From a virus, in the IMG/VR virus record IMGVR_UViG_3300020122_000503, positions 1 to 64,000 of that record: a DNA stretch of 64,000 nt; one strand, written 5' to 3'. The stretch's first letter is position 1, and every line of letters begins with the position of its first letter. Below are positions 1 through 64,000 of the stretch, one piece after another. Under the pieces are notes generated by a model. It worked only from the letters and a program-made list of their open reading frames with translations. It was not told the DNA's origin and did not search any database. The position numbers were made by a program, and so were the translations under genes.

Positions 1-122
1 CCTGGTCGATCTGGTGCCGGCTGTTCGGACACAACTGGCAGGACTGGGAGTACAGCTACCCCGGCGAAGTCGTGATTAGCCGGCGCTGTACGAGGTGTTC
101 AAGAAAGGGGCCGCACTCGTGA
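1..122 (+). CDS. partial small Cys/His phage protein (DUF1660-like)
   Basis: Own translation from base 3: WSIWCRLFGHNW...RRCTRCSRKGPHS*; the CxxFGHxW...CxRC pattern; 5' end is outside the window. Confidence 0.5.
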   Translation, partial: WSIWCRLFGHNWQDWEYSYPGEVVISRRCTRCSRKGPHS

Positions 123-201
123 AGCATTTGAAAGAAGTAATCGGCGCGGTATTGAATCCGACGTTCTGGACATGCCTGGGCCTTTCCTTGCGGTGGCCAA
201 G

Positions 202-450
202 GTGAGCCACGTGAAGCAACCCGACACGACAACTCTCGCGGTGTCGTTTGGTGCGACACCTACGAAGAAGCCCACGAAGACGTACCACCAGTGCCAAACG
301 TGCAAGGCGATCTCGGAGCGCTACGACGACGGAACCGGTGTCGAGCGGCACGAACCGCTCTGCGAAGAAGTGCGCCGCCTTTCTAGTCGCCTCACGGAGT
401 TGGAAGACATGCTCGTGCTCGCGGGGATTCTTGCGGAGTTTCGCCCTTGA
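202..450 (+). CDS. hypothetical protein with HxCxxC motif
   Basis: ORF 172..450, probable GTG start at 202; HQCQTC and HEPLC motifs. Confidence 0.45.
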   Translation: MSHVKQPDTTTLAVSFGATPTKKPTKTYHQCQTCKAISERYDDGTGVERHEPLCEEVRRLSSRLTELEDMLVLAGILAEFRP

Positions 451-457
451 GGCCCCG

Positions 458-1078
458 ATGACCGTTCCTCACAACAGAAGGTCTAGATCGGACGGCCACA
501 TCCTGATCTCCGGCACCGGCCGCGCGGGAACCACGCTCCTCGTCCGGTACTTCACGGCGCTCAGTTTCGACACTGGGTTTTCCGTGAACGCGCCCGTCGA
601 CGAGATTGCGAACGCCGGTCTCGAGCGAACTCCCGAGCAAGGCCCCTTACACTACGTGGCGAAGTCGCCGTTCTATGGCGAGATGATCGACAAAATTCGA
701 GTGAAGTGCTGCATCGTTCCGATGCGACGTTTGCTCGACGTGGCGGACAGTCGCAGGCGTGTCTACCGAGAGGCGAAACGACGCGGACTCAACGCTTCGG
801 CACATCCAGGTTCGATTTCAACCAAGGACCCAGCCGGCGAAGAAGTCGCGCTCGCGCTCCGGTTTCATAACCTGATCGAAGCGCTTGCTCGTGGTGGGAC
901 TCCTGTGCATCTCTTGCATTTCCCTGAATTCGCCGAATCGTCGGGCGTGCTCTATACGGGCTTGAGATCAGTTCTCGATGAGCATGGGGTCTCGAGAGAA
1001 GAATCTGACGCGGCGCATAGGGCTACGGTCGACCTCGGGTTGATCCACAAATTCGGGGAAGGAAAACGCGCCGGCTGA
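458..1078 (+). CDS. sulfotransferase-like P-loop protein
   Basis: ILISGTGRAGTT resembles the 5'-PSB loop; YVAKSP and CIVPMR follow; ATG at 458 is in frame with ORF 248..1078. Confidence 0.6.
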   Translation: MTVPHNRRSRSDGHILISGTGRAGTTLLVRYFTALSFDTGFSVNAPVDEIANAGLERTPEQGPLHYVAKSPFYGEMIDKIRVKCCIVPMRRLLDVADSRRRVYREAKRRGLNASAHPGSISTKDPAGEEVALALRFHNLIEALARGGTPVHLLHFPEFAESSGVLYTGLRSVLDEHGVSREESDAAHRATVDLGLIHKFGEGKRAG

Positions 1079-1106
1079 CGTAGTCCTATAAGGAGAGTGA
1101 GCGATC

Positions 1107-1850
1107 ATGTTTTTCAGGTTCGTTGTAATTTCGATGCTTCTTGCCGGCTGCGGCGAGCCGTTCACGTCGCAGGTGTTTTCGGACACGCCGGGCGACGGAG
1201 GCGCGGTGCCGTTCGGCTCGGGTGGCTCGGGCGGTGAGGCGGAAGACGCGGGGCCCGGCACCGGCGGGCGTGTCGGCCTGCACGCGGGTGGCGCGCCCGG
1301 CACGGGCGGCGCCGGTACAGGTGGCTCGCCGTCGACCGGCGGCGTCGTCGGCTCAGGTGGATCTTCGGCGACTGGCGGCGCAGTTGGTCCTGGCGGAGCG
1401 CCCTCGAGCGGCGGCGCTGGCACTGGCGGTAGCACAGGTGGTGCTCCTGGTTCGGGCGGATCACCCGGTACCGGTGGCGGATCGGGTGGCGCGCCGAATT
1501 CGGGCGGCACACCCGGTTCCGGTGGTGTTGTCGACGCTTGCACGCCCGTCACGCACGACAATGGTCTCGGTCAGACGTGGCAGGACTGCGTGCCGCTCGG
1601 TACTTACAATCAGAGCCAAGCAGTGAAAGCGTGCAAGGCATCGTTTGCCGACTTGTGCGCTCCTGACGCTGACCCTCAATATTCTTGTCAAGGCGTTGGA
1701 GGGGTGGGTGTAATCGTAAACGGTCAGGTGCATCAGTGGGTCTATGTGATCCGACCTGGTGCCGGGGTACAAGCAGGCGACATACTCGAATTTGCGCAAG
1801 GATCGTTTGTGTGCCCTAGTTTTCCTGGCGCAACAGGGCGCTGGCGCTGA
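1107..1850 (+). CDS. lipoprotein with Gly/Ser/Thr linker and Cys-rich C-domain
   Basis: Signal peptide with lipobox LAGC; GGxGG-rich linker; AGGAG RBS. Confidence 0.7.
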   Translation: MFFRFVVISMLLAGCGEPFTSQVFSDTPGDGGAVPFGSGGSGGEAEDAGPGTGGRVGLHAGGAPGTGGAGTGGSPSTGGVVGSGGSSATGGAVGPGGAPSSGGAGTGGSTGGAPGSGGSPGTGGGSGGAPNSGGTPGSGGVVDACTPVTHDNGLGQTWQDCVPLGTYNQSQAVKACKASFADLCAPDADPQYSCQGVGGVGVIVNGQVHQWVYVIRPGAGVQAGDILEFAQGSFVCPSFPGATGRWR

Positions 1851-1851
1851 G

Positions 1852-2541
1852 ATGCGCATCACGATCGGCTCCCCCATCTACGAGCGCCCCGAGCCGGCGT
1901 TCGTGGTGTCCCTCATCGCTCTTCTTGACGAGCTCCGAGAGCGCGGGCACGACGCGGACTGGCGCTACGCGAGCGGCGTGGTCCACTGGGCTCGAAATTA
2001 CGTGATGAACGACATGATGCGGGAAGGGCCTGACGTGCTCGTCCAACTCGACGTCGATCATCAGTTCGAGGCGGAGGACGTCGCCGAAGCGATCGAGCTC
2101 GTAGGCGGCGGGCACGTTCCGATGGTCGGTTTCGCGTGCCTCGGACGGAAACCGAAGAACGCGCACGAGCCCCCGCCGTGGGCGACACCGGTCGTGCGAC
2201 ATCCGATTCGGTCTAGTTTCGAGTACCGAGGTCGGAGATACATCGAGGTCGATGCGGTCGGTGGAGGGCTCCTCGTCTGCTCACGCGGCGCTATCGAGCT
2301 ACTTAGCGCCGACGCTCCACGCCAAAGTTTTGGCGACGCGCCGGTGCTCTTCGATTTTCGCGTCAACGTTTCGGAAGACACGTTCTTCTGCGACAGGTGG
2401 CGCGAGATGGGCGGGAAGATCTACTGCGACATGACGTCGCTCACCGGACACATTGGATCGCGCGTCTATGCGATGAATCCGCAGCACTTGCTCTCGTCGC
2501 TTGAGTTCGAAGAGAACGCCGAATACCAGGTACTCGAGTGA
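1852..2541 (+). CDS. GT-A fold (GT2-like) glycosyltransferase
   Basis: MRITIGSP start, RN motif, DVD (DxD), GGGLL, SEDTFFC. Confidence 0.75.
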   Translation: MRITIGSPIYERPEPAFVVSLIALLDELRERGHDADWRYASGVVHWARNYVMNDMMREGPDVLVQLDVDHQFEAEDVAEAIELVGGGHVPMVGFACLGRKPKNAHEPPPWATPVVRHPIRSSFEYRGRRYIEVDAVGGGLLVCSRGAIELLSADAPRQSFGDAPVLFDFRVNVSEDTFFCDRWREMGGKIYCDMTSLTGHIGSRVYAMNPQHLLSSLEFEENAEYQVLE

Positions 2542-3350
2542 AAATCGCAGTCGTCGTTCCTCGCCCGAAGAGCTACACCCATAGCGCCGCGCTTCTCGAT
2601 CTTGCGGTGCCGCTCGCCGAGGGGCTCAAGGAGCACGGGTTCGACGCCGAGATCACAAGCCAGCCCAGCCGCGATCGCTCGGTCATCGTGGGTCCGCATC
2701 TTCTCAGCCAGATGCCGCCCGAAAACGCGATCCTCTACAACACGGAGCAAATCTCGGCCGAGTCGCCGTGGTTCAGTGGGCCTCTCCTTGATCTCTACCG
2801 ACAGCATCGAGTTTGGGACTACGACCCGATGAACACGACGGCGCTCAAGGCTCTCGGAGTCAACGCCGTGACGGTGCCTCCTGGGTACGCGCCATGTCTA
2901 ACCTGCGTCGAGCGCAAGGCTGACCCGGACATCGACGTGCTCTTCTTCGGTAGCGTGAACGTGCGACGTGCGACGGTTCTGAACGAGCTCGGAAGGAATT
3001 TCAAAATCGCATATGCGTCCGATCTCTACGGCTCCGACCGAGATCGGATGGTCGCTCGCGCCAAGATCGTTCTCAACGTGCATTACTACCAAGCCGCGAT
3101 CTTCGAAGCGGCTCGTGTTTCGTACCTGCTCGCAAATCGAGCGTTCGTCGTCTCCGAGAAGTCGACGCACATGCCGTGGCGCGTTGGCTACGTCGCCATG
3201 CCCTACGACAAGCTGATCGACACGTGCGCCGACTACCTCACGACGCCTGAAGAGCGAGCGCGCATCGCCGAGCTCGGTTTCGAAACGTTTTCGGGGAGCT
3301 CCGCGGCGGAGATGGTGCGCCCGGTTGTGGACGAGCTAGGGACCTGTTAA
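2538..3350 (+). CDS. GT-B fold glycosyltransferase (CgeB/GT1-like)
   Basis: DIDVLFFGS, RAKIVLNVH, FEAARVSYLL, VVSE; GTGA overlap with the upstream gene. Confidence 0.75.
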   Translation: MKIAVVVPRPKSYTHSAALLDLAVPLAEGLKEHGFDAEITSQPSRDRSVIVGPHLLSQMPPENAILYNTEQISAESPWFSGPLLDLYRQHRVWDYDPMNTTALKALGVNAVTVPPGYAPCLTCVERKADPDIDVLFFGSVNVRRATVLNELGRNFKIAYASDLYGSDRDRMVARAKIVLNVHYYQAAIFEAARVSYLLANRAFVVSEKSTHMPWRVGYVAMPYDKLIDTCADYLTTPEERARIAELGFETFSGSSAAEMVRPVVDELGTC

Positions 3351-3360
3351 GTTCTGGCGC

Positions 3361-4353
3361 GTGACATCCACCAATCCGCACACCGGTAAGCCCATCAAGT
3401 TCGGCCGTCTGCCTCGAAAGCCCGGTCTCGTTCATCTTCACTTCTCGGACTTCGTACAGCATGTGAAAATGCCGGCGATCCCGGCGACCTTCGACTACTG
3501 GACGAAGGCGAACGCGGCGCTCCGAGATCTGTACGTAAATGACGAGTTAGGCTGCTGTGGCATCTCCATGATGTTCCACGGTGCGGCAACGTTCACTGGC
3601 AACGCCACGGGCACACCATTCCACGCGACGCGGGACCAAATCATCGCTGCCTACTCGAGCGTTGGCGGGTATGTTCCCGGCGACTCGAGCACCGACAACG
3701 GCTGCGTGCTGACGGACGTGTTCGACTACTGGAAGAAGACGGGCCTACCGAATGGAGAGAAGATCCTCGGGTACGTGTCGATCAACGCTTCTAGTTTCAG
3801 AGACGTGCTCGCGGCGAACTACCTCTTCGAAAACCTCTGCTTCGGCATGGGTCTTCCCGATGCATGGGTGAACCCATTCCCGTCCGACGGCGGGACATGG
3901 GATGCGTCGGGGCCTTCGAACCCGAACAACGGTCACGCCGTTCTTGGATGCTCCGGGAACGCCTCGGGCCCGAATGTCGGAATCTGGGTCGACACGTGGG
4001 GCGAGCGCGTTCGAATCACGCCGGCCGCGATCTCGGGTTACGCCGGAAGCGCGAACGGTGGCGAGCTCTGGGCGGTCATCACACCCGATATTCTCGCCAA
4101 GGGACAACAGAAGGCTCCGAATGGCGTCGCCTGGGGCGATCTCATCGCGGCGTTCAATTCGTTCGGTGGCAACGTGCCGGCGCCACTTCCGCCACCGATT
4201 CCACCGTCGCCCTCGAGCGGCGTCACGCTCTCCGCGGCAGAGGCCGCCGTGCGGCAAGCGTTCGCAAGCGGGCCGTCGTGGTTTTTCGGCTCTGGCAAAG
4301 CCACTTCGATTGCGGTGAAAGCGCTCGAAAGCCTCACAGGCTGGTCGAAATAG
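3361..4353 (+). CDS. papain-like cysteine peptidase
   Basis: NDELGCC (catalytic Cys), DNGC, GHAVLG (His), VDTWG. Confidence 0.65.
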   Translation: MTSTNPHTGKPIKFGRLPRKPGLVHLHFSDFVQHVKMPAIPATFDYWTKANAALRDLYVNDELGCCGISMMFHGAATFTGNATGTPFHATRDQIIAAYSSVGGYVPGDSSTDNGCVLTDVFDYWKKTGLPNGEKILGYVSINASSFRDVLAANYLFENLCFGMGLPDAWVNPFPSDGGTWDASGPSNPNNGHAVLGCSGNASGPNVGIWVDTWGERVRITPAAISGYAGSANGGELWAVITPDILAKGQQKAPNGVAWGDLIAAFNSFGGNVPAPLPPPIPPSPSSGVTLSAAEAAVRQAFASGPSWFFGSGKATSIAVKALESLTGWSK

Positions 4354-4377
4354 CCGTTCCCTGGTAGCCTGAGTCCT

Positions 4378-4770
4378 ATGCTCAAGACGGGGCTCGAGTT
4401 CGCACCCGGGACGACCGACGACTGCAAACGGCTTATCGGGCGGATGTTCAAGCCCGTCGACTTGCTCGAGGCGTACCGAACGGCGCGGGAAGAGTTCGGT
4501 AACAGCGACATCGTGCTCGCAGCGTCCGATCAGGTTGAGGGGATTCAGTACACCCCTCGCCTCACTTACGTGGAGATGCTTCGACAACGGCTCGGCCCTC
4601 GCGCGTCCGAGTTCAAGATGTGGGCGAACTCCGCGCAGAGCGTCGTGAGGATGCCGATCGATTCGAACGCCTTCTGGCTCGTGATCGATCTCAAGGGAGC
4701 CGACTTTCCGATTATGTGCGTGATTTTCGCGGTCTCGTACACGGTCGAGCAACCCGCGGCGGTGAACTGA
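4378..4770 (+). CDS. hypothetical protein
   Basis: 130 aa ORF; TAGCCT lies 7 nt upstream of the ATG; coupled to the next gene. Confidence 0.6.
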   Translation: MLKTGLEFAPGTTDDCKRLIGRMFKPVDLLEAYRTAREEFGNSDIVLAASDQVEGIQYTPRLTYVEMLRQRLGPRASEFKMWANSAQSVVRMPIDSNAFWLVIDLKGADFPIMCVIFAVSYTVEQPAAVN

Positions 4771-5021
4771 TGTCGAACGCCAAAACCGGAGTTCTGAGCG
4801 CGCTAGGTGCAGCCGTCGGAGGCGCGTTGGGCGCTGCTGCCGGCTACTACGCCGCGCAGTACCGCCCGCGTCTGAAATACGGCTCGGGCCGGCGCATGCA
4901 CGCTCGAGGCGAGCAAGAGATCGAAGACGCGATGGTGATCGGTGGAGCGACCGGGGCTGTGGTAGGCGCGTTCGTCGGCGGCACAGTGGGCGGAGAAGAT
5001 CCGCCGCAGCTCAAGCGCTAG
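4770..5021 (+). CDS. small glycine-zipper membrane protein
   Basis: MSNAKTG start in a TGATG overlap; two Gly/Ala hydrophobic segments. Confidence 0.6.
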   Translation: MSNAKTGVLSALGAAVGGALGAAAGYYAAQYRPRLKYGSGRRMHARGEQEIEDAMVIGGATGAVVGAFVGGTVGGEDPPQLKR

Positions 5022-5323
5022 CGCGATGGCAGTCTGAGCTTGAGGGTCTGAAGCTCGTTCTTGATCTCGTTGTGCTTCTTCTGAAGTTCTTCGATGTCCC
5101 GACTGTGCTGGTTGATGCGTTTCTCGTGGTCGTCGCTACGTAGGTGAAGCTTATGGTTATCCTCGAGAAGATCTGAAACGGTTTTTTGGATGAGCTTGAG
5201 GACGTTCTCGTCTCGCTCATCGATCCTCTTGAGGAGCCCTTCCTGAAAATGAGCGAACACTTCGAGCACGTCGGCGGCGGTCGGCGGCTTGAGCGGTTGC
5301 GTCTTTCCAAATTTTTCCGTCAT
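5018..5323 (-). CDS. coiled-coil hypothetical protein
   Basis: MTEKFGK... part of ORF 5018..5401; heptad-rich C-terminus. Confidence 0.55.
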   Translation of the reverse strand: MTEKFGKTQPLKPPTAADVLEVFAHFQEGLLKRIDERDENVLKLIQKTVSDLLEDNHKLHLRSDDHEKRINQHSRDIEELQKKHNEIKNELQTLKLRLPSR

Positions 5324-5327
5324 GACG

Positions 5328-5906
5328 TCATCTTTTTTTCGGTCCGGGCCGTGGCGCTGGGAATCGCTGCGGGGGGATTGAAGAATCGGCGTCGTTGACA
5401 TATTTCTCGAGTTCCTCGCGGGTTCTAGAGTCTAACCCGTTCGAGGTTTCCGGATTCAATTTTCGATATTCCCTTTCTCGTTCGCGGGCTTCGAACCAGG
5501 CCCTGTCGGCGGCCGAGTCCACGAAAAACCTACCGGTGTGCTCCTCTTCAATCGGAGGAGGCGGGATCGAGATAGGGTGCCCCACCTCGACCGCTTCCTC
5601 TTGCCGGCGAGCAATTCTGAGAGCGGCGGTCGTCGCTTTGAACTCGCCCTTGAGCCTCGAGTAATGATTCTGGGCTTCCGCTTCACGCTCTTCGGCCCTG
5701 TCGGCACGGTGCTCGGCGGTCGTCGCTCGAAGCTCATTCGCTTCGGCGAGTTTCTTGTCCTTCTCCTTCGCCCACGACCAGATCGCTTTGAACGCGGCGA
5801 CGAGAACGACCGCCGTCGCGCCCACGGCGCTCAGCACCCACGGAACGATCACCGCCCACGGTACGCCGTGGTTCTCAGCGGCGGCGGTGGTTTGAGCGAG
5901 GATCAT
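5328..5906 (-). CDS. membrane-anchored coiled-coil protein (lysis accessory, holin- or spanin-like)
   Basis: N-terminal TM followed by coiled coil; coupled to the lysozyme gene. Confidence 0.55.
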   Translation of the reverse strand: MILAQTTAAAENHGVPWAVIVPWVLSAVGATAVVLVAAFKAIWSWAKEKDKKLAEANELRATTAEHRADRAEEREAEAQNHYSRLKGEFKATTAALRIARRQEEAVEVGHPISIPPPPIEEEHTGRFFVDSAADRAWFEAREREREYRKLNPETSNGLDSRTREELEKYVNDADSSIPPQRFPAPRPGPKKR

Positions 5907-6658
5907 GCGAGACGTGGGGTTACGGGATCAAGCTCTTCAATATCAGGCTCTTCGACCACGCGTCTTAGATTCTCGGCGACGAGCGCGCGTACGCGGGCCT
6001 GATCGTCTTCCGTCGGTCGATATCCGACGAGAGGTAACGGAAGCAGTAACAAATTTTGATCGATAGTACCCGGCGGGGGAGGTTCTGGTGCGCCTCCCAG
6101 ACCGTAAGGTTCGAAAACATTTACACGGTGTTGGTGGATTGTTGCAGGCATGCCGGCGGGGGTTGAGGGAGGCCCGTCGTGATAACGGGCGCACCAGAGC
6201 GGGCGATGCAGAACCCATTCGGGTTTTCCGAGCATGTCCCAACCGCGTTGTGTGATGTACACGAGACAGTCACCAAAATCGGCGACAGCTCGATTAGCGA
6301 AAGATTCACACGGAGCGCTCCACGTCGGAGAAACGGCTACGTGACCGATTTCATCATCTTCGATGTCCAACGCCGGTACGATGTCACCCGTACCGATGCC
6401 GCAACTTTCAATTGCTCGGGTAAGCGCTACGTATTGATCTTCAGGATTTTGCTCGTGCCTGAAGTAGATGTAGAGCCCAACCTTGGCGCCGATCGCGCGA
6501 GCGTGTTGAACGTGCTCGTAGGCGCGTTTGTCGAGCGTCACACCATATGCGGCTCGAACTATTACAAAATCGACGTGGTTTCGAAACGACTCCCACGGGA
6601 GTGTTTCCGGATTTTGATGGCTAGAAACGTCAATGCCGTAACCCAAGGGTGCGGTCAT
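5903..6658 (-). CDS. GH25 lysozyme (endolysin)
   Basis: GIDVSSHQ, FVIVRA, GLYIYF, ALDIE, LWCARY, IHQ, IDQN. Confidence 0.85.
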   Translation of the reverse strand: MTAPLGYGIDVSSHQNPETLPWESFRNHVDFVIVRAAYGVTLDKRAYEHVQHARAIGAKVGLYIYFRHEQNPEDQYVALTRAIESCGIGTGDIVPALDIEDDEIGHVAVSPTWSAPCESFANRAVADFGDCLVYITQRGWDMLGKPEWVLHRPLWCARYHDGPPSTPAGMPATIHQHRVNVFEPYGLGGAPEPPPPGTIDQNLLLLPLPLVGYRPTEDDQARVRALVAENLRRVVEEPDIEELDPVTPRLA

Positions 6659-7239
6659 GCTACGCTCCGAAACGCGCCCGGCGTCGCTACTACACGACCC
6701 GGGCGCTGGACGACTCTGAAAGGAGGGCCGTCAAATGGGAAGCCTAATCGATTTGACCGGCAAGCGCTTCGGCCGATTAATAGTACTGCGCCGCGACGGT
6801 ATCGTGCATCGGGTAAGTCCGGCGTGGATGTGTCGCTGCGATTGCGGAAACGAAAAGCGTGTTGCCGGAGATCATCTCCGTAAGGGCGCGATCGTCTCTT
6901 GCGGATGTTATCGACTTGATGTGATGCGCGAACTACTGACCACGCACGGGATGCGCGATAGCCCAGAATGGTCTTCTTGGAATGCGATGCTACGGCGTTG
7001 CACAGACGAAAAGCATCGCTCGTTCCAAAACTACGGCGGTCGAGGCGTTCGTGTCTGTGAGCGATGGCAAAGTTTCGAAAACTTTTTTGCCGATATGGGT
7101 CTGAAACCGACACCGAAACATTCGCTCGACAGGATCGACAACAACGGAAATTACGAGCCGAGCAACTGTCGATGGGCGACAGCGACCGAACAAGCGAACA
7201 ATCGTCGAACAAGACGTTTACGTGCTCGATGATGTTCAT
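6655..7239 (-). CDS. antisense ORF spanning the HNH gene, coupled at both ends
   Basis: ATGA overlaps at 7236-7239 and 6655-6658; stop-free across the opposite-strand HNH gene. Confidence 0.4.
6735..7232 (+). CDS. HNH-type homing endonuclease
   Basis: [52 protein letters not shown]. Confidence 0.85.
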
Positions 7240-7403
7240 TTCGGTAGTCCCGTCGGCACGCTCGCGGGCGACCTCGAAGGCTCGGCAGAGATTTGCAAGA
7301 CAGGCTCAGGGCGCGGCTTCGTGCAGCGCTCGATCGTGAACACGGTAGCGACCGCTCCGAATACGAAGATCATGACGAGCGTGACGTTGCGCTCCTGATT
7401 CAC
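7236..7403 (-). CDS. 55 aa membrane protein (below the ORF-track cutoff)
   Basis: Own translation MNQERNVTLVMIFVFGAVATVFTIERC...TGLPK*; start and stop overlap both neighbours. Confidence 0.55.
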   Translation of the reverse strand: MNQERNVTLVMIFVFGAVATVFTIERCTKPRPEPVLQISAEPSRSPASVPTGLPK

Positions 7404-8203
7404 GCTGGGAGTCTCCTGTACTCTGGGCTAGGTGATGCTCGTCGCGGCACGTAGTACGCAATTAGCACACCACCGACGATGACGGCCGTTACGCCCGCCG
7501 CGATGGCAACCCAGTGGACCGTCTTCGGAATGTCGTGCGCCGTGTCGGTGAGTCCGTCCGCGATGGCTTGCCCGACGCTGCCGGCCATCTGAAGCGACTC
7601 ACTCGCGCCGTAGCCGAGGAGCTGCAAGATCCCTTTCGTGGTGGTGTACGCGCCTTCGGTGCGCGCGATGATCTCTTGCTGCAAACTGAACGAAGGAAGA
7701 TCCGGAAGCCTAACAGGGATCTCCCACGCCTTCGAGATTTGAAGGAGCTTGTCCTTGTCGGGACCGCCGACTTGAAGAACCACGCTCTGAAGCCACTTCA
7801 GCATGTCGGGAGCGCCCGCAATAATTTGCGAGCTCGACTTGTTCTGCCAAGCGTTCCACCTAGGGAGGATGCCGTCTTGGTTCGTGGAGCTCGTCTCTAT
7901 GCGAGAAAGAGCGAGCGCCGCGCAAAAGGACTGTGACGTGGTGTCGAGGTCTTTCGGGATTTGCGCGTTGGTGAAGATCCCTGGGGGACACTTCTTCGAG
8001 AACTCGGAAGCTTCGAAGCGACTGTTCACGTCGCGCCAGATCTCGAGGTGCGCAGCGATGAACGGCTCCCACATCTGCCTGTACGCGAAGAGATCGCCGG
8101 CATCTCCCAACCCGAGTCGGATAACGCGTTGACCGCCGAAGTAGATCCCTTCCGGTCTCACGATGGGACAGCCGCCAAGAAAAACTTGTTCGCTCATCGC
8201 CAT
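7400..8203 (-). CDS. putative virion protein with C-terminal TM anchor
   Basis: LGLGDAG near the N-terminus; C-terminal TM followed by basic residues. Confidence 0.6.
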   Translation of the reverse strand: MAMSEQVFLGGCPIVRPEGIYFGGQRVIRLGLGDAGDLFAYRQMWEPFIAAHLEIWRDVNSRFEASEFSKKCPPGIFTNAQIPKDLDTTSQSFCAALALSRIETSSTNQDGILPRWNAWQNKSSSQIIAGAPDMLKWLQSVVLQVGGPDKDKLLQISKAWEIPVRLPDLPSFSLQQEIIARTEGAYTTTKGILQLLGYGASESLQMAGSVGQAIADGLTDTAHDIPKTVHWVAIAAGVTAVIVGGVLIAYYVPRRASPSPEYRRLPA

Positions 8204-8289
8204 CTCCGCCTATCGATAATTTCTTCGATGAGCCACATGGTTGCAGCTCCCACGAGAATCAGTATCGCGGCGTGCACGATCTCACTCAT
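8194..8289 (-). CDS. 31 aa membrane peptide
   Basis: MSEIVHAAILILVGAATMWLIEEIIDRRRWR; ATGA-coupled to the upstream gene and similar to its C-terminus. Confidence 0.45.
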   Translation of the reverse strand: MSEIVHAAILILVGAATMWLIEEIIDRRRWR

Positions 8290-8459
8290 CGGCGTCGCCT
8301 CTTCTTTCGAATCTTCTTCGCAACCTCTTCGATGCACCACCCGGCAGCGGCGCCGACCACGCTCGTCGCGAGCGCGAGCCCCCATGGCGAAGCCGTTGCG
8401 ACGACGGGGGCTACCGCAACTTGGCCTAGGCCTACGACTGGCTGACCGTTGCGCATCAT
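8286..8459 (-). CDS. 57 aa membrane protein with basic tail (below the ORF-track cutoff)
   Basis: Own translation MMRNGQPVVGLGQV...GAAAGWCIEEVAKKIRKKRRRR*. Confidence 0.55.
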   Translation of the reverse strand: MMRNGQPVVGLGQVAVAPVVATASPWGLALATSVVGAAAGWCIEEVAKKIRKKRRRR

Positions 8460-8481
8460 CCTCTACCTGTGTTCCTTCTCG

Positions 8482-8889
8482 TCACGACTGCTTCCCCCAA
8501 GAGTACAGGGTTGCTGCCGTGCCGACCGCGAGACTCACCGCCGTGAGGATGGCGACGGTTTTATCCCACCCTCCGCCCTTTTCTGGTGTGGTGCTGCCCC
8601 CTTCGGGCAGAAATACCGCGCCCGCTCGAAAGCATCCTTGCACTAGGTTTCCCTTGTCGTCTCGACCCCAAGCGTGCGGCTCGATGCGGATCAAAGTCGT
8701 GACGCCCGGGAGCGGATAACTCTCGGTACTTCCAAGCGGAATGTTAGTGTCGGACGCGAACGCGGTGGCGCGCTTCACGAGCTCATCAGGTACGGGGCCA
8801 TCAGCTTCAGTCCACGCACGATACCCGTCCGGCGACGGTACGCTCGGGCACTGCTGCGAGAGCTCTGGACCGACGCCGAACTGCGTCAT
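8482..8889 (-). CDS. putative virion membrane protein, paralogous to 39193..39588
   Basis: VPSPDGYRA...IEPH versus VPSGWRRA...VEQH; C-terminal TM. Confidence 0.6.
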   Translation of the reverse strand: MTQFGVGPELSQQCPSVPSPDGYRAWTEADGPVPDELVKRATAFASDTNIPLGSTESYPLPGVTTLIRIEPHAWGRDDKGNLVQGCFRAGAVFLPEGGSTTPEKGGGWDKTVAILTAVSLAVGTAATLYSWGKQS

Positions 8890-8977
8890 CTGGAATGGAG
8901 TCTACGCGGGCGCCCTTGACACGTCCACTTCGGCCGAGAGAGGATACTCGGAAGGACTACAGGGGCAATACGAACGT

Positions 8978-9163
8978 ATGCACAAGACGAAAGTCAAGAA
9001 CGTCAAGTTCACCCCCGAACAGTACCGCTTGATCGAGCAACGCGCGGAGCGCTGTAAAGTGAGTGTTAGCGTGTGGATGCGGTCGATCTTGCTCCAAGTC
9101 GCCACGCGCCCGGCGCGCGAGGGCTACCATCGTGTTCGTGAGCCCGACGGCGCGCTCACTTAG
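8978..9163 (+). CDS. ribbon-helix-helix DNA-binding protein
   Basis: KNVKFTPEQYRLIEQRAERCKVSVSVWMRSILL. Confidence 0.65.
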   Translation: MHKTKVKNVKFTPEQYRLIEQRAERCKVSVSVWMRSILLQVATRPAREGYHRVREPDGALT

Positions 9164-9165
9164 AG

Positions 9166-9672
9166 GTGAAGAGAAAAATGTCAACGACACGCCACATGCT
9201 CGGCCTCGATGCGCCCGGCGACCAAAAAGTGTCGGTGCCGGTGCGAAACTGGACCGCCCTTCGGCTCGCGCTCTGGCGGAGCAAAATCGGCTGGGGGATT
9301 GTCGAACGCGCGGCAATCGAGGTGCTCATGCGGTGTCTTCACACCGAAAACTGCCCCGGGGCTGGCGTGGAGACCGAGCCGTGCTTACCGAGTTGTCCAG
9401 ACCGTGAGCTTCGCATGGACGCCCTCGTCATTTTGAACGCCGCTCGAACGTGCGCGCCTAGGGTCGCACGACAGCCGAACGAGCCGTACTTCGCACCGAG
9501 TCGCGAATACTTCAGCGAGGTGCTCACCGAGCTCGAGACGACGAAGATCGAACTCGAGGCGATGCATGAAGCGCTCCGGCGCGCAGGTGTCGCGACGCCA
9601 GCGCCTCCGCCTGAGGAGGCATCCGTTCTTCCGACACGAGCGCCGGCACAACTAGAGGAGAAGTCCCCGTGA
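9166..9672 (+). CDS. hypothetical protein
   Basis: ORF in a coupled operon; Cys cluster CLHTENCPG...CLPSCPD. Confidence 0.55.
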   Translation: MKRKMSTTRHMLGLDAPGDQKVSVPVRNWTALRLALWRSKIGWGIVERAAIEVLMRCLHTENCPGAGVETEPCLPSCPDRELRMDALVILNAARTCAPRVARQPNEPYFAPSREYFSEVLTELETTKIELEAMHEALRRAGVATPAPPPEEASVLPTRAPAQLEEKSP

Positions 9673-10076
9673 AATTTGAACCAAGGAACAACCAGCTCAT
9701 TGGCCGCATGACCATCCGAAGGTCGGAATCGAAGATCATCGTCTCCGATCCGACGAAGGTCACGAAGTACCTACTCGTAGATGCGGTCGGTCCGGGCGCA
9801 GCCGCGGCGGGCATCAAGGTCGGCGATTACGTGGTCGTGACATCGATCAGGCACATCGTGCAAGATGCCGGCAGAGTTTTTATTCCGTTCTCCGAAGAGA
9901 AAGACGTCGCGCTCTTTGCAACAGACATCGGTCCCAACGAGCTCTTGATGCAGACGCTCAGCGGCAAAGAGTTCGTCGCGTTCGATTCGCCAGAAGCGGC
10001 GCCTTCGTTCGGGGCGTCGTCTGTCGAGCACAAATCGAACGGCGAGCAGCAACACCCAACGGAAGCACAAGCCTGA
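9669..10076 (+). CDS. GroES/Cpn10-like co-chaperonin
   Basis: MKFEPRNNQLI...SKIIV...VDAVGPG...IKVGDYVV matches the Cpn10 layout. Confidence 0.6.
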   Translation: MKFEPRNNQLIGRMTIRRSESKIIVSDPTKVTKYLLVDAVGPGAAAAGIKVGDYVVVTSIRHIVQDAGRVFIPFSEEKDVALFATDIGPNELLMQTLSGKEFVAFDSPEAAPSFGASSVEHKSNGEQQHPTEAQA

Positions 10077-10723
10077 TGCTTCGCTCTCGTCCGAATCCAA
10101 TGATCAGAACCGCTGCTCGCTCGCCGTGTGAGTGCCGAGAGCGACCGGTCGCACCGGCCGCTCGGGCACGCCGGAATCCGTTCCTGCGAACACCGGTGCG
10201 TGTCGCGGCGCGTCGGTCAGCGCCACGCGAGGTCGAGCTCGACAACGGATCAGGCACGACGTGTCGTCCGTTTCTCAGAGTGGAGAAGGATGCCGAAGCT
10301 TTCGCGGCGTGCAACGCGCTAGCCGACGAAATCGGGCCGCTCAACGATCCGAAAAAGGTCGCCGAATTTCTCTTCGAATATCTCGGGGGCACGAACGAGG
10401 AAGTCTTCGGGGTTCTGACCGTCGACATCCACGGTCGCTTGAAGGGATACACTGAAACTGGTCGGGGCGAGGCGTCGAGTGTGATGGCGCCGGTGATCCC
10501 GACACTGAGAGCCGCACTGATGAGCGGAGGCGGAGGCGGGATCCTCTGGCACGTGCATCCTTCTGGAGTTGAAGCCGAGCCGAGCAAAGCCGACAAAGAC
10601 ACGACGAAGGCGTTCAACAAAGCATTCGAGGCGATCGGGATGCCGCTTATCGACCACGTGATCGTGGCAGGAAGTATCGAAAGCCCGAGTTATTATTCGT
10701 TCAAAGAGGACGGTCTGTTGTGA
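10076..10723 (+). CDS. JAB/MPN (RadC-like) metalloenzyme with basic N-terminal extension
   Basis: EEVFGVL, WHVHPSG...PSKAD (HxH-x7-S-x2-D-like), LIDHVIV. Confidence 0.8.
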   Translation: MLRSRPNPMIRTAARSPCECRERPVAPAARARRNPFLRTPVRVAARRSAPREVELDNGSGTTCRPFLRVEKDAEAFAACNALADEIGPLNDPKKVAEFLFEYLGGTNEEVFGVLTVDIHGRLKGYTETGRGEASSVMAPVIPTLRAALMSGGGGGILWHVHPSGVEAEPSKADKDTTKAFNKAFEAIGMPLIDHVIVAGSIESPSYYSFKEDGLL

Positions 10724-11406
10724 AACTGGAACTAGTATGCGTTCGTTGCGGAGATCATTTCTTTCGTGAAAAATCGAAAGAAAATTTTCGTATCAAACGT
10801 GGATGCTCCGGACCGTACTGTTCTACTTCTTGTGCCGCGCGATTGGATGATCCGCGTGCGCATAAAGAGCCCGATCCGGTACCTGGCGCACGATGGTTAC
10901 GTTTAACGTTCGGGAAATTCGCTCTGGTAGACGAAGATCTCTTTGCCGAATTGAATCGGCGGCAGTGGTATTGGATGAAAGGCGGGGGCACGAGCGTCGG
11001 TCACGCGGGTAGCGATAACGGCAGGTCATTCGTGTTGCTGCACCGTGTAATACTTGGTGTAAGTGCACGAGTATTCGTCGACCATCGGAACAACAACGGA
11101 CTCGACTGTAGACGAGAAAACCTTCGTGCGGCCAGCAGGCAAGGAAATGGTGCGAACCGAGGTAAGTTCGTTGGCCGTAAAGGTCGAACGTTCACGTCAC
11201 GATATAAAGGCGTTATCGATCGATCTCGCCATCTCTCTTCAAGTGCAGATCCGTGGCTCGCTCGCATCCGAGTCGACGGTCGACTTATTCATCTTGGAAG
11301 ATACGCCACCGAACACGAAGCCGCGCTCGCTTACGATCGTGCGGCGCTTCAACATTTCGGCGAGTTCGCTCGTCTCAACTTTTCAGCGCAGGACGGTGCT
11401 CTTTGA
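10720..11406 (+). CDS. HNH-AP2 homing endonuclease with N-terminal Zn finger
   Basis: CVRC/YCSTSC, LHRVI, VDHRNNNGLDCRRENLR, SRYKGV, HLGRY..E.EAALAYDRAA. Confidence 0.85.
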   Translation: MKLELVCVRCGDHFFREKSKENFRIKRGCSGPYCSTSCAARLDDPRAHKEPDPVPGARWLRLTFGKFALVDEDLFAELNRRQWYWMKGGGTSVGHAGSDNGRSFVLLHRVILGVSARVFVDHRNNNGLDCRRENLRAASRQGNGANRGKFVGRKGRTFTSRYKGVIDRSRHLSSSADPWLARIRVDGRLIHLGRYATEHEAALAYDRAALQHFGEFARLNFSAQDGAL

Positions 11407-11807
11407 CCACATCCGATCAACTTCCCCAATTGAGCTACCCGAGGATCATGCTCCTCGCCACCGACAGCATCAGCGGGGACAAAGCGATCAACTGGGAAGT
11501 CGGTAAGCCCCATCCATTCGTCTCGACGATGAAGGTCATCGCGATGTACGTGAACGGCGCTCTAGTCGAGATCTACTCGGTATCTATGGAAAGCCGAGAA
11601 GGCATGCGCGATCTCGTACCACTCCACCGCACGCGCATCATCCGTGAGGCGATGCCGATCGAAATCTGGGCGGAAGAACTCGCGGCCGCGGAAGCGGGCC
11701 CGGATGATGATCCGCCCGATCCAGATGATGACGAGCCCGACGACGAACCGGAACCTGGAACAGCCGAAACAGTCCCGCCGCCCGTCAACGGCCAATCGTC
11801 TCCGTGA
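11403..11807 (+). CDS. hypothetical protein with acidic tail
   Basis: TTG start in a TTGA overlap, in frame with ORF 11253..11807. Confidence 0.55.
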   Translation: MTTSDQLPQLSYPRIMLLATDSISGDKAINWEVGKPHPFVSTMKVIAMYVNGALVEIYSVSMESREGMRDLVPLHRTRIIREAMPIEIWAEELAAAEAGPDDDPPDPDDDEPDDEPEPGTAETVPPPVNGQSSP

Positions 11808-13444
11808 AAACTTCGTCGAGGGAGATCCGAGAACGAATGACAACGAAGCGACGCGCTCCGAGCGAGCAAGATCCAAGCACGCCAATGCTCCAAGACGACG
11901 CTGACATTTTGGAAGAGGCGGAAGCGGAGCGAGACGAGAATGGAAACCTCGTCGTCTCCGAGGAAACGATCCGGGAGCTAGGCGCAGTCGACACCGAGAG
12001 CGTGCGTGAAAATCGCAGGCTCAAAGCCATGGTGAACAAGAAGAGTTCCAACGCAAAGAACGTCACGATCAACACCGGCGACGTGCTTACGACCTACGAC
12101 GTGATCTTGGGGTCTTGGCCGGCGAACACGATCGACATCCATATGAAGCGGACGACGGGCTCTCCGTTTCAAGAGGTGATCACCAGTCGTCCTCGAAACG
12201 GAACCGAACTCCTCGCGGCGCTAAAAGCGATGCACGGGCAGTACGAGGAAGCTCAGTACTTCATTCAGTTCAAAGACAACAGCACCCAGCAGTTTCGAGG
12301 CAGCGGGAAAATCACGATACGAGATAGTAGGCCGCCGCAACAGCAAGTTCCTTACGGGTATCCGCCGCCGAACGGCGCGGTGCCTCCTCAGTACTATCCG
12401 CCGCAGTACGCGCCGCCTCCTCAACCTCCACCGCAACCGACGAACGGGCACGCCCAGTCCCCGCAACCGCCGCCACAAGTCTTCGTGCAGCCGTCACCGG
12501 GGCTCGACATGGCGGCGATGTTCGAGAACTTCAAACAGATGTTCGACATGTTTCAGAACGTGCAACAGCGCTTCGCGCCTCCACCGCCACCGCCACCGCA
12601 AACCGTTGCACCACAGTATCCGCAGCCGCAACTGATGATGCCGCCGCCTCCGTCACCGACAGCGAGCCCCGCTGAGCAGATGGCGTGGATGCGAGAGATA
12701 TTTCAGATGTTCCAAAAGATGCAGTCGACGGTAATGGGGCAACAAACACCCGCGCCAGCGCCGCAGCCTCAACCGCAGCAGCCTCAGATGTCGGCCCCGA
12801 TGGGCCCCGCCGCGCCACCACCACGTGGCTACCAGTGGGTGTGGCGCCCCGATTTCGGCGCGCACGTGCTCATGCCCGAAGCAAGCATCGCACCTCCCTC
12901 GGGTCCAATGTACCGACGATTTCCGCAAGGTGAAGGCGGCGAGCGGCCCTTGTACGCGCAACCCCCAACTCAGCCGCAGCGTCAGCAATCGCCCGCCGAC
13001 CAGGTTCGCGACGCGCTAGGCGTCGTGCGCCAGACGATGCACGCCGTTCGAGAGATGGGCTCCGTGCTCGGGCAGCAAGAGCCTGCCGAAGCACCGATAC
13101 CGATCGAACAAGACGACGACAGCCCGGTCAGAATCGTCGAGGGCAGCGGCAGCGGCAAGCTTGTCTACGACAACAAGGACGGATCGCTTCGTCCTTGGGA
13201 CAGCATCCTCGCCAACTTGCCTAGCATGATGAAGTGGGCCGGCGAACAACGTGAGGCGATTCAAAAAGGCGCCGAAGAGCGACAGCGACGGGAGCAACGA
13301 CGCTCGCAGGAGTACGTCGCGATACCGGTCGAAGAGCAGCGGCTCCCGCCGCCACCCGCCGACGTGCCGCCGCCGATCGAATCCGAAGAGCCTACGGAAG
13401 AAAGTCCGTGGGGCGCGCCGACGACTCCAGGAAACGGAAACTGA
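11804..13444 (+). CDS. Pro/Gln-rich hypothetical protein
   Basis: 546 aa; low-complexity PQ tracts with amphipathic MFEN/MFQK helices. Confidence 0.7.
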   Translation: MKTSSREIRERMTTKRRAPSEQDPSTPMLQDDADILEEAEAERDENGNLVVSEETIRELGAVDTESVRENRRLKAMVNKKSSNAKNVTINTGDVLTTYDVILGSWPANTIDIHMKRTTGSPFQEVITSRPRNGTELLAALKAMHGQYEEAQYFIQFKDNSTQQFRGSGKITIRDSRPPQQQVPYGYPPPNGAVPPQYYPPQYAPPPQPPPQPTNGHAQSPQPPPQVFVQPSPGLDMAAMFENFKQMFDMFQNVQQRFAPPPPPPPQTVAPQYPQPQLMMPPPPSPTASPAEQMAWMREIFQMFQKMQSTVMGQQTPAPAPQPQPQQPQMSAPMGPAAPPPRGYQWVWRPDFGAHVLMPEASIAPPSGPMYRRFPQGEGGERPLYAQPPTQPQRQQSPADQVRDALGVVRQTMHAVREMGSVLGQQEPAEAPIPIEQDDDSPVRIVEGSGSGKLVYDNKDGSLRPWDSILANLPSMMKWAGEQREAIQKGAEERQRREQRRSQEYVAIPVEEQRLPPPPADVPPPIESEEPTEESPWGAPTTPGNGN

Positions 13445-13447
13445 TCG

Positions 13448-13639
13448 ATGCGTTTTCGCGTCACGATGAGCATCACCGTCGATGCGCGTGACGATCGCGA
13501 AGCCTACGAGTACGCCAAGAAGCTAGCGGGGCTCCTCAAGTCGCCGCTCGTGAAGATGGCGGTCGAGGGCGAAGGGATTCGGCTCTCGAACGGCGACGGG
13601 AAACCTGTCGTGCATCAACCACAGCGAGAGTTCGTCTAA
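13448..13639 (+). CDS. small hypothetical protein
   Basis: 63 aa ORF directly after the previous gene. Confidence 0.55.
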   Translation: MRFRVTMSITVDARDDREAYEYAKKLAGLLKSPLVKMAVEGEGIRLSNGDGKPVVHQPQREFV

Positions 13640-13645
13640 ATCTGC

Positions 13646-13728
13646 GCCAGGGCTCAGAAATGAGCATACACCAGCGGTAACCAATCCGTCTTGAAAGAGG
13701 AGGGAAACCTCCTCCCTGGCTCCTTTTC
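13646..13728 (+). ncRNA. candidate structured RNA or terminator region
   Basis: Closing stem GCCAGG/CCTGGC encloses two GAAA-loop hairpins (GCTCA-GAAA-TGAGC and GAGGAGG-GAAA-CCTCCTC), followed by TCCTTTTC. Confidence 0.35.
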
Positions 13729-13765
13729 TGGACGAGTCCCGGGTGACGCGCGTAGTCTATAGGTC

Positions 13766-14854
13766 GTGCGCCCCTACACCGTGCAAGCCGGCGACAGTCC
13801 CGCAGGCCTCGCCGCAACACATGCCGGCTGTCCGAAGTGCGCACGAGACCTCGTCACTGCGAACCCTCACAAACCCACTGTCGTCTATCCGAACGGGTTC
13901 ATCTCGTTCGCAGAATTTCGTGCCGGCGAGAAAATCAATCTTCCCACGAAATGGTTCGACGGCACCCTCGACACTCGTCCTGCAAAATATTTTGCAGCTT
14001 TGCCTTACGCAGACGGTGTCACGCCCTCGACACTCGGTGACGCCGCTGTCGGCATTCTAGGAGACTTTTCAAATCTAGACGCGGCAACGACCGCTGTCAG
14101 TGTGCTCGACACGCTCGACGATGAGACGTTCACGCATGCCGCCGACAATGCGGCGAACCTCATCGACGGCGCCGTATCTGTAGCCGACGGTGACAGCGCC
14201 GCGGCTTCGTCGAGGTACGCGAGGGACACGCACACCGCTACCGCCGTCGCAAGGCAGCGTCTCGTCGACATGCGTGCCGCGCTCGACGTCGGTGATCAGG
14301 CGGGGGCGAAAGACGCTCGCTACGACGTTCGAAGCGCCCTCGTGAGCGCAGTCGGCAGTGCTCGGCTCTCCTTACAGGCGTTCTACGGCGGCTCGACGAC
14401 ACCTGCGCCCCAGCCACCGTCGTCGAATGTTCTAGTTTCGGCGGCACAAGCTGCCGCCAACGCCATCGGCGCGGACACTAGCTACTGCACGTCGGTCGCG
14501 AGCGCGGGAAGCGCGGTCAATTCAGCCGTTCATGCCTTTAAAACCGCCTGGAACGCTTCCGGACAGTCGCCGCTGCCGATCAACACCGGCAACTATGAGC
14601 AATCAGTCGCTAACGCGATCGCGAGCCTCGTCGGCACTGCTCCACCCGGATGCGGCTCGCGCGCAACACCTTCTCCGCAGCCCCAGCAGCCCACGCCGCA
14701 ACCTGTAAACCCGAATCTCGTCGCTGTCACCGTTCCCACGAAGCAGGGTCTCTCTAGAGGAGAGATTTTCGGGCTGAGCCTCATCGGCGCAACAGCTGCT
14801 GGCGGCGCGATCTACCTCGCAACACGAAAACCGAGAAAGCGACGCCGCGGATGA
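13766..14854 (+). CDS. LysM-like virion membrane protein
   Basis: YTVQAGDSPAGLA...ANPH...GEKINLP; shares a domain with 24183..25622; C-terminal TM plus RKPRKRRRG. Confidence 0.75.
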   Translation: MRPYTVQAGDSPAGLAATHAGCPKCARDLVTANPHKPTVVYPNGFISFAEFRAGEKINLPTKWFDGTLDTRPAKYFAALPYADGVTPSTLGDAAVGILGDFSNLDAATTAVSVLDTLDDETFTHAADNAANLIDGAVSVADGDSAAASSRYARDTHTATAVARQRLVDMRAALDVGDQAGAKDARYDVRSALVSAVGSARLSLQAFYGGSTTPAPQPPSSNVLVSAAQAAANAIGADTSYCTSVASAGSAVNSAVHAFKTAWNASGQSPLPINTGNYEQSVANAIASLVGTAPPGCGSRATPSPQPQQPTPQPVNPNLVAVTVPTKQGLSRGEIFGLSLIGATAAGGAIYLATRKPRKRRRG

Positions 14855-16503
14855 CGATGATCGATAAGCCCATCTCGGGCGTAAAAGTAGACGCGCGTCC
14901 TCATCCGTCCGGCGGCAAAGGTGCGCGTCTCTCCCTCAAGGAAGTAGCCGAGAGGATTTGGAAAGGTCGCATGAGCCCTCGCGTACGCGCGTGGGCGATG
15001 CAGCAACTCGCCGCATGTGGCGTCTCGACCGGCACGCGCCGCGAGAAGGTGCAATGCCTCCTGAACGCCTTCCGAAAGAAAGTGCCGTTCGTTCCCGATC
15101 CGTATCTTGGCGAGTTCATGGCGACGCCGGAGCAAACGCTTTGTCTCGACGAGAACGGGCTCTGCTTCATGGGCGGTGATTGCTTCCCCGAAGGAACCTT
15201 GCTCCTTCGTAACGACTACGAATTCGTACCGATCGAGCAAATCAAGGTAGGGGACAAGATCTGGGGCAAAGACAAGTGGAGCACAGTCACGCAAAAGTGG
15301 GCTAAGGGGCAACTTCCGGTCGATGCAATCGAGATGAGCAACGGCTCCACGATGTACCTGACCGGAGAGCACAGAGTCTACGCGGGCCGTTGCGAGCACG
15401 GAGCTCAATGCGAGCAAGTAGCGTGTAGAGAGGCTTTCAAGAGGACCGCATCTTTTGATCGGGTACTCGTGCGCGACTTGAAAGAAGGAGACACGCTGCT
15501 TCAACCACAGCGCATCGATTTTGGATCGAACCGTGTGGATCCTGATCGAATGTACGTGGAGGCGCTTGCGCTCGCAGACGGTTGGACGAAGGCCAGCAAG
15601 AACCCAAACTTCCCGCACATTTGTTTCTACGTCGCGGGACGTGACGGAAAACGCAAGGAAGAGCAGAAACACGAAGTCAAAGCGATCTGCGAACGCCTTG
15701 GGATCGAAACCACCTGGCACGCTCGATACATCGCGATCAAAGACCGTGAATGGGCGTCGCGTATCGCGGCTCTAGGTTCCAGAGCGCGATTCAAACGTCT
15801 GGAAACGATCAATCTCGACGAAGTCGGAGCAGTTGCCGCGCTACGTGGTTTGATGGCCGACAGCACACAAAACACGAAAGGAAGCGCGAGAACCTACTCG
15901 ACCACGAGCAGGCAGCTCATGCTTCAGGTACGTGTTCTTCACCGCATGTTCGGCAAGATGACGAGCGTGCGCATGCTCACTCCGGAACAGCACGGGGGAG
16001 CCGGCAAGCATCCACTCTGGCGTGTCGGACAACGCGAAAAAAGAGGACTCAACCTGAGCGTTCAATCGATCGAGCGCGCCGTGCGCAAGGTTTCGTGTTG
16101 GGACATTTCTACCGATGATCACTACGTGTACTTGCCCGAGCACGACGTGACGGTATCGAATTGCGACGACCAGGCGATCGGAATGGGCTCGCTGCTCATG
16201 TCGATCGGCATCCCCGTGAAAGTGGTTGGCTCGAGTCACTCACAACCACTCGACGTGCCGACTCACGTGTTCATCGCATTCGAAGATGACGAGCCCGATG
16301 AATGGGTAAAGGTCGACGCGACGACGCAGCATCCTGTCGGTCAAGTCGCGCCGCACCTTCGTGAGTTCTGGGTTGACCCCGGAGCGAAAGCGAAAGAAGT
16401 GGACGCAGGTGACTTCTTCGGCATGAGCGGACACAGCCCGGGGCTAGGATCGCTCGGCGCGCCGCCGGATGCGTTCAATTTTCGCTATCCCGGGATCCGA
16501 TAG
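14851..16503 (+). CDS. transglutaminase-fold cysteine protease containing an intein
   Basis: Exteins join as GGD-CDD...THVF...WVKVDAT (Cys-His-Asp triad); spliced product is 223 aa. Confidence 0.8.
   Translation: MTMIDKPISGVKVDARPHPSGGKGARLSLKEVAERIWKGRMSPRVRAWAMQQLAACGVSTGTRREKVQCLLNAFRKKVPFVPDPYLGEFMATPEQTLCLDENGLCFMGGDCFPEGTLLLRNDYEFVPIEQIKVGDKIWGKDKWSTVTQKWAKGQLPVDAIEMSNGSTMYLTGEHRVYAGRCEHGAQCEQVACREAFKRTASFDRVLVRDLKEGDTLLQPQRIDFGSNRVDPDRMYVEALALADGWTKASKNPNFPHICFYVAGRDGKRKEEQKHEVKAICERLGIETTWHARYIAIKDREWASRIAALGSRARFKRLETINLDEVGAVAALRGLMADSTQNTKGSARTYSTTSRQLMLQVRVLHRMFGKMTSVRMLTPEQHGGAGKHPLWRVGQREKRGLNLSVQSIERAVRKVSCWDISTDDHYVYLPEHDVTVSNCDDQAIGMGSLLMSIGIPVKVVGSSHSQPLDVPTHVFIAFEDDEPDEWVKVDATTQHPVGQVAPHLREFWVDPGAKAKEVDAGDFFGMSGHSPGLGSLGAPPDAFNFRYPGIR
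15181..16161 (+). mobile_element. intein (327 aa) with LAGLIDADG-like endonuclease remnant
   Basis: Starts CFPEGT, PIEQIKVGDKI, block B LTGEH, LALADG and LRGLMAD, block F WDIST, ends VSN before Cys+1. Confidence 0.9.
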
Positions 16504-16708
16504 TAGGTACGTCGGGGCTCCCGGCGTATGCACGCGCGCTCTGTTTGGTGCTCTAGCGATAGACGCGCTCGAACACTGAAAAGCGTCGACGTTCAATCGA
16601 GCGTAACTAACCGTTCATGTTGCAGTTTCCTGTTGCAACTGCATCAGCGCTAAGAGGCGCCTCGATACGTAACCACTGATCGAGGTCGCGCAACCATTTT
16701 CAGTTTCG

Positions 16709-16737
16709 TTGACACGTCAAATCCGTATTGAAAGCCT
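16709..16737 (+). promoter_or_regulatory. putative sigma70-type promoter of the structural operon
   Basis: TTGACA, 17 nt spacer, AAGCCT (weak -10). Confidence 0.35.
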
Positions 16738-16752
16738 TCCGATTACCCCTTC

Positions 16753-18468
16753 ATGGGTCTTTATGACGATCGGTTGGCAGACCTCAGTGAATCGCGGCGC
16801 AGTCCAAGCGCTCCGCGTCCGATGTTCCGACCGCGTCCGACTCCCGTCGTCACACGCGCTCCGAAGCGCAGAGCGATGCGTCCACAGTCTCTCCTCTTTA
16901 GCCGCAGCGCCGGCTGGACGGAGAACAAAGCCAAGGCGTGGGCGAAATCTCACGGCTTCAAGTCTGGGAAGGTGGACGTCACCGCCCAGAACATCCGAAT
17001 TCGGCAATTCGATCCGAAGGGATCAAAAACGTTTCGAACGGTTCCGTTCGGACAGGGCATTCGAGCCGTCGTGGCTCGAGAAGGATCGAAAACAATGACT
17101 CGAGTCTCAGCAAAACGCAGGCGCCGATCGAAGAAGTCCGCTCCCGCACCCAAGCGTCGTCATCGCAGGCGAGCGCGCAAGGTTCGCGCCGTTCAGACGC
17201 GGCGTCGTCGGCGCCGAGTGCGCGTCGAGGCGAAGGTAGCGACTCGTCGTCGGCGTCGCCGAGTGGCCGCGGCCCCGGTCGTGGCCGTCAGGCGCAGGCG
17301 TCGGCGCAAGGTGAGCGCGTGGCGCGGCGCTTCGAAGAGGCACGGACAAGCCGCTCGCAAGGGTTGGGCTCGCCGGAAGAAGCGTGGCACCGCCACTCGC
17401 AGGCGTCGGCGTCGGCATGTCGGCGCGGTAGCGGAAGCTCCGCGTAGGCGACGTCGCCGCAAGGTCGCGGCCCCTGTCGTGGCAACTCGCCGTCGCAGGC
17501 GCAGGCACAGCCGTCGCCGGACGCACGAAGCTCCGGGCTACGTCATGGAAGCCCGTAGGCATCACCGCCGACGTCGGCACCACATGCGCGCCTCGCGCGG
17601 TGGCGGCATGGGCCCGGCGGAGATGGCGCTCGCGACACTCTTCGGCAGCCTCGGATTCCTCGCTGCCGACGGGCTCGATCGCTTCCTCGCCACTTACGAT
17701 CCGAGCGCCGCCGACAAGCCGAAGGACAAGTTCGTGTCCGACGGTGCCGGTACGCTCGCGAACGTGCTCAACATCGGATCGCGTCCGGGCCTCGTTCGGC
17801 TCGGCGCGGGTGTCGGCGCAGTGGCGGCTCCTGCCATCGGTGCGTCGTTCATCAAGAACCCGATGGCGCGTGCGGCGCTCGAGGGCATGGCGCTCGGCGC
17901 GGGCATCTCGCTCGTCAATACGCTGTGGAGCTCCTTCGTGATGCCGATGATCGTCGGAACGAAGCCCGAGAACACGACGCCGGACAAGTTGCAGAAGAGC
18001 CCCATCGCTCGGATGTATCCGGCAGAAGTCTCGGCTGCGATCAACATGGCGGCGCACAAGGACGCAAGCGGAGCGACGACACCGGGCCCGTACACGGCCG
18101 CGGGCGTGCTCTCGGGACCGGACGTGGGTCCATTCGCGCTCTCGGGCGACAGTCCGTACCCAGACGCGAACGCAGCGCTCAGGCACGCAGCGGGAGTGAG
18201 CGGCGACAGCCCTTATCCCGACGCGAGCCAAGCGATTCGTCACGCGGCAGGTGTTTCGGGCGATAGCCCGTACCCCGACGCGCACTCTGCGCTTCGTAGA
18301 CAAGCCGGCGTGAGCTGGCAGCCGGGTGACGCGAGCGACGTCGGCCCGGGACCGCAAACGGGCGACTCGTGTGGATGCGTCGGCGACGACGGCGCCAAGT
18401 ACGCGGCGTTCCTTGGTGACGGACCGTCACCATCGGACCCGTTCGTCATCCTCCCTGGCGGTGGATGA
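16753..18468 (+). CDS. multi-domain Arg-rich core/DNA-condensing protein with membrane segments
   Basis: Protamine-like poly-Arg blocks over about 17095-17600, hydrophobic helices, and 3x19 aa repeats; possible second start at 17095. Confidence 0.75.
   Translation: MGLYDDRLADLSESRRSPSAPRPMFRPRPTPVVTRAPKRRAMRPQSLLFSRSAGWTENKAKAWAKSHGFKSGKVDVTAQNIRIRQFDPKGSKTFRTVPFGQGIRAVVAREGSKTMTRVSAKRRRRSKKSAPAPKRRHRRRARKVRAVQTRRRRRRVRVEAKVATRRRRRRVAAAPVVAVRRRRRRKVSAWRGASKRHGQAARKGWARRKKRGTATRRRRRRHVGAVAEAPRRRRRRKVAAPVVATRRRRRRHSRRRTHEAPGYVMEARRHHRRRRHHMRASRGGGMGPAEMALATLFGSLGFLAADGLDRFLATYDPSAADKPKDKFVSDGAGTLANVLNIGSRPGLVRLGAGVGAVAAPAIGASFIKNPMARAALEGMALGAGISLVNTLWSSFVMPMIVGTKPENTTPDKLQKSPIARMYPAEVSAAINMAAHKDASGATTPGPYTAAGVLSGPDVGPFALSGDSPYPDANAALRHAAGVSGDSPYPDASQAIRHAAGVSGDSPYPDAHSALRRQAGVSWQPGDASDVGPGPQTGDSCGCVGDDGAKYAAFLGDGPSPSDPFVILPGGG
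18142..18312 (+). repeat. three tandem 57-bp coding repeats (SGDSPYPDAxxALRHAAGV)
   Basis: Units start at 18142, 18199 and 18256. Confidence 0.85.
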
Positions 18469-18592
18469 GAGAAGAGCGCCCGAGCGCGCTCAAAACCTCA
18501 GCCCCGGTAGGCCTCGAGCCCCGGGATTGAGGTGTCAGAAGGATCAGAACCCGCGTCGGGCGTAGGCAACGGCGGGTAGGAGAAGTAACGAA

Positions 18593-19876
18593 ATGGCAAA
18601 GCAGAAGAGCAAAGGCAGCATCGTCGGCAGAGACATCATCACGTGGGGACGCGAGAAGGGTAAGCCCCAGCGCGTCAAGTTCGCCGAAGGTTTCGGCATG
18701 GTCGGCGACCCGAAAGCCGCGGAGAAGTGTCTCCGTTGCGGTTTCGGCAACATCCCCGTGATCGAAGAGGTCGTGTGGACGATTCCTCTCCCGCTCACGG
18801 CCGAGGAAGCACTCGCGACCCTCGGCGACACGGTGAACTTGCTCTCGGGTTCCTCGAGCGTGCCCGGTGTGGCGTCGATCGACTCGACGTTCCTCATCAA
18901 CGGCATTCTCCAGACGGACATCCTCGTGCAAGGCCTCGGCTGCCACATCTTCTGTGAGCCGATGAGCTTCTCGACGATCGGAAACGCCTGGGAGGCGCCT
19001 GCGCAAACGGTTGCGCCCCCGCCCTCGCCGGACGTGTTCACGGAGCTCGACCGCAACAACGGCGCGCTCGGCGCTGCGTTCGAGGGCACCGAACCGACTC
19101 AGACCATGAGCCCGGCGGTGTTCGAGTTCGGTGCACCGGTGTGGCGCGCGGGCTGGAACTTCATCAACGCCTACCAGTTCCAGTGGCGGACCTCGCAGCG
19201 TGAACTCGTTCTGAACGAGCTCGCGGCGGACGTGAGCTACTTCGGTAGCTTCGCGGACGCTCTCGCTGCCGGAACGTCGGAAGTTCCCATCATCGAGTAC
19301 GTCGCGCTCGTCAACGCAACGTACCGGTCGAAAGGATCGGCCACGATCTTCCTGCCTGTGAGCTTCCGGCGCGTGGGCAGCATCGACACTACCCCGGCTT
19401 CGGTGACCACCAACGTGGGCATCTTCCACCCGACGCGCGACTTCGATCTCGCGCCGGTGACCTGGGGCGGCCTCCGGTGGCAGGGCTACGGCTGCAAGGG
19501 CCAGATGTACCGTCCGATCGAGAGCCCGTGCTTCCTCGAGCGCGGTATCCCCATCGGCATGGGCTTCATCGTGCAGGACGCCGTGCACCAGGCGCAGATG
19601 CTCGAAGCGGTCACGATCAACAACGAGCCTCTCGGCGTGAACGTCTCGGTGGACGAGAACCTCTCGGACATCACGGCTACCGGCACGAACGTGATGCTCG
19701 AACAGACGATGGACACGAGCGCTCTCTCCGTCCCGCAGGTGGTCAACACCTCTCGGCAGGTCTTCAAGGGCGGTATCTTGAAGATCGGCATCAAGCTCAA
19801 GGGATGGGAGATGCCTGGTGGGTGGAAGGCGTATTGCATGCAGAACATCGTCTCGAGCCCGACGGCCGCGGGCTGA
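18593..19876 (+). CDS. candidate major capsid protein
   Basis: 427 aa, beta-rich, strong AGGAG RBS, very C/G-biased third positions, flanked by hairpins, follows the core-protein gene; the fold is not verified. Confidence 0.5.
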   Translation: MAKQKSKGSIVGRDIITWGREKGKPQRVKFAEGFGMVGDPKAAEKCLRCGFGNIPVIEEVVWTIPLPLTAEEALATLGDTVNLLSGSSSVPGVASIDSTFLINGILQTDILVQGLGCHIFCEPMSFSTIGNAWEAPAQTVAPPPSPDVFTELDRNNGALGAAFEGTEPTQTMSPAVFEFGAPVWRAGWNFINAYQFQWRTSQRELVLNELAADVSYFGSFADALAAGTSEVPIIEYVALVNATYRSKGSATIFLPVSFRRVGSIDTTPASVTTNVGIFHPTRDFDLAPVTWGGLRWQGYGCKGQMYRPIESPCFLERGIPIGMGFIVQDAVHQAQMLEAVTINNEPLGVNVSVDENLSDITATGTNVMLEQTMDTSALSVPQVVNTSRQVFKGGILKIGIKLKGWEMPGGWKAYCMQNIVSSPTAAG

Positions 19877-19894
19877 TTCGAACGAAACCACATC

Positions 19895-19937
19895 CGAGCG
19901 GCGTGGCCGACCAGCGCCGCGCCGCTCGTTGTGTTTT
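19895..19937 (+). terminator. GC-rich hairpin plus U-rich tail (terminator/attenuator)
   Basis: CGAGCGGCGTGGC / GCCGCGCCGCTCG stem followed by TTGTGTTTT. Confidence 0.6.
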
Positions 19938-19948
19938 AGGAGAACCCA

Positions 19949-20551
19949 ATGCAGCCGAAGACCTATGACGACATCAAGTCGATCGCACTCTGGGCGCCGA
20001 AGATTGCCTTCGGCATGGTGGCGGGCGTCCCGCGCGTGCCGGTCGTTCTCGACATCCCACTCCAGTTCTCGTCGAGCACGGTGGACGCTCCACCGATCAT
20101 CGGGAGCTTCCAAAACAACCTCGCCCAGGACACGTTCATCGAGCGCATCGTGTTCAACCTGTTCCAGCAGAACAGCTACGCGGGCTCGCCGTTCCAGTCG
20201 ACGTACTTCAACCAGCTCAAGCAAAGCGGACAGACCGGCGTCGGCATCCGAATGGACGTCTACGGATCGCCGAAGTACTCGGTGAACGACACTTTCACCG
20301 ATCTCGGCAATCTCGCCGACGTGCTCGCGGTCACGTGGCCGCAAGGCTGGCCGCTCTACAAGCAAGAGAACGTGAAGGTACAAGCGATTCTTTTGCAGAC
20401 GCCCGTGAGCGTTCCCTACAACGTCAACATCTCCTTCCTCGGTTGGCAGTTCAACTCGAAGGATCTCGACGATCTCAGCGATCAAGATTGTCGGGTCCGT
20501 TTGCGAAAGCTCGGAATCGAAACCCCTGACCTCACTCTTCTCCTTGGATGA
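19949..20551 (+). CDS. putative structural protein (second capsid-like protein)
   Basis: 200 aa, beta-rich, AGGAG RBS; ending NISFLGWQF echoes GIKLKGWEM of the preceding protein. Confidence 0.55.
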   Translation: MQPKTYDDIKSIALWAPKIAFGMVAGVPRVPVVLDIPLQFSSSTVDAPPIIGSFQNNLAQDTFIERIVFNLFQQNSYAGSPFQSTYFNQLKQSGQTGVGIRMDVYGSPKYSVNDTFTDLGNLADVLAVTWPQGWPLYKQENVKVQAILLQTPVSVPYNVNISFLGWQFNSKDLDDLSDQDCRVRLRKLGIETPDLTLLLG

Positions 20552-21456
20552 CCAAGCGCGTCGATAACCTCATCCGTCTTCAGACGCACCCGGCGGGTGT
20601 GGGCGGCGCGCTTCGTTCTGTGCTTGCCAGGGGTCGCACCGAGCTCGTCACGAACGGCCCGAACAAAGAGTTCACGTTCATCGGCAGCGACCCGTGGGAT
20701 ACGAACGCCTACACCGGGCTCGTCGTGCCGGCGACGCCGAGCTCGGCGAATAGCGACGCGCGCTATCTCTTCCTTCTTGCGCGAGCAAGCTTTCGCTCCG
20801 GCGAACAGAGCCCGGAGAAGTGCGGCGTGCGTCTAGTCGGAATTCGGCAGTACGCCGAGCTCATCGCGAGGCTCCCGGCGCGCGAGGGCATACTCGATAG
20901 CGAATCGGGGCCTCCGACAGGTGCGACAGTCGTCTTCCGAAAGGAAATCACGACCCCGCTCTGGCATTTCCCCGACGGCAACATCTCGTGGCACGTGGTG
21001 ATCGTCAACGTCGTGTCGCGCGACATGCGGAACCCCGCAAACACGGACGGTTTCAACTACCAGGACTGCAACTCTCCGACGCTCCTCTATCAATCCGGAG
21101 CTCCAAGCGGCGTCGGATACGTTCCTCCGAACGGCGGACGCCCTTGGGGCACTCCTCTTGATGCGAGCCTCGGGAACATCCACGAGCTCCGCTACCCGTG
21201 GCGCTCGAACCAGAGCGAGCGCGCGCTCGACATCCCAATCCCGACGCCGTGTGACGTGCTCCTATTCGCAAGCGTTCGTCAGAACGATCCGGCGACGAAC
21301 CCGACGCTCGACAGCGACGCTGCGGCGAGCTGCGCGATCTTTGGAGCGCTCTCTCCGGAAGATCAGTTCATGGTCGCATTCAACGACTTCGTGCAATACG
21401 GCACGATCGCCGGTGCGCTCGTGTTCGACGAGAACCTCGGGGAGGACGTACCATGA
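20548..21456 (+). CDS. putative structural protein
   Basis: 302 aa, ATGA-coupled within the structural operon. Confidence 0.6.
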   Translation: MTKRVDNLIRLQTHPAGVGGALRSVLARGRTELVTNGPNKEFTFIGSDPWDTNAYTGLVVPATPSSANSDARYLFLLARASFRSGEQSPEKCGVRLVGIRQYAELIARLPAREGILDSESGPPTGATVVFRKEITTPLWHFPDGNISWHVVIVNVVSRDMRNPANTDGFNYQDCNSPTLLYQSGAPSGVGYVPPNGGRPWGTPLDASLGNIHELRYPWRSNQSERALDIPIPTPCDVLLFASVRQNDPATNPTLDSDAAASCAIFGALSPEDQFMVAFNDFVQYGTIAGALVFDENLGEDVP

Positions 21457-21689
21457 CGGACGACACCGCGACTCGCATCAGTGCCGGCATGGGAGCTGTC
21501 GCCGGATTCGTAATCGGCGGCATTGTTGGCGGCGTGCTCGGTGCCCCGAGAGACAGCGCAATCACCGGAGTGATGGGCGCGGCGCTTGGTACCGCAGTCG
21601 GTGCGTACCTCGGTGTTCCTTCTGGTACGTGTTTGTCGCCAGAAAAAGCGACTGTCGGCACTAGCGGCCTGCCAATGAGGTTCCCATGA
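21453..21689 (+). CDS. small glycine-zipper membrane protein ending MRFP
   Basis: Two Gly-rich TM segments; ATGA overlaps. Confidence 0.65.
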   Translation: MTDDTATRISAGMGAVAGFVIGGIVGGVLGAPRDSAITGVMGAALGTAVGAYLGVPSGTCLSPEKATVGTSGLPMRFP

Positions 21690-21910
21690 GTCGTCTCGCA
21701 GTAGGAATTGGCGGCGGTCTCGGAGCCGTAGCCGCCGCTGGCGCAATCGAAGGAAGCCTCGAGAAAGCTTCAAGAACGAACGAAGACTCACTCCTAGGAA
21801 TGCTCGGAATGCTGTTCGGCGGAATCGCTGGCGCCGCTATCGGCGGCGGTTGCCCCGACTGCAAAACATCAGGCACTGTCAGCGGACAGCCGCCACTGAG
21901 GTTTCCATGA
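21686..21910 (+). CDS. small glycine-zipper membrane protein ending LRFP
   Basis: Two hydrophobic segments, CPDC; ATGA overlaps. Confidence 0.65.
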   Translation: MSRLAVGIGGGLGAVAAAGAIEGSLEKASRTNEDSLLGMLGMLFGGIAGAAIGGGCPDCKTSGTVSGQPPLRFP

Positions 21911-22569
21911 CTCCCGGTGGTGCGGCGCTTTTGACCGGAGCGGCCAGCGTGTTTGGCGGCTTTCTTGGCGCGTCTATCGGCGAAGAGTTCGAGCGCAGGT
22001 CACGCGGCGTACGCAACGGAGCTGGGTGGGGTGCGGTGATCGGAACGTTCACGTTCGGGGCTCTCGCCGGAGCGAAAGCGGCTACGGACGACTCTAAACC
22101 TACCGGCACTCTCTCGGGCCCGCGTATCGGAGTTCTTGGAGCGACGGCTAAGGCGATGTGGTTCGCTCCCGGTGATGTTTGGTACATCGACTTCGAGTCC
22201 AATCTCCCGGTCACCACAGAACAGTTCTTCAAACTAGTCGGAAGTGTGCAAGCGGAAGCTCCGAAGATAGTCCCGGGAGTTGAAACAGCCACTTGGTTGT
22301 CGTTTCAACCTATCGATCAGCAACACTTCCGAGCGATCGTGAAGTGGGGTGTTGCAGGCAACTACCTCAACAAAGGCGACGCTGAAACAATCGACGGCAT
22401 CAGATTCAGAGTGGCTTCTGCCGGTCCGTACTCCGCGCCAACGGACGAACAGAAAATCTCGACCGGCAAGATCGTTGCCGTGTCGGCAATAAGCGCACTC
22501 GGTCTTGGTGGCATCTTTCTCGCGGCGACAAGCGGGAAGAAAAAGAAGAATCGGAGGCGCTCACGATGA
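21907..22569 (+). CDS. membrane protein with C-terminal TM and basic tail
   Basis: ATG at 21907 (MTPGG) in an ATGA overlap; KISTGKIV-TM-KKKKNRRRSR. Confidence 0.65.
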   Translation: MTPGGAALLTGAASVFGGFLGASIGEEFERRSRGVRNGAGWGAVIGTFTFGALAGAKAATDDSKPTGTLSGPRIGVLGATAKAMWFAPGDVWYIDFESNLPVTTEQFFKLVGSVQAEAPKIVPGVETATWLSFQPIDQQHFRAIVKWGVAGNYLNKGDAETIDGIRFRVASAGPYSAPTDEQKISTGKIVAVSAISALGLGGIFLAATSGKKKKNRRRSR

Positions 22570-22877
22570 ACGTCGCATGCGGCCTCGCCGACGAGTGCAT
22601 CACGCTTCCGTCTTCGGATGCGGCGGTGACGCTCGTGCGCGGCAACATCGCGTCGGGTCTAGTCGGCGTTGTCGCGAGCACGGTCCTTCGCGCCGGGCTC
22701 ATCGGCGGAGGTCTCTATCTCGTCGGGGAGCGCAAGCACCTCGTCAGGAATGCGCTCGGCGCCGCCGCGGCAATCGAAGCGTTCGTTCTCGCGTGGGTCG
22801 CCGGCAAAAACAACGGTAAGAGTTCGGACAAGAGCACTTCGACACCACAACAAGCAACTCAAGTGAGCTTCCCATGA
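22566..22877 (+). CDS. small membrane protein ending VSFP
   Basis: Two hydrophobic helices; ATGA overlaps. Confidence 0.6.
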   Translation: MNVACGLADECITLPSSDAAVTLVRGNIASGLVGVVASTVLRAGLIGGGLYLVGERKHLVRNALGAAAAIEAFVLAWVAGKNNGKSSDKSTSTPQQATQVSFP

Positions 22878-23281
22878 CGAACGGCGAAGCTGCACTAGTA
22901 GGCGCCGCAATCGGAACGGTATTGGGCGGTGCCGCGATGATGATTTGGCAAAAATCTCAGGCACAAAGCTCATCTCTTCCTCCTCCTTCTGCTCCGACTT
23001 ACGACGTAACCAAAGCCATTCACGTATCGCTTGGAGGATCATTTACGGTTCCGGTAGGAGCCAACGTCGTAGTGGACTTGCCACCCAATGTAGATCTTTG
23101 GCGGACAGGCGTCGTAACAAGTAACGCAACATCGCTTGCCCCAAGCTACCCAGCAACAACCAACGGATTCGTCGCAGTTGCGCCCGGAACGGCCACACTT
23201 ACAGGCACTCCGGGCTCCCCATCAGATGGTCAGGCGAGAAGTGTGCAAGTCACGGTCGTACCGCAACTGAGGTTTCCATGA
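22874..23281 (+). CDS. membrane-anchored Ig-like protein ending LRFP
   Basis: N-terminal TM; AVAPGTATLTGT beta-sandwich pattern. Confidence 0.6.
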   Translation: MTNGEAALVGAAIGTVLGGAAMMIWQKSQAQSSSLPPPSAPTYDVTKAIHVSLGGSFTVPVGANVVVDLPPNVDLWRTGVVTSNATSLAPSYPATTNGFVAVAPGTATLTGTPGSPSDGQARSVQVTVVPQLRFP

Positions 23282-23493
23282 ACCAAGTAGTAGCAAGCGG
23301 GCTCGGCGGTTTGGTCGCGGGCGCCATTGGCGCAGCGGTCGCGAACTCGTCCGACAGTTACCCTGTGCTCAAGGGCGCGCTCGTCGTCGGCGCTATTGAC
23401 GCGGTTCTCACGGCCGTAGTGATCGGCGCATCCGAAAAACCAACCGGGACTCTTTCCGGGCCGCCGCGCCCTAGACCGTTGAGGTTTCCATGA
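23278..23493 (+). CDS. small membrane protein ending LRFP
   Basis: Two TM segments; ATGA overlaps. Confidence 0.65.
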   Translation: MNQVVASGLGGLVAGAIGAAVANSSDSYPVLKGALVVGAIDAVLTAVVIGASEKPTGTLSGPPRPRPLRFP

Positions 23494-24179
23494 CGACTCC
23501 CGCGCAAGCATACGGTCACCCCGACTTCGTCACGGACGTTCCCGTTCAAGGACCGACCGACGAAGGCATCCGCGCGCATGACTGCTGGTTTCGTCAAAAT
23601 GTGTTACCGGCGCGCCCCGCGTGCGTCGATTGCGAAGGACCAATACCAATGTGGGCTCAAACCAAGGGACTGCTCGGCAACAGTGTTTCGTTCGGTGGGA
23701 GAGGCGCACTCGGCTTCGCGCTCCGAGGCCCGAGCGATCCGGAAATATGGACGAAGCTCTCCGTTGCTCAGCAGCAGTGGATCGTCGACACGCTCACGAA
23801 GCTCGACAGCATCATCCGTCAGCAGACGGGCACGAGCTGCCAGTCGTGGGGCCCATCGATCACCGCTGCCGGCGGATGCTTTCAGATGTGGTTCAACGCG
23901 AACAAAATGGGGCTCACGAAGGCCGACGGGTCGCCGCTCGTCCTTCGCACCGACCGCGTTTGGGACCAAGACTCGCTCGACGCGCTTCGCACTGTCGCAG
24001 CGATGGATCCGAAGGATTTCCCGACCCCGTATCCGGGGACGACGCTCCCCGGTCCTGCAACCGAAGAAAAGAAGAAACTCTCGACCGGCGAAATGGTCGG
24101 GATCGCTACTGCCGGCGCCGCCGTCATCGGCGGGATCGGCTACCTCGCCACTCGCAAGAAGAGTCGAAGGAGACGCTGA
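23490..24179 (+). CDS. virion membrane protein with C-terminal TM and basic tail
   Basis: KKLSTGEMVG-TM-RKKSRRRR. Confidence 0.65.
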   Translation: MTTPAQAYGHPDFVTDVPVQGPTDEGIRAHDCWFRQNVLPARPACVDCEGPIPMWAQTKGLLGNSVSFGGRGALGFALRGPSDPEIWTKLSVAQQQWIVDTLTKLDSIIRQQTGTSCQSWGPSITAAGGCFQMWFNANKMGLTKADGSPLVLRTDRVWDQDSLDALRTVAAMDPKDFPTPYPGTTLPGPATEEKKKLSTGEMVGIATAGAAVIGGIGYLATRKKSRRRR

Positions 24180-24182
24180 ACG

Positions 24183-25622
24183 ATGTTGTACCAAATTAAA
24201 AAAGGCGACTCGCCGCGGCAGATCGCTAGGCGATACGGCGTGTCGTTCGATAGGCTCATCGCGGCGAACGCGCACAAGCCTACGACCGTCGTTGCCGGGC
24301 AACGCACTTGGCGATCAATCCTTCCAAGGGAAACGATCGTCGTTCCAGTCGGCGGCACGATCGGCGCACTCGGCGACGCTGCGAGCGACGCCATCAACGC
24401 GCTCATTGCCGCCGGTGGTCCGTGTCTCCAGGCGAACGTCGCTCTCGTTTGCGCCGCTCAGCGAGCTCTCGGGTTCACACCCGGCGCTGGAGTCGACGGA
24501 AAATGGGGCACCAAGGACGAGGCCGCGGCGGCACAAGCCGGTTTCGCCATTCCCGCGTGTAGCCCCCGCCCCTCGTGGTGGGCCCCGAAAGGTTCATCAA
24601 ACTGCGGCACGATGGCGACTTCAGTTCCGAGTCCGTCGGGCGGTGGAGCTCTTGCGGGAGCCGCAGCTGCGGCGCTCGCCGCCCTGAACGCCGATCCGAA
24701 CTACTGCACGAGCGTCAGCCGCGTAGGAAGCCCCGTGAACACGGCCGTGCACAACTTCAAGGCCGCGTGGAACTCGGCGAATCCGTCGAATCCCGTGCCG
24801 ATCGGCACCGGTAAGTACGAGCCGGTCGTCGCGAACGCGCTTTCGACGGCGCTCGGCGGCGTGACGGTGCCGCCGGGATGCGGTGCCGGCGCAGCGCCTC
24901 CAACCCCGTTCAATCCGCCCCCGCCTCCGCCGCCCCCTCCGCCCCCGCCTCCGAATCCGGTGACGCCGTCCGCGCTACCAGCGGCCGTGCAGGCACTTCT
25001 GAGCGCGAACCCGTGCGATCCGGCGAACGTCTCTCTCGTTTGCGCAGCGCAACTCGCTCTCGGTTTCAGACCCGGAGCCGGAGTCGACGGCAAATGGGGT
25101 GACAAGGACGCGGCAGCAACGGGCGGCGCCATTCCGGCGTGCAGCCCTCGCCCGTCTTGGTGGACACCAAAGGGACAGAGCAATTGCACGGGTGGTATGG
25201 CACCTCCGCCGCCTCCGCCACCCCCACCTCCCCCGCCACCGCCCCCGCCTCCAGGGAAAACGTGTCCGGCAGGCACGGTCTACAATCCGATTTCGGGGCA
25301 GTGCGAAACGGGAAAGGCGCCACCTCCGCCGCCTCCACCGCCGCCAGGGAAAACGTGTCCCGCGGGCACGACATACAACCCGACAACGGGACAGTGCGAA
25401 TCCCCCGGCGGACAAATCACTCCGCCCGAAGAGAAGAAGGGCCTCTCAACCGGCGCCATCGTAGCCGGCGCAGTCGGCGCAGCGGCTCTCGTCGGTCTCA
25501 TCGCCGTCGCGATGACCGGCAAGAAAGGGCACCGCGGCTCGCGCGGTAAGCGAGGCCCGAGCGGGCATCGCAAGTCAACGCATCACAAGGCGCACAAGAG
25601 CCACGGGAAGAGAAAGCGGTAA
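24183..25622 (+). CDS. LysM-like, peptidoglycan-binding-like, poly-Pro membrane protein
   Basis: YQIKKGDSPRQIARRYGVS; duplicated AAQxALG...VDGKWG domain; two CPAGTxYNPxxGQCE repeats; TM plus basic tail. Confidence 0.75.
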   Translation: MLYQIKKGDSPRQIARRYGVSFDRLIAANAHKPTTVVAGQRTWRSILPRETIVVPVGGTIGALGDAASDAINALIAAGGPCLQANVALVCAAQRALGFTPGAGVDGKWGTKDEAAAAQAGFAIPACSPRPSWWAPKGSSNCGTMATSVPSPSGGGALAGAAAAALAALNADPNYCTSVSRVGSPVNTAVHNFKAAWNSANPSNPVPIGTGKYEPVVANALSTALGGVTVPPGCGAGAAPPTPFNPPPPPPPPPPPPPNPVTPSALPAAVQALLSANPCDPANVSLVCAAQLALGFRPGAGVDGKWGDKDAAATGGAIPACSPRPSWWTPKGQSNCTGGMAPPPPPPPPPPPPPPPPPGKTCPAGTVYNPISGQCETGKAPPPPPPPPPGKTCPAGTTYNPTTGQCESPGGQITPPEEKKGLSTGAIVAGAVGAAALVGLIAVAMTGKKGHRGSRGKRGPSGHRKSTHHKAHKSHGKRKR

Positions 25623-25628
25623 CGTTCC

Positions 25629-25901
25629 ATGCAAGTCGTCATCACCAAAGACCAGCTCGAAAAGAGCAGCGCCTGTCTGGTCTATCTCGACTCACCGGAA
25701 TGGGACACGTCACGTCAGGCGCTCGTGTACTCCGATTGGGAGAAAACGGTCGAACGGCTGATGTCGACTCGAGCAGGAACGACGTACTTGGACTTTTTGG
25801 TCGTTCGTAAGCTCGTGCCCATGACAACCGCCGAGCTCGCCCAAAAACGACAAGTCGCTCGACTCGCCGAAATTCAACGCGCGCAATCAGGAGGATCTTG
25901 A
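25629..25901 (+). CDS. hypothetical protein
   Basis: 90 aa ORF in the operon. Confidence 0.55.
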   Translation: MQVVITKDQLEKSSACLVYLDSPEWDTSRQALVYSDWEKTVERLMSTRAGTTYLDFLVVRKLVPMTTAELAQKRQVARLAEIQRAQSGGS

Positions 25902-25902
25902 A

Positions 25903-26433
25903 ATGTCTGAATTCGTAGGACGTACCGGAGCGCTGCGCGTCTACTCCTATCCGGAGAACCGTCTCCAAGGTTCGTCAGCATCATTCGCTCGAAACTTCGC
26001 GTCTGGGCCTGCTGGGGCTACCGACATCCCGGTCGCTGGAATATTGGTGCCGTGGAGCAGCCCCGATGCAGGAACTCCTGGTACCGACGTACCGATCACT
26101 CCGAGGTCAACCGGGCTCGTTCTCATCACCGGCGTGATCACGGTGAAGAGCACGTCGGGAAATCAAGAAACGGTGACCTTGGAAGTCTTGGTCAACGGAG
26201 TTCCACTGGCGGTTCCGTTCGTCGAGAATCTGACAATTGAACCGGGAGGCGTCATAGCCATCCCGATTCTCACTGAAACAAATTCTCACATCAACGGCGG
26301 TCCTTTGCCGCTTGGAACGACCGCGGACGTCTCGATTTTCCTGTCTGCAAGCGTCGACGATCCGGTCGTGCTTCAGGTGTCCACCGAATCCTCGACACTC
26401 GAGTTGCAAGAGGTACCTGTCGCAACCGGATGA
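25903..26433 (+). CDS. beta-sandwich spike/vertex-like protein
   Basis: Beta-rich; N-terminal GR...YSYP motif shared with the fibre proteins. Confidence 0.55.
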   Translation: MSEFVGRTGALRVYSYPENRLQGSSASFARNFASGPAGATDIPVAGILVPWSSPDAGTPGTDVPITPRSTGLVLITGVITVKSTSGNQETVTLEVLVNGVPLAVPFVENLTIEPGGVIAIPILTETNSHINGGPLPLGTTADVSIFLSASVDDPVVLQVSTESSTLELQEVPVATG

Positions 26434-26645
26434 AGGAGAAGCACATGCCCAACCTGATCCGAGAAGAAACGCTCATGTGCTGCAACTACAAGCGCTGTCC
26501 GGTCGTCAAGATGTTCGACGACGGCTCGATGGAGATCAGCGACGACGACGCACAGAACGGCTCGTTCGGCACGATCAAACTCGCGCCGGAAGTCGCCGAT
26601 CGCCTGATCGAACTCGCGGCAGAGCGCAAAACAGAACGTCCGTAA
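26430..26645 (+). CDS. small hypothetical protein
   Basis: CCNYKRCP; AGGAG precedes an alternative start. Confidence 0.55.
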   Translation: MKEKHMPNLIREETLMCCNYKRCPVVKMFDDGSMEISDDDAQNGSFGTIKLAPEVADRLIELAAERKTERP

Positions 26646-26663
26646 AAAAGAGGAAACAGAAAA

Positions 26664-27887
26664 ATGTCGCACATCATCGGTCGTGGTCGGTATCGAGGAG
26701 AAACTTATCCGAGCACCGGATCGAGCAGCGGCTCTCCCTCTGGAATCGTTCCTCTTTCGAGACAGAAGTTCATCGACGGCGACACGGGACAAACTGGTCT
26801 CAACGGATCGGTTGCCGAACCTTTCAAAACCATCGCCGAGTTCATGGCGTCGCGTGGAGACGCATCGACAGACGACGCGGCTTCCAACTACGTCGGCTGG
26901 GTTATGCCTACGCTCGTTGGCTACGTCGAAGACGTTGCATTTCCCCCTTACGTCTCGACGGAACTACGCGCCGCTTCTTTCTCGCTCACCAGAGGTACGA
27001 CAATAACCGGCAACGTGACGTGGGCAAACGTAGCAGGAGTCAACCCTGCTGACGACGCCGTCGTTACGACCCAAAACCTTCGTATTTCTGGAAGCTTCAC
27101 CGTGACTGACGATGCCGGTGCGCCGGACTCGTTCGTGTTCATAGATGCCGATGGGGGTGTAGCAGAAGGCGGGTCTCTAGGAAGTTTTGACTCTAACGGA
27201 GCTACGCATCTTGTCGACGCTCTGTTCTCCAACGTTTCAGTCGGCGAAATCGACGCGGGCACCTCCTCTAGTAGCGCCGCTGTGGGCGTGTTCGACTGTG
27301 TCGTATCTGGAGACATCCTGGCGCGTGTGCTTGCGGCGTCCGACTCAACGATCAACTCCTCGGCAATCACCGTAGAAGCAACATCTCCGGCCACTTTCAT
27401 CGGTTGCACTTTCACTGCGAGCACCGTTCTGGATTGCCAACTCGGAGCCCATTTCGACGGTCGATCGTGGACCAGCTTCGTCGAAAACGGAGGAACGCGC
27501 GCCGCTACCGGTACTGGCACTCCGGTACTGGTTTTCGGCGGCTACAGCGGAGCGGGTGTCGAAGGCGCCGCACTCACCGGAGCCAGCACGAGCGTTTCGC
27601 TCGACGGCACAGGTGCCACCGCCGGCTGGACCGGCCAGAACTCCGGTAACCACTACAGTACATCGAACGGCACTCCGACTACCGTTACGCTAAAAACAGG
27701 CGGCGGCGAACTTCCGGGCGACACGATACTCATCACAAAAACGGATCTAGGCGCCAACGTTCTCGCTGTCAAAAACAACGCGGCAGCCACGATCGGAACG
27801 ATTCCGACAAACAGCCGCGGATTCGTGCTCGCACGATTCGACGGAAGCGACTGGGTCTTCGAAGAAGGCGGATCACTCCTCGCATGA
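26664..27887 (+). CDS. beta-helix-like fibre/spike protein
   Basis: NGSVAEPFKTI motif typical of beta-helix N-caps; Ser/Thr/Gly/Asn-rich strands. Confidence 0.6.
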   Translation: MSHIIGRGRYRGETYPSTGSSSGSPSGIVPLSRQKFIDGDTGQTGLNGSVAEPFKTIAEFMASRGDASTDDAASNYVGWVMPTLVGYVEDVAFPPYVSTELRAASFSLTRGTTITGNVTWANVAGVNPADDAVVTTQNLRISGSFTVTDDAGAPDSFVFIDADGGVAEGGSLGSFDSNGATHLVDALFSNVSVGEIDAGTSSSSAAVGVFDCVVSGDILARVLAASDSTINSSAITVEATSPATFIGCTFTASTVLDCQLGAHFDGRSWTSFVENGGTRAATGTGTPVLVFGGYSGAGVEGAALTGASTSVSLDGTGATAGWTGQNSGNHYSTSNGTPTTVTLKTGGGELPGDTILITKTDLGANVLAVKNNAAATIGTIPTNSRGFVLARFDGSDWVFEEGGSLLA

Positions 27888-28204
27888 ACCTAGCCCTGCA
27901 CCTCATCGCTCTCGTCGGCGCGACGCTCATCGTCGTGCGGAGCGCGATTTTCCGTCCGCTGCAAAAGCTCTGGCCTGCGCTTTTTCAGTGCTCCATGTGC
28001 GCCGGCATGTGGGTAGGTGTGGCGGCGGGAGCGAGCGGCCTCGTGCAATCAGGTCACGGACGAGTACTCGATGCGATCGTCGTAGGCGCGGCTGCGAGCT
28101 TCTCGTCCGTGCTCGCCGACGCGGTGCTTTTGAATCTGCTCGGCGATCCGAATGAGACTCCGAAGGATACCCGCGCAACGACTCCGCCAAAAAAGGATCA
28201 GTAA
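27884..28204 (+). CDS. DUF1360-like membrane protein
   Basis: TM, then LFQCSMCAGMWVG (CxxCxxxW), then TM. Confidence 0.6.
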   Translation: MNLALHLIALVGATLIVVRSAIFRPLQKLWPALFQCSMCAGMWVGVAAGASGLVQSGHGRVLDAIVVGAAASFSSVLADAVLLNLLGDPNETPKDTRATTPPKKDQ

Positions 28205-28207
28205 CCC

Positions 28208-28447
28208 ATGCGCCGAAAACTCAAAAATCTGAAGAACAAGAACGGTCATTCGGAAAACGGCGCGCCCCGCCAACTCATCGACGAAACGGTGTACCGAGAA
28301 CACGCCAACAATCGAAACGTCTTCTCCAACACCGGCACCGACTCTCCGCATTGGGATCCGCAATACAGCGGATGGTCCAACGCCACTCGCCCGCGCGACC
28401 ACAACATTTTCTTGCGGCCAGTGACGCCGCTAGTAAAGCCAGGATAA
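28208..28447 (+). CDS. hypothetical protein
   Basis: 79 aa ORF in the operon. Confidence 0.45.
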   Translation: MRRKLKNLKNKNGHSENGAPRQLIDETVYREHANNRNVFSNTGTDSPHWDPQYSGWSNATRPRDHNIFLRPVTPLVKPG

Positions 28448-28481
28448 CAACCAGATCGATTGACGTCCTAGGAGCGAAAAG

Positions 28482-29672
28482 ATGCCCGGTATCATCGGTT
28501 TTGGGAGAAAAGCGCGCGAGACGTATCCTACCGTTGCGGGCAGATCCGGAACCGGACCGACGGGGCCTTCTGGAACCACAGGCCCCACGGGACCTACCGG
28601 CGTAGCGGGCTCTGCCACTAACACTGGCGCAAGCGGCGCGACTGGGCACACAGGATCAAGCGGACCGACGGGAGCAACGGGCCTTCCCGGATCATCGACG
28701 AACACAGGAGGCACAGGACCGACTGGCAGAACCGGCTCAACAGGACCAACCGGCGCAGCAAGTAACGTCACGGGCCCCACAGGACCCAGCGGATCGACAG
28801 GCTCTAGCGGACCGACGGGACCCGCGGGCGCAGCAAGCACTGTTACGGGCCCCACGGGCGTTGGATCAACAGGAGCCACCGGACCGACAGGAGCGGCGGG
28901 AGTCGCAGGAACAGCAGGCACGGCGAGCACGGGCTCAACGGGATCGACAGGCCCGACAGGAGTCCCTGGATCCGCAACGAACACAGGCGCAACGGGAGAT
29001 ACCGGACCAACCGGTGGACAAGGCCAAATAGGACCCACCGGAAGAACAGGACCGACGGGACCTACAGGACCGACCGGGCTCTCGGGAGCTGCAACGAACA
29101 CCGGAGCAACGGGATCCACTGGACCCACCGGCATCATCGGTCTGACCGGACCAACCGGCTTGTCGGGTTCTGCAACCAACACAGGATCTACCGGAGGCAC
29201 GGGGCCTACAGGACCAACCGGCTTGACAGGCGCTGCTTCCAACACAGGATCCACCGGAGGAACCGGACCCACAGGACCTACAGGTCTTACTGGATCAGCT
29301 TCGAACACCGGCGCTACCGGACCAACGGGTCCGAACCCGTTCGCCACGTTCGTCAGATCAAACAAGAACATGGTGGCGAGCGTCACCGTGCTCGACAACG
29401 ATCTCGCGTGCATCACACCTGTAGCGACAACGCCTACCATCTCTAGCGCGACAGGCGGTTACGTGGGAGTCGATCGAAACGGCGTCGCTCAAATCGTCGG
29501 TGATGGTACCAAGGTGAACGTCTACTGCTACTTCTCCGGTGATGGTGGAGTAACGCCGAGAGCGATGCCTGACATCGTCGCGGGCGATCTCCTCTACTGG
29601 AACGGCAGCATCGCGGGCTCTCAGCTCACGGTGACCGATCGCCTGAACTTCAACTACAACGTCACGACGTAA
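28482..29672 (+). CDS. collagen-like (Gly-X-Thr) fibre protein
   Basis: Long GPT/GAT/GST triplets with SATN interruptions; globular C-domain. Confidence 0.85.
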
Positions 29673-29684
29673 GAGAAAAAGAAC

Positions 29685-30860
29685 ATGGCCGACGGACTAG
29701 TCAAAGTCGCGCAAATGGAGCCGGGTGACACCGGCGACGTCCTCGTGTCAGGTGGCGGTGCCGCAGAATGGCAACCCGGAGTCAACGTCGCTCCTATCGT
29801 CTTCGGTGCAGGCGCGGACGGAGCTCTCGCCGCTGGCTTCGGCGCAATAGTTCTCACTCGAAACACTTACTACTCAAACGTCACTTTCCAAGCCGGCGAT
29901 TCGATCAACACGGCCGGTTTCTATCTCGGCATCTCTGGCGTGCTCGACGCTTCCGCGGCCGGCATGGGCGCGACTGACGGCATCTTCTGTCTTGCAGGAA
30001 ATGGCGGAGCGGGCGCCGCCGCGACTACAGGCGGAACTGGCGGCGCTATCAACAACAACGCCGGCCAAACAATGAGCGGCGGTATCGCCGGATCGGCTGG
30101 AGGCACCGGCACCACCACAAACGGAAATCAAGGCGGCGCTGCTTCGAACACCGGTAACTCTGGCGGTGGAGGTGGCGGCACAAGCGGCAAGGGCGGCAAC
30201 GGTTTGTCGGGCACAGGAGGCGCCACTCGAGCAGGAGGTACGGCAACTGGCGCAGGCGGCACGAACGTCTACGCCATGCCCATAGGCGCGCTCTACGCCG
30301 GTGTTGGTGCTGCTAACGCCATGATCGCAACCATCGGCGGTGCGGCAGGAGCCGGCGGTGGTGGTGGCGCGGGTGACGGGACCGCAGGCCCTGGCGGAGG
30401 TGGCGGCGGCACAGGAGGAGGCACAGCAATCGTAGCCGCTAGAGAGTTTCGACGAAGCGCCTCCACGCCTGCCAATTTCATCAGATGCCCAGGTGGTAAC
30501 GGAGGCGTCGGCGGCACCCCTGCCGGAGGTCAACGAGGTGGTGGCGGCGGAGGATCAGGCGGTGGCGGCGGCGTGCTTGTCTTCATCGCGGGCACCGTCA
30601 CCGGAAGCGGCGCAGCAACGAACGTTCTAAGCGCCAACGGCGGCAGCGGCGGTAACGGCGGAGATGGCACTGGCGCTGCCGGCATCGGCGGCAACGGCGG
30701 CAACGGCGGAACTTCCGGCCAATGCATTTACTACAACATGCAGACAGGCTTCTTCGCCGCACAAGGCCCAAAGAACAATCCGGCAAGCGGACCCACCAAT
30801 GGATCCGGCAACACCCACGGTACAGGTGGGCCCGGAGGCCTCGCCCAAATCACGGTGTGA
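29685..30860 (+). CDS. glycine-rich fibre/adhesin protein
   Basis: FGAGADGAL...LTRNTYYSNVT and poly-Gly loops; paralogous to the C-half of 31757..33754. Confidence 0.75.
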   Translation: MADGLVKVAQMEPGDTGDVLVSGGGAAEWQPGVNVAPIVFGAGADGALAAGFGAIVLTRNTYYSNVTFQAGDSINTAGFYLGISGVLDASAAGMGATDGIFCLAGNGGAGAAATTGGTGGAINNNAGQTMSGGIAGSAGGTGTTTNGNQGGAASNTGNSGGGGGGTSGKGGNGLSGTGGATRAGGTATGAGGTNVYAMPIGALYAGVGAANAMIATIGGAAGAGGGGGAGDGTAGPGGGGGGTGGGTAIVAAREFRRSASTPANFIRCPGGNGGVGGTPAGGQRGGGGGGSGGGGGVLVFIAGTVTGSGAATNVLSANGGSGGNGGDGTGAAGIGGNGGNGGTSGQCIYYNMQTGFFAAQGPKNNPASGPTNGSGNTHGTGGPGGLAQITV

Positions 30861-30863
30861 GGC

Positions 30864-31760
30864 ATGCAGGTAGGCCCCTTCCCTTGGCTAGGCACGCCGA
30901 CCGTACCCCCCTTGAAGGGTTGCGTAATTCAGACGTTCCCAGGGCCTTACACCGTGGGCGCGCAAACGTTCACGCCTCCGGAGCTTTCAGATCCCGTGTC
31001 GGCCACCTCCATGGCGGCTCTCGGCGCCGCGTGGTTTCTAAATTACCTGCCGAGCTCGTCGATACGAACGACCATCCCGTTCGTTCCGATGATTTTCTCT
31101 CCTTCTTACAAGAGCGCTCAGAACCTTCTAGTCGCTTCCAGATACAAAGTCATTCTCGGGTACAACGAACCGGACAACGGACCGCCTCAAGCGAACACGA
31201 CGGTCGCCCAGGCCTTATCCGACTGGGCGGACTTCGAAGCCGCAGCCGACGCTATTCCGGGTTGTCGATTGGGCGCTCCTGTGATGGCGGTCAACTCCGA
31301 CACACCGGGCAGTTGGCGTTACGATTTCATGAACGGAATCGTTCCGGCAACCGGTAAGCCTCCGAGAGTGGATTTCGTACCCATCCACTTCTACACAAAT
31401 CAATTCACTAACCCTGCTGCTTCCGCGGCAACGCTCCGAAGCATCATCGTTCAAGTCCACGCGGCTTACCAAAAACCTGTGTGGATAACAGAGCTCGGTG
31501 CGACCAAGTTCACCGGATCCGTACCGACTCAGGAGTATCCGACTAGCACTGCCGAGACTTCTGCGATCATACAAGCCTTCATGACCACCATACTTGCCGC
31601 TAATCTCGTCGTTGAACGAGTGTCGTGGTATCCGTACGTGGTCCCCGCCGGCTTTCCTCCGGGAGGCGCAGGGAACGTTGCAAACGTCGGTCTCGCTGAT
31701 CTCACGGGAGCTCTCACGGCACCCGGCATCACCTTTAGAGATTCAGGTAACGTCGGATGA
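30864..31760 (+). CDS. GH-A clan glycoside hydrolase (Glyco_hydro_cc/GH128-like)
   Basis: [35 protein letters not shown]. Confidence 0.8.
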
Positions 31761-33754
31761 TCGGAAACATTTGTGGAGGCTCAACCGGACCGACAGGCCC
31801 TTCTAGTGGTCTGACGGGACCAACGGGCCCAAGCGGCTCCACAGGACCTACCGGGACCCCCGGTAGCGCCGTCAACACCGGAACCACGGGATCGACAGGA
31901 CCCACCGGAATAGCGGGGCCTACAGGATCGACAGGACCTACCGGAATAACAGGGCCCACAGGATCGACAGGGCCCACGGGAATAACGGGACCTACGGGCT
32001 TATCAGGCGGCTCGACGGGCACAGGCGCTACAGGGCCAACCGGTCCTTCCGGAGGCCCTATTGGTCCTACTGGACCGACCGGTAACACAGGCCCAACAGG
32101 AGCAGACGGAGCCCCGTCAACAGTAACAGGACCGACAGGCAACACGGGATCGACTGGACCAACAGGAGCAGCAAGCACTGTCACAGGTCCAACAGGATCA
32201 ACGGGCAACACCGGAGCAACCGGCAACACCGGATCAGTCGGAGCGACGGGAGCACAAGGGCCAACCGGCAACACAGGAAGCACCGGATCGACGGGACCAA
32301 CCGGATCAGTCGGATCGACCGGTAACACCGGATCGACAGGCAACACAGGATCGACGGGGCCAACTGGATCAGTCGGGCCGACTGGCAGCACTAGCAGCAC
32401 AGGCAACACCGGATCAACAGGTAACACTGGCCCGACCGGCAACACCGGAGCCGCGGGCGCGCAAGGTCCAACGGGATCAACAGGAAACACAGGCAGCACC
32501 GGATCGACGGGCAACACAGGGCCCACCGGATCCACCGGAAACACCGGATCGACCGGACCAACTGGAAACACCGGATCGACGGGCAACACCGGTAGCACCG
32601 GATCAACCGGGCCGACCGGACCAACCGGATCAACTGGAAGCAGCGTCACAGGCCCGACCGGGTCTTCGAGCCTCGCCGAAAACGCGATGGTGTTTGCGCT
32701 CTTCGGTGACGGATCAGACGGCGGTCTCACAGCGTCGAGCGGTACGACAACGCTCACGAAAGACACGAACTACTCGTCGATCACGCTTTCCGGCACAGCC
32801 AAAATCGATTGTGCGGGCTATGTGCTCCGATGCTCCGGCACGTGCGATCTCACGAACATGCCCGCTGGAACAATTTTTCGTTCCGTGGTCGCAGGAGGAA
32901 ACGGCGCCGCGGGCGGTGGCGCAGGAAGCGCAGGTACGATCACAGGCAACACCGCCGGCACGACGATCGGCGCGACTGCCACTGCGGGAACTGCTGGCGG
33001 CGCGGGAGGTACCGCAGGCGGCTCACAAGCCGCAGCGCCCAGCGCCACATCGTACTCATCAGGCGGCTCAACCGCGACAAGCGGCGCGGGCGGTTCCGGA
33101 AATAACGGCGCCAACGCAGGCGGTCTAACTCGTGCCGGCATCACCGTCACTCGCGTAGGCGCATCGCTGATCCATTCGTTGCTGTTTGCCTCAGCCTTTT
33201 CAGCGTCCGGGTACATCACTGCGACAGGCTCTGCTAACGAGTTCTACGGCGGAGCAGGCGGCCCCGGAGGCGGCGGCGGAGGTGGCGACGGCTCTGCCGG
33301 AGGCGGAGGCGGAGGCGGAGGCGCGGGAGCGCTCGGAATTTATTTTGCAGCACGAACTTTGGTAGTTACCGGCGCCGCTGCTGGAGTCATTCAAGCTAAA
33401 GGTGGCGCTGGCGGTAACGGCGGCACCCCTGCTGCCGGCAACAGAGGCGGCGGTGGCGGTGGCAGCGGTGGCGGTGGCGGTTTCGTGTGTTGCATCTTTG
33501 GAACGGTTACGGGAACCGTCACCGGAGGCGTGTCGACCGACGGCGGCGACGGCGGCAACGGTGGAAACGCAACAGGCAACGGAGTCGGCGGCAACGGCGG
33601 CGGCGGAGCTGCCGGCGGTCACGTCTACGTCGCGAACCTAAGCGCAAACACTCAATCAACCGCAACGGGAACTACAGGTACTGCGGGCGGTGCGGCATCC
33701 GGAACCACCGGAGGCACCGGTCAAACAGGCGAACAGATCCGAGTGAATCTGTAG
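31757..33754 (+). CDS. collagen-like plus glycine-rich fibre protein
   Basis: About 300 aa of GPT/GST/GNT triplets, then FGDGSDG and a Gly-rich domain. Confidence 0.85.
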
Positions 33755-33761
33755 CCTCAAG

Positions 33762-35888
33762 CTACTTCATCCACCTGATCTTTTTCGGATCGATCTCACA
33801 CCAGTGCGACTCGCGCTCTTCGGCGCCGTAGGTGATGATCAGGTTCTCGCCATATAACACGGCACCGGCTGCGTACTCGACGCCCTGGTGGTGAAACGTA
33901 AAAGCGCGAGATACGCGCGTCGGGAGCATCGTCGTTCCGTCTAGCTCAATAAACCTGTGTAAGTAGACGTTGTCGTTCTCGCGATGAGCAACCTCATGGA
34001 TCGACATGAGCCAGGTTCCATCCGGCATCGCCACCGGCGCCGTGCCGCCCCTGTAACGTGCCATCCGAAAGGGCATCGTCTCTTTGACTTTCACCCGCCA
34101 CCGCTTCATCGAGCTCGCATCCACCTCGAGCACGGTGAAAGGCTCGTAGCCGTAGATGAGAAATAACCTCCCCCCGAGCGACCAAGGAAGCCAATTCTTC
34201 TCGTACTCTTGCGTCCCTTCATATTCGATCTCGTCAATGTAACCAAGCGAGAGATCTTCTTTTAGCGATCCGATCACGACGCGCGACTTGTCGCCGCCGG
34301 ACGGCGTCTGACACGTCGTTGCTGTGAACCAAACCTTGCCCTCGTGCACGTGCCAGCGTTGATCTTCGAGCCCCCAGATGCCGGGAGATCCATCACCACG
34401 CTTCATGTTCCTAGGCCAGTCTGACGGACAGCGCGCGTTCGAGAGACGCCATTCGACTTCTTCTATGCCGTCCGGTGACCATCGCCCCCAGACGTTCTCG
34501 GTCCGGATAACTTGATCCTTGTGCCTCGCGACGAACCAACGCCCGCGCTCGTGGTCGTAGTTCACGAGACGGACGTTGACGAAAAGCTCATCGCCCACTC
34601 GGACGATGGTGGGCGACGACGTGAGGTATTCGACGAATTGACCGCTCTTAGCCGGAACGTTGCTGCCACTCTCGTCAAACGTCCGAAGCTCTTTCGGCAC
34701 ATCAAATCGTCCGCGCCGAACGACGGCTCCGTACTCTTGCGGCAAATAGAAGAGAAGATTCCGAGCGGAGTTCTCGTAACTCGTCCAAGATAGTCGATTC
34801 GTTCGAAGTATGCTCTCACAGGCTTCGTGCCCCTCGTCCGTTCTGCCTAGGTAGTAGGCCGTGATGCTGACTTCCTCGATAGCTTGAGCACGGATGCTCT
34901 CTTCAACGAAGAGATCCTGGGCCGTCGTCTCGCCGAGCGTCTCGATCGCCGTCTTGGCAAACCCGTAAGCGGCTCGGTTCTTACCGAGCCCTCGAAGGTG
35001 CCGCGCAACCTCGACGAACGGTTCGCCGCGCGTTCCGCTCTTTTCAGCAGCGTCGATCAAGCGCATGAGACCCTCTTCGGGTTTACCAACCCCCATCAGA
35101 GATTTCCCGAGCATGAGCTCGGCGTACCACCGCTCGCCTTCCCATCCGCCGGCAGCTTGACGCATGTCGAAGTACTTGACGGCCATGTAGTAGTAAGTCT
35201 GCGCGAGGTAATACATCGCGCGCACGTTCATCGGATCTTCCGCGAGCCGACGTCGAAGCAGTCGCGCATCCCGTTCATACTTGTCGCCCTTGCTCCCGCC
35301 GTCGTCACGATCGTCGATCCAGAGCGAGAAGAGCTCGGACGCTGGCGCACGATCCGGATTCGGCGCCCAGTACTCGTGCGTGGGCTCGCACGAGACCCAG
35401 TTGAAGTCCATACGCCCGAGCCGTGTGTTCGGGTAAGCAAGCGCGCCTTGCTTTTGGATGAGCCGGTAGTGCGCGTCCCTGAGCATCGATTTCTCGAACG
35501 TTTTCTCGGCGACGAGCACCATGTCGGCATCGAGAAAAAGTAAGTAGGTGTTCTCAGGCTCCCACTCTTTTTGCCCGTGCACCCAAACCTTTGCCGCTTT
35601 CGACGCCCACGTACGCGCTGTGCCGAAGTCGAACTCGTCGTAAGGCCAACGAAATACCTTCTTCCCGTTCTTCTTTGCCGGCGGACACATTCCGCGTTCG
35701 ATGAAGAAAGGTTTCTTAGCTGCCTTCGTCGCTTCCTCGATGATTTTCGTCGTTCCGTCGGAGCTCCCAGTGTCCGAAACGACGACGGCGTCGACGAACG
35801 GCAGCGCCGATTCGAGACAGCGGCCAATGACCTTCGCCTCGTTCTTCACAATCATGTTAAGGACGATGCGCGGGGCTTCCTCTTTCAC
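33762..35888 (-). CDS. GT2 glycosyltransferase-TPR-beta-propeller fusion
   Basis: LNMIVKNE, DTGSSDGT, DFGTART, LDADM, THEY, TPR helices, GLEDQR, EKNWLP; GTG start at 35888. Confidence 0.8.
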   Translation of the reverse strand: MKEEAPRIVLNMIVKNEAKVIGRCLESALPFVDAVVVSDTGSSDGTTKIIEEATKAAKKPFFIERGMCPPAKKNGKKVFRWPYDEFDFGTARTWASKAAKVWVHGQKEWEPENTYLLFLDADMVLVAEKTFEKSMLRDAHYRLIQKQGALAYPNTRLGRMDFNWVSCEPTHEYWAPNPDRAPASELFSLWIDDRDDGGSKGDKYERDARLLRRRLAEDPMNVRAMYYLAQTYYYMAVKYFDMRQAAGGWEGERWYAELMLGKSLMGVGKPEEGLMRLIDAAEKSGTRGEPFVEVARHLRGLGKNRAAYGFAKTAIETLGETTAQDLFVEESIRAQAIEEVSITAYYLGRTDEGHEACESILRTNRLSWTSYENSARNLLFYLPQEYGAVVRRGRFDVPKELRTFDESGSNVPAKSGQFVEYLTSSPTIVRVGDELFVNVRLVNYDHERGRWFVARHKDQVIRTENVWGRWSPDGIEEVEWRLSNARCPSDWPRNMKRGDGSPGIWGLEDQRWHVHEGKVWFTATTCQTPSGGDKSRVVIGSLKEDLSLGYIDEIEYEGTQEYEKNWLPWSLGGRLFLIYGYEPFTVLEVDASSMKRWRVKVKETMPFRMARYRGGTAPVAMPDGTWLMSIHEVAHRENDNVYLHRFIELDGTTMLPTRVSRAFTFHHQGVEYAAGAVLYGENLIITYGAEERESHWCEIDPKKIRWMK

Positions 35889-37144
35889 AGCGTAAAGCCT
35901 CGCTCGAAGTCTTCGACCGAAACGAGCCCAAGAAGCTCCGACCGACGTGCGACGAGATCTTGCCAGGTGAGATCGAAGAAACCGGGGGGCGGCTCCTTTG
36001 GCAAATAGGCACCGCTCTGCACCGGCAAAACGGCGCAACCGTAGTCGTTGTCGACTGTAATCACACGCGGCCACATCGACCGGATCGCGGCCACGGCCTT
36101 CCAAACGTCTCCCGTCCAGATGCTTTGCATCATGGGGACGATCTGCATCGCCTCTTCGGAAGGATTTGCGTCGTGAAGAACAATGACGCCTCCAGGAACG
36201 AGCACACTGAGCGCGCGGCGCACTTCTTCGTAAACGACAGCCGCTCGGTGATCGGAGTCGATAAAGATCAAATCGAAACCCGGTTGCGGGTAGATCCCCA
36301 GGTCGAAAAAGTCCGAGCTCTTCATCGAGATGAACACGTTCGTGTGTTTCGCTGCCGCCCACTGCGGCGCGGGATCCACGCCCCACTTGGCTGGAACGTT
36401 GACTCTCGCAAGGCACTCGCCGTTCGCGCAACCGATTTCTAGGTAACGCTTGGCGCTCTGCTTGCTGGCGATTCGATTCAAAATATCCCAACGCATGACT
36501 GGACCTCGTAGTGAGCCGCCGTTGAACGGCTCGGTAAATGTTTCCGCACCAGGGGGGCCGCCCCACTTCCGGCAAAAGTAGTCGAGGTTTCGCTCCAACC
36601 AAGCGTGCTCTGGATTCGAGCCAATCGCACGACTCGTCGACCAGCTAAGGTGCTCGACCTTGGAAGAGATTTCGACTCGAGCGACTCCGGCTCGCTTGAG
36701 CCGCACGTCGTAATCACAGTCTTCGTAGTAGGCCGGGAAAAATTCCTCGTCGTAGAAGCCCACCTTCTCCGTACAGAGCGGAGTTTGACCAAAGAGCGCC
36801 CAACCGAGACCGTTGACGACACCGAAGTCGCCCGTACCGAGGAGCCTCACGATCTCTTCGAACGCGCCTGGGCTCAGCACGACGTCATCGTTCGAGATGA
36901 CGACAGCCTCACCTCGCTCGTACGCGTATCTCAAGATCCTGTTCCAGCTCGCGGCTACGCCGATGTTTCGCCCCGGGCGCTGGATCAATAACTTCTCCGG
37001 AAGTCGACCGTCCTTGAGCGGAAGGTATTCGCCGCCGTTGTCGATGATGAAATACTCGGTCGGGCGCACCGTGCCCTGCTCGGCGGAAGCGATGAGCTTC
37101 TCGAGCAGATCGTACCTGTTGAGCGTCGGGATACCCAGGATCAT
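35885..37144 (-). CDS. GT2 glycosyltransferase fused to a class I methyltransferase
   Basis: IPTLNR, NIGVAASWN, NDD, FDEEF-like FYDEEFFPAYYEDCD; then YLEIGC, DLIFIDSDH, GGVIVLHD. Confidence 0.8.
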   Translation of the reverse strand: MILGIPTLNRYDLLEKLIASAEQGTVRPTEYFIIDNGGEYLPLKDGRLPEKLLIQRPGRNIGVAASWNRILRYAYERGEAVVISNDDVVLSPGAFEEIVRLLGTGDFGVVNGLGWALFGQTPLCTEKVGFYDEEFFPAYYEDCDYDVRLKRAGVARVEISSKVEHLSWSTSRAIGSNPEHAWLERNLDYFCRKWGGPPGAETFTEPFNGGSLRGPVMRWDILNRIASKQSAKRYLEIGCANGECLARVNVPAKWGVDPAPQWAAAKHTNVFISMKSSDFFDLGIYPQPGFDLIFIDSDHRAAVVYEEVRRALSVLVPGGVIVLHDANPSEEAMQIVPMMQSIWTGDVWKAVAAIRSMWPRVITVDNDYGCAVLPVQSGAYLPKEPPPGFFDLTWQDLVARRSELLGLVSVEDFERGFTL

Positions 37145-37731
37145 CAGAGCTTCCGAAGAGCGAGCGCATTGATACGCCGATGCACGACTTCGAAACGGTT
37201 TCCGGCGACCGAGCTCCATTCAGAAAACATCGGACTCCCTAGACCAATGTCCTCGATCACGTAGAACCCGCCCTGGACGACCTTGTCCTGAAAATTCACG
37301 AGCGTCGCAAGTTGCGCTTGCCAAGCGTGCAGACCGTCATCGATGACAAGATCGAATGCTCGCTCCCTGAAAGCGAAGAAGAGCGCAACGGCCATCCCGT
37401 CGGTTGAATCGCAAATCCCGGTCTCGATCCTGTCTTCTTGAAACTGCGTGTCCGGTTGAACGTCCAGCCCGAGCACGGTGGCCTTGCGGCAAAAGTCACG
37501 AAACGCTCGAAGACTCCCGCCGGGGCGGTACCCGGGGTCGCAGTACGACACCATCGAGCTCGGAGCGCCAGGTATGAGCGTGCCGATCCCGATCTCGCAA
37601 ATGCGCGCCGGTCGGTCTCGCATCGAGGCGAGAATGTCTTCGTACATCCCGACGTACTCGTTCCGAACTTTGTCGGTACCGTACTTCGTAAAAAGCAAAG
37701 ACAAGGCGGTCGTAGGCTCAGCCAAGGTCAT
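37144..37731 (-). CDS. SAM-dependent (sugar O-)methyltransferase
   Basis: YGTDK, ICEIGI, GGSLRAF, GLDV, DLVIDDGLH, GGFYVIED. Confidence 0.8.
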   Translation of the reverse strand: MTLAEPTTALSLLFTKYGTDKVRNEYVGMYEDILASMRDRPARICEIGIGTLIPGAPSSMVSYCDPGYRPGGSLRAFRDFCRKATVLGLDVQPDTQFQEDRIETGICDSTDGMAVALFFAFRERAFDLVIDDGLHAWQAQLATLVNFQDKVVQGGFYVIEDIGLGSPMFSEWSSVAGNRFEVVHRRINALALRKL

Positions 37732-37913
37732 GGCTCACGTTCTCCAATCCAGCTTCGGATCGCGTCGGCAACACCTTCGGCGAGTGACTTTCGTCCCTCC
37801 ACGCAGCGCATTCGAAGCTTGGTCGCGAGATCGGCAGGGATCCGAACGTGAATGCGCTCTAGCCCCTCGTCCGCGGGTGGCGGCTTCTTCTGCTCTTTGC
37901 GACGCGACGCCAT
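37728..37913 (-). CDS. ribbon-helix-helix regulator
   Basis: ERIHVRIPADLATKLRMRC...SLAEGVADAIRSW. Confidence 0.65.
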   Translation of the reverse strand: MASRRKEQKKPPPADEGLERIHVRIPADLATKLRMRCVEGRKSLAEGVADAIRSWIGEREP

Positions 37914-38010
37914 CGTGCCTCTGGCACTATGGCACAAAGACGCCAGCGCCAGCAACACCTGTAAGATCAGCGATATCGCAGGTTTTTCACGGTCGAGTAT
38001 ACTCGAAGAT

Positions 38011-38550
38011 GTGAAACGCCCATGGAAAGCCGTCGCAATCGGTAGCGCTGTGCTCGGGGCGATCGGGATCGGAGTGCTCGCAAGACGAAAGCCCGCGCCG
38101 CCTAAGCGCGTGGCACTCATCGGCGACTCCTACGCTGTCGGGCTCGGGCCCGAGCTCGACAAGCTCATTCCCGACTTTCGCGCAGAGGGGCACGTGGGCA
38201 CGACCACCTGGCAGTGGGCTAACCACAACGACGAGTGCGGCACGTGCGGCGACTGGCTCACGGCGTTCAAGCCAAACATCGTCCTAGTGAGCCTTGGCGT
38301 GAACGACGGAACAGCGCCGAACCTAGGGCACTACCAAACCATCGTGCGCGGGCTTCAAGGGATCGGCGCGCGTGTCATATGGATCGAGCCGCCAGCAGCG
38401 GTGAGCGCTCCTGCCGCGCGCAGAGCCATCGCCTCGCTCGGCGTACAAACGGTGCCGGCGACGACGACCCCGCTCGCGTCCGACGGACTACACCCGAAAA
38501 GCTACGGGCCATGGAGCCAGGAAATAGCCGGTGTGGTGCGCAATGCCTGA
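38011..38550 (+). CDS. membrane-anchored SGNH/GDSL hydrolase
   Basis: N-terminal TM; IGDS, LGVND, DGLHP; GTG at 38011. Confidence 0.8.
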   Translation: MKRPWKAVAIGSAVLGAIGIGVLARRKPAPPKRVALIGDSYAVGLGPELDKLIPDFRAEGHVGTTTWQWANHNDECGTCGDWLTAFKPNIVLVSLGVNDGTAPNLGHYQTIVRGLQGIGARVIWIEPPAAVSAPAARRAIASLGVQTVPATTTPLASDGLHPKSYGPWSQEIAGVVRNA

Positions 38551-39196
38551 CTCCTGCGCGCTCAACGTCGCCTGCACGCCGAACGCATCGGTTGCGTACA
38601 ACTACTTCATCGGCAAGGGCCTGCGCGACTATCAGGCCGCAGCCGTAGTCGGAAACCTCCAACAGGAATCATTTCCGGAGATCAACACGCGGCTTGAGGT
38701 GCTCGAAAAGAAGAACCAGAAGATGAGCCGCGGCATCGCCATGTGGCAGCCGACTCGTTGGCAGAACCTTCTCACGTTCGCCGGCACGCGAGATCCGTGG
38801 GCACTTGGAACCCAACTCGACTTTCTCTGGTACGAGCTCGAATCCTCCTCGATGCTCGCGGCGCTTCAGGCGTCGCCGTCGCTCGAAGACGCGGTTTTGA
38901 TGTTCCAAAACCAATTCGAGCGACCGGATCCGGTATGGGCTGCAACCGATCGGCGCATTTGCTACGCGAGGAACGCGCTTCAGTTTTGCGCGCTCGTCAC
39001 GCCGCCCGAACCGGCGTCTAAACGTGGCGGCGTCGTTGTCGCCACCGTGGGCGTCTTAGCGTTCGTCACTGCCGCAGGCTATGGCGCGTACAAGTTACTC
39101 TCTCGCACGCCTCGCCCGATCCCGCGACGGTTACCTCCAGAACCCGAGCCTGAACCTGTCTACTACCCACCGCCGAACCCGATGAGGCGATTTTGA
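38543..39196 (+). CDS. phage tail-type lysozyme (Phage_lysozyme2-like) with C-terminal TM
   Basis: AAAVVGNLQQES, GIAMW, QLDFLWYEL, FERP. Confidence 0.8.
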   Translation: MPDSCALNVACTPNASVAYNYFIGKGLRDYQAAAVVGNLQQESFPEINTRLEVLEKKNQKMSRGIAMWQPTRWQNLLTFAGTRDPWALGTQLDFLWYELESSSMLAALQASPSLEDAVLMFQNQFERPDPVWAATDRRICYARNALQFCALVTPPEPASKRGGVVVATVGVLAFVTAAGYGAYKLLSRTPRPIPRRLPPEPEPEPVYYPPPNPMRRF

Positions 39197-39588
39197 AACC
39201 GCTCGCTTGGGCAATGATCGCCGGAGCGGCGACGGCGATCGGACTCAGTCTCGTCACACGAAAAGCAAAGGCGCAAACAATGCCGGCACCTGGATTCGAT
39301 CCGACGAAAACCTACGGAGAGACCACACTAGTCCCCCTCGCGGTCCCGAGCGGCTGGCGCCGTGCGACGGGCACAGAGGTCGCGACGCTCCCCGAGCTAG
39401 GCGTCGCTGCGAACGCGCTCCGCAACACGCCAGGCTTCACGAGCATGCAATACGGCACGCTCTCGTCGTTCGTAGCGAGCGACGGAAACACGTACGCAAC
39501 CTGGGTCGAGCAGCACTACCACGATCCTGGCGGCTCGATTAAGCCGTGGGGCTACCACCACGGCGTCACAATCTTGGCGGCGACGTGA
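39193..39588 (+). CDS. membrane-anchored hypothetical protein
   Basis: N-terminal TM; paralog of 8482..8889. Confidence 0.6.
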   Translation: MKPLAWAMIAGAATAIGLSLVTRKAKAQTMPAPGFDPTKTYGETTLVPLAVPSGWRRATGTEVATLPELGVAANALRNTPGFTSMQYGTLSSFVASDGNTYATWVEQHYHDPGGSIKPWGYHHGVTILAAT

Positions 39589-39821
39589 AACGTTATTTCA
39601 TTTGGTGGGTGGAGCGCCCGGGTCAGCCGAACGGCGGACAGTGGTACGGTTGGCGTTATCTCACCGACTACGAAGCGTTTCAAGAGCAGCTCTCGATCAA
39701 CACATCGACCCCTGACGTCTCGAAGCTCTACCGCTGGATTTGGGACGGCTCCGAATGGCAGTACGACGCTCGGCCCGACGGAGATCTAGTGACGAGCGGC
39801 GTACATTTCGCTTGGCTTTAA
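39585..39821 (+). CDS. Trp/Tyr-rich small protein
   Basis: GTG start in a GTGA overlap. Confidence 0.55.
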   Translation: MKRYFIWWVERPGQPNGGQWYGWRYLTDYEAFQEQLSINTSTPDVSKLYRWIWDGSEWQYDARPDGDLVTSGVHFAWL

Positions 39822-39877
39822 TGCGGAATTCACAGCACATTTCAACCGACTCCGGAATGGTGATACGCTCTTAGCCC

Positions 39878-41509
39878 ATGGACGTCGGCTTGGGCGGTAG
39901 CCCCACACGGAGGTTCGGTCCGTACCCGGGCACTCTCGGCTTCGTCGGCGCCCCCGCAGTGAAGTACGTGGGCGACAAGCTCTGGCCGAACCAGAGCCTT
40001 CACATCAACGAAGGTCTCAAATCTCGGAACGGTCGCGTCCGAGTCGTTCTTCAAAGCGACGGCAACTGCGTCCTCTATGGCGACAACCAACCGCTCTGGT
40101 GGACCGGCGCGCGCCCTGACGTAAAAATCGCCACGATGCAAGGGGACGGTAACTTCGTCCTCAACCCTGGCGCCGTGTGGGCTTCCGATACATCGGGCCA
40201 CCCTGGCGGCTACCTCTTCTTGCAAGACGACGCGAACCTCGTTCTCTATTGGCGTGTCGGCGGGAGCGCGCTCTGGTCGAGTCAGACTGCCGGCTTCAGT
40301 TACTACGGCGGCCCCGGGAAACCGATCACGCTCGACGACGTGCTAGAGGTTGCGAGCGATGTGGTGTCCGCCGCAGAGGTGGTGGTTTCGTTCGTTCCAG
40401 TCATCGGCACCGGCATCAACGCAGCCATCGCTGCCGGCGTCGCGCTCGCCAAGGGCGCGAACATCGACGACGCCTTCATCGAAGGAGCGAAGAACGCGCT
40501 CCCGGGCGGTCCCGTCGCAGCGCAGGCCCTCGACGCCGGCATCGCCGCAGTCAAAGCAATCGCACAAGGCAAAAGCATCGGCGACATTGGACTCGCCGCA
40601 GCACGCGAGGCAATCCCGAGCGACGTGGGAAAGAAGGCCTTCGACGTGGGCGTCGCACTCGCACACGGTCAGAACGTGCAGCAGGCGATCATCAGCGGCG
40701 CCGCAAGTCTCGCGGCGAACGCGCTTGCGCCCCTCGCGTTGCCAGACTCTTTGCAAAACATCGCCAAATCTCTCCCACCGGAGACGACTCGTGTCGCGAC
40801 GGCGATCTTCAACCGGCCCGAGCTCCAAGGGAAGAGCGTCACGGAAATCGCCGCCGCAACGAAATCGGATCCGGCAACGGTCACGCAAGCCACCCAGGCC
40901 GTCGGATCTGCCTGGCAAGCGCTCGCATCGCTCACTCCCGCGCAGCAGAAAGCGCTCGCCGGCTGGGCTACGCTCTCGAAGCTCTCCCCCGATCAGCAAA
41001 AGGCGCTCGTCGCGCTCGCCAAAAAGAAGCCTCCGACCCTCCACGAGGCGAAGGCCGTGGCCGTGGCAGCCAAACCCAAACCCAAAACCAAGGCGCCGGT
41101 ATTGGTCGCCTCGAACACGCCCAAGAAGCCCACAGGAGCCACCATGAAAGCGTTCGGACCTTACCCGAAGTCAACCGGAGCGGTCAGCGCCCCACCGCCA
41201 CACGGCGGGCACCACGGCGGCGGAGGCCACCACGACGGCGGACACGGCGGAAGGGTCTTCCGTGGCGGCCGGCGCGTCCCCGGCTGGGGTTGGGGCGAGC
41301 AGTGGGCTACCGAGCTCGTCGTCACCGAGACCTGTCAGACGTGGAGCGATCCCGTCTCGATGCCGATTTCGATGCAGACAGCGGCGAAGGTCGCGGTCGG
41401 CGCTTCGGGCGGTCGCCCGACGACGCTCCGGGGCGACGACGGCAGGCTCTACCAACTCGAGCTCGTGAGAGGCGTCATCATCGCGCGTGTGTGCGTCGCG
41501 TCCGCTTGA
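39878..41509 (+). CDS. bulb-type (GNA) mannose-binding lectin domain protein
   Basis: Three QxDxNxVxY-like sites (QSDGNCVLY, QGDGNFVL, QDDANLVLY); Ala-rich helical region. Confidence 0.8.
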   Translation: MDVGLGGSPTRRFGPYPGTLGFVGAPAVKYVGDKLWPNQSLHINEGLKSRNGRVRVVLQSDGNCVLYGDNQPLWWTGARPDVKIATMQGDGNFVLNPGAVWASDTSGHPGGYLFLQDDANLVLYWRVGGSALWSSQTAGFSYYGGPGKPITLDDVLEVASDVVSAAEVVVSFVPVIGTGINAAIAAGVALAKGANIDDAFIEGAKNALPGGPVAAQALDAGIAAVKAIAQGKSIGDIGLAAAREAIPSDVGKKAFDVGVALAHGQNVQQAIISGAASLAANALAPLALPDSLQNIAKSLPPETTRVATAIFNRPELQGKSVTEIAAATKSDPATVTQATQAVGSAWQALASLTPAQQKALAGWATLSKLSPDQQKALVALAKKKPPTLHEAKAVAVAAKPKPKTKAPVLVASNTPKKPTGATMKAFGPYPKSTGAVSAPPPHGGHHGGGGHHDGGHGGRVFRGGRRVPGWGWGEQWATELVVTETCQTWSDPVSMPISMQTAAKVAVGASGGRPTTLRGDDGRLYQLELVRGVIIARVCVASA

Positions 41510-41515
41510 GGACGC

Positions 41516-41689
41516 ATGCTCTACTACGTGTACGGGCTAATCGACGGCGAGTGGCAGCCGATAGACGGAAAATGGCTTGAGCTCGGCGAGTCGCAAATAT
41601 CGACGAGCCTCGCTTACCAAAGAGGCGCCAAAACGGTCGGCATGTACACCTGGAACGGCACTAACATGACGTGGAGCACAGGCATATGA
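41516..41689 (+). CDS. 57 aa aromatic-rich protein (below the ORF-track cutoff)
   Basis: Own translation MLYYVYGLIDGEWQP...MYTWNGTNMTWSTGI*; GAGGA RBS; ATGA-coupled to the next gene. Confidence 0.55.
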   Translation: MLYYVYGLIDGEWQPIDGKWLELGESQISTSLAYQRGAKTVGMYTWNGTNMTWSTGI

Positions 41690-42006
41690 GCCGAAAGAAG
41701 CACCTCCCCGGCTGGTTTCCGTTCGCGCTCGGCGCCGCGGCCGTGACGGCGCTCTTCGCGGGCGCAAGATCGGGCTGGAGGCTCTCGAGCTCGAAACCGG
41801 CACCCACACCGCCTACGCCCCAGACCGGCGTACTCGGCGCCTGGGGGCCCGTCATCACGCGCATGTCGCGTGACATGGATCACGCAGGACGATCTGCGGT
41901 TCACGGCTCAGGCGGTCGACCTCGGAAGGTGCTCGCGCCGGACGGCACTACGTACCTTTTCGCGATCGAAAACGGCACACTAACCGCACGGCCCCAAGTC
42001 GCTTGA
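41686..42006 (+). CDS. membrane protein sharing its C-domain with the lectin protein
   Basis: SGGRP...DGxxY..E..G.IxAR present in both proteins. Confidence 0.6.
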   Translation: MSRKKHLPGWFPFALGAAAVTALFAGARSGWRLSSSKPAPTPPTPQTGVLGAWGPVITRMSRDMDHAGRSAVHGSGGRPRKVLAPDGTTYLFAIENGTLTARPQVA

Positions 42007-42078
42007 ACTGCCAAACGGTGTAGAGCGCGAAGATCGATAAGGCGAGAGCGCCTACGGCTTCTTGGACGCGGCGAACGA

Positions 42079-42456
42079 TCACGAGAAGAGTGCCTTAGCT
42101 AGAAGCTTCTCCAATTCGCCAAGCGCTTCTTCGTGATTTTTTCCGGCCGCTTCCGGGCCGTCGTCTTCAGGATCGTCACTCGAGGCTCGCGCGTGCACCA
42201 TGCCGTCTTCGCCGAGCTCGGTGATGATGAAGCGCACGGTAGGCGGCTTTCCGGCAAGCCAAGCGTCTACGGCTTTGGGGCGTCGAAGTATCTGTAGTTC
42301 TGCGGCGAGCTTTGTGCACCGCACGCACATACACGGCTGGTTTGGACAAATGCGGACCATCTCTCGACGCACGTCCTCATCCGAGTGCGCTCCGGTCCAA
42401 CCGTTTTCCGCGGAATAAAAAGGCGGATCGCTCCAGTCAGTCTTTACTTCTCCCAC
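42079..42456 (-). CDS. hypothetical protein
   Basis: CPNQPCMCVRC; HicB-like C-terminus. Confidence 0.5.
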   Translation of the reverse strand: MGEVKTDWSDPPFYSAENGWTGAHSDEDVRREMVRICPNQPCMCVRCTKLAAELQILRRPKAVDAWLAGKPPTVRFIITELGEDGMVHARASSDDPEDDGPEAAGKNHEEALGELEKLLAKALFS

Positions 42457-42791
42457 GGCAAAATCCCCTTCGCCTTCTCGCGCATCTCCGCCTGACGCTC
42501 CGGCGAGAGCTTCGAAAAGAGGTTCTCGACCTTCTCGTCTGGCGCTGCGCGCTTTCGAAGATCGGCCGTCTGCCAGATGTCTTTGATCTTCGCGCGCTGC
42601 TTCTCGGTGAACTCGAGCGTGTCGTCGTGCTGCTGCCGCACGCTCTTGATGAAGTTCTTCTCCCAGTCAGAAAAGTGAATACCACCTCGCTCGGGCGGCA
42701 CATCGACGAGCTCTTCGAGATCGGCGAGTTGCTTCAACGCTACGGTGTCTTTGCGGAGCTCGAGGACGGTCGGGTGGTTGTCGATGGTCAT
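42444..42791 (-). CDS. hypothetical protein
   Basis: SDWEKNFIKSV...FTEKQ pattern common in phage proteins. Confidence 0.6.
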   Translation of the reverse strand: MTIDNHPTVLELRKDTVALKQLADLEELVDVPPERGGIHFSDWEKNFIKSVRQQHDDTLEFTEKQRAKIKDIWQTADLRKRAAPDEKVENLFSKLSPERQAEMREKAKGILPWEK

Positions 42792-44522
42792 TCTGAAAGC
42801 TCCTCTGAAAGCCGAAGCTCCCCACGCCCTTCGACGAGCTCCAACGTTCGAAGTCTCGACAGGTACGTCGAGAACGTTCCGCTCCTGTGACTGATCCCTG
42901 CGGCTTCTCCGAGTTCTTCGTTCGTTAGCGGTCCTTGTACGTCGGCAAGAACGGCGAGCATGCGACTCGCCCCGCCCTTGAGCTCACGAAGCCAGTACTC
43001 GACCAGGTCTCGCCCTTCTGGGAGCGGGTTCCAGTGTCCGAGCGCCAAGAGCCCCGCATCCGTTATCGACCGCTTCTCTCCAACGTCGACGATCCATCCT
43101 TCTGAGCGCCCACGCGACAGGTACGTCGAGAAAGTACCCGAACGCGACGACAGGCCTGCGCGTACGCCGAGCTGTCGATTGGTGAGACCCTGCGGGCGCT
43201 GCGCGAGCGCGATCATCATCCGACGAAGGCCACCGCCTACGGGCGACGCACCGTTCGTCGTACCGTTCGACTTCTGGTATTCGGTAATCGCCGCCTGAGT
43301 CTTAGGCCCAACAATCACCGGCTTGGCAGGCACGCCTACGACGCGCTGGAACGTAGACACGGCCGAGCTACTTTTGGCTTTCGCCAGCGTCTTCCTCAAG
43401 TCTTCGTTGTGAATTACCTCTTCGTCGACGAGCACGTTGATTGCTGCCTCTTCCGTGGCACGGAACGCACGCTTCAACTCGTCGGACAGACGGCGGCGTA
43501 TGCGTTTCCAATCAACACGCGCCGGCACCTCGTGGATCTTGTTTTTAACGACGATCACTTGTTTGGCTGCGGTCTTCTTCGCTAGCCCCTTCTCGAGCTC
43601 GGCGATCCGCTTTCGAAGTTCCTTCGGGTCTTCAGCCTTCGAGCGCTCGATGGTTGCGGCCATCTCCTTCTCGAGCCCTCTCAGATCAATCGGTCGGAGC
43701 GCCTTCCGTTTGAACTTCTTGTCCCCGACCTTCGGCGTTCGCGACGTGTCGAGGCTCTCGATCGGCAAGATGTGCACGACCTTCGAGACCTTTAGCCACT
43801 GCGGGCTCCACACGTGCGGCGCACCGACCTCGAGCCGAGGAAGAATGTCCTCGAGCTTCTCTTCGGCACCCTTGTCGTTGAGCCAGTACTGAAGCGCCTT
43901 CCGCTCGTGCGGGCCGTTCATCTGAAACGCGAAGACGCACTCGGCTTGGTTGAGCGCCTTCTTCGAGATCTCCTGCGGACGCTGTGAAATGAAGCTCATT
44001 CCGATGCCGTGAGGACGCCCCTGCTTCGCGAGCCGCTGAAAACTCGTGAAGCATTTGCTCTTCGCCTCGTTGCTGGTTTTCGGGGACGAAGTCCTGGCAC
44101 TCCTCGAGCACCAGGTGCACGGCGCTCGGCGAGCTCTTCTTTCGAAAGAAGAACCGCTCTGCAAACGCTGTCGCGAACCGCGTGCGTTCGGCGTCGCGCA
44201 TCTGGCTCACATCGAGCACCACGCTCGTTCGCTTGTCGACGATCACGTCGGCAACGAGAGCGCCGCCCGTAGGCTCGAGAGGGATGTCGCCGTAAAGACC
44301 TCCGAACACAGGGATGTTGAACGCCTTCTTCCCGAGTCGGAGACCCGCCCACGCACACGAGCCGTCGAGGATCACGACCTGCACGTTCGCATGGAGCATC
44401 TGCTCGACGAAACGTTTGCAACCGAAAGTCTTTCCGCTCCCCGTCCGACCGAGCCACGTGATCTTCTGTGTGACGGCATCTAGCGGCAGGTTGAGCTCAC
44501 GGGCGATTCGAAACGATCTCAT
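42788..44522 (-). CDS. HerA/FtsK-like ATPase with C-terminal winged-helix repeats, split by a 1-nt frameshift
   Basis: Walker A GRTGSGKT and Walker B LVLEECQ in one frame; GRPHG and SQRP in the other; extra T in the run at 44039-44042. Confidence 0.75.
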
Positions 44523-44956
44523 GATGCGTCTTTCTTTTCTGTTTGTCTGCGAGCCATCTCTTGAGCAGCCAAGTCGGTGATGGCTCCGAGCGGATCCGCC
44601 AAGAGCCCGAGTATTGTCTTCGTCGCGTCGGGCAAGTCACTCGCATAGAGCTCCCTTCGAAATCGGCGGCGTTCTTCGAGCTCCGTCAGAAGCGCCGTGC
44701 CGCGTGCTATCAGCTTGTCGAAGCGCCGCGCTTGACGAGCCTTCATCCTGGCTTTGCGTACGCGCTTGGCGCGGCTCACGGGACCGCCTTCCAGGTCACG
44801 TACACGTTGCGATCGTCGAAGGTGACGGTCGCACACCGGGAGCTCTTTCTTCAGCGCGCGCCAAAGCTGCTTCGGCTTTGGGTGGTTGATGGTGACCTTC
44901 GGCTGCGTCGCGAGGGCGATGCGGACTTGGGTAGTGAGATCGCGGAGGGAGATCAT
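44519..44956 (-). CDS. basic hypothetical protein
   Basis: ATGA-coupled at both ends. Confidence 0.5.
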   Translation of the reverse strand: MISLRDLTTQVRIALATQPKVTINHPKPKQLWRALKKELPVCDRHLRRSQRVRDLEGGPVSRAKRVRKARMKARQARRFDKLIARGTALLTELEERRRFRRELYASDLPDATKTILGLLADPLGAITDLAAQEMARRQTEKKDAS

Positions 44957-45309
44957 CGAGGCGCCTTTTGCGCATCACGACTCGACTGCGCCACGCGCAC
45001 ATTCAATTCAGCCGCTCTATTGTCGCCACCAGGACTGTCGTCGGGATGCCAAGTCGCCGCTAATCCCCACTTGATGAAAAGATCCTCCAGCGTAAATTCG
45101 CCGTTCTGTCTCACGTGAGCGACATCGACAAGAAATTCGCTCGCCTCACGATCCATTCCCTTGAGTTGATTGACACGCAAGTAATCACGCGCCGTGGACA
45201 ACGGACGACGATGATCCAGAAAACGACCTCGAAGCACAGTCGAGTAAAGACGGAACCAGAGGTGTCGAAAAAACTCCTCTTCCTCCTGAGCGTTGAGACG
45301 TTTTTTCAT
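44953..45309 (-). CDS. hypothetical protein with J-domain-like HPD motif
   Basis: LAATWHPDDSPGGDNRAAELN; ATG at 45309. Confidence 0.5.
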   Translation of the reverse strand: MKKRLNAQEEEEFFRHLWFRLYSTVLRGRFLDHRRPLSTARDYLRVNQLKGMDREASEFLVDVAHVRQNGEFTLEDLFIKWGLAATWHPDDSPGGDNRAAELNVRVAQSSRDAQKAPR

Positions 45310-46415
45310 TTCGGTTCTTCCTTCTTTTTCGCTAACCCTTTCGTCGGATTGTTCTCGAACGGCGTCGCGTGCTCGATGTAGCCGCGCGCCACTTTCTCGC
45401 TCACCCAACCGCCCTGACGCATGATGTCTCGTTGTGCCGTACCTTTCTGAGCGAACGTGGTAGCGGCTCCTCGACGCAAACTGTGGCTGGCGAAACGACG
45501 CACCAAGAGCACACACGACTCGCATTCAGAAATCTCGCGCATCGACTTGTGTCCGTGGTCCGGATTCGCTGCGAGACGTTTGACGAGCCGCGAGACAGTG
45601 CGTTCACTGATCGGAAAAATCAGATCGTCGGGCTTGAACCGGTTGAGCCGAAAGTGCTCTTGGAGCGCCTTCATCGGGCAAACCACCTCGTCCTCCTGCG
45701 CGTAGCTGACCGCGTCGCGCCCCTCTTTGATCTGGTCCGTCTTGCTGCTCGGGAGATAAACCATGATCCCGTTCGAGCGCTCATGATCCTCGACCCAGGA
45801 TCCGTCTTCTTCGACCTTTACGAACCTGACGTGCTCTCGTCGAATGGCGACCAGGTTGGCGCTCCGGAGCGCACAGAACCATCCGACGGTCAGCATCGCT
45901 CGGTTTCGAACGCCCTCGGCATCGGCTCCTAGACGCGCGCAGACGTCGATCAGTACCTTGATTCCGAGCGGCGCCTTCTTGGTTTGCTTCACCCCCACCG
46001 TGTTCCTGATCCCCTTGAGCGTCTGACGCACGACCCGGGCGTTCCGTACGAAATCGAGGCCGGCCTCATCGTGGTAGTGCCCGGCGGCCGAGAGAAAGCG
46101 CGATATGCTCGAAACGCTGTAGCCCTCGGCAGCGAGCCAGCTCAGGTGGGCCGCCACGACCTCCGGTGGCGCAGGGAGGAAAGGGGCCCGGTTGGCCGTC
46201 GCCCAGGCTTGGAAGCGCGCCCAATCGCCTGCGTAGCCCCTCCGGGTGTTGTTGGCCCTGGACTGCCGCTGGAACTCCTGGGAGCGCCGGAGGTCCGCCA
46301 CGAGGCCGGGAGACAGCCCGTCCGGCTGGGCAACGACGAGATCGGCGGTGAACGCCTTCGGTTCGTCATCGTTTTTTCCAGTGTCGCCGTTACCCGCCAC
46401 GGTTTGTCCGATCAT
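45306..46415 (-). CDS. Cre-like tyrosine recombinase
   Basis: N-domain NTRRGYAGDW; catalytic R (ALRSAN), K (SKTDQ), HSLRRG, GGW, Y (RGYIE). Confidence 0.9.
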   Translation of the reverse strand: MIGQTVAGNGDTGKNDDEPKAFTADLVVAQPDGLSPGLVADLRRSQEFQRQSRANNTRRGYAGDWARFQAWATANRAPFLPAPPEVVAAHLSWLAAEGYSVSSISRFLSAAGHYHDEAGLDFVRNARVVRQTLKGIRNTVGVKQTKKAPLGIKVLIDVCARLGADAEGVRNRAMLTVGWFCALRSANLVAIRREHVRFVKVEEDGSWVEDHERSNGIMVYLPSSKTDQIKEGRDAVSYAQEDEVVCPMKALQEHFRLNRFKPDDLIFPISERTVSRLVKRLAANPDHGHKSMREISECESCVLLVRRFASHSLRRGAATTFAQKGTAQRDIMRQGGWVSEKVARGYIEHATPFENNPTKGLAKKKEEPK

Positions 46416-46433
46416 AAACCATTATCGGACAAA
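46403..46433. promoter_or_regulatory. lox/dif-like palindromic recombination site
   Basis: TTTGTCCGATCAT-AAACC-ATTATCGGACAAA (12/13 arm match) overlaps the recombinase start. Confidence 0.65.
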
Positions 46434-46496
46434 GCCTGCGCCGTCCAGAGCTTCGTATTCGAGCTGCAATCGCACTACGCCCGCGGCCCCATGCCC

Positions 46497-46556
46497 GGCT
46501 TTTCGGGTGGCTCTGATCCGGCTCTGGTGCGGCTTTTCGGGTGGCTTTCCGGGTGG
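46497..46556. repeat. short direct repeats GGCTTT(T/C)CGGGTGG
   Basis: Copies at 46497, 46531 and 46543, plus two GGCTCTG variants. Confidence 0.55.
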
Positions 46557-46595
46557 ACGTGTTACTCGACCACGATCGGGCGTACTCTCTGGGGC

Positions 46596-48134
46596 ATGTC
46601 GGATCAGCTAATTCTCGCGTGGACCGTCGACGTCGCAGGCAGCTCTTTCGGGCCAATTGAAGCGGCAACCGCGCTCGCAGCCGTTCCGCTCTACGTCGAT
46701 GCGACGACGGACCCCGTTCTAGGTCAGTACTTCGGGCTCACCGTCGAGAACGATGCGACGACGAACGACACGACGAGCGCGACGCGCACGCTGACCCTCA
46801 ACATGACGAGCGCGAACAGGCCCGAGGCGCCACCCCCGTTCCCCTGTCATCCGATCACGTCGACCCCGCCGACGCTCCCGTATCCGCTCCGTGCGAGAAA
46901 GGCGCTTCCCGGATCGTTCTTCGTGCAGACGGGCTCGGCGATTGTCGCGACGTCGGCAACGCAGCTTCCGTCACTGGTCGATGACGACGAGCTCGTCACT
47001 ATCCAGTTTCTTTCACAAGTAGGTGTGCCCTACGAAGCCGAAATCGTTGCGAGCGCGACGCAAATAGAAATCGATCCCCCGTTCACCGGCACGTCGGGGG
47101 AGACGGGTGCGTTCAAAGAATTCGCCGCGCCGTGTCCTCTCAACCGCGCGGCCGCCTACTCGAGCTCCGAGCTCGACACCGCCGGAGTTGCAACGATACC
47201 GCCGATCCCAGCGGGAGCGGGCGCACGAACAGTCGAGCTCACCTACAACGACTCGGCGGGGAACGGCCCCTTCACCGCGACCGCAACGCTCACGGGCAAA
47301 CGCCCCGCTCTCTTCAACTTCGGAGAGTCGTTCGGCTTGGACATCGCTGAGATCGTGAACCTCGTCGTCACGAGCACCGGTGGGTTCAACAACAGCATCG
47401 GGGAAATTACAGTCGTCGAACTATCGGACGCGCTCCCCGTTCTTCCACCGAACCTCCCGCTCGGAACGGGCGTCGGCGCCGCCGAGACGACGCGCGGCAA
47501 AGTCGGCGCCGTGCCCCCGCGTACGTTCAAGACGATGACCGACGACGCGCAGCTTCTCATCCTACGGCATCTCGCATACCTGCCGCCGAGCTTCTTTGCA
47601 CTCGCACAGCAGCAAGTATCAGCCCCTCAGCTCGAGGGCGATTTCATTGTCACGACCAAGTCCGTCGAGGTGTTCACGACGGTCGATCAGACAGGAGTTC
47701 TCAGCGAGGGCGACTTCATCGAGTTCGCGATACAGCCCGGCACGCTCTACCAGATCGCGGAGCTCACCGATCGGATCCTCACGCTCACGAGCGAGTTTTT
47801 GGGCATCGACACCAACAACACGGGGCTACTCAACACGCCGATGAACAACAGCGCTCAAACGAAGGGCAACATCGGAACGATCATCAACAGCCAGCCGACG
47901 GGCGCGCGGTCGCCGGCAATCGCAGGAACCCCGAGCAACGATCAACTCTCGGGACCGCTTGGAGGGTTCGTGGCGCCTGGAGTTGCTGAGCCGCCACCGA
48001 ACCCGCCACTCGCTCCGGCGACAATGACGCCGCCAACCACTGCTCCGGCATTCCTCTCGGACCTATTCACGCGAACGATTCAGCTCGCGCTCGCCGGGGT
48101 GCCAATCAAGGCGCAACCGATCACGTTCGCATGA
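46596..48134 (+). CDS. beta-rich putative structural protein
   Basis: ATG at 46596 (MSDQLILAW); internal duplication GSFFV...IQF / GDFIV...IEF. Confidence 0.65.
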   Translation: MSDQLILAWTVDVAGSSFGPIEAATALAAVPLYVDATTDPVLGQYFGLTVENDATTNDTTSATRTLTLNMTSANRPEAPPPFPCHPITSTPPTLPYPLRARKALPGSFFVQTGSAIVATSATQLPSLVDDDELVTIQFLSQVGVPYEAEIVASATQIEIDPPFTGTSGETGAFKEFAAPCPLNRAAAYSSSELDTAGVATIPPIPAGAGARTVELTYNDSAGNGPFTATATLTGKRPALFNFGESFGLDIAEIVNLVVTSTGGFNNSIGEITVVELSDALPVLPPNLPLGTGVGAAETTRGKVGAVPPRTFKTMTDDAQLLILRHLAYLPPSFFALAQQQVSAPQLEGDFIVTTKSVEVFTTVDQTGVLSEGDFIEFAIQPGTLYQIAELTDRILTLTSEFLGIDTNNTGLLNTPMNNSAQTKGNIGTIINSQPTGARSPAIAGTPSNDQLSGPLGGFVAPGVAEPPPNPPLAPATMTPPTTAPAFLSDLFTRTIQLALAGVPIKAQPITFA

Positions 48135-48218
48135 AAGAGCGACTCAGCCGGATGCTCGAAGCGGCGCACCGTATGCGCTTCGACGCGCCGCCTAGAGAGT
48201 TCTGGGCCGCGCTCGACG

Positions 48219-48443
48219 CTAATTCACTCCGGGCGGGGTCGGCTTCACAAGCGGCACGAGCTCGCGCGTCTTCTTGTAAGTGTCACGAGCAAGTAGAACG
48301 AACTCGTCCTCGGTAGCTCTCCGTTCGGTGTGCATGACGCAAAAAGCGTCGGCTAGCGCGACCGCGGACGTGAGCAAAACTTTCGCTCGAACGGGCGCAC
48401 CTAGATCTTGGAATTCATCTAAGAGTTCTAGGACGCGCTTCAT
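48219..48443 (-). CDS. hypothetical protein
   Basis: MKRVLELL... part of ORF 48219..48527. Confidence 0.5.
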   Translation of the reverse strand: MKRVLELLDEFQDLGAPVRAKVLLTSAVALADAFCVMHTERRATEDEFVLLARDTYKKTRELVPLVKPTPPGVN

Positions 48444-48460
48444 GTAATCGTCTTCTCGTT

Positions 48461-49366
48461 TCACGTCACACCTCGATGACCTAAGATGTCGTGCTCGCCG
48501 GGGACGAGCTTCCGGAGCTGGATCCACCCATTAAAGTTGCCACAATAGTGGCCAGTACCGACACGAACCCAACCCTCAGCCCATTCGTAACGATCCACCC
48601 GAAACCGATCCAACTCCGACGGCGTCATAGGTCGCGCGGGATGTTCGAGCGGGCTCAAGTGACCAGGCCCAATGAGCCTGTCGTAGAGCGCCAAGTCTTC
48701 CTTCGGATCTCGTTTGCCGTCTTGTGTGAGGTACGAGACGCGAGCGCAGCGCGCGGCGGAGATATTCGCTGGGAAGCCTTCACCGAGCACCTCAAGATTG
48801 AACCCCTCGTCGGCCTCGACGTAGGGCGTGTGCCAATCGCCGTAGTTCACAGGATGCGGCTCGCTTTCTCGTTTGAGCCGCATCATCCACTCCGCGGCCT
48901 TTTGAAACTCGCCCTGTGCCGCCGGGTTCACGCGAAGGTGTTCGAAGTTGTCCCAATCGGTCGCCGTAATCACGGCCGTGTGCCACGAGAACGGCTCGAG
49001 GAGACGGTTCGCGAGCTGCTTGTGGACGCCAAGCTTGGACATTCCACGGCCGTTCTCGATCGCACTGTTCATGACGTTGAACCACATCGTGCGTGCATCG
49101 GCCGCGTCTGCGCCATCGAGCACCTCATCGTGCTGCATCCCCTTTTTGTTCTTGCCAAACTGCTCTGGCACGAACGGATCGGCCTCGACGGCGGCGATGC
49201 GCTTCTCGACCGGGATCGCACGCGAGCTCGCGCTGTTGCGTGAAAGCATCCGGTGCGTATTCACTTCGGCGAGCACAATGCGCGGGAAAGTCACCTCAAA
49301 GCTCGTGAGCCGGTGGCCGGCGGGTGAGATCGAATCTGCGAGAATCTTTGCGTTGTAAGCCATCAT
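48461..49366 (-). CDS. thyX: FAD-dependent thymidylate synthase (phage-type ThyX/Thy1)
   Basis: EVNTHRMLSRNSASSRAIP, HKQLANRLLEPF, SAARCARVSY, HLSPLEH. Confidence 0.85.
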   Translation of the reverse strand: MMAYNAKILADSISPAGHRLTSFEVTFPRIVLAEVNTHRMLSRNSASSRAIPVEKRIAAVEADPFVPEQFGKNKKGMQHDEVLDGADAADARTMWFNVMNSAIENGRGMSKLGVHKQLANRLLEPFSWHTAVITATDWDNFEHLRVNPAAQGEFQKAAEWMMRLKRESEPHPVNYGDWHTPYVEADEGFNLEVLGEGFPANISAARCARVSYLTQDGKRDPKEDLALYDRLIGPGHLSPLEHPARPMTPSELDRFRVDRYEWAEGWVRVGTGHYCGNFNGWIQLRKLVPGEHDILGHRGVT

Positions 49367-49821
49367 TTTCTCCTATCGCTCGGCGTCCAGCCGAGGTTCG
49401 CTGCAACGGTAATGCGCTCGTGTTCGACTTGAGGCACCCAATGTAGACGTCGACCGTCAAACACGACGAGCTGTCCTGCCTGATCCGGCACGACGACATC
49501 AGGCTCTAGGTGCAACGCCCCGCTACCGACGATGCACCACACCGCCACGGTCGCGTGCCCGGTGTGATTGTGCGGTGCGTACTTGGCCCCGGGCGGCAGC
49601 ACGGTCGCCCAACAGACGTCTTTTTTGGTGGCGACAATCTTCTCGTGCTCTAACCGACCGAGCATAGCTTCGCCGAGCCAACCTTGACCGACTCGAAACC
49701 GCGACGTGTGTCGACCGTTGATCGAATGCATGCTGGATTGCGGCCACGCCTCGCGACGGATCCGATCGGCAAGATCGTCGAGGGCGCACTCGTTCGGCGC
49801 AAAAATGATCAAACCCTTCAC
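49363..49821 (-). CDS. 2OG-Fe(II)/cupin-fold protein
   Basis: WATVL, PHNH, GQLVVFDG..LHWV, RITVAAN. Confidence 0.65.
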   Translation of the reverse strand: MKGLIIFAPNECALDDLADRIRREAWPQSSMHSINGRHTSRFRVGQGWLGEAMLGRLEHEKIVATKKDVCWATVLPPGAKYAPHNHTGHATVAVWCIVGSGALHLEPDVVVPDQAGQLVVFDGRRLHWVPQVEHERITVAANLGWTPSDRRK

Positions 49822-50075
49822 GGATTTTCGATTCCTTGATCCATCCCCCACACATCGGTGCCCACGAAAGTCACCGACTGCGAGCCAGGAGGCTTTGGAA
49901 AATGAAAAGGCTTCGGAAAGTAAAAATAACCCGGACGCAACGAACGCACCGGAAGGATCAAGTTTCCCGCCTCTGATACGACGGGGCTCTTCGAACACGA
50001 AAACGGCGCTTCGATCATCACCTCCGCGTCCGGCGGAAGTTGTTGAAGGAGCTCGATGGCTCTGCGAACGTTCAT
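49818..50075 (-). CDS. small phage protein
   Basis: MNVRRAIELLQQLPPDAEV pattern; coupled at both ends. Confidence 0.55.
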   Translation of the reverse strand: MNVRRAIELLQQLPPDAEVMIEAPFSCSKSPVVSEAGNLILPVRSLRPGYFYFPKPFHFPKPPGSQSVTFVGTDVWGMDQGIENP

Positions 50076-50818
50076 TTGTCGATCCAATCCGCAACCAGAT
50101 CGTCGACGGCTTTACCGAGCCAATCGAGCCCCTTGTTGTTGAGTATTATTCCGTCGAAAAGCTCGTCTTGCATCGACGTCTGCTCGGTCTCGCTCCGATG
50201 CTGCCCGGCGCCTCCTTTCAAACCCGCGTTTTGACGAACGATGCGGATGAGTTTGCCACCGTGAGCGCGAATGGCCTCGAGCTCGTTCTTGAAGCGGACG
50301 TCGGGGATGACGACGCTCGTCTGCCAGTTCTCATCGCCCGGACGCCAAACGTGTTCGAGCCCGTGGATCTGGGTGTAGTTGTAACCGCCCTCCACGTTGA
50401 GCTTCTTCGCCACGTTGAGCGCGTAGTCGACCCAAGTGTTCGGATAGCAGACGCGGCCCCATTCGCTCCCTAGCTGTTGAAGCGCGAACCTGGGCGTGAG
50501 AAAGCACGGGCGTTTTCGGGATTCTTCTTGGAAAGAGGGCAACGACCGCCAAGCTTCCCCTCCGAAGTCGACACCGCAGCACGCGCATCGATCTGATCTA
50601 AACGGGCCGTGCTCGCGCGGATACCGCTCGTCGGGCGCGTTCCTCGCTTCGCTAGGACCCCACATCTGATCGAACGAGAAGCCGTAGACGTCTCGCGCGA
50701 TCCGTTTCATGGGGTCCGCGAAACTCACTTTCGTGAAGTTGAAGTCGTAGTTTCGCACGAGTAAGTCCGCACACGTGTCCTTGCCGCTCCCCGCCAAACC
50801 AGAAATGCCGATCAACAA
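50072..50818 (-). CDS. deoxynucleoside monophosphate kinase
   Basis: GISGLAGSGKDT, FADPMK, PRFALQQLGSEWGR, PDVRFKNE, HRSE. Confidence 0.85.
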   Translation of the reverse strand: MLIGISGLAGSGKDTCADLLVRNYDFNFTKVSFADPMKRIARDVYGFSFDQMWGPSEARNAPDERYPREHGPFRSDRCACCGVDFGGEAWRSLPSFQEESRKRPCFLTPRFALQQLGSEWGRVCYPNTWVDYALNVAKKLNVEGGYNYTQIHGLEHVWRPGDENWQTSVVIPDVRFKNELEAIRAHGGKLIRIVRQNAGLKGGAGQHRSETEQTSMQDELFDGIILNNKGLDWLGKAVDDLVADWIDK

Positions 50819-51150
50819 GATGAACCTCCTTCCGGCGGCGTAGCCGGCACGTAATCGTGCCCCTCGCCGAGATCGGTCGAGTGTCTGCCCTCGCGTGCGG
50901 ACTTGCCGCAGACGGCGCAGGGCGGCCAGGAGTCGGTGGGATCTACGCCCGGCGTCCCGCCTTGCTCTTCACGCCACGCGATGTACGCGGCGTTCTCCTC
51001 GAGCACGGCCTGAGCGACTCCTTCAATGACGAGCTTCTGCCCTCTGTCCGGTTGCACGAGCAGCGAGCCGTCAGTGCGAAGGACAGCGATCCCGTTCGGA
51101 GCACCGCCGGTGTAGGTCGTCGTGAAAGCGCGTTCGCTCTTGAGCATCAC
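50812..51150 (-). CDS. hypothetical protein
   Basis: CAVCG...H...HDY; coupled ORF. Confidence 0.5.
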   Translation of the reverse strand: MMLKSERAFTTTYTGGAPNGIAVLRTDGSLLVQPDRGQKLVIEGVAQAVLEENAAYIAWREEQGGTPGVDPTDSWPPCAVCGKSAREGRHSTDLGEGHDYVPATPPEGGSSC

Positions 51151-51407
51151 CGCACCTTCGGAGCAAGTCCGGCGAGCGCTTTCACTACGGCCGCGTCACG
51201 CCGAAACAGATACTGATCACCGTAGGAGTAGTCCAAGGAATGTTCTGCTGATCGAAAGATGGCTCGGGACGCCATCTCGAGTGCCGCGATCGCAACGAGC
51301 GGTGCTCTGTCCGTCTTTTGCTCTAGTAGTTGGATGAGCTGTGGAACGAGCTGCGCTGCTTCGGTCAGAACTCGCTCGACCTCTACTTCGACTTCGTCGC
51401 TGCTCAT
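51147..51407 (-). CDS. hypothetical protein
   Basis: MSSDEVEV start in an ATGA overlap. Confidence 0.5.
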   Translation of the reverse strand: MSSDEVEVEVERVLTEAAQLVPQLIQLLEQKTDRAPLVAIAALEMASRAIFRSAEHSLDYSYGDQYLFRRDAAVVKALAGLAPKVR

Positions 51408-51784
51408 CGCGGCTTCCCCGACGTCGCCTCGCGCTTCTCGGCTTGCCGCCGACGAACGCGCTCGATGACTTCCGGTTGGTGAATGCGCACGAGCTCCTTC
51501 GCGAAGGCGTGCTCCACATCGACGCCGACCGACGACGCGACGCCGTAGAGCGTCACCATGCAGCCAGCGATCTCTCGCTGCACTTCGCCGACGGGGCGGC
51601 TGAAAACGTAGTCGACGAGGCGGTGCAGCTCGTCGGCGCCGACGCCGAGCACTTGCGCGAGCTCGACAGATTCCTCGACGAGGCGGAGCGATCGCTCCGG
51701 ACCGTTCGCCGCGGACTCTTCGCCGAGCGCTTGTCGAATCCACTCGGCGACGAGCTTTTGGTGGTTCAGGTGGTTCAGATTCAT
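51404..51784 (-). CDS. MazG-like NTP pyrophosphatase-fold protein
   Basis: ERSLRLVEESVELAQ...YVFSRPVGEVQREIAG. Confidence 0.6.
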   Translation of the reverse strand: MNLNHLNHQKLVAEWIRQALGEESAANGPERSLRLVEESVELAQVLGVGADELHRLVDYVFSRPVGEVQREIAGCMVTLYGVASSVGVDVEHAFAKELVRIHQPEVIERVRRRQAEKREATSGKPR

Positions 51785-52164
51785 CGAGGCCTCCCGCTGT
51801 TCGCGAACTTCTCCTGCGCATCGATCGCAAGGTCGAGACACTCGAGCACGTCGAGGCCGAGGTCGTCGATCCAGCGAAGGGTCGAGAAGATAATGTTGCC
51901 GAGCTCTTTCTTGAGCTCGTTGTTGACCGTTATCGCAACAGCCCCGTGGCTGAGGTTCAAAGGAATAGGTCCGTGGTCGCGTGCAAGCCGCGCAATATCC
52001 CCGACACCAACCACGAGCCGCACGACTATCTGTGGAAGCGTGAGTCCGTCGCTGACGGGGCCCCAGATCTGCCGCGCTTGCACTTTGAGCGCCAAGAGCC
52101 CCGTGCGCACGTCCGCGCGGATCTGCGGGTGCTTTCGAATATCGATTTCCATTCTGTCGTTCAT
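51781..52164 (-). CDS. MazG-like helical protein
   Basis: VGVGDIAR...ELKKELGNII. Confidence 0.45.
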   Translation of the reverse strand: MNDRMEIDIRKHPQIRADVRTGLLALKVQARQIWGPVSDGLTLPQIVVRLVVGVGDIARLARDHGPIPLNLSHGAVAITVNNELKKELGNIIFSTLRWIDDLGLDVLECLDLAIDAQEKFANSGRPR

Positions 52165-52472
52165 AGATCGTTGTCCTTTGCGTATTTTTCCCACCCCGGA
52201 GGCACCGGCGTCGGAAGCCCAGGCTTCGGTAAAAGCCGCCAAGTAGGGCGGCCAAGCGGATTGGAACTCAACTCCCAAAAAGTTCCGTCATCGCACGCAC
52301 AAAAAAGCCGCTCACCCGCCGGGATCAGTTGAAGGATGTTCCGCGGCTGTTGGGCTTCTTCAATTGTCATGCCGGTGGCGCTCGGGATCTTGGCGCGCGC
52401 CTTCCGAATGACCGCGACTGGGATCGTGTACTCTTCGGCGCACTCGTCACCGCGGAAACGACGGATCGTCAC
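52161..52472 (-). CDS. hypothetical protein
   Basis: GTG at 52472 in a GTGA overlap; LFCACDDGTFWEL...WRLLP. Confidence 0.5.
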   Translation of the reverse strand: MTIRRFRGDECAEEYTIPVAVIRKARAKIPSATGMTIEEAQQPRNILQLIPAGERLFCACDDGTFWELSSNPLGRPTWRLLPKPGLPTPVPPGWEKYAKDNDL

Positions 52473-53113
52473 GTCGCCGCAGACTCGACGCACAAATGAA
52501 AAAAGTCGTTCTTGCCGTACAGCGTCGAAAACGATGCGCGATTTGCAAACGAACGGCACAAGAGGCAGGTACAAAGCAGAGTTTGCACATCGACCACGAC
52601 CATCGCCGTCAGACGTTCCGAGATTTGATTTGCGGTCCGTGCAATACCGGTCTCGGCCAATTCGGCGACAACCCGAAGCGGCTGATCCGCGCCGCTGAGT
52701 ATTTGCTCAAACACCGAGGCGCTCCCAACAAGAAGAACCCATCCCCCGTGAAATCGACAAGGGGTCCGTAAGTCTTCTTCCGCACGCCCCACGGCGCTCG
52801 GAGCGTCTTCGGAGATGCGACTCTTCTTACCGTGCACGAACCTCTGACCTTCGAAGATGCAGCCAAGGTACGTGTAGTCGCCGTCGTTGTTTGAACCGGT
52901 GAGCACCGACACGAAGTGCGGAGGCGCTCGGTCGTCGCCCTGGCGAGCTTCGGCAAGCGGCACGCGGTAGGTGAATCGAGTGCCCGTGCGGCGCGATTGG
53001 AAGGTCACGTGGGCGTTGCCGGCGAGCAAAAATTTGACCGTCGCGGCAGGGTCGACAAGCTCGGCTCGGGGGCCCGAACCCTCGTCTGTATTTTCTTGAA
53101 AAGTTGTCGTCAT
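52469..53113 (-). CDS. phage protein (DUF6011-associated N-domain) whose 3' half runs antisense through an endonuclease ORF
   Basis: FLLAGNAHVTFQS..TGTRFTYRV, FVSVLTGSNN..DYTYLG. Confidence 0.55.
   Translation of the reverse strand: MTTTFQENTDEGSGPRAELVDPAATVKFLLAGNAHVTFQSRRTGTRFTYRVPLAEARQGDDRAPPHFVSVLTGSNNDGDYTYLGCIFEGQRFVHGKKSRISEDAPSAVGRAEEDLRTPCRFHGGWVLLVGSASVFEQILSGADQPLRVVAELAETGIARTANQISERLTAMVVVDVQTLLCTCLLCRSFANRASFSTLYGKNDFFHLCVESAAT
52496..52771 (+). CDS. endonuclease VII-like His-Me finger (short or truncated)
   Basis: CAIC, HIDHDH, RDLICGPCNTGLGQFGDN, AAEYL. Confidence 0.7.
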   Translation: MKKVVLAVQRRKRCAICKRTAQEAGTKQSLHIDHDHRRQTFRDLICGPCNTGLGQFGDNPKRLIRAAEYLLKHRGAPNKKNPSPVKSTRGP

Positions 53114-53191
53114 GTTTGCGTTGGACGGAGGGATTTATTTTATTAATTGGTTAAATCGAGACTGGAACTATTAGGCCGCTACTGGAAATAA

Positions 53192-53367
53192 GTGACGATG
53201 GTGACGCAAATGACGATGAAACGGTCGTAGGCGCCAAAAAATAGTGGTGACGATGGTGACGATAACCCCCCTCAATTCTACACGTAGGAGATTTTATTTT
53301 GGTGAGGGGGGTCCGAAAAATTTGGGGCCGACGGCCTTTTCATCGTCATTTGCGTCACCATCGTCAC
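53192..53367. repeat. 30-bp perfect inverted repeat with GTGACGATG iterons; putative replication origin
   Basis: GTGACGATGGTGACGCAAATGACGATGAAA at 53192-53221, its reverse complement at 53338-53367, another partial copy at about 53247; AT-rich tract at 53132-53156. Confidence 0.7.
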
Positions 53368-53377
53368 CTGACCCCTC

Positions 53378-55768
53378 TCACCACGAGATGCGGCCGACGA
53401 ACCACGGGGTGCCGCCCCCTTGCTTGGGTTTGTGGTCGAACCGTCGCCCCCCGACGTTCTTCTTTCGGTACTTCCGGAGCTGCATGCTGACGAGCTTCGT
53501 CGTGAGCTTGTCGGGCGTGCATTCGCAGAGCTCAGCGAGCGCTTCTTTGAGTGCGGCGTGGGCGAACGCCCCGACGTGCATCTCTGAGAGCACGTCGGAA
53601 ACGAGCATGGGTTTGCCGAGTTTCTCCCATTCGATGAGCACGCGCTCTAGAACCCCCAGCTCCGAGTCGCCGCTCTCGACGAGCTCTTTGCGGCCCTCGA
53701 TCGGATCCGGCATGCCCGCCCACACGAGCGCGCCCCTCACGATTCGGCTCCATTGCTCGAAGGAGCCCCACGACGTCAGATTTTGGTTGGGACAACCTGC
53801 GGCGAAGTATCCGCGAAGCACGGTGAGGACGGCGCTCGCGAGCTTCGGTCGTTCGCGGTGTACGTGTGGAAGGATCGGATCGTATTTGAAACCGGTTCGA
53901 TGCTCGGGGTGCTCGAGTGTGGTCTCTAGTTGAACGTGAAGCGCGCGACCGACGAGCTCGTTCGACAAGATGAGGTTTTGCGCTGTCACGAGCCAGAGTG
54001 CTCGCATCGGCATCGCCACCATTTCGCTGACTCCGAGTCGGCGTTCTAGAACGGCCATGCTCGTGATTACGCCTGCTAGCGCTGAAGAATCGAGAGCTCC
54101 TTCGACGTTGTCGAGAAGGACGATAGGGTCGCCGCTGATTGCGAGCGACAAGATCCGTTTTCGCATCTCTTCTTCGTTCGTTTTCGCCGTTCTAGGAAGA
54201 GATCTACCGGAATAAATTTCTCCGATGATGTCTGCGAGATAGGTTGCTCCGACTCGGCGCGCGTTCTTGTCGAGAACACCGAACGGCACGCAGCCGTCGA
54301 TTGTCGGGCGAGCGAACGGTGTAAAGAGCAAAGCCATCCACGCGGAGAAGTGTTCCGAGCTCACAAATGGAAAATCTTGAACGACGTCGTACAAAGTCGC
54401 GATGGCCGTCGTCGCGTCGTCCAAAGTAGGATTGGACGGGATTGGTGGAAAGTTGACGTTCGGTTCGTAGAAAAGTCCCGTCGTGCGATCGTAGCCGGGT
54501 GTGTCGAGCACTGTTCCGTCTGGACGAAGCACCGGGCACTCGGTGATGCCTTCCAAAAACTTGACCCCGGGCCATTCTCCGCGGCAATGAAGCTCCGAGA
54601 GAGGATCGTCCGGAACCCCGCACGAGACTAAAGAGGAATCACCGGTGCTCGTCGTTTTCCAACGCTGAAACGCGCAAGCGTGCGAGATGAGCCCTCTGGT
54701 TCTCGCTTTCGACATCTCGGAGATGATTGGAGCGTTTGCTTCTCGGCGGATCTCGTCCTCTTCTTTGCTCTTATTGGGGTCGCGAAGGATCTGCACGAGC
54801 TTCCAGCCTCTGTTGAACACGTTCGGCAAAGCCGCAAGCGCCGGGAGCATCTGATCTGCGACTTCGAGCTCGTCGAAGCCGACGATGACGGCTACGCGGT
54901 CGCCCGTCGGTTCTTTTCTGGCCGGGAGCCATTTGCGAGCGCGTGTGATGAGCTTCTTCCCGCCGACGCCGCCCCCGAGCGGCCGATCGGCGATGAGTTC
55001 GATGACGCGGTTCCAGCCGGTGACAGGTTCGCCCGAGTCGAGCTTTTCTTTCGTTCCACGAACGGTCGCGGCGCGTTTCTGGGCGGCGTCCGAGCCACCA
55101 ACCCATGCCACGAGAAGAACGAATAGCTCGGTGTGTTCGACGGGCCATCCGTCTCGAAGAAGTCCGCCCCCGAGCGCGAGGCAGAAGTCGTGACGTCCTT
55201 TTTTGGGGAAGTACCGAGCAAGAAGACACGCCGCTGCGAGTACGCCAACGGCGGCTTCTAAGACGGTTCGTTCGATGCGCGGGATCTGCTCGGGGTTGGC
55301 GCCGTCTTCGAAGTCGATGAATTCGCCGCTGACGTGGTGGCTTCCAGGGAACACGGTCTGAACGCCGCCCGTCCGGAGCTCGACGATCGTTTTGCCGGCG
55401 CCGTCGATGTTCGGATCTTCGTACTTGATGTGCTTCGGGACGTCAGAGAAATAGAGCCAGTGCGACGCGCGCTTCGATGCGCGTCCGAACCGCCCCGGTG
55501 TTGGCGGTAAAAGATGCGGTGCGAGGTAGAGCGCTTCGGGACAATCGATGTCGACGTCGCAAAGGCCTTTCGATGGTTCGCCGAGAATGATCCCGATGTT
55601 TTGAGGGACGCCGTTGAAGTAGTGCGGCGCGGTCTCGTGCGTGATCCGTAGGTTCTTCCAGTCCGGGATCGTCGGTCCTTTTTCTCGATACGGAACGGGG
55701 ATTGGGCACAGCCCTAGGTTGATGTAGTCGATCGCGAGATCGAAAACCGAGGGCGGTGATGACGACAC
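53378..55768 (-). CDS. bifunctional primase-polymerase fused to a helicase-like domain
   Basis: GLCPIPV..KGP..W, NIGIILG, DVDID, HWLYF; C-terminal LLDNV Walker B with a degenerate Walker A. Confidence 0.8.
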   Translation of the reverse strand: MSSSPPSVFDLAIDYINLGLCPIPVPYREKGPTIPDWKNLRITHETAPHYFNGVPQNIGIILGEPSKGLCDVDIDCPEALYLAPHLLPPTPGRFGRASKRASHWLYFSDVPKHIKYEDPNIDGAGKTIVELRTGGVQTVFPGSHHVSGEFIDFEDGANPEQIPRIERTVLEAAVGVLAAACLLARYFPKKGRHDFCLALGGGLLRDGWPVEHTELFVLLVAWVGGSDAAQKRAATVRGTKEKLDSGEPVTGWNRVIELIADRPLGGGVGGKKLITRARKWLPARKEPTGDRVAVIVGFDELEVADQMLPALAALPNVFNRGWKLVQILRDPNKSKEEDEIRREANAPIISEMSKARTRGLISHACAFQRWKTTSTGDSSLVSCGVPDDPLSELHCRGEWPGVKFLEGITECPVLRPDGTVLDTPGYDRTTGLFYEPNVNFPPIPSNPTLDDATTAIATLYDVVQDFPFVSSEHFSAWMALLFTPFARPTIDGCVPFGVLDKNARRVGATYLADIIGEIYSGRSLPRTAKTNEEEMRKRILSLAISGDPIVLLDNVEGALDSSALAGVITSMAVLERRLGVSEMVAMPMRALWLVTAQNLILSNELVGRALHVQLETTLEHPEHRTGFKYDPILPHVHRERPKLASAVLTVLRGYFAAGCPNQNLTSWGSFEQWSRIVRGALVWAGMPDPIEGRKELVESGDSELGVLERVLIEWEKLGKPMLVSDVLSEMHVGAFAHAALKEALAELCECTPDKLTTKLVSMQLRKYRKKNVGGRRFDHKPKQGGGTPWFVGRISW

Positions 55769-55873
55769 GCGGGGAGGGCCTCCAAGAACGTGATCGGTCG
55801 AGGATTCGCGAAGGCGCGAAAATCTCGGAACACGGACCCTAGACCTTTCGTTCCGTCCTCGTCAAGAGGGGGT

Positions 55874-55902
55874 TTGCAACGTCCGTAAACATTTGTTATG
55901 GT
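55874..55902 (+). promoter_or_regulatory. sigma70-type promoter
   Basis: TTGCAA, 17 nt spacer, TGn-TATGGT; 9 nt before the ATG at 55912. Confidence 0.55.
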
Positions 55903-55911
55903 CTGCCTTCG

Positions 55912-56094
55912 ATGGCCCGAGAAAAAGAAACCGACGTCATGGTTGCCACGCGAGTGAGCAAGTCGCTCTACGTCAAGATCTTGAAACGCCAACGGGAGTT
56001 GAAGAAGCTCACCGGCATCGAACCCAGCGTTAGTGCCGTCTTACGCGCGATGATTGCAGAAGCGGCGTCTGGTCGTCGTCATCAGGCGGCGTGA
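55912..56094 (+). CDS. small RHH-like regulator
   Basis: VATRVSKSLY...SVSAVLRAMI. Confidence 0.6.
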   Translation: MAREKETDVMVATRVSKSLYVKILKRQRELKKLTGIEPSVSAVLRAMIAEAASGRRHQAA

Positions 56095-56546
56095 ACGTGA
56101 AGCGAAAAAGTATTTACTTTATTCAACGAGGCGTCGACGGACCAATCAAAATAGGAGTCGCTGCCGATCCTTATGAACGTCTTTCGTCACTTCAGACAGC
56201 TTCTCCGGAGAAGTTGATTTTGCTTGGGTGTGTTCGTGGTTCCGAGACCGGTATGCATCAAAAATTTCGAAAGCACCGCATTTCTGGAGAGTGGTTCAAG
56301 CCGCACAAAGACGTTCTTCGATTTGTCCGTTTGCGTACTTTTGTGCCATCGCGCCGACGTGCTGGCACAATAATCAAGGTTCTGGTTCCGGATCATCTTC
56401 AGGATCCTATTGAACAAGAACGCAAACGTATGAGTTTTGCGAGAGAAAAAGAAACTAAGGCGAGTGCGGTCGTCCGAGCGTGTCTCGAGGAGTGCCTGCT
56501 CGGTAAACCCCGGCCTGTTCTCTCTGTCTCTAGAGAAAAAACTTGA
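56091..56546 (+). CDS. GIY-YIG (T5orf172/MUG113-like) protein with RHH-like tail
   Basis: IYFIQ, IKIGV, RLSSLQTASP, HQKF, GEWF. Confidence 0.8.
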   Translation: MNVKRKSIYFIQRGVDGPIKIGVAADPYERLSSLQTASPEKLILLGCVRGSETGMHQKFRKHRISGEWFKPHKDVLRFVRLRTFVPSRRRAGTIIKVLVPDHLQDPIEQERKRMSFAREKETKASAVVRACLEECLLGKPRPVLSVSREKT

Positions 56547-56579
56547 CGGTTTGATTGGTGTGAGCGAGATTGCTGCGAG

Positions 56580-58040
56580 ATGGGTGCGCTCTTCGTTTCG
56601 GCGTCCGAGATTGAGCTGTACGACCTGTGCCCCAGGAAATGGGCGTTTGCATATTTAGAAGGGCTGCGCCCGCCTCCGAACGAGTCCGCTGCTCTCGGCA
56701 CGCGCGTGCACAAGATTCTAGAGCAGTGGCTCAAGGACGGAACGGCTCCTGACCTACTAACGAACGAAGGCGAGATCGCTGCGAGCGGTCTTCATCTTCT
56801 GCCGCCGCCTCGGACGCCGACGCTTGTTACTGAGGAGCAGTTCAGCTTCACCTCTAGAAGGGCTTGGTATTCGGGATACAAAGATTTTCGATACCGCGAC
56901 GCAAACGGGCTCCTACACGTGGGGGATCACAAAACTACAAAATCTGCCACTTGGATGAAGACGACGGACGAGATTCTGGCTCACCCCCAAGCTTTGATCT
57001 ACAGCGTCGATGAGTTCTTTCGAAACCCGCAGGACGATCGTCTGTCGCTCGATTGGATCTACTATAAGACGACCGGCTCACGAAAAGCCGAACCTCGTTT
57101 TCAGATCGTGACCAAGCAAACGGTCGCTGAGATGTTTTTCGAGCACGTCGATCCAGTCGCCGGGCAGATCACGGCGCTCCACGACACGCCGCCTGGCACG
57201 TCCGCGCTCGAGTTCCCTCCCGACTTCCGAGCCTGTGAGGCTTTCGGAGGTTGCGCGTTCCTTTCGATTTGTAACCCAACCCCAACCCAGAGAATTCAAG
57301 CAACCATGACCCAAGCCGGACTTTCCCTCACTGACAAACTTAAGGCGATGAAGAACAACCGAGCTCCGAGCCCGATCCATCCCCCGGAGGCGTTTCAGGC
57401 GCCGGCCCCGGCGGTGGCAGCTCAGATGCCTCAGATGCCCGCAATGGCGCCTCAGGCTTCGCCGATGCAATTCACCCTTCCGACGCCTCAGGGCGCGCCC
57501 GTGGCGCCGCAGGCGGTCGTGCCGGTGCAGCAACAGTTCTATCCTCCTGTCGAGGCTCAGGCGGCGCCACAGGTGCCCTTTCAGCCTGTGGCAGGGCCAG
57601 GGATGGCTCCTCAGGTGCCTTTCCAACCTGTGCCCCAACCCCCGCCCGCACCGGCAGCCACGCCCGAGCCCCCGGCCGCTCCCAAGAAGGCGCGAGGACG
57701 CCCTAAGGGTTCGACGGCCGAGGCCGCCTTGAGCAACGGCGGTTTCATACTCTACGTCGGCTGCGCACCGATCGGTTGCAACGTGACGAACGCTCTCGAG
57801 TACGTGAACGCTGCGCACGATCAGTTGAGAGCAGCGCGTGGTGTTACTCACTACCGGGAAATGGAATTCGGCAAAGGACCGGGCGAGCTCTGTGCGGCGC
57901 TCGAGGCGCTCCTCGCGCTCTGTGAAGGAACGCCGAACGCGCCCACGGGTGACGTCGTGCTCGGCGGCGCGCAGATCGAGGAAGACACGGCGTCGGTTTG
58001 GTTCTCGAAGGCGGCAAAAATCGTGAGAGCGTTTCGATGA
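56580..58040 (+). CDS. PD-(D/E)XK (RecB/Cas4-like) exonuclease with Pro/Gln linker
   Basis: SASEI..Y..CPRKW, GTRVH, GYKD, DHKTT, QALIY, C...C...C cluster. Confidence 0.8.
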   Translation: MGALFVSASEIELYDLCPRKWAFAYLEGLRPPPNESAALGTRVHKILEQWLKDGTAPDLLTNEGEIAASGLHLLPPPRTPTLVTEEQFSFTSRRAWYSGYKDFRYRDANGLLHVGDHKTTKSATWMKTTDEILAHPQALIYSVDEFFRNPQDDRLSLDWIYYKTTGSRKAEPRFQIVTKQTVAEMFFEHVDPVAGQITALHDTPPGTSALEFPPDFRACEAFGGCAFLSICNPTPTQRIQATMTQAGLSLTDKLKAMKNNRAPSPIHPPEAFQAPAPAVAAQMPQMPAMAPQASPMQFTLPTPQGAPVAPQAVVPVQQQFYPPVEAQAAPQVPFQPVAGPGMAPQVPFQPVPQPPPAPAATPEPPAAPKKARGRPKGSTAEAALSNGGFILYVGCAPIGCNVTNALEYVNAAHDQLRAARGVTHYREMEFGKGPGELCAALEALLALCEGTPNAPTGDVVLGGAQIEEDTASVWFSKAAKIVRAFR

Positions 58041-58106
58041 ATTGAAACATCGGACGTTCGTCGAACAGTCGGATGCACGAGCATCAATCAAAAAGGAAAA
58101 AGGTAA

Positions 58107-58760
58107 ATGGGAAAAGTAGCTTTAAAACCAGCGGAGACCACGAAGGTTCCCGCGCTGATCGAAGTTCCGGATATCGAAACGCAGATCGTACCCTTTTACT
58201 TGAAGGGGTTGAGCCCACTCTTGGTCAACAACTTCAGCGAGAAGAGCAAGGCTCAGCTCGAAGGGGAGAGCACTGGCAAAATCAACAAGGGAAAACTTGG
58301 TGCCAAAGGAAAGCCTCCTCGCGATCCGGAAGCGGAGTTTCAAGCTGCTCGCGTCTTAAACGACGATGGCCGCGATTGCATCCCGGCGCGGTGGATTAAG
58401 CAAGCATTGGTCACTGCCGCCGGCATGTCCGACGTCAACATCGATCAGAAGGTCGTGCAGCGTACATTGTTCGTTCGAGGGGACTTGATCCCCATCGAAT
58501 GCAAAAAGGGTCCGAGGATGCGTACCGACTGGGTACGACGAGGCCGGTGGAACGCAAAGGTGCCGATGCAGTGCTACCGAGCGGAGTTCGTCGACTGGTC
58601 GATCAAGATTCAGATCGAGTTCGAACCTAAGCTCATTTCGCATGCTTGGTTGGTTTTCTTGGTGCGCCGCGCTGGGCTCTCGGTTGGGCTCTGTGAGTGG
58701 CGTCCCGAGAAGAAAGGCGAGATGGGCCGGTTCGACATTGTGATGTCTCCGGCGAAGTAA
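58107..58760 (+). CDS. stand-alone RAMP/Cas7-like RNA-binding protein
   Basis: LKGLSPLLVN (first strand), IPARWIKQAL (RAMP IPxxxxKGxxR-like), C-terminal Gly-rich loop AGLSVGLCEWRPEKKGEMGRF. Confidence 0.7.
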   Translation: MGKVALKPAETTKVPALIEVPDIETQIVPFYLKGLSPLLVNNFSEKSKAQLEGESTGKINKGKLGAKGKPPRDPEAEFQAARVLNDDGRDCIPARWIKQALVTAAGMSDVNIDQKVVQRTLFVRGDLIPIECKKGPRMRTDWVRRGRWNAKVPMQCYRAEFVDWSIKIQIEFEPKLISHAWLVFLVRRAGLSVGLCEWRPEKKGEMGRFDIVMSPAK

Positions 58761-58764
58761 ACGA

Positions 58765-59120
58765 GCAGTAGCCGATGCGAGCTGAGACGACATCGAGACG
58801 AGCCGATGCGACTAGATGCGAAACGAATCGCGGTAGTCGACCTGAGCCGAGCCGAGAGGCGACGACCCGAGACGAATCGACACGAGACGAACCGCAGTAA
58901 CCGATTCGACCCGAGCCGAACTGATGCGAGCCGACACGACTGGACTCGAGGCGAAACGAGTCGCAGTAACCGAATCGAGCCGAGCTGATGCGAGCTGAGG
59001 TGAGCCGATCTGAACCGAAGCGAGAGGCAGTAACCGATACGAGGCGACTCGAACCGAGCCGACACGAACCGATTCGACTCGATACGATTCGAACGGCAGT
59101 ACACGAACCGAGCCGCAGGA
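58765..59120 (+). ncRNA. pentamer-coded repeat array (five units plus one partial); candidate guide-RNA precursor
   Basis: GCRGTA at 58765, 58830, 58894, 58963, 59027, 59096; 57 NN+triplet pentamers (47 CGA, 7 TGA, 3 other). Confidence 0.75.
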
Positions 59121-59126
59121 GAAAAA

Positions 59127-59693
59127 ATGACAGCAACCGCGCCGACTGTACGCGAATTTGTGATCGGAAACCGCGACGGTTTTCGTGGCGTCAATAAAAA
59201 AGACGTCGCGCCTTTCGTGGCGGTTCTGTCTGACATCGCCAAAAAGATAGGACCGCCAGGAGAGATCCCTGCTTTCGAATGGCGCAAAGAGCTTCTGGCT
59301 AGAGCTAAACCTAAAGACAGCCCGATACACAACAAGTTCACGTGGGACGACAACATCGCGGGGGAGAAGTATCGCCATCACCAGGCGGCTTACTACATTC
59401 GCGCTTTCGACTTTCAGTACGTGGACGAGCGTGGGAAAGCCGCCAAGAAGGTTCGGTGGCTCCAAACGATCAAACTAGTGAAATCAGACGGGCAAGCGCA
59501 GCAAAGAGCGCCGATGACCATGCCGGACGTGCTCTCGGACGAGCGCGCTCTTGAAAACGTAGTCGAAACAGCATTGGGCGAAATGCAGTCTTGGGTTCGT
59601 AGATACGAAGCTTTGGAAAGCGTCGCCAAGCTCGCGCCGATCTTCCGCGCCGCAAGGAAAGTGCTGGCTAAGACTGTTGTGCTAAAAAAGTAA
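59127..59693 (+). CDS. conserved phage protein; putative accessory of the RAMP/array locus
   Basis: SPIHNKFTWDDNIAGEKYRHHQAAYYIR; its RBS is formed by the last array delimiter. Confidence 0.65.
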   Translation: MTATAPTVREFVIGNRDGFRGVNKKDVAPFVAVLSDIAKKIGPPGEIPAFEWRKELLARAKPKDSPIHNKFTWDDNIAGEKYRHHQAAYYIRAFDFQYVDERGKAAKKVRWLQTIKLVKSDGQAQQRAPMTMPDVLSDERALENVVETALGEMQSWVRRYEALESVAKLAPIFRAARKVLAKTVVLKK

Positions 59694-59699
59694 AAATTC

Positions 59700-61484
59700 G
59701 TGTCTGACCCCATCGACCTCTCCAACATCTTCGCCGCCGTTGCCGAAGCAACCAACGGCGCGAGGCGAGGCACCGCTCTCGGTAAGATCCGAGAAGCCGA
59801 AGGCGTGCGGCACACGCCCGAGCTCGACAGGATCATCATGATCCCACGGCGCGTGCCGCTCACGCCCGACGAGGAAGCGGAACGGATCGATCTGCTCACG
59901 AACCATCTCCGCACGCCGGGCGGAACGATGCGGCTCCGCTCGGTGCAGGCCCAAGCTCTCTGCGAGATGCACGACTACCAAGGGCTCTTCGGACCGATTC
60001 GAGTCTCCGGTGGGAAGACCCTCATCTCCTTGCTAGCGCCGCTCGTACTCGAATCTCCACGGCCGATGCTTATCACCCCAGCGGCGCTCATCGAAAAAAC
60101 AAGAACCGAAGCTAGGAAGTACGCTCAGCACTGGCAGCTCCCGCCGCTCCTTCACATGGCGAGCTACCAGGCTCTCGGTCGCGTCTCCGGCGCGGAGACG
60201 CTAGAGAAGGCGAACCCTGACCTCATCATCTGTGACGAGGCGCACAAGCTCAAGAACAAGCGCGCCGCCGTCACGAAGCGCGTCGCGAGGTACATGCACG
60301 ACCACCCAGAGACGCGCATGGTCATCTTGACCGGCACGATTTCGAAGCGAAGCTTGCACGACTTCGCGCACCTCTTGCTCTGGTCCTTGAAGCTCCGGAC
60401 GCCGCTTCCACGACACTGGACCGAGCTAGAGGCGTGGGCGCTTGCGATCGACGAGCGACCGAACGCGATCGTTCCGCCTCTTCACCCAGGGGCGATCTTG
60501 ATGCTTGCGACCGAGGAAGACACCGGTGACGTGACGCAACGCGCTCGCATCGCCGTTCGTAGGCGGATCAACGACACGCCTGGTGTCGTGACGGCTTCGG
60601 GTGAGGGTTGCAACGTCAGCCTTCGTGTTCAAGGTCATGTTGTCGAAACGACGGAAGTGACGACCGCTGCGTTCGAAAGACTCCGTGATCGGTGGGAAAC
60701 GCCCGACGGCTGGCCCTTGAGCGACGGGTTTGCGATCTGGCGTCACGCTCGCGAGCTCGCGCTCGGTTTCTTCTACAGATGGGAGATTCGACCGCCTGAC
60801 GAGTGGCTCGAAGCGAAGAAGGCATGGTCCGCGTTCTGTCGCAAGATCCTGAAGACTAATCAACGCCGGCTCGACTCCGAGATGCAGGTCGCACTCGCGT
60901 GCAAGGACCATCCCGAGTGGTATGGCGACCAGGAATACAAGGCGTGGGTCGCGATTCGGGATTCGTTCAAGCCGAAGACCGTCGCGGTGCCGTTCGACGA
61001 CTCCGTTCTCGAGTACGTGACGAAGTGGGCCGAGAAGCACGGTGGTCTCGTTTGGTGTGAGCACATTGACTTCGCTGAGCGTTTGTCGGCGAACACGGGG
61101 CTACCTTACTTTGCGGGCGAGGGCTTAGACGCGAATGGAAATTCGGTTGAGAGCTTCGACGGCACGTGCGCTATTCTTTCGATCGAGGCAAACCGAGAGG
61201 GGCGGAACCTGCAACGCTTCTCGCATAGCCTCGTTGCCTCGCCGATGCAGCAGGGTGACCGGTGGCAGCAGCTTCTCGCGCGTACGCACCGCGACGGGCA
61301 AGAGGCGGATGAAGTGATCTGTGATGTCGTGATTTCGTGTGCCGAACACGTAGACGCGATGCGCATCATACAGAGCGACGCCCAGTACCAAGAGGACATC
61401 ACCGGGGACCGGCAGAAACTTCAGCTCGCGGACATCATTGTCCCGAACACGATGCACTTGAAAGGAGCGGTTTGGAACAGATGA
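59700..61484 (+). CDS. superfamily 2 helicase
   Basis: LRSVQ, SGGKT, ICDEAH, LTGT, EGRNLQ, QLLARTHRDGQ. Confidence 0.85.
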   Translation: MSDPIDLSNIFAAVAEATNGARRGTALGKIREAEGVRHTPELDRIIMIPRRVPLTPDEEAERIDLLTNHLRTPGGTMRLRSVQAQALCEMHDYQGLFGPIRVSGGKTLISLLAPLVLESPRPMLITPAALIEKTRTEARKYAQHWQLPPLLHMASYQALGRVSGAETLEKANPDLIICDEAHKLKNKRAAVTKRVARYMHDHPETRMVILTGTISKRSLHDFAHLLLWSLKLRTPLPRHWTELEAWALAIDERPNAIVPPLHPGAILMLATEEDTGDVTQRARIAVRRRINDTPGVVTASGEGCNVSLRVQGHVVETTEVTTAAFERLRDRWETPDGWPLSDGFAIWRHARELALGFFYRWEIRPPDEWLEAKKAWSAFCRKILKTNQRRLDSEMQVALACKDHPEWYGDQEYKAWVAIRDSFKPKTVAVPFDDSVLEYVTKWAEKHGGLVWCEHIDFAERLSANTGLPYFAGEGLDANGNSVESFDGTCAILSIEANREGRNLQRFSHSLVASPMQQGDRWQQLLARTHRDGQEADEVICDVVISCAEHVDAMRIIQSDAQYQEDITGDRQKLQLADIIVPNTMHLKGAVWNR

Positions 61485-61693
61485 AAGCAGCGATGCTCTA
61501 TCACAGCACGGACGATTGGTGTCACCTTTGCGGGGAGCGTACAGCACCTACAGTAGACATTTGGTACCCGGATAATGCTGAACACGACAGTCCGGTGGAG
61601 CCAGGACCGCTTCATAGTGGACGTCATTACATTCGGATTTGCAGCACGTGTGCGTGTCGCATACAAAACGTAGCTGCTAAGCCGACTCGTTGA
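61481..61693 (+). CDS. small Zn-finger protein
   Basis: MKAAML start in an ATGA overlap; CHLC...CSTC. Confidence 0.5.
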   Translation: MKAAMLYHSTDDWCHLCGERTAPTVDIWYPDNAEHDSPVEPGPLHSGRHYIRICSTCACRIQNVAAKPTR

Positions 61694-61700
61694 GGACAAC

Positions 61701-62099
61701 ATGACGTTCCCGATAATGACTCCAGCACAAATATCTGAATGTGGATGTCTGCCTTGTTCGCCAAGAGGCTGTTACTGCGCAGAGTGTCGTGCCGGAAAAG
61801 CTTGCACAATCGAACCAGATCAGGTGGAGACGTGTCGTGAATGGCTTCGGTTGTACGCCAAGCCTCTTTCGTATTTTCCAAAAAACGGACGACGTATCGG
61901 AAGTTACGGTTACAAGCACGATGTGGAGAACTGGAGCAGTGCGCGCGGTAAGCACAAGTACATTGCAAACGGAGCGTTTATCCTTGCTGCGTTTCGTGAA
62001 GGATTTTGGGTGAAAGCAACGGGCATCAATGCAGTGTTCAATTTTTCGGTACCGAAGCAGTTGACGAAAAAGTCATGTGGTCAAGAGAAGGAAACCTGA
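61701..62099 (+). CDS. hypothetical phage protein
   Basis: GAGGA RBS; SYGYKHDVE...YIANGAFILAA. Confidence 0.6.
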   Translation: MTFPIMTPAQISECGCLPCSPRGCYCAECRAGKACTIEPDQVETCREWLRLYAKPLSYFPKNGRRIGSYGYKHDVENWSSARGKHKYIANGAFILAAFREGFWVKATGINAVFNFSVPKQLTKKSCGQEKET

Positions 62100-62100
62100 T

Positions 62101-62161
62101 CGCGAACGACACACGATGCTTGTCGCCAAGAGTTTCTGGCCTGGCTCGTGTGTCGTTCGCG
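62101..62161. repeat. 16-bp perfect inverted repeat (long hairpin)
   Basis: CGCGAACGACACACGA / TCGTGTGTCGTTCGCG. Confidence 0.75.
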
Positions 62162-62194
62162 GGAATTTTTCCCGTCTACGAAAAGGAATATCAA

Positions 62195-62968
62195 ATGCCC
62201 CCCATCGATTGGTCTCAAATTGGAAATGCACCGATTTTCGAACGTGGAAACTATTTCAACCCAGGAAGGTACAAGCTCCGCTTGCTCCGGTGTCTGAGCA
62301 AGCAGACGCAAAAAGTTGGAGTGGCGTTCATAGCCGAATTCGAAGTCTTGGAGAGTGACAACCCCGCGCACCCGATCGGGAGCAAGGGGACGTACTTCGT
62401 CAAGATGGCTCAACAGCAGCAAGCGTTTTCCAACATCCTCGAGATGATGGCGGCGCTTCTCGGGTTCGACATCACGAACAAAGAACACGTTATGCAAATC
62501 GATCAGCAACTGAGGCCCCAGCTTGCGGGGCTCATGACGGCGCTCGAGACGCAGGGCACGGCCGTGCTCGGCGGACGCGAGACGATTTCCGTCGAGTGTC
62601 GGATCACGCTGACCAAGCAGCAGAGGGAGTTCACGCTTCACGTGTGGACGCCGTGGACACCTCCGTCTGGTTGGCAGCCGGTTCCGACGCCGGCAGTGGC
62701 GCAGATGCCTCAGAGGACAGCGGTGCAACCCGCGGCTGCTCCCCAGGGGTATCCGGCTGCGTACGCCCCACCGGCGTTCGCGCAGCCTGCGCTAGTACAG
62801 CCCACATGGCCTCAGACACAACCTGCGCAACAGGCACCGGCCTACGCGCCGCAGCCGCAGGCACAGCCGGCGTTCCAGGCACCGGCACCTCAGCAAGGGC
62901 AAGCCCCTTACGGGACGCCTGGCATGCCCCCGGCGGGTACGTTGCCTCCGTGGATGACCCCTAGGTGA
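62195..62968 (+). CDS. putative ssDNA-binding (OB-fold) protein with Pro/Gln tail
   Basis: AAGGA RBS; PGRYKLRL, FIAEFEVLES; located in the replication module. Confidence 0.55.
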   Translation: MPPIDWSQIGNAPIFERGNYFNPGRYKLRLLRCLSKQTQKVGVAFIAEFEVLESDNPAHPIGSKGTYFVKMAQQQQAFSNILEMMAALLGFDITNKEHVMQIDQQLRPQLAGLMTALETQGTAVLGGRETISVECRITLTKQQREFTLHVWTPWTPPSGWQPVPTPAVAQMPQRTAVQPAAAPQGYPAAYAPPAFAQPALVQPTWPQTQPAQQAPAYAPQPQAQPAFQAPAPQQGQAPYGTPGMPPAGTLPPWMTPR

Positions 62969-62978
62969 AGTGAAAGAG

Positions 62979-63003
62979 CCCGCCCTGGTGAACCTAGGGC
63001 GGG
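62979..63003 (+). terminator. GC-rich hairpin
   Basis: CCCGCCCTGG / CTAGGGCGGG; lacks a clear U tract. Confidence 0.35.
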
Positions 63004-63015
63004 GCGAAGTTCCGG

Positions 63016-63549
63016 ATGAAAAACTCCACCCACACCCGCCTGGAACGAGAACGTTATCGTGATCGTAAACGCGCAGGGATTTGTGTGCGTTGTGGCAAAG
63101 TTCCGCCCGAACAGGGGCGAGCACAGTGTGCCCAATGCCGAACTCGTCGATTAGGGGAAGGCAAGAAGTGGCGCGCCGCTAATCTGGAAAAAGCGAGAAA
63201 TTATCACAAACAAAATCCAGAAAGACACAAAGCAAGAGCAGCAGCTTGGAGAGCGAGAAACCCGGAAAGAATCAAAAAGATTTTGCAAAACGCAAAACTC
63301 AAAAGGTACGGAATTTCTTTTGAGCAGTACACGAAAAGGTCAGTTGCTCAAAACGGTGTTTGCGCCATTTGCAGAAAACCAGAAACTTGGATTGTTAAAG
63401 GCACGTTGGCGTTGTTGTCGGTAGATCATGATCACGAAACAGGTAGAGTTCGTGGATTGCTTTGCCACTCGTGCAACCTAGGGCTGGGACATTTTAAAGA
63501 CGATGCGTTGATGCTTCGTGCGGCTGCAAACTATTTGGAGGCGGTTTAG
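63016..63549 (+). CDS. endonuclease VII-like homing endonuclease
   Basis: RYGIS, QNGVCAIC, VDHDHETGRVRGLLCHSCNLGLG; AT-richer than its flanks. Confidence 0.85.
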   Translation: MKNSTHTRLERERYRDRKRAGICVRCGKVPPEQGRAQCAQCRTRRLGEGKKWRAANLEKARNYHKQNPERHKARAAAWRARNPERIKKILQNAKLKRYGISFEQYTKRSVAQNGVCAICRKPETWIVKGTLALLSVDHDHETGRVRGLLCHSCNLGLGHFKDDALMLRAAANYLEAV

Positions 63550-63550
63550 G

Positions 63551-64000
63551 GTGCAGTCGTTCGATTGCGAAACCTTTAGGATTGCCGAGGGCAACCTTGC
63601 CCCGGATCTCGTGTGCATTTCTTTTGCCGGACCGGACTACAACGCCGAGCTCTATCACGCGATCGACGGCTCTCCGACGTTCCGAGCGATGGCCGACGTC
63701 GCGCTCAACAGAAACACGCCGGTGATCGGTGCGAACACTGCTTACGACATGGGCGTCATGTTAGCGCACGATCCGTCGCTCGCTGATCGGATTTGGACGC
63801 TCTACGACCGTGGGCTCGTGCGCGACGTGATCATGCGCCAGAAGATGATCGACATCGCGAGGGGTTGTTACAGCGGTTTCAGGCGCGGCGAAGACGGCAA
63901 GGTGTACAAGATCGGCTACAGCCTCGCCGAGCTCTTGAAACGACACACCGGCCAAGAACTCTCTAAAGGCGAAGACACCTGGCGTCTCAGATATTCCGAG
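63551..64000 (+). CDS. DNA polymerase (probably family A), N-terminal 3'-5' exonuclease domain, partial
   Basis: Own translation VQSFDCETF (ExoI DxET), IGANTAYD (ExoII), YSLAEL; runs off the window end, so it is absent from the ORF track. Confidence 0.75.
   Translation, partial: MQSFDCETFRIAEGNLAPDLVCISFAGPDYNAELYHAIDGSPTFRAMADVALNRNTPVIGANTAYDMGVMLAHDPSLADRIWTLYDRGLVRDVIMRQKMIDIARGCYSGFRRGEDGKVYKIGYSLAELLKRHTGQELSKGEDTWRLRYSE

What the first reader, a model, noticed from the sequence alone, without database searches (positions are those of the whole stretch)
58107..59693. Minimal viral RNA-guided system candidate: lone RAMP/Cas7-like gene, pentamer-coded array and accessory gene
Seen: a 217 aa ORF with RAMP-type hallmarks (LKGLSPLLVN, IPARWIKQAL, C-terminal Gly-rich loop ending GEMGRF). 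Its stop is followed 4 nt later by a 356-nt array of five 64-69 nt units, then a 188 aa gene whose AGGAG RBS is part of the last delimiter, so the three parts are probably one transcript. No cas1, cas2, cas3, cas5, cas6 or classical CRISPR is recognisable in the window. Known: Cas7-family RAMPs polymerise on guide RNA with a fixed nucleotide period. Inference: each unit is a guide RNA, one subunit binds per pentamer through the fixed (C/U)GA, and the variable NN pairs read a target. The likely role is silencing or blocking rival phages or host genes without a nuclease. From memory, and unverified, this resembles recently reported phage VIPR-type loci with GGY-NN repeats; the fixed triplet here is different.
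Basis: partly seen in the sequence, partly recalled or inferred. Interest (0 to 1): 0.97.

Follow-up and report, generated by a model that had tools for sequence, protein, structure and literature searches.

The report
Phage VIPR system with CGA-NN guides
A soil phage carries a small CRISPR-like RNA-guided DNA-silencing system of the recently described VIPR kind, unusual in that its guide RNAs are built from (C/T)GA-NN five-base units instead of the published GG-pyrimidine-NN units.

Summary
Window 58107-59693 is a VIPR system (Viral Interference Programmable Repeat; bioRxiv 10.64898/2026.04.26.720920). It lies in a 73.5-kb, about 96% complete uncultivated soil phage.

- **Protein:** the 217-aa protein is a Vipr homologue. 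A profile of it and 34 relatives hits the solved SUSP1 Vipr protein (E 3.2e-13). Its predicted fold matches Csm3/Cas7.
- **Array:** it is the only 5-nt-periodic stretch in the window. It has five units of 64-69 nt, each with 11-13 pentamers.
- **Partner gene:** a relative of the 188-aa gene sits beside vipr on the same strand in 106 of 121 related loci, and is fused to Vipr in one protein.

What differs is the fixed triplet: C47/T7/A1/G1-G-A in 56 pentamers, instead of GGY. More distant relatives use GGY and the sister clade uses GGA. All share a 4-nt "CAG" insertion that separates the units.

The kind is known, non-canonical repeats are already reported in print, and this scan has met VIPR loci before on other DNA, including a GGA variant. 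I therefore class it as a new variant of a known kind. Targets, transcription and the cause of the changed triplet remain untested or unresolved.

The parts
58107..58760 (+). vipr gene, 217 aa: a minimal RAMP/Cas7-like protein, homologue of SUSP1 Vipr
   Evidence: ORF. phmmer hit to PDB 36pp_D 'SUSP1 Vipr protein', E 6.6e-4; profile A1, E 3.2e-13 over 146 residues. phrog_4652, E 5.5e-18. AlphaFold2 model pLDDT 85.5, pTM 0.78. Foldseek top hits are Csm3/Cas7 chains, best E 6.5e-6, TM 0.42-0.50 among the top ten rows; 71 chains at E <= 0.001.
58765..59121 (+). vrRNA array: five guide units plus a remnant, made of NN-(C/T)GA pentamers
   Evidence: Lag-5 identity 0.52, the only such place in the window. 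17 forward, 0 reverse and 0 control matches to six consecutive YGA-NN units. No Rfam family. Folding z-score -1.11, so no notable structure.
58765..58829 (+). unit 1 (65 nt): GCAGTA, then 11 pentamers with a 1-nt insertion after the fourth, then ATC
   Evidence: One soil-metagenome contig (run X6) lacks 11 nt at 58784 and 5 nt at 58810.
58830..58893 (+). unit 2 (64 nt): GCGGTA, then about 11 pentamers with one irregular 10-nt stretch
58894..58962 (+). unit 3 (69 nt): GCAGTA, then 12 regular pentamers, then GTC
58963..59026 (+). unit 4 (64 nt): GCAGTA, then 11 regular pentamers, then GAG
59027..59095 (+). unit 5 (69 nt): GCAGTA, then 12 regular pentamers, then ACG
   Evidence: One contig (run X12) has C>T at 59048, a variable NN position.
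59096..59121 (+). remnant: GCAGTA, two pentamers, then a delimiter-like GCAGGAG that holds the AGGAG ribosome-binding site of the next gene
59127..59693 (+). vipr-accessory gene (vap-like), 188 aa, phrog_15946, fold and function unknown
   Evidence: phrog_15946, E 7.5e-13. A relative lies next to vipr on the same strand in 106 of 121 related loci. Residues 17-142 of the 364-aa protein P0034 match it (E 4e-14) and are followed by a Vipr domain. No Pfam, NCBIfam or PDB sequence match.

Best explanation
This is a phage-borne VIPR system with three parts: vipr (58107-58760), a contiguous array of five vrRNA units (58765-59121) and a conserved accessory gene (59127-59693). They are probably transcribed together on the + strand.

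Inferred by analogy with the solved SUSP1 system:
- Vipr protomers polymerise along each guide, one per pentamer.
- Neighbouring protomers clamp and flip out the fixed triplet, which here is (C/U)GA instead of GGY.
- The 11-13 exposed NN dinucleotides pair with double-stranded DNA, skipping one target base between pairs. The bound filament blocks transcription of a competing mobile element or phage.

The 4-nt insertion that turns one pentamer into NNCG-CAGU-A marks unit boundaries. It is the likely site where the array is cut into 64-69-nt guides, or where filaments end.

Shown here: homology of the protein, its RAMP-like fold, the array grammar, and conservation of the three-part locus and of the punctuation in relatives.

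Inferred only: transcription, processing, binding of YGA by this protein, the 1-nt skip rule and the target class.
For: Protein:
- A single-sequence search hits only one relevant solved chain, SUSP1 Vipr (E 6.6e-4). A profile of 35 sequences raises this to E 3.2e-13 over 146 residues, including the G-loop GxxEWRP...GRF. The same match is reproduced against the SUSP1 genome record.
- The AlphaFold2 model (pLDDT 85.5) matches Csm3/Cas7 subunits of type III and VII complexes.

Array:
- It is unique in the window, strand-specific and above controls.

Relatives:
- 31 of 34 IMG/VR loci and 68 of 83 metagenome or genome loci that encode a relative have a 5-nt-periodic stretch by my criterion, on the gene's strand.
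- Their fixed triplets are GGC or GGT in distant relatives and GGA in the sister clade.
- The accessory gene is adjacent in 106 of 121 loci and fused to Vipr in P0034.
- Unit punctuation is shared: NNCG-CAGT-A here, NNGG-CAGT-A in GGA arrays, NNGGC-AGGY in GGY arrays.

Context and published mechanism:
- The record is an IMG/VR virus record of 73,506 bases, about 96% complete.
- Mechanism and function come from the papers' results sections.
- No self-target: the best match is 6-7 of 11-12 NN, no better than guides with shuffled NN order. The paper reports the same for its systems.
Against: - No RNA evidence exists for this locus.
- The name-giving GGY motif is not met. In SUSP1, changes to the GGY motif, one of which was GGY>GGA, abolished silencing. 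This protein must therefore read a different triplet, and that is untested.
- No convincing target was found in five exact-seed scans of IMG/VR.
- The apparent link between the A-ending triplet and protein residues N41 and W96 rests on only about 3 changes on the tree, so it has no statistical weight.
- The arrays of the closest homologues (50-83% identical) could not be seen. The window is therefore the only YGA array I observed.
Confidence: 0.9

Rival explanations
1. A decaying or orphaned array: the protein still reads GGA or GGY, and the CGA array has drifted and no longer loads.
For: The window is the only YGA array seen. Sister-clade arrays are 80-100% G at that position, and two loci are mixed (L047 G7/C7, L141 G30/C15). 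Units 1 and 2 contain irregular stretches.
Against: - The change is uniform, not random: 54 of 56 pentamers have C or T at position 1, and G and A follow at the next two positions by the way the runs were picked.
- Unit lengths and punctuation are kept.
- The vipr and vap reading frames are intact.
- Near-identical copies were laid from all four soil-metagenome runs tested.
Confidence: 0.05
2. A DNA-level element such as iterons or a replication origin. It would sit in the replication module between a PD-(D/E)XK nuclease and an SNF2-type helicase and be bound as DNA by the 188-aa protein.
For: The locus lies among replication genes. The accessory protein has no known fold.
Against: - The neighbouring gene is a Vipr homologue, and equivalent arrays are transcribed, Vipr-bound RNAs in SUSP1.
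- The repeats are strongly strand-asymmetric.
- Homologues of the nuclease and the helicase occur in 0 of the 121 related loci, so the array travels with vipr and vap, not with replication genes.
Confidence: 0.03
3. The array is read from the - strand as TCR-NN units, or it encodes one of the long - strand ORFs that overlap it.
For: Three - strand ORFs of 167-248 aa overlap the array.
Against: - These ORFs match no PHROG family, and a 5-nt period does not fit a codon structure.
- In relatives the arrays read GGY or GGA on the vipr strand.
- The flanking genes are on the + strand with gaps of only 4-5 nt, and the last delimiter holds the ribosome-binding site of the next + strand gene.
Confidence: 0.02

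Closest known systems
Type II VIPR system of Escherichia phage SUSP1 (Vipr + vap1 + vrRNA1-4). Papers: bioRxiv 10.64898/2026.04.26.720920 and 10.64898/2026.04.26.720927. Structure: PDB 36pp.
   Same: - A homologous small RAMP protein that keeps the G-loop W-R and the thumb arginine: window E197-W198-R199 and R158 align with SUSP1 D177-W178-R179 and R138.
- Guides built from pentamers with three fixed and two variable bases, 11-13 per guide against 9-16 published.
- A two-gene locus in a phage, with no cas genes.
   Different: - The fixed triplet is YGA, not GGY.
- There is no roughly 40-nt structured 3' tail. Units abut and are separated only by a 4-nt insertion.
- The accessory gene is unrelated to vap1: the vap profile does not hit it.
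- The array lies between vipr and vap, not outside them.
VIPR 'staggered' arrays and other VIPR types with a 'related consensus' (NNNGG, YNNNG, NNNNG), same paper, methods text and legends of figs S17-S18
   Same: Contiguous arrays in which the end of one vrRNA is the start of the next. Read in the paper's register, the window's unit is A-NN-Y-G, which fits the loose class NNNNG.
   Different: I could not see the figures or data files, so I cannot say which of the seven types this is, or whether a YGA logo is among them. The shared CAG punctuation is my own observation and may or may not be what the paper draws.
Non-canonical VIPR-like clusters in bioRxiv 10.64898/2026.10.21.760802 (21 clusters; named examples GAC/NN, CAC/NN, WGT/NN, TGH/NN)
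   Same: Vipr-like fold next to 5-nt arrays whose fixed triplet is not GGY. The TGA pentamers here (7 of 56) would fit TGH/NN.
   Different: CGA/NN or YGA/NN is not named in that main text. The full list is in a figure I cannot see.
Cas7-family backbone subunits (Csm3, Cmr4/6, type VII Cas7) of class 1 CRISPR effectors
   Same: Same fold class by Foldseek. In class 1 CRISPR complexes too, RAMP thumb domains break the guide-target pairing at a fixed period.
   Different: The period is 5 nt with three bases flipped out, against 6 nt with one. There is no CRISPR array, Cas1/Cas2 or large and small subunits. The published target is double-stranded DNA, read with gaps.

Membership tests
VIPR system | Vipr protein homologous to the reference Vipr proteins | tested here: met
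   Profile of 35 sequences against PDB: SUSP1 Vipr (36pp_D), E 3.2e-13, 146 residues aligned. Single sequence, E 6.6e-4. Reproduced against the SUSP1 genome record.
VIPR system | RAMP architecture: RRM core, glycine-rich loop, thumb | tested here: met
   Model pLDDT 85.5. Foldseek finds 71 PDB chains at E <= 0.001, and all rows shown are Csm/Cmr/Cas7-type chains. The G-loop motif is conserved, with invariant G190, G194, W198, R199, G204, G207 and F209 in 35 sequences. The thumb was not examined in three dimensions.
VIPR system | Adjacent tandem pentanucleotide repeats with three fixed and two hypervariable bases, 9-16 per vrRNA | tested here: met
   11-13 pentamers per unit in five units. Strand-specific and above controls.
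VIPR system | Fixed triplet is GGY (YNNGG repeat) | tested here: not met
   The triplet is C47/T7/A1/G1 - G - A in 56 pentamers. The paper allows 'a related consensus' and lists NNNGG, YNNNG and NNNNG, so this does not exclude membership. It makes the locus a variant.
VIPR system | Minimal locus (vipr plus a vap gene), no cas genes or CRISPR array, mostly in viruses | tested here: met
   vap-like gene adjacent in 106 of 121 related loci. No Cas1 or Cas2 in the record. No CRISPR-like repeat. The record is a virus record, about 96% complete. cas3, cas5 and cas6 were not tested separately.
VIPR system | vrRNAs are expressed and co-purify with Vipr | not testable with these tools
   No RNA run is listed among the 24 runs that hold the stretch.
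VIPR system | NN dinucleotides read double-stranded DNA with a 1-nt skip; natural targets in competing mobile elements | tested here: inconclusive
   No self-target. Five exact-seed scans of IMG/VR gave only chance-level hits. The best is unit 4 against L251/L252, with 10 of 11 regular NN at the start of an ssb gene, and it is not significant.
Type II VIPR (SUSP1 / P. fulva clade) | vap1 accessory gene and a structured 3' tail (pseudoknot) after each repeat tract | tested here: not met
   The vap profile does not hit SUSP1 vap1. Units abut with only a 4-nt insertion. The array folds no better than shuffles, z -1.11.
CRISPR-Cas class 1 | CRISPR repeat-spacer array, adaptation genes and a multi-subunit effector | tested here: not met
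   Only one RAMP gene lies in the locus.

The most novel reading that the evidence does not exclude
The (C/U)GA triplet is a re-keyed handle. Under this reading the lineage moved GGY > GGA > YGA, with changes in the Vipr pockets that hold base 1 (SUSP1 H17 > N41) and base 3 (SUSP1 M72 > W96). The result is a protein that loads only its own guides.

The force driving this would be the conflict shown for SUSP1, in which satellites and rival phages carry solo vrRNAs that hijack another element's Vipr. A changed handle would escape such hijacking. It would also give a natural orthogonal Vipr-guide pair for multiplexed use.
Probability: 0.3. Interest if true: 0.6.

Novelty: new variant of a known kind. 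Interest (0 to 1): 0.42.

Why it matters
VIPR is a months-old class of RNA-guided DNA recognition, and only GGY-type systems have been studied at the bench. Here two of the three fixed bases differ, the relatives show intermediate states (GGA, then mixed G/C), and the published structure names the contact residues that differ. That makes the locus a ready test case for how Vipr recognises its handle and whether handles can be made orthogonal.

The shared CAG punctuation across GGY, GGA and YGA arrays points to a common signal for unit boundaries in tail-less arrays, which could be tested by small-RNA sequencing.

It changes nothing about the principle: the kind, its mechanism and the existence of non-canonical repeats are already in print.

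Tried and rejected
- **Closest homologues:** The only member of the window's 18-row subclade that I hold, L035, ends inside the accessory gene.
- **Pattern scans of IMG/VR for other YGA arrays:** A pattern with the GCAGTA delimiter gave 4 stretches, none with an array or a Vipr gene.
- **Targets:**
  - The own genome and 241 held loci (1.71 Mb) gave nothing above guides with shuffled NN order. The one 9-of-12 score is L246, which had been fetched with that very pattern.
  - Exact seeds of nine NN under the 1-nt skip rule gave: unit 3, one hit each for two seeds, with 0 of 3 and 0 of 4 flanking NN matched; unit 5, none for two seeds; unit 4, two loci with one identical sequence, with 10 of 11 regular NN matched.
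  - That last site spans the start codon of an ssb gene, with the skipped base at codon position 1, not the wobble position.
  - By my rough estimate, one extra matching NN among about ten flanking positions tested has a chance near one half, so I do not count it. Exact seeds find few targets that have mismatches, so absence of a hit means little.
- **Accessory protein:** no family, solved relative or informative fold. The wide structure search aligned only the C-terminal helices, best Z 6.3. The protein atlas gave only unnamed viral clusters.
- **Vipr-vap complex prediction:** no verdict.
- **RNA evidence:** no RNA holder is listed among the 24 runs.
- **Covariation:** W at the SUSP1-M72 column occurs in 9 of 14 arrays whose triplet ends in A and in 1 of 38 GGY arrays. 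N at the H17 column occurs in 10 of 14 and 2 of 38. The tree needs only 3 changes of motif and gives 1-3 independent pairs, so no test is possible. The tree is a quick search with SH-aLRT support only and has several long branches.
- **Neighbouring genes:** I rejected the helicase (59700-61484) and the nuclease (56580-58040) as parts of the system, because no homologue lies in any of the 121 related loci.
- **Limits of what I could read:** supplementary files and figures of the four VIPR papers were closed or not held. These would show the type assignment, the per-type logos and the list of non-canonical motifs, so my statement that YGA/NN is not named covers main texts only. One search found the word 'vrRNA' in four of its 20 listed papers.
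Full report
**What is there.** The window is part of an IMG/VR virus record of 73,506 bases, judged about 96% complete. On the + strand a 217-aa ORF (58107-58760) ends 4 nt before a non-coding stretch that runs to the ATG of a 188-aa ORF (59127-59693). The stretch is cut by GCAGTA (once GCGGTA) at 58765, 58830, 58894, 58963, 59027 and 59096. This gives units of 65, 64, 69, 64 and 69 nt and a short remnant. The remnant's last, delimiter-like GCAGGAG supplies the AGGAG ribosome-binding site of the next gene.

Each unit parses into 11-13 pentamers of two variable bases followed by (C/T)GA. In 56 pentamers taken from runs of four or more, the first fixed base is C 47, T 7, A 1, G 1.

**Is it more than chance?**
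- Lag-5 identity is 0.52 in the array. Across the window the mean is 0.25 (sd 0.05), and no other part of the window exceeds the mean by 4 sd.
- Six consecutive YGA-NN units occur 17 times forward, never on the reverse strand and never for the backwards control in the whole record.
- The RNA has no notable structure (z -1.11) and matches no Rfam family.
- The three long - strand ORFs over the array match no PHROG family.

**The protein.** Pfam and NCBIfam give nothing. PHROGs gives phrog_4652, of unknown function. Against all solved chains, the single sequence finds one relevant match, 'SUSP1 Vipr protein' (36pp_D, E 6.6e-4). A profile of the protein and 34 relatives raises this to E 3.2e-13 over 146 residues, and I reproduced the match on the SUSP1 genome record. 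The AlphaFold2 model (pLDDT 85.5, pTM 0.78) matches Csm3/Cas7-type subunits of type III and type VII CRISPR complexes (best E 6.5e-6, TM near 0.5, 71 chains at E <= 0.001).

**What is known.** VIPR systems were described in 2026. I read the results, discussion and two methods sections of 10.64898/2026.04.26.720920 and two results sections of 10.64898/2026.04.26.720927. For 10.64898/2026.10.15.759431 I read the abstract, outline and passages, and for 10.64898/2026.10.21.760802 passages only.
- A small RAMP protein, Vipr, polymerises on a vrRNA made of 9-16 pentamers with fixed GGY and variable NN.
- Two adjacent protomers hold each GGY, and the NN pairs read double-stranded DNA while skipping one target base.
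- Binding silences transcription, and natural targets are satellites, prophages and other VIPR loci.
- Seven types are defined, with six kinds of accessory gene. Array layouts include tailed, 'staggered' contiguous and ribozyme-separated forms. Alternative repeats NNNGG, YNNNG and NNNNG are mentioned.
- The fourth paper reports 21 clusters with non-canonical triplets and names GAC, CAC, WGT and TGH as examples.

**Relatives.** Scans with the protein alignment gave 34 loci from IMG/VR, 80 (the best of 189) from metagenomes and 3 from genomes.
- By a lag-5 criterion, 31 of the 34 and 68 of the other 83 have a periodic stretch close to the gene on its strand. Many of the rest are short contigs.
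- The recurring triplet is GGC or GGT in relatives of about 27-37% identity and GGA in those of about 39-48%.
- Two loci are mixed at the first fixed base (L047 G7/C7, L141 G30/C15), while GGA arrays are 80-100% G there.
- On a quick tree of 127 Vipr sequences rooted on SUSP1, the window falls in a 45-row clade (SH-aLRT 95). One half (27 rows) holds every sister locus with a visible array, and all of those are GGA. The other half (18 rows) holds the window and homologues whose DNA I could not obtain.
- The order GGY, then GGA, then YGA is therefore plausible, but it rests on one observed YGA array.

**Punctuation.** The delimiter is best read as one pentamer with four inserted bases: NNCG-CAGT-A. 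GGA arrays have NNGG-CAGT-A every 8-13 pentamers, and GGY arrays of the same protein family have NNGGC-AGGY. So the unit boundaries are real and shared across the family. This looks like the contiguous 'staggered' layout mentioned in the first paper, but I could not see that figure.

**The accessory gene.**
- A relative of the 188-aa protein lies next to vipr on the same strand in 106 of 121 loci. It usually sits between vipr and the array, sometimes after the array as here.
- In P0034, residues 17-142 match it (E 4e-14) and a Vipr domain follows.
- It is not related to SUSP1 vap1, so this is not a type II system.
- No family, solved relative or informative fold was found.
- Homologues of the flanking nuclease and helicase occur in none of the 121 loci, so those genes belong to the phage's replication module, not to the system.

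**How the changed triplet might be read.** In SUSP1:
- G1 is contacted by H17 and D177.
- G2 is contacted by R138 and W178.
- The pyrimidine sits in a narrow pocket formed by E71, M72, C173, T175 and R179.

The window keeps R158, W198 and R199 and has E197 for D177. It has N41 for H17 and R95-W96 for E71-M72. Among 52 distinct sequences with a readable array, W at the M72 column occurs in 9 of 14 arrays ending in A and in 1 of 38 GGY arrays. N at the H17 column occurs in 10 of 14 and 2 of 38. These counts reflect about three changes on the tree and cannot be tested, so they are a lead only. Perturbing the GGY motif in SUSP1 abolished silencing, and GGY>GGA was among the substitutions tested. 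This makes it likely that the protein here has a changed pocket rather than a tolerant one.

**Targets and expression.**
- None of the guides matches the phage's own genome better than controls with shuffled NN order.
- Five exact-seed scans of IMG/VR under the 1-nt skip rule gave three distinct sequences, all compatible with chance. The best is unit 4 against two identical loci, with 10 of 11 regular NN over the start codon of an ssb gene.
- 24 soil-metagenome DNA runs from 24 studies hold the stretch or a part of it (21 of them half of its words or more), and none is RNA.
- Contigs of four of these runs are mostly identical to the window. One has an 11-nt and a 5-nt deletion inside unit 1, and one has a C>T at a variable position of unit 5, each seen in a single low-depth contig.

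**Verdict.** The kind is known, non-canonical repeats are already reported, and this scan has noted VIPR loci on other DNA, including a GGA variant. Four things are specific here:
- the (C/T)GA triplet, which none of the four main texts names;
- its place next to a GGA clade;
- the family-wide CAG punctuation;
- the candidate contact residues.

Noticed in passing
L121:10560-11535: A Vipr relative (E 2.5e-23) is followed on its own strand by an array whose recurring triplet is GTC (38 counts). The G-loop column pattern reads A-G-R where others have E-W-R. This may be the 'GAC/NN' class of the October 2026 preprint read on the other strand.
   Followed up: partly
L186:3051-3965: A weak Vipr relative on the - strand (3846 to 3253, E 5.1e-9) is flanked on both sides by 5-nt arrays that read GAG on the + strand, so CTC-NN on the gene's strand. 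This would be another non-canonical triplet.
   Followed up: no
proteins P0001 and P0037 (no DNA held): A Vipr 99% identical to the window's and an accessory protein only 64% identical are both listed with a longest contig of 1,768 bases. If they share that contig, the array and accessory half of the locus has been exchanged between near-identical phages.
   Followed up: no
L251:5466-5491 and L252:4192-4217: The start of an ssb gene in another viral contig matches 10 of the 11 regular NN of guide unit 4 under the 1-nt skip rule. By my estimate this is not above chance.
   Followed up: partly
window 29030-33481: Several tandem repeats of period 9, 18, 27, 36, 45 and 63, rich in GGA/CCN, lie inside long ORFs. 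They look like collagen-like Gly-X-Y repeats of fibre proteins.
   Followed up: no
window 56091-56546 and 53378-55768: Upstream of the locus lie a 151-aa ORF and, on the - strand, a 796-aa ORF that looks like a primase-type replication protein. With the PD-(D/E)XK nuclease (56580-58040) and the SNF2-type helicase (59700-61484), this places the VIPR locus inside the replication module.
   Followed up: partly
phage records H1-H30: Cultured Gordonia phages (ODay, Ecliptus, UmaThurman, Pipp) and many Mycobacterium phages (Saal, Donkeykong and others) encode relatives of this Vipr at 30-34% identity, annotated as hypothetical. The Gordonia ones also have a relative of the accessory gene. They could serve as bench models for this Vipr and accessory-gene family.
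   Followed up: no

Follow-up and report, generated by a model that had tools for sequence, protein, structure and literature searches.

The stretch of DNA analysed here, hereafter the window, comprises 64,000 nucleotides (positions 1 to 64,000 of the IMG/VR virus record IMGVR_UViG_3300020122_000503, a phage genome of 73,506 bp with an estimated completeness of 96%), and it carries an array in which fixed (C/T)GA triplets alternate with variable dinucleotides (NN). Does this array hold messages, and if so, what reads them? An initial annotation had taken it for a non-contiguous guide that skips one target base per pentamer and might thereby ignore codon wobble positions. Our analysis leads in the same direction, and we conclude that the array most probably encodes the guide RNAs (vrRNAs) of a VIPR (Viral Interference Programmable Repeat) system carried by the phage, with an unusual CGA anchor.

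The pentamer array occupies the entire gap between two genes on the same strand and begins 5 nt after the stop codon of the upstream one (Table 1). Its GC[AG]GTA delimiters stand at positions 58765, 58830, 58894, 58963, 59027 and 59096, so that successive ones lie 65, 64, 69, 64 and 69 nt apart. Once a single extra base in unit 1 is removed, the five full units hold 57 complete pentamers, among which 47 read NNCGA and 7 read NNTGA, and the remaining three end in AGA, GGC and GGA, respectively. Position 4 of the pentamer is G in all 57 and position 5 is A in 56. Our recount thus reproduced the delimiter spacings, the triplet counts and the NN strings reported earlier. The pattern is also confined to this place: four YGA triplets at period 5 matched 28 times in the window, always on the + strand and within the array (0.64 expected; at most 4 in 100 shuffles), and a five-triplet version matched 21 times in the whole 73,506-bp record, again only in the array, with no match for the control pattern. 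Tandem Repeats Finder returned only rows of period 5, 10 and 15 for it. The units parse as CAGTA + (NNCGA)n + NN(C/G)GC, with one C common to adjoining units, which yields 13, 13, 14, 13 and 14 pentamers per unit followed by a four-pentamer stub. Contigs from three soil metagenome runs reproduced the array (X1, 58652–59078, and X5, 58707–59047, without differences; X12, 58909–59059, with one), and it is therefore no assembly artefact.

Table 1. Features of the vipr–array–accessory gene locus, in window coordinates
Feature	Position	Strand	Basis or remark
vipr, 217-aa RAMP (Cas7/Csm3-like), PHROG 4652	58107..58760	+	AF2 model, Foldseek, VIA-align, hhalign
Putative staggered vrRNA array, five full units + stub of NN(C/T)GA pentamers	58765..59126	+	delimiters, pentamer counts
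Unit 1, CAGTA ... ATCGC, 13 pentamers + one inserted base	58766..58831	+	
Unit 2, CGGTA ... ACCGC, 13 pentamers	58831..58895	+	
Unit 3, CAGTA ... GTCGC, 14 pentamers	58895..58964	+	
Unit 4, CAGTA ... GAGGC, 13 pentamers	58964..59028	+	
Unit 5, CAGTA ... ACGGC, 14 pentamers	59028..59097	+	
Stub unit, CAGTA CACGA ACCGA GCCGC	59097..59116	+	directly before AGGAG ribosome-binding site
AGGAG ribosome-binding site of 188-aa gene	59117–59121	+	3' of stub unit
vap-like accessory gene, 188 aa, PHROG 15946	59127..59693	+	conserved H68/F71/W73 ('FEWDD') motif, no known fold

Little else was recognizable in the array itself. An Rfam search of 58000–60000 at E ≤ 10 gave no meaningful match, and the units have neither a 3' tail nor a ribozyme. 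RNA folding of the array yielded a z score of −1.7 for the + strand, the transcribed one, which is not convincing evidence of structure, and of −3.0 for the − strand. A scan of 55700–61600 revealed no promoter-like site, and nothing resembling a terminator lies within the array. On the minus strand every frame is open across the array, in three overlapping ORFs (58610–59356, 58633–59136 and 58812–59465, of 248, 167 and 217 aa) that seem to be a side effect of a pentamer lattice with few stops and might be annotated as genes in error.

VIPR has been described as a phage relative of CRISPR and as a minimal RNA-guided DNA-recognition system, proposed to be a CRISPR ancestor (bioRxiv 10.64898/2026.04.26.720920, PMC13142463). 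As the preprint presents it, Vipr is a small ancestral RAMP with an RRM core, a glycine-rich loop and a thumb, usually accompanied by one vap gene, and the vrRNA consists of 9–16 YNNGG pentamers with a fixed GGY and a hypervariable NN; the NN pair with double-stranded DNA with a 1-nt skip, usually at the codon wobble position, and the reported natural targets are mostly satellite phages and prophages (bioRxiv 10.64898/2026.04.26.720920). A comparable arrangement is drawn there for class 1 CRISPR, in which protein copies periodically line the guide and the thumb interrupts pairing at fixed intervals. Seven types are distinguished, with NNNGG, YNNNG and NNNNG as alternative repeats, and arrays are laid out as hammerhead ribozyme-interspersed, as single vrRNAs, or as staggered units with a 1-nt overlap, of which the first two layouts, not the staggered one, were confirmed by sRNA-seq (bioRxiv 10.64898/2026.04.26.720920). 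The systems of SUSP1 and of a P. fulva prophage belong to type II, and RNA expression, RNP formation, dsDNA binding, the 1-nt skip and repression were shown for them; in SUSP1, perturbation of the GGY motif abolished silencing (the legend lists AGY, GAY, GGA and AAY) (bioRxiv 10.64898/2026.04.26.720920). Our literature search beyond this preprint found nothing further.

The 217-aa product of the upstream gene was compared with Vipr at the levels of structure and sequence profile. Its AlphaFold2 model, predicted from an alignment (A1) of 35 collected homologs, reached a pLDDT of 85.7, and Foldseek found 79 PDB hits at E ≤ 1e-3 (E 4.5e-6 for Csm3); among the matches listed, all were Csm3, Cas7, Cmr (including Cmr6) or Cas7-11 chains, from type III and type VII CRISPR effector complexes. 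Superposition on the Csm3 chain 9g9f_D by VIA-align gave Z 10.8 and rmsd 3.9 over 153 aligned residues, nearly the full length of both. Seven invariant residues in A1 (G190, G194, W198, R199, G204, G207 and F209) form a glycine-rich C-terminal motif, and an hhalign comparison of the A1 profile with gp040 of Escherichia phage SUSP2, the comparator used here rather than SUSP1, gave a probability of 97.4% (E 1.3e-11) over the C-terminal half, including this motif. The SUSP2 gp040 gene is itself flanked by YNNGG arrays with 3' tails, which is the layout that the preprint gives for the sister phage SUSP1. The model and the profile comparison thus show a predicted RAMP fold and homology to SUSP-type Vipr for the 217-aa protein. 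In GenBank phages, tblastn with the window's Vipr touched 156 records, with matches in Gordonia and Mycobacterium phages at 30–34% identity and weaker ones in Felixounavirus and Suspvirus phages; among viral contigs only two relatives were found (L001 and L002, both without a clear array), and among MAG contigs only three, all distant loci. Pfam held no family for either the 217-aa or the 188-aa protein, and PADLOC reported nothing for either.

The 188-aa gene downstream of the array has same-strand homologs in 65 of 87 loci, which makes it a widespread accessory protein family without a known fold. The H68/F71/W73 motif was read from an alignment of the family (A2). Its AlphaFold2 model is well defined (pLDDT 88); Foldseek gave no PDB match at E ≤ 1e-3, a wide VIA-align search matched only a C-terminal helical hairpin (Z ≤ 5.4), and neither method found a recognizable DNA-binding fold. 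We found no relation to SUSP2 gp039, and a viral-contig search with the 188-aa protein returned no relative.

Around the vipr–array–vap module lie genes for a primase/polymerase, a T5orf172 protein, a PD-(D/E)XK nuclease, an SNF2-type helicase and endonuclease VII. The nuclease and the helicase do not recur beside the arrays of other loci, whereas vipr and the 188-aa gene do. A blastn search of 56500–61500 against GenBank phages gave no match, and 20 soil metagenome runs each contain at least half of the sampled words of 58000–60000. The nuclease gene (56580–58040, + strand) sits just 5' of vipr and is absent beside Vipr in other loci; its product has a long middle region rich in Pro, Ala and Gln and an N-terminus with weak Cas4-like matches (PADLOC E 0.002 and 0.009). 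The cumulative GC skew of the genome has its minimum at about 52–53 kb, near a divergent junction of primase and replication genes. Elsewhere on the + strand, at 28482–33754, collagen-like (Gly-X-Y) tail-fibre genes contain many tandem repeats of 9, 18, 27, 36, 45 and 63 nt.

Subsequently, we examined whether the pairing of a Vipr gene with a pentamer array extends beyond this phage. Among 80 metagenome loci that encode relatives of the 217-aa protein, a strict period-5 test restricted to non-homopolymer dinucleotides detected arrays in 30, and the same test with GG included detected them in 54, on the vipr strand; in 375 kb of other viral DNA used as a control, 8 period-5 arrays were found, 3 of them in L047, a distant VIPR locus. 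The fixed triplet varies by locus (GGA, GGC or GGT tallied) and is always read on the strand of the RAMP gene, and the CGA anchor occurs only in the window and in L047 among the loci compared. Units elsewhere read CAGGT + (NNGGT)n + NNGGC or CAGTA + (NNGGA)n + NNGGC, likewise with one overlapping C, and their length ranges from 9 to 14 pentamers. Across loci, the GCAG[GT] delimiters are spaced at 49 (18 times), 54 (30), 59 (12), 64 (17), 69 (7) and 74 nt (2), so that 86 of 136 intervals follow 5n+4 when only 49–74 nt are counted, which matches the staggered arrays with 1-nt overlap of the preprint.

The anchor also follows the phylogeny of the protein. On a maximum-likelihood tree of 37 Vipr proteins, the anchor triplet required 8 changes, compared with a mean of 18.9 after shuffling, and none of 200 shuffles was as low. 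The window's Vipr is sister (support 99/96) to six GGA loci with the CAGTA...NNGGC unit frame, and the occasional variation within the GGA arrays of this sister clade falls on the first anchor base, which suggests a route for the shift from G to a pyrimidine.

We then asked whether the NN strings behave as messages. In nine marine loci whose Vipr proteins are nearly the same, 39 of the 48 units are distinct, and most pairs of loci have no unit in common. In 15 near-identical unit pairs, 25 of 34 differences fall on NN, against 40% expected if they were evenly spread, which together with the unshared units indicates cassette turnover plus point change at NN instead of slippage. Variation of NN by neutral slippage among related viruses, which the initial annotation had named as evidence against a guide, was accordingly looked for among relatives and not seen, cassettes being swapped instead. 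The composition of the strings points the same way: the window's 62 NN dinucleotides were fitted best by positions 1 and 2 of codons in the phage's genes (−241.4 bits, with a model trained on 37 of the phage's own genes), compared with −248.0 bits for a uniform model and −249.0 for the dinucleotides of the genome, while the remaining registers and the antisense readings scored −250 to −260, a fit that lends modest support to wobble skipping.

Targets were sought at two scales. In the phage's own genome, with the array masked, no site on either strand matched at least 80% of NN under gaps of 0–3, which extends to the whole genome the by-eye impression that the window held no target, and which parallels the preprint's controls, where no self-target of at least 80% NN was found either (bioRxiv 10.64898/2026.04.26.720920). 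When 836 kb of fetched loci were added to the own genome, again with gaps of 0–3 and on both strands, no site reached 80% of NN either, and no maximum exceeded the highest of its 20 NN-order shuffles; the matches above shuffled background for which the initial annotation had proposed to look were therefore not obtained in this sequence set. Scans of IMG/VR relied on exact seeds of nine NN under the 1-nt skip rule for units 2–5, which covers a small search space, and yielded three loci for unit 2 (19, 20 and 22 of 24 positions), two for unit 3 (21 and 20 of 26), two identical loci for unit 4 (21 of 24) and none for unit 5. An unrelated 18-base control pattern (the delimiter plus four CGA pentamers) also gave 2 chance loci inside coding sequence, which places the seed-hit rate at background. 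Over the five distinct hit sequences, NN outside the seeds matched at 13 of 32 bases, and three of the five lay clearly out of the coding frame, a unit-3 hit in a spanin-like ORF being the only one clearly in frame with wobble skipping. All of these hits (L221–L227) were judged to be chance matches.

Compared feature by feature with the published systems, the locus resembles VIPR closely. A small phage RAMP with a glycine-rich loop is encoded beside a single accessory gene, here the 188-aa gene. Both have same-strand pentamer arrays built from a constant triplet and hypervariable NN in alternation, at 13–14 pentamers per unit in the window; the array is intergenic and flanks vipr, as in 54 of 80 related loci; and unit boundaries are set by the staggered 1-nt overlap (spacings 64/69) that the preprint also reports. 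The strict GGY form is not found. The window's anchor is (C/T)GA, or ANNYG in the YNNGG frame; of the alternative repeats that the preprint's text names (NNNGG, YNNNG and NNNNG only), it fits just the relaxed NNNNG class of the preprint's Methods. Each of these VIPR features is therefore present as judged from sequence and predicted structure, with the reservation that the anchor fits the relaxed consensus only. Since perturbing GGY in SUSP1 abolished silencing, according to the preprint's account, the window's Vipr must read a different anchor. Further differences from the SUSP1 and P. fulva systems as described are that the window lacks their structured 3' tail of about 40 nt, its units abutting and starting with a CAGTA head, and that its array lies between vipr and vap, the latter encoding a protein unrelated to SUSP2 gp039. 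Within the VIPR kind, the locus is thus marked by its variant anchor, its staggered tail-less layout and its uncharacterized accessory protein.

The array grammar, gene–array linkage, clade-specific anchors and cassette-like unit turnover observed here can be placed in a model in which the array would be transcribed with its flanking genes on the + strand and cleavage of the transcript, probably at the C that adjoining units have in common (...NN(C/G)G[C]AGTA...), would release RNAs of about 65–70 nt, or 13–14 pentamers. Copies of the 217-aa Vipr would line each RNA, one per pentamer, gripping (C/T)GA and exposing the two variable bases, and the 12–13 NN of a unit would base-pair to double-stranded DNA, with one target base left out after each NN; the DNA would belong to a phage or mobile element in competition with this one. 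By analogy, this pairing would repress the competitor, and the 188-aa protein may assist the action of Vipr and vrRNA. Expression, RNP formation, dsDNA binding, the 1-nt skip and repression are carried over to this locus from the SUSP1 and P. fulva systems, and boundary processing, recognition of the CGA anchor and the kind of target are what we infer for the locus itself. The non-contiguous guide skipping one base per pentamer, put forward from the letters of the window, agrees with the published VIPR mechanism as measured on GGY systems, and at the locus it is supported by the upstream Vipr-type RAMP, the anchor/NN grammar, the staggered units, the accessory gene, the cassette turnover and the codon-like NN composition. 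On the other side stand the searches, which found no natural target in the sequences covered, the departure of the anchor from GGY, a staggered layout that the preprint did not confirm by sRNA-seq, and an accessory protein in which no DNA-binding fold was recognized.

Other readings of the array were weighed against this one. The RNA might be bound by Vipr without serving as a guide, acting as a decoy or sponge (for instance for the VIPR proteins of rivals), providing a scaffold, or serving as the operator through which downstream translation is autoregulated. Such a role would suit an array for which no target appeared in the sequence space searched, whose stub unit runs straight into the ribosome-binding site of the 188-aa gene and whose anchor departs from GGY; however, 13–14 repeats per unit and cassette turnover are what is expected of guides, the NN composition is codon-like, and the native vrRNAs of two systems have been shown to be guides (bioRxiv 10.64898/2026.04.26.720920), and we regard it as unlikely. 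Considerably less probable is a replication element acting at the DNA level, such as a set of origin iterons or a partition site that would be bound in double-stranded form. The surrounding primase/polymerase, nuclease and helicase genes and a GC skew minimum not far upstream would agree with this, but the GA-, GC- and GT-anchored arrays are read on the strand of the RAMP gene in all loci, only vipr and the 188-aa gene travel with them while the nuclease and helicase do not, an AT-rich unwinding region is absent, and an RNA lattice accounts for a period of 5 bp whose phase is reset at 5n+4, which helical repeat spacing does not. Origin iterons in particular were discarded in view of this strand specificity and exclusive association with the RAMP gene. 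Least probable of all seems a reading as a neutral pentanucleotide microsatellite that arose by slippage, or else as a segment of a gene on the minus strand. Most of the 90 distinct CGA-pentamer stretches in IMG/VR are indeed simple microsatellites, and the three minus-strand ORFs of 167–248 aa do cross the array; yet 15 kinds of NN are found in its 57 pentamers with the (C/T)GA anchor kept in 54, the same grammar with other anchors is conserved beside one protein family across distant clades, and the ORFs are open in all three frames, as in any stop-poor pentamer lattice. The earlier remark that the array is unlike a homogenized microsatellite holds in the light of this NN diversity and of the swapped cassettes, rather than slippage products, in near-identical relatives.

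The array was also compared with known RNA-based systems. In the trp leaders of Bacillus, TRAP sites consist of fixed triplets with 2-nt spacers that are read by repeated subunits, in a single set of about 11 (G/U)AG triplets; the spacers carry no message, and the protein is not a RAMP. The window's array shares with them the fixed triplets separated by 2 nt, but its triplet is CGA, it has 5.3 units of 13–14 repeats, and its flanking proteins have no Pfam hit. A TRAP-like ring-protein site was rejected because unit sizes vary between 9 and 14 pentamers across loci, which argues against a ring of fixed size. The ToxI repeats of type III toxin–antitoxin systems are near-identical. About 5.5 tandem units directly 5' of a same-strand gene of about 190 aa recall this arrangement, but the window's units differ at every NN, which led us to reject such an RNA, and neither PADLOC nor Pfam matches the 188-aa protein. 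With class 1 CRISPR, the 217-aa protein shares the RAMP fold of the Csm3/Cmr4/Cas7 backbones; in contrast, the window's array repeats every 5 nt instead of every 6, would pair only 2 bases at each step, and belongs to a phage. Tandem Repeats Finder showed no repeat–spacer structure in the array, comparison of 59 ORFs with PHROGs gave no Cas family, and PADLOC on 7 neighbouring genes returned only the weak Cas4-like matches of the nuclease. Two-tetrad G-quadruplexes are impossible with the CGA anchor.

If the array is a vrRNA array, the locus extends VIPR to an uncultured 73.5-kb soil phage with contigs in at least 20 soil metagenome runs, and it offers a clean example of the staggered layout that the preprint left unconfirmed by RNA sequencing. 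A natural CGA variant with a GGA sister clade permits a direct comparison of protein and anchor. It is possible, and we put it at slightly short of an even chance, that the VIPR anchor is evolvable, a Vipr whose sister lineage reads NNGGA having shifted to NN(C/T)GA and L047 independently using NNCG(A/G). Should the reported intolerance of SUSP1 Vipr to anchor change hold, nature would then contain mutually orthogonal Vipr/anchor pairs, and pairs free of cross-reaction would serve as orthogonal programmable DNA binders. Under the same assumption, tail-less staggered arrays with nothing but a CAGTA head would mature through cleavage at the one base that neighbouring units share, needing neither a ribozyme nor a structured handle, and the geometry of target skipping could deviate from the 1-nt rule.

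Several loci that surfaced in the comparison illustrate the range of such arrays. In L047 (IMG/VR, 70,284 bp), a distant Vipr gene at 1628–2221 (hhalign probability 90%, E 1.6e-6) is flanked, within 1350–3090, by five short NNCG(A/G) arrays, each with a conserved AAGACGAAACGGCT-like tail; a T run follows two of the five tails, and a different 188-aa gene comes next. This locus seems to represent an independent VIPR that is CG-anchored and divided into separate transcription units, and since its Vipr is very distant from that of the window, the CG-type anchor would have arisen at least twice. In L034, the gene for a Vipr relative of 26% identity comes just 3' of a purine-rich tract that has a period of 5 and measures about 600 nt; this tract (reverse strand, about 75–670 of 3195) is non-coding, mixes NNGGA with NNCGA and contains CAGTAACGGA. 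An IMG/VR scan for six in-phase CGA triplets, which returned L034, gave mostly plain microsatellites and a few arrays with diverse NN. Among the IMG/VR sequences, taken with 300-nt flanks, L110 (300–372) and L118 (274–338) each hold one CGA array with diverse NN, 14 pentamers long in L110 and 13 in L118. A GC-rich hairpin comes after the array in both, accompanied in L118 by a T run, and the two arrays look like lone vrRNAs. A search of L110, L118, L059, L047 and L021 with the A1 profile gave no match, and even the L047 Vipr, detectable by hhalign, was missed by it. In L072, a low-GC phage, eleven in-frame CGA pentamers lie inside a gene at 3000–3130 and are followed by TAACTGATACTG-type repeats, which may be an in-gene replication origin and appear to have no connection to VIPR.

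L140 (an 86.7-kb metagenome contig, of which 8.6 kb were examined) carries a Vipr of 41% identity, a vap gene and a long CAGTA/NNGGA array, and it matches many ORFs of the window's 9.5–25 kb region; it seems to be related to the window's phage, with the VIPR module beside different genes. GGC arrays lie beside Vipr homologs in Mycobacterium phage Saal (L216, 2152–2334) and Gordonia phage ODay (L217, about 3095–3252). In Gordonia phage UmaThurman (L215), a staggered GGC/GGT array at 3113–3443 lies 3' of the Vipr homolog gp39, and the annotated gp40 (CDS 3131–3454) is probably not a gene because it lies almost wholly on this array, an example of how easily pentamer arrays are mis-annotated as genes.
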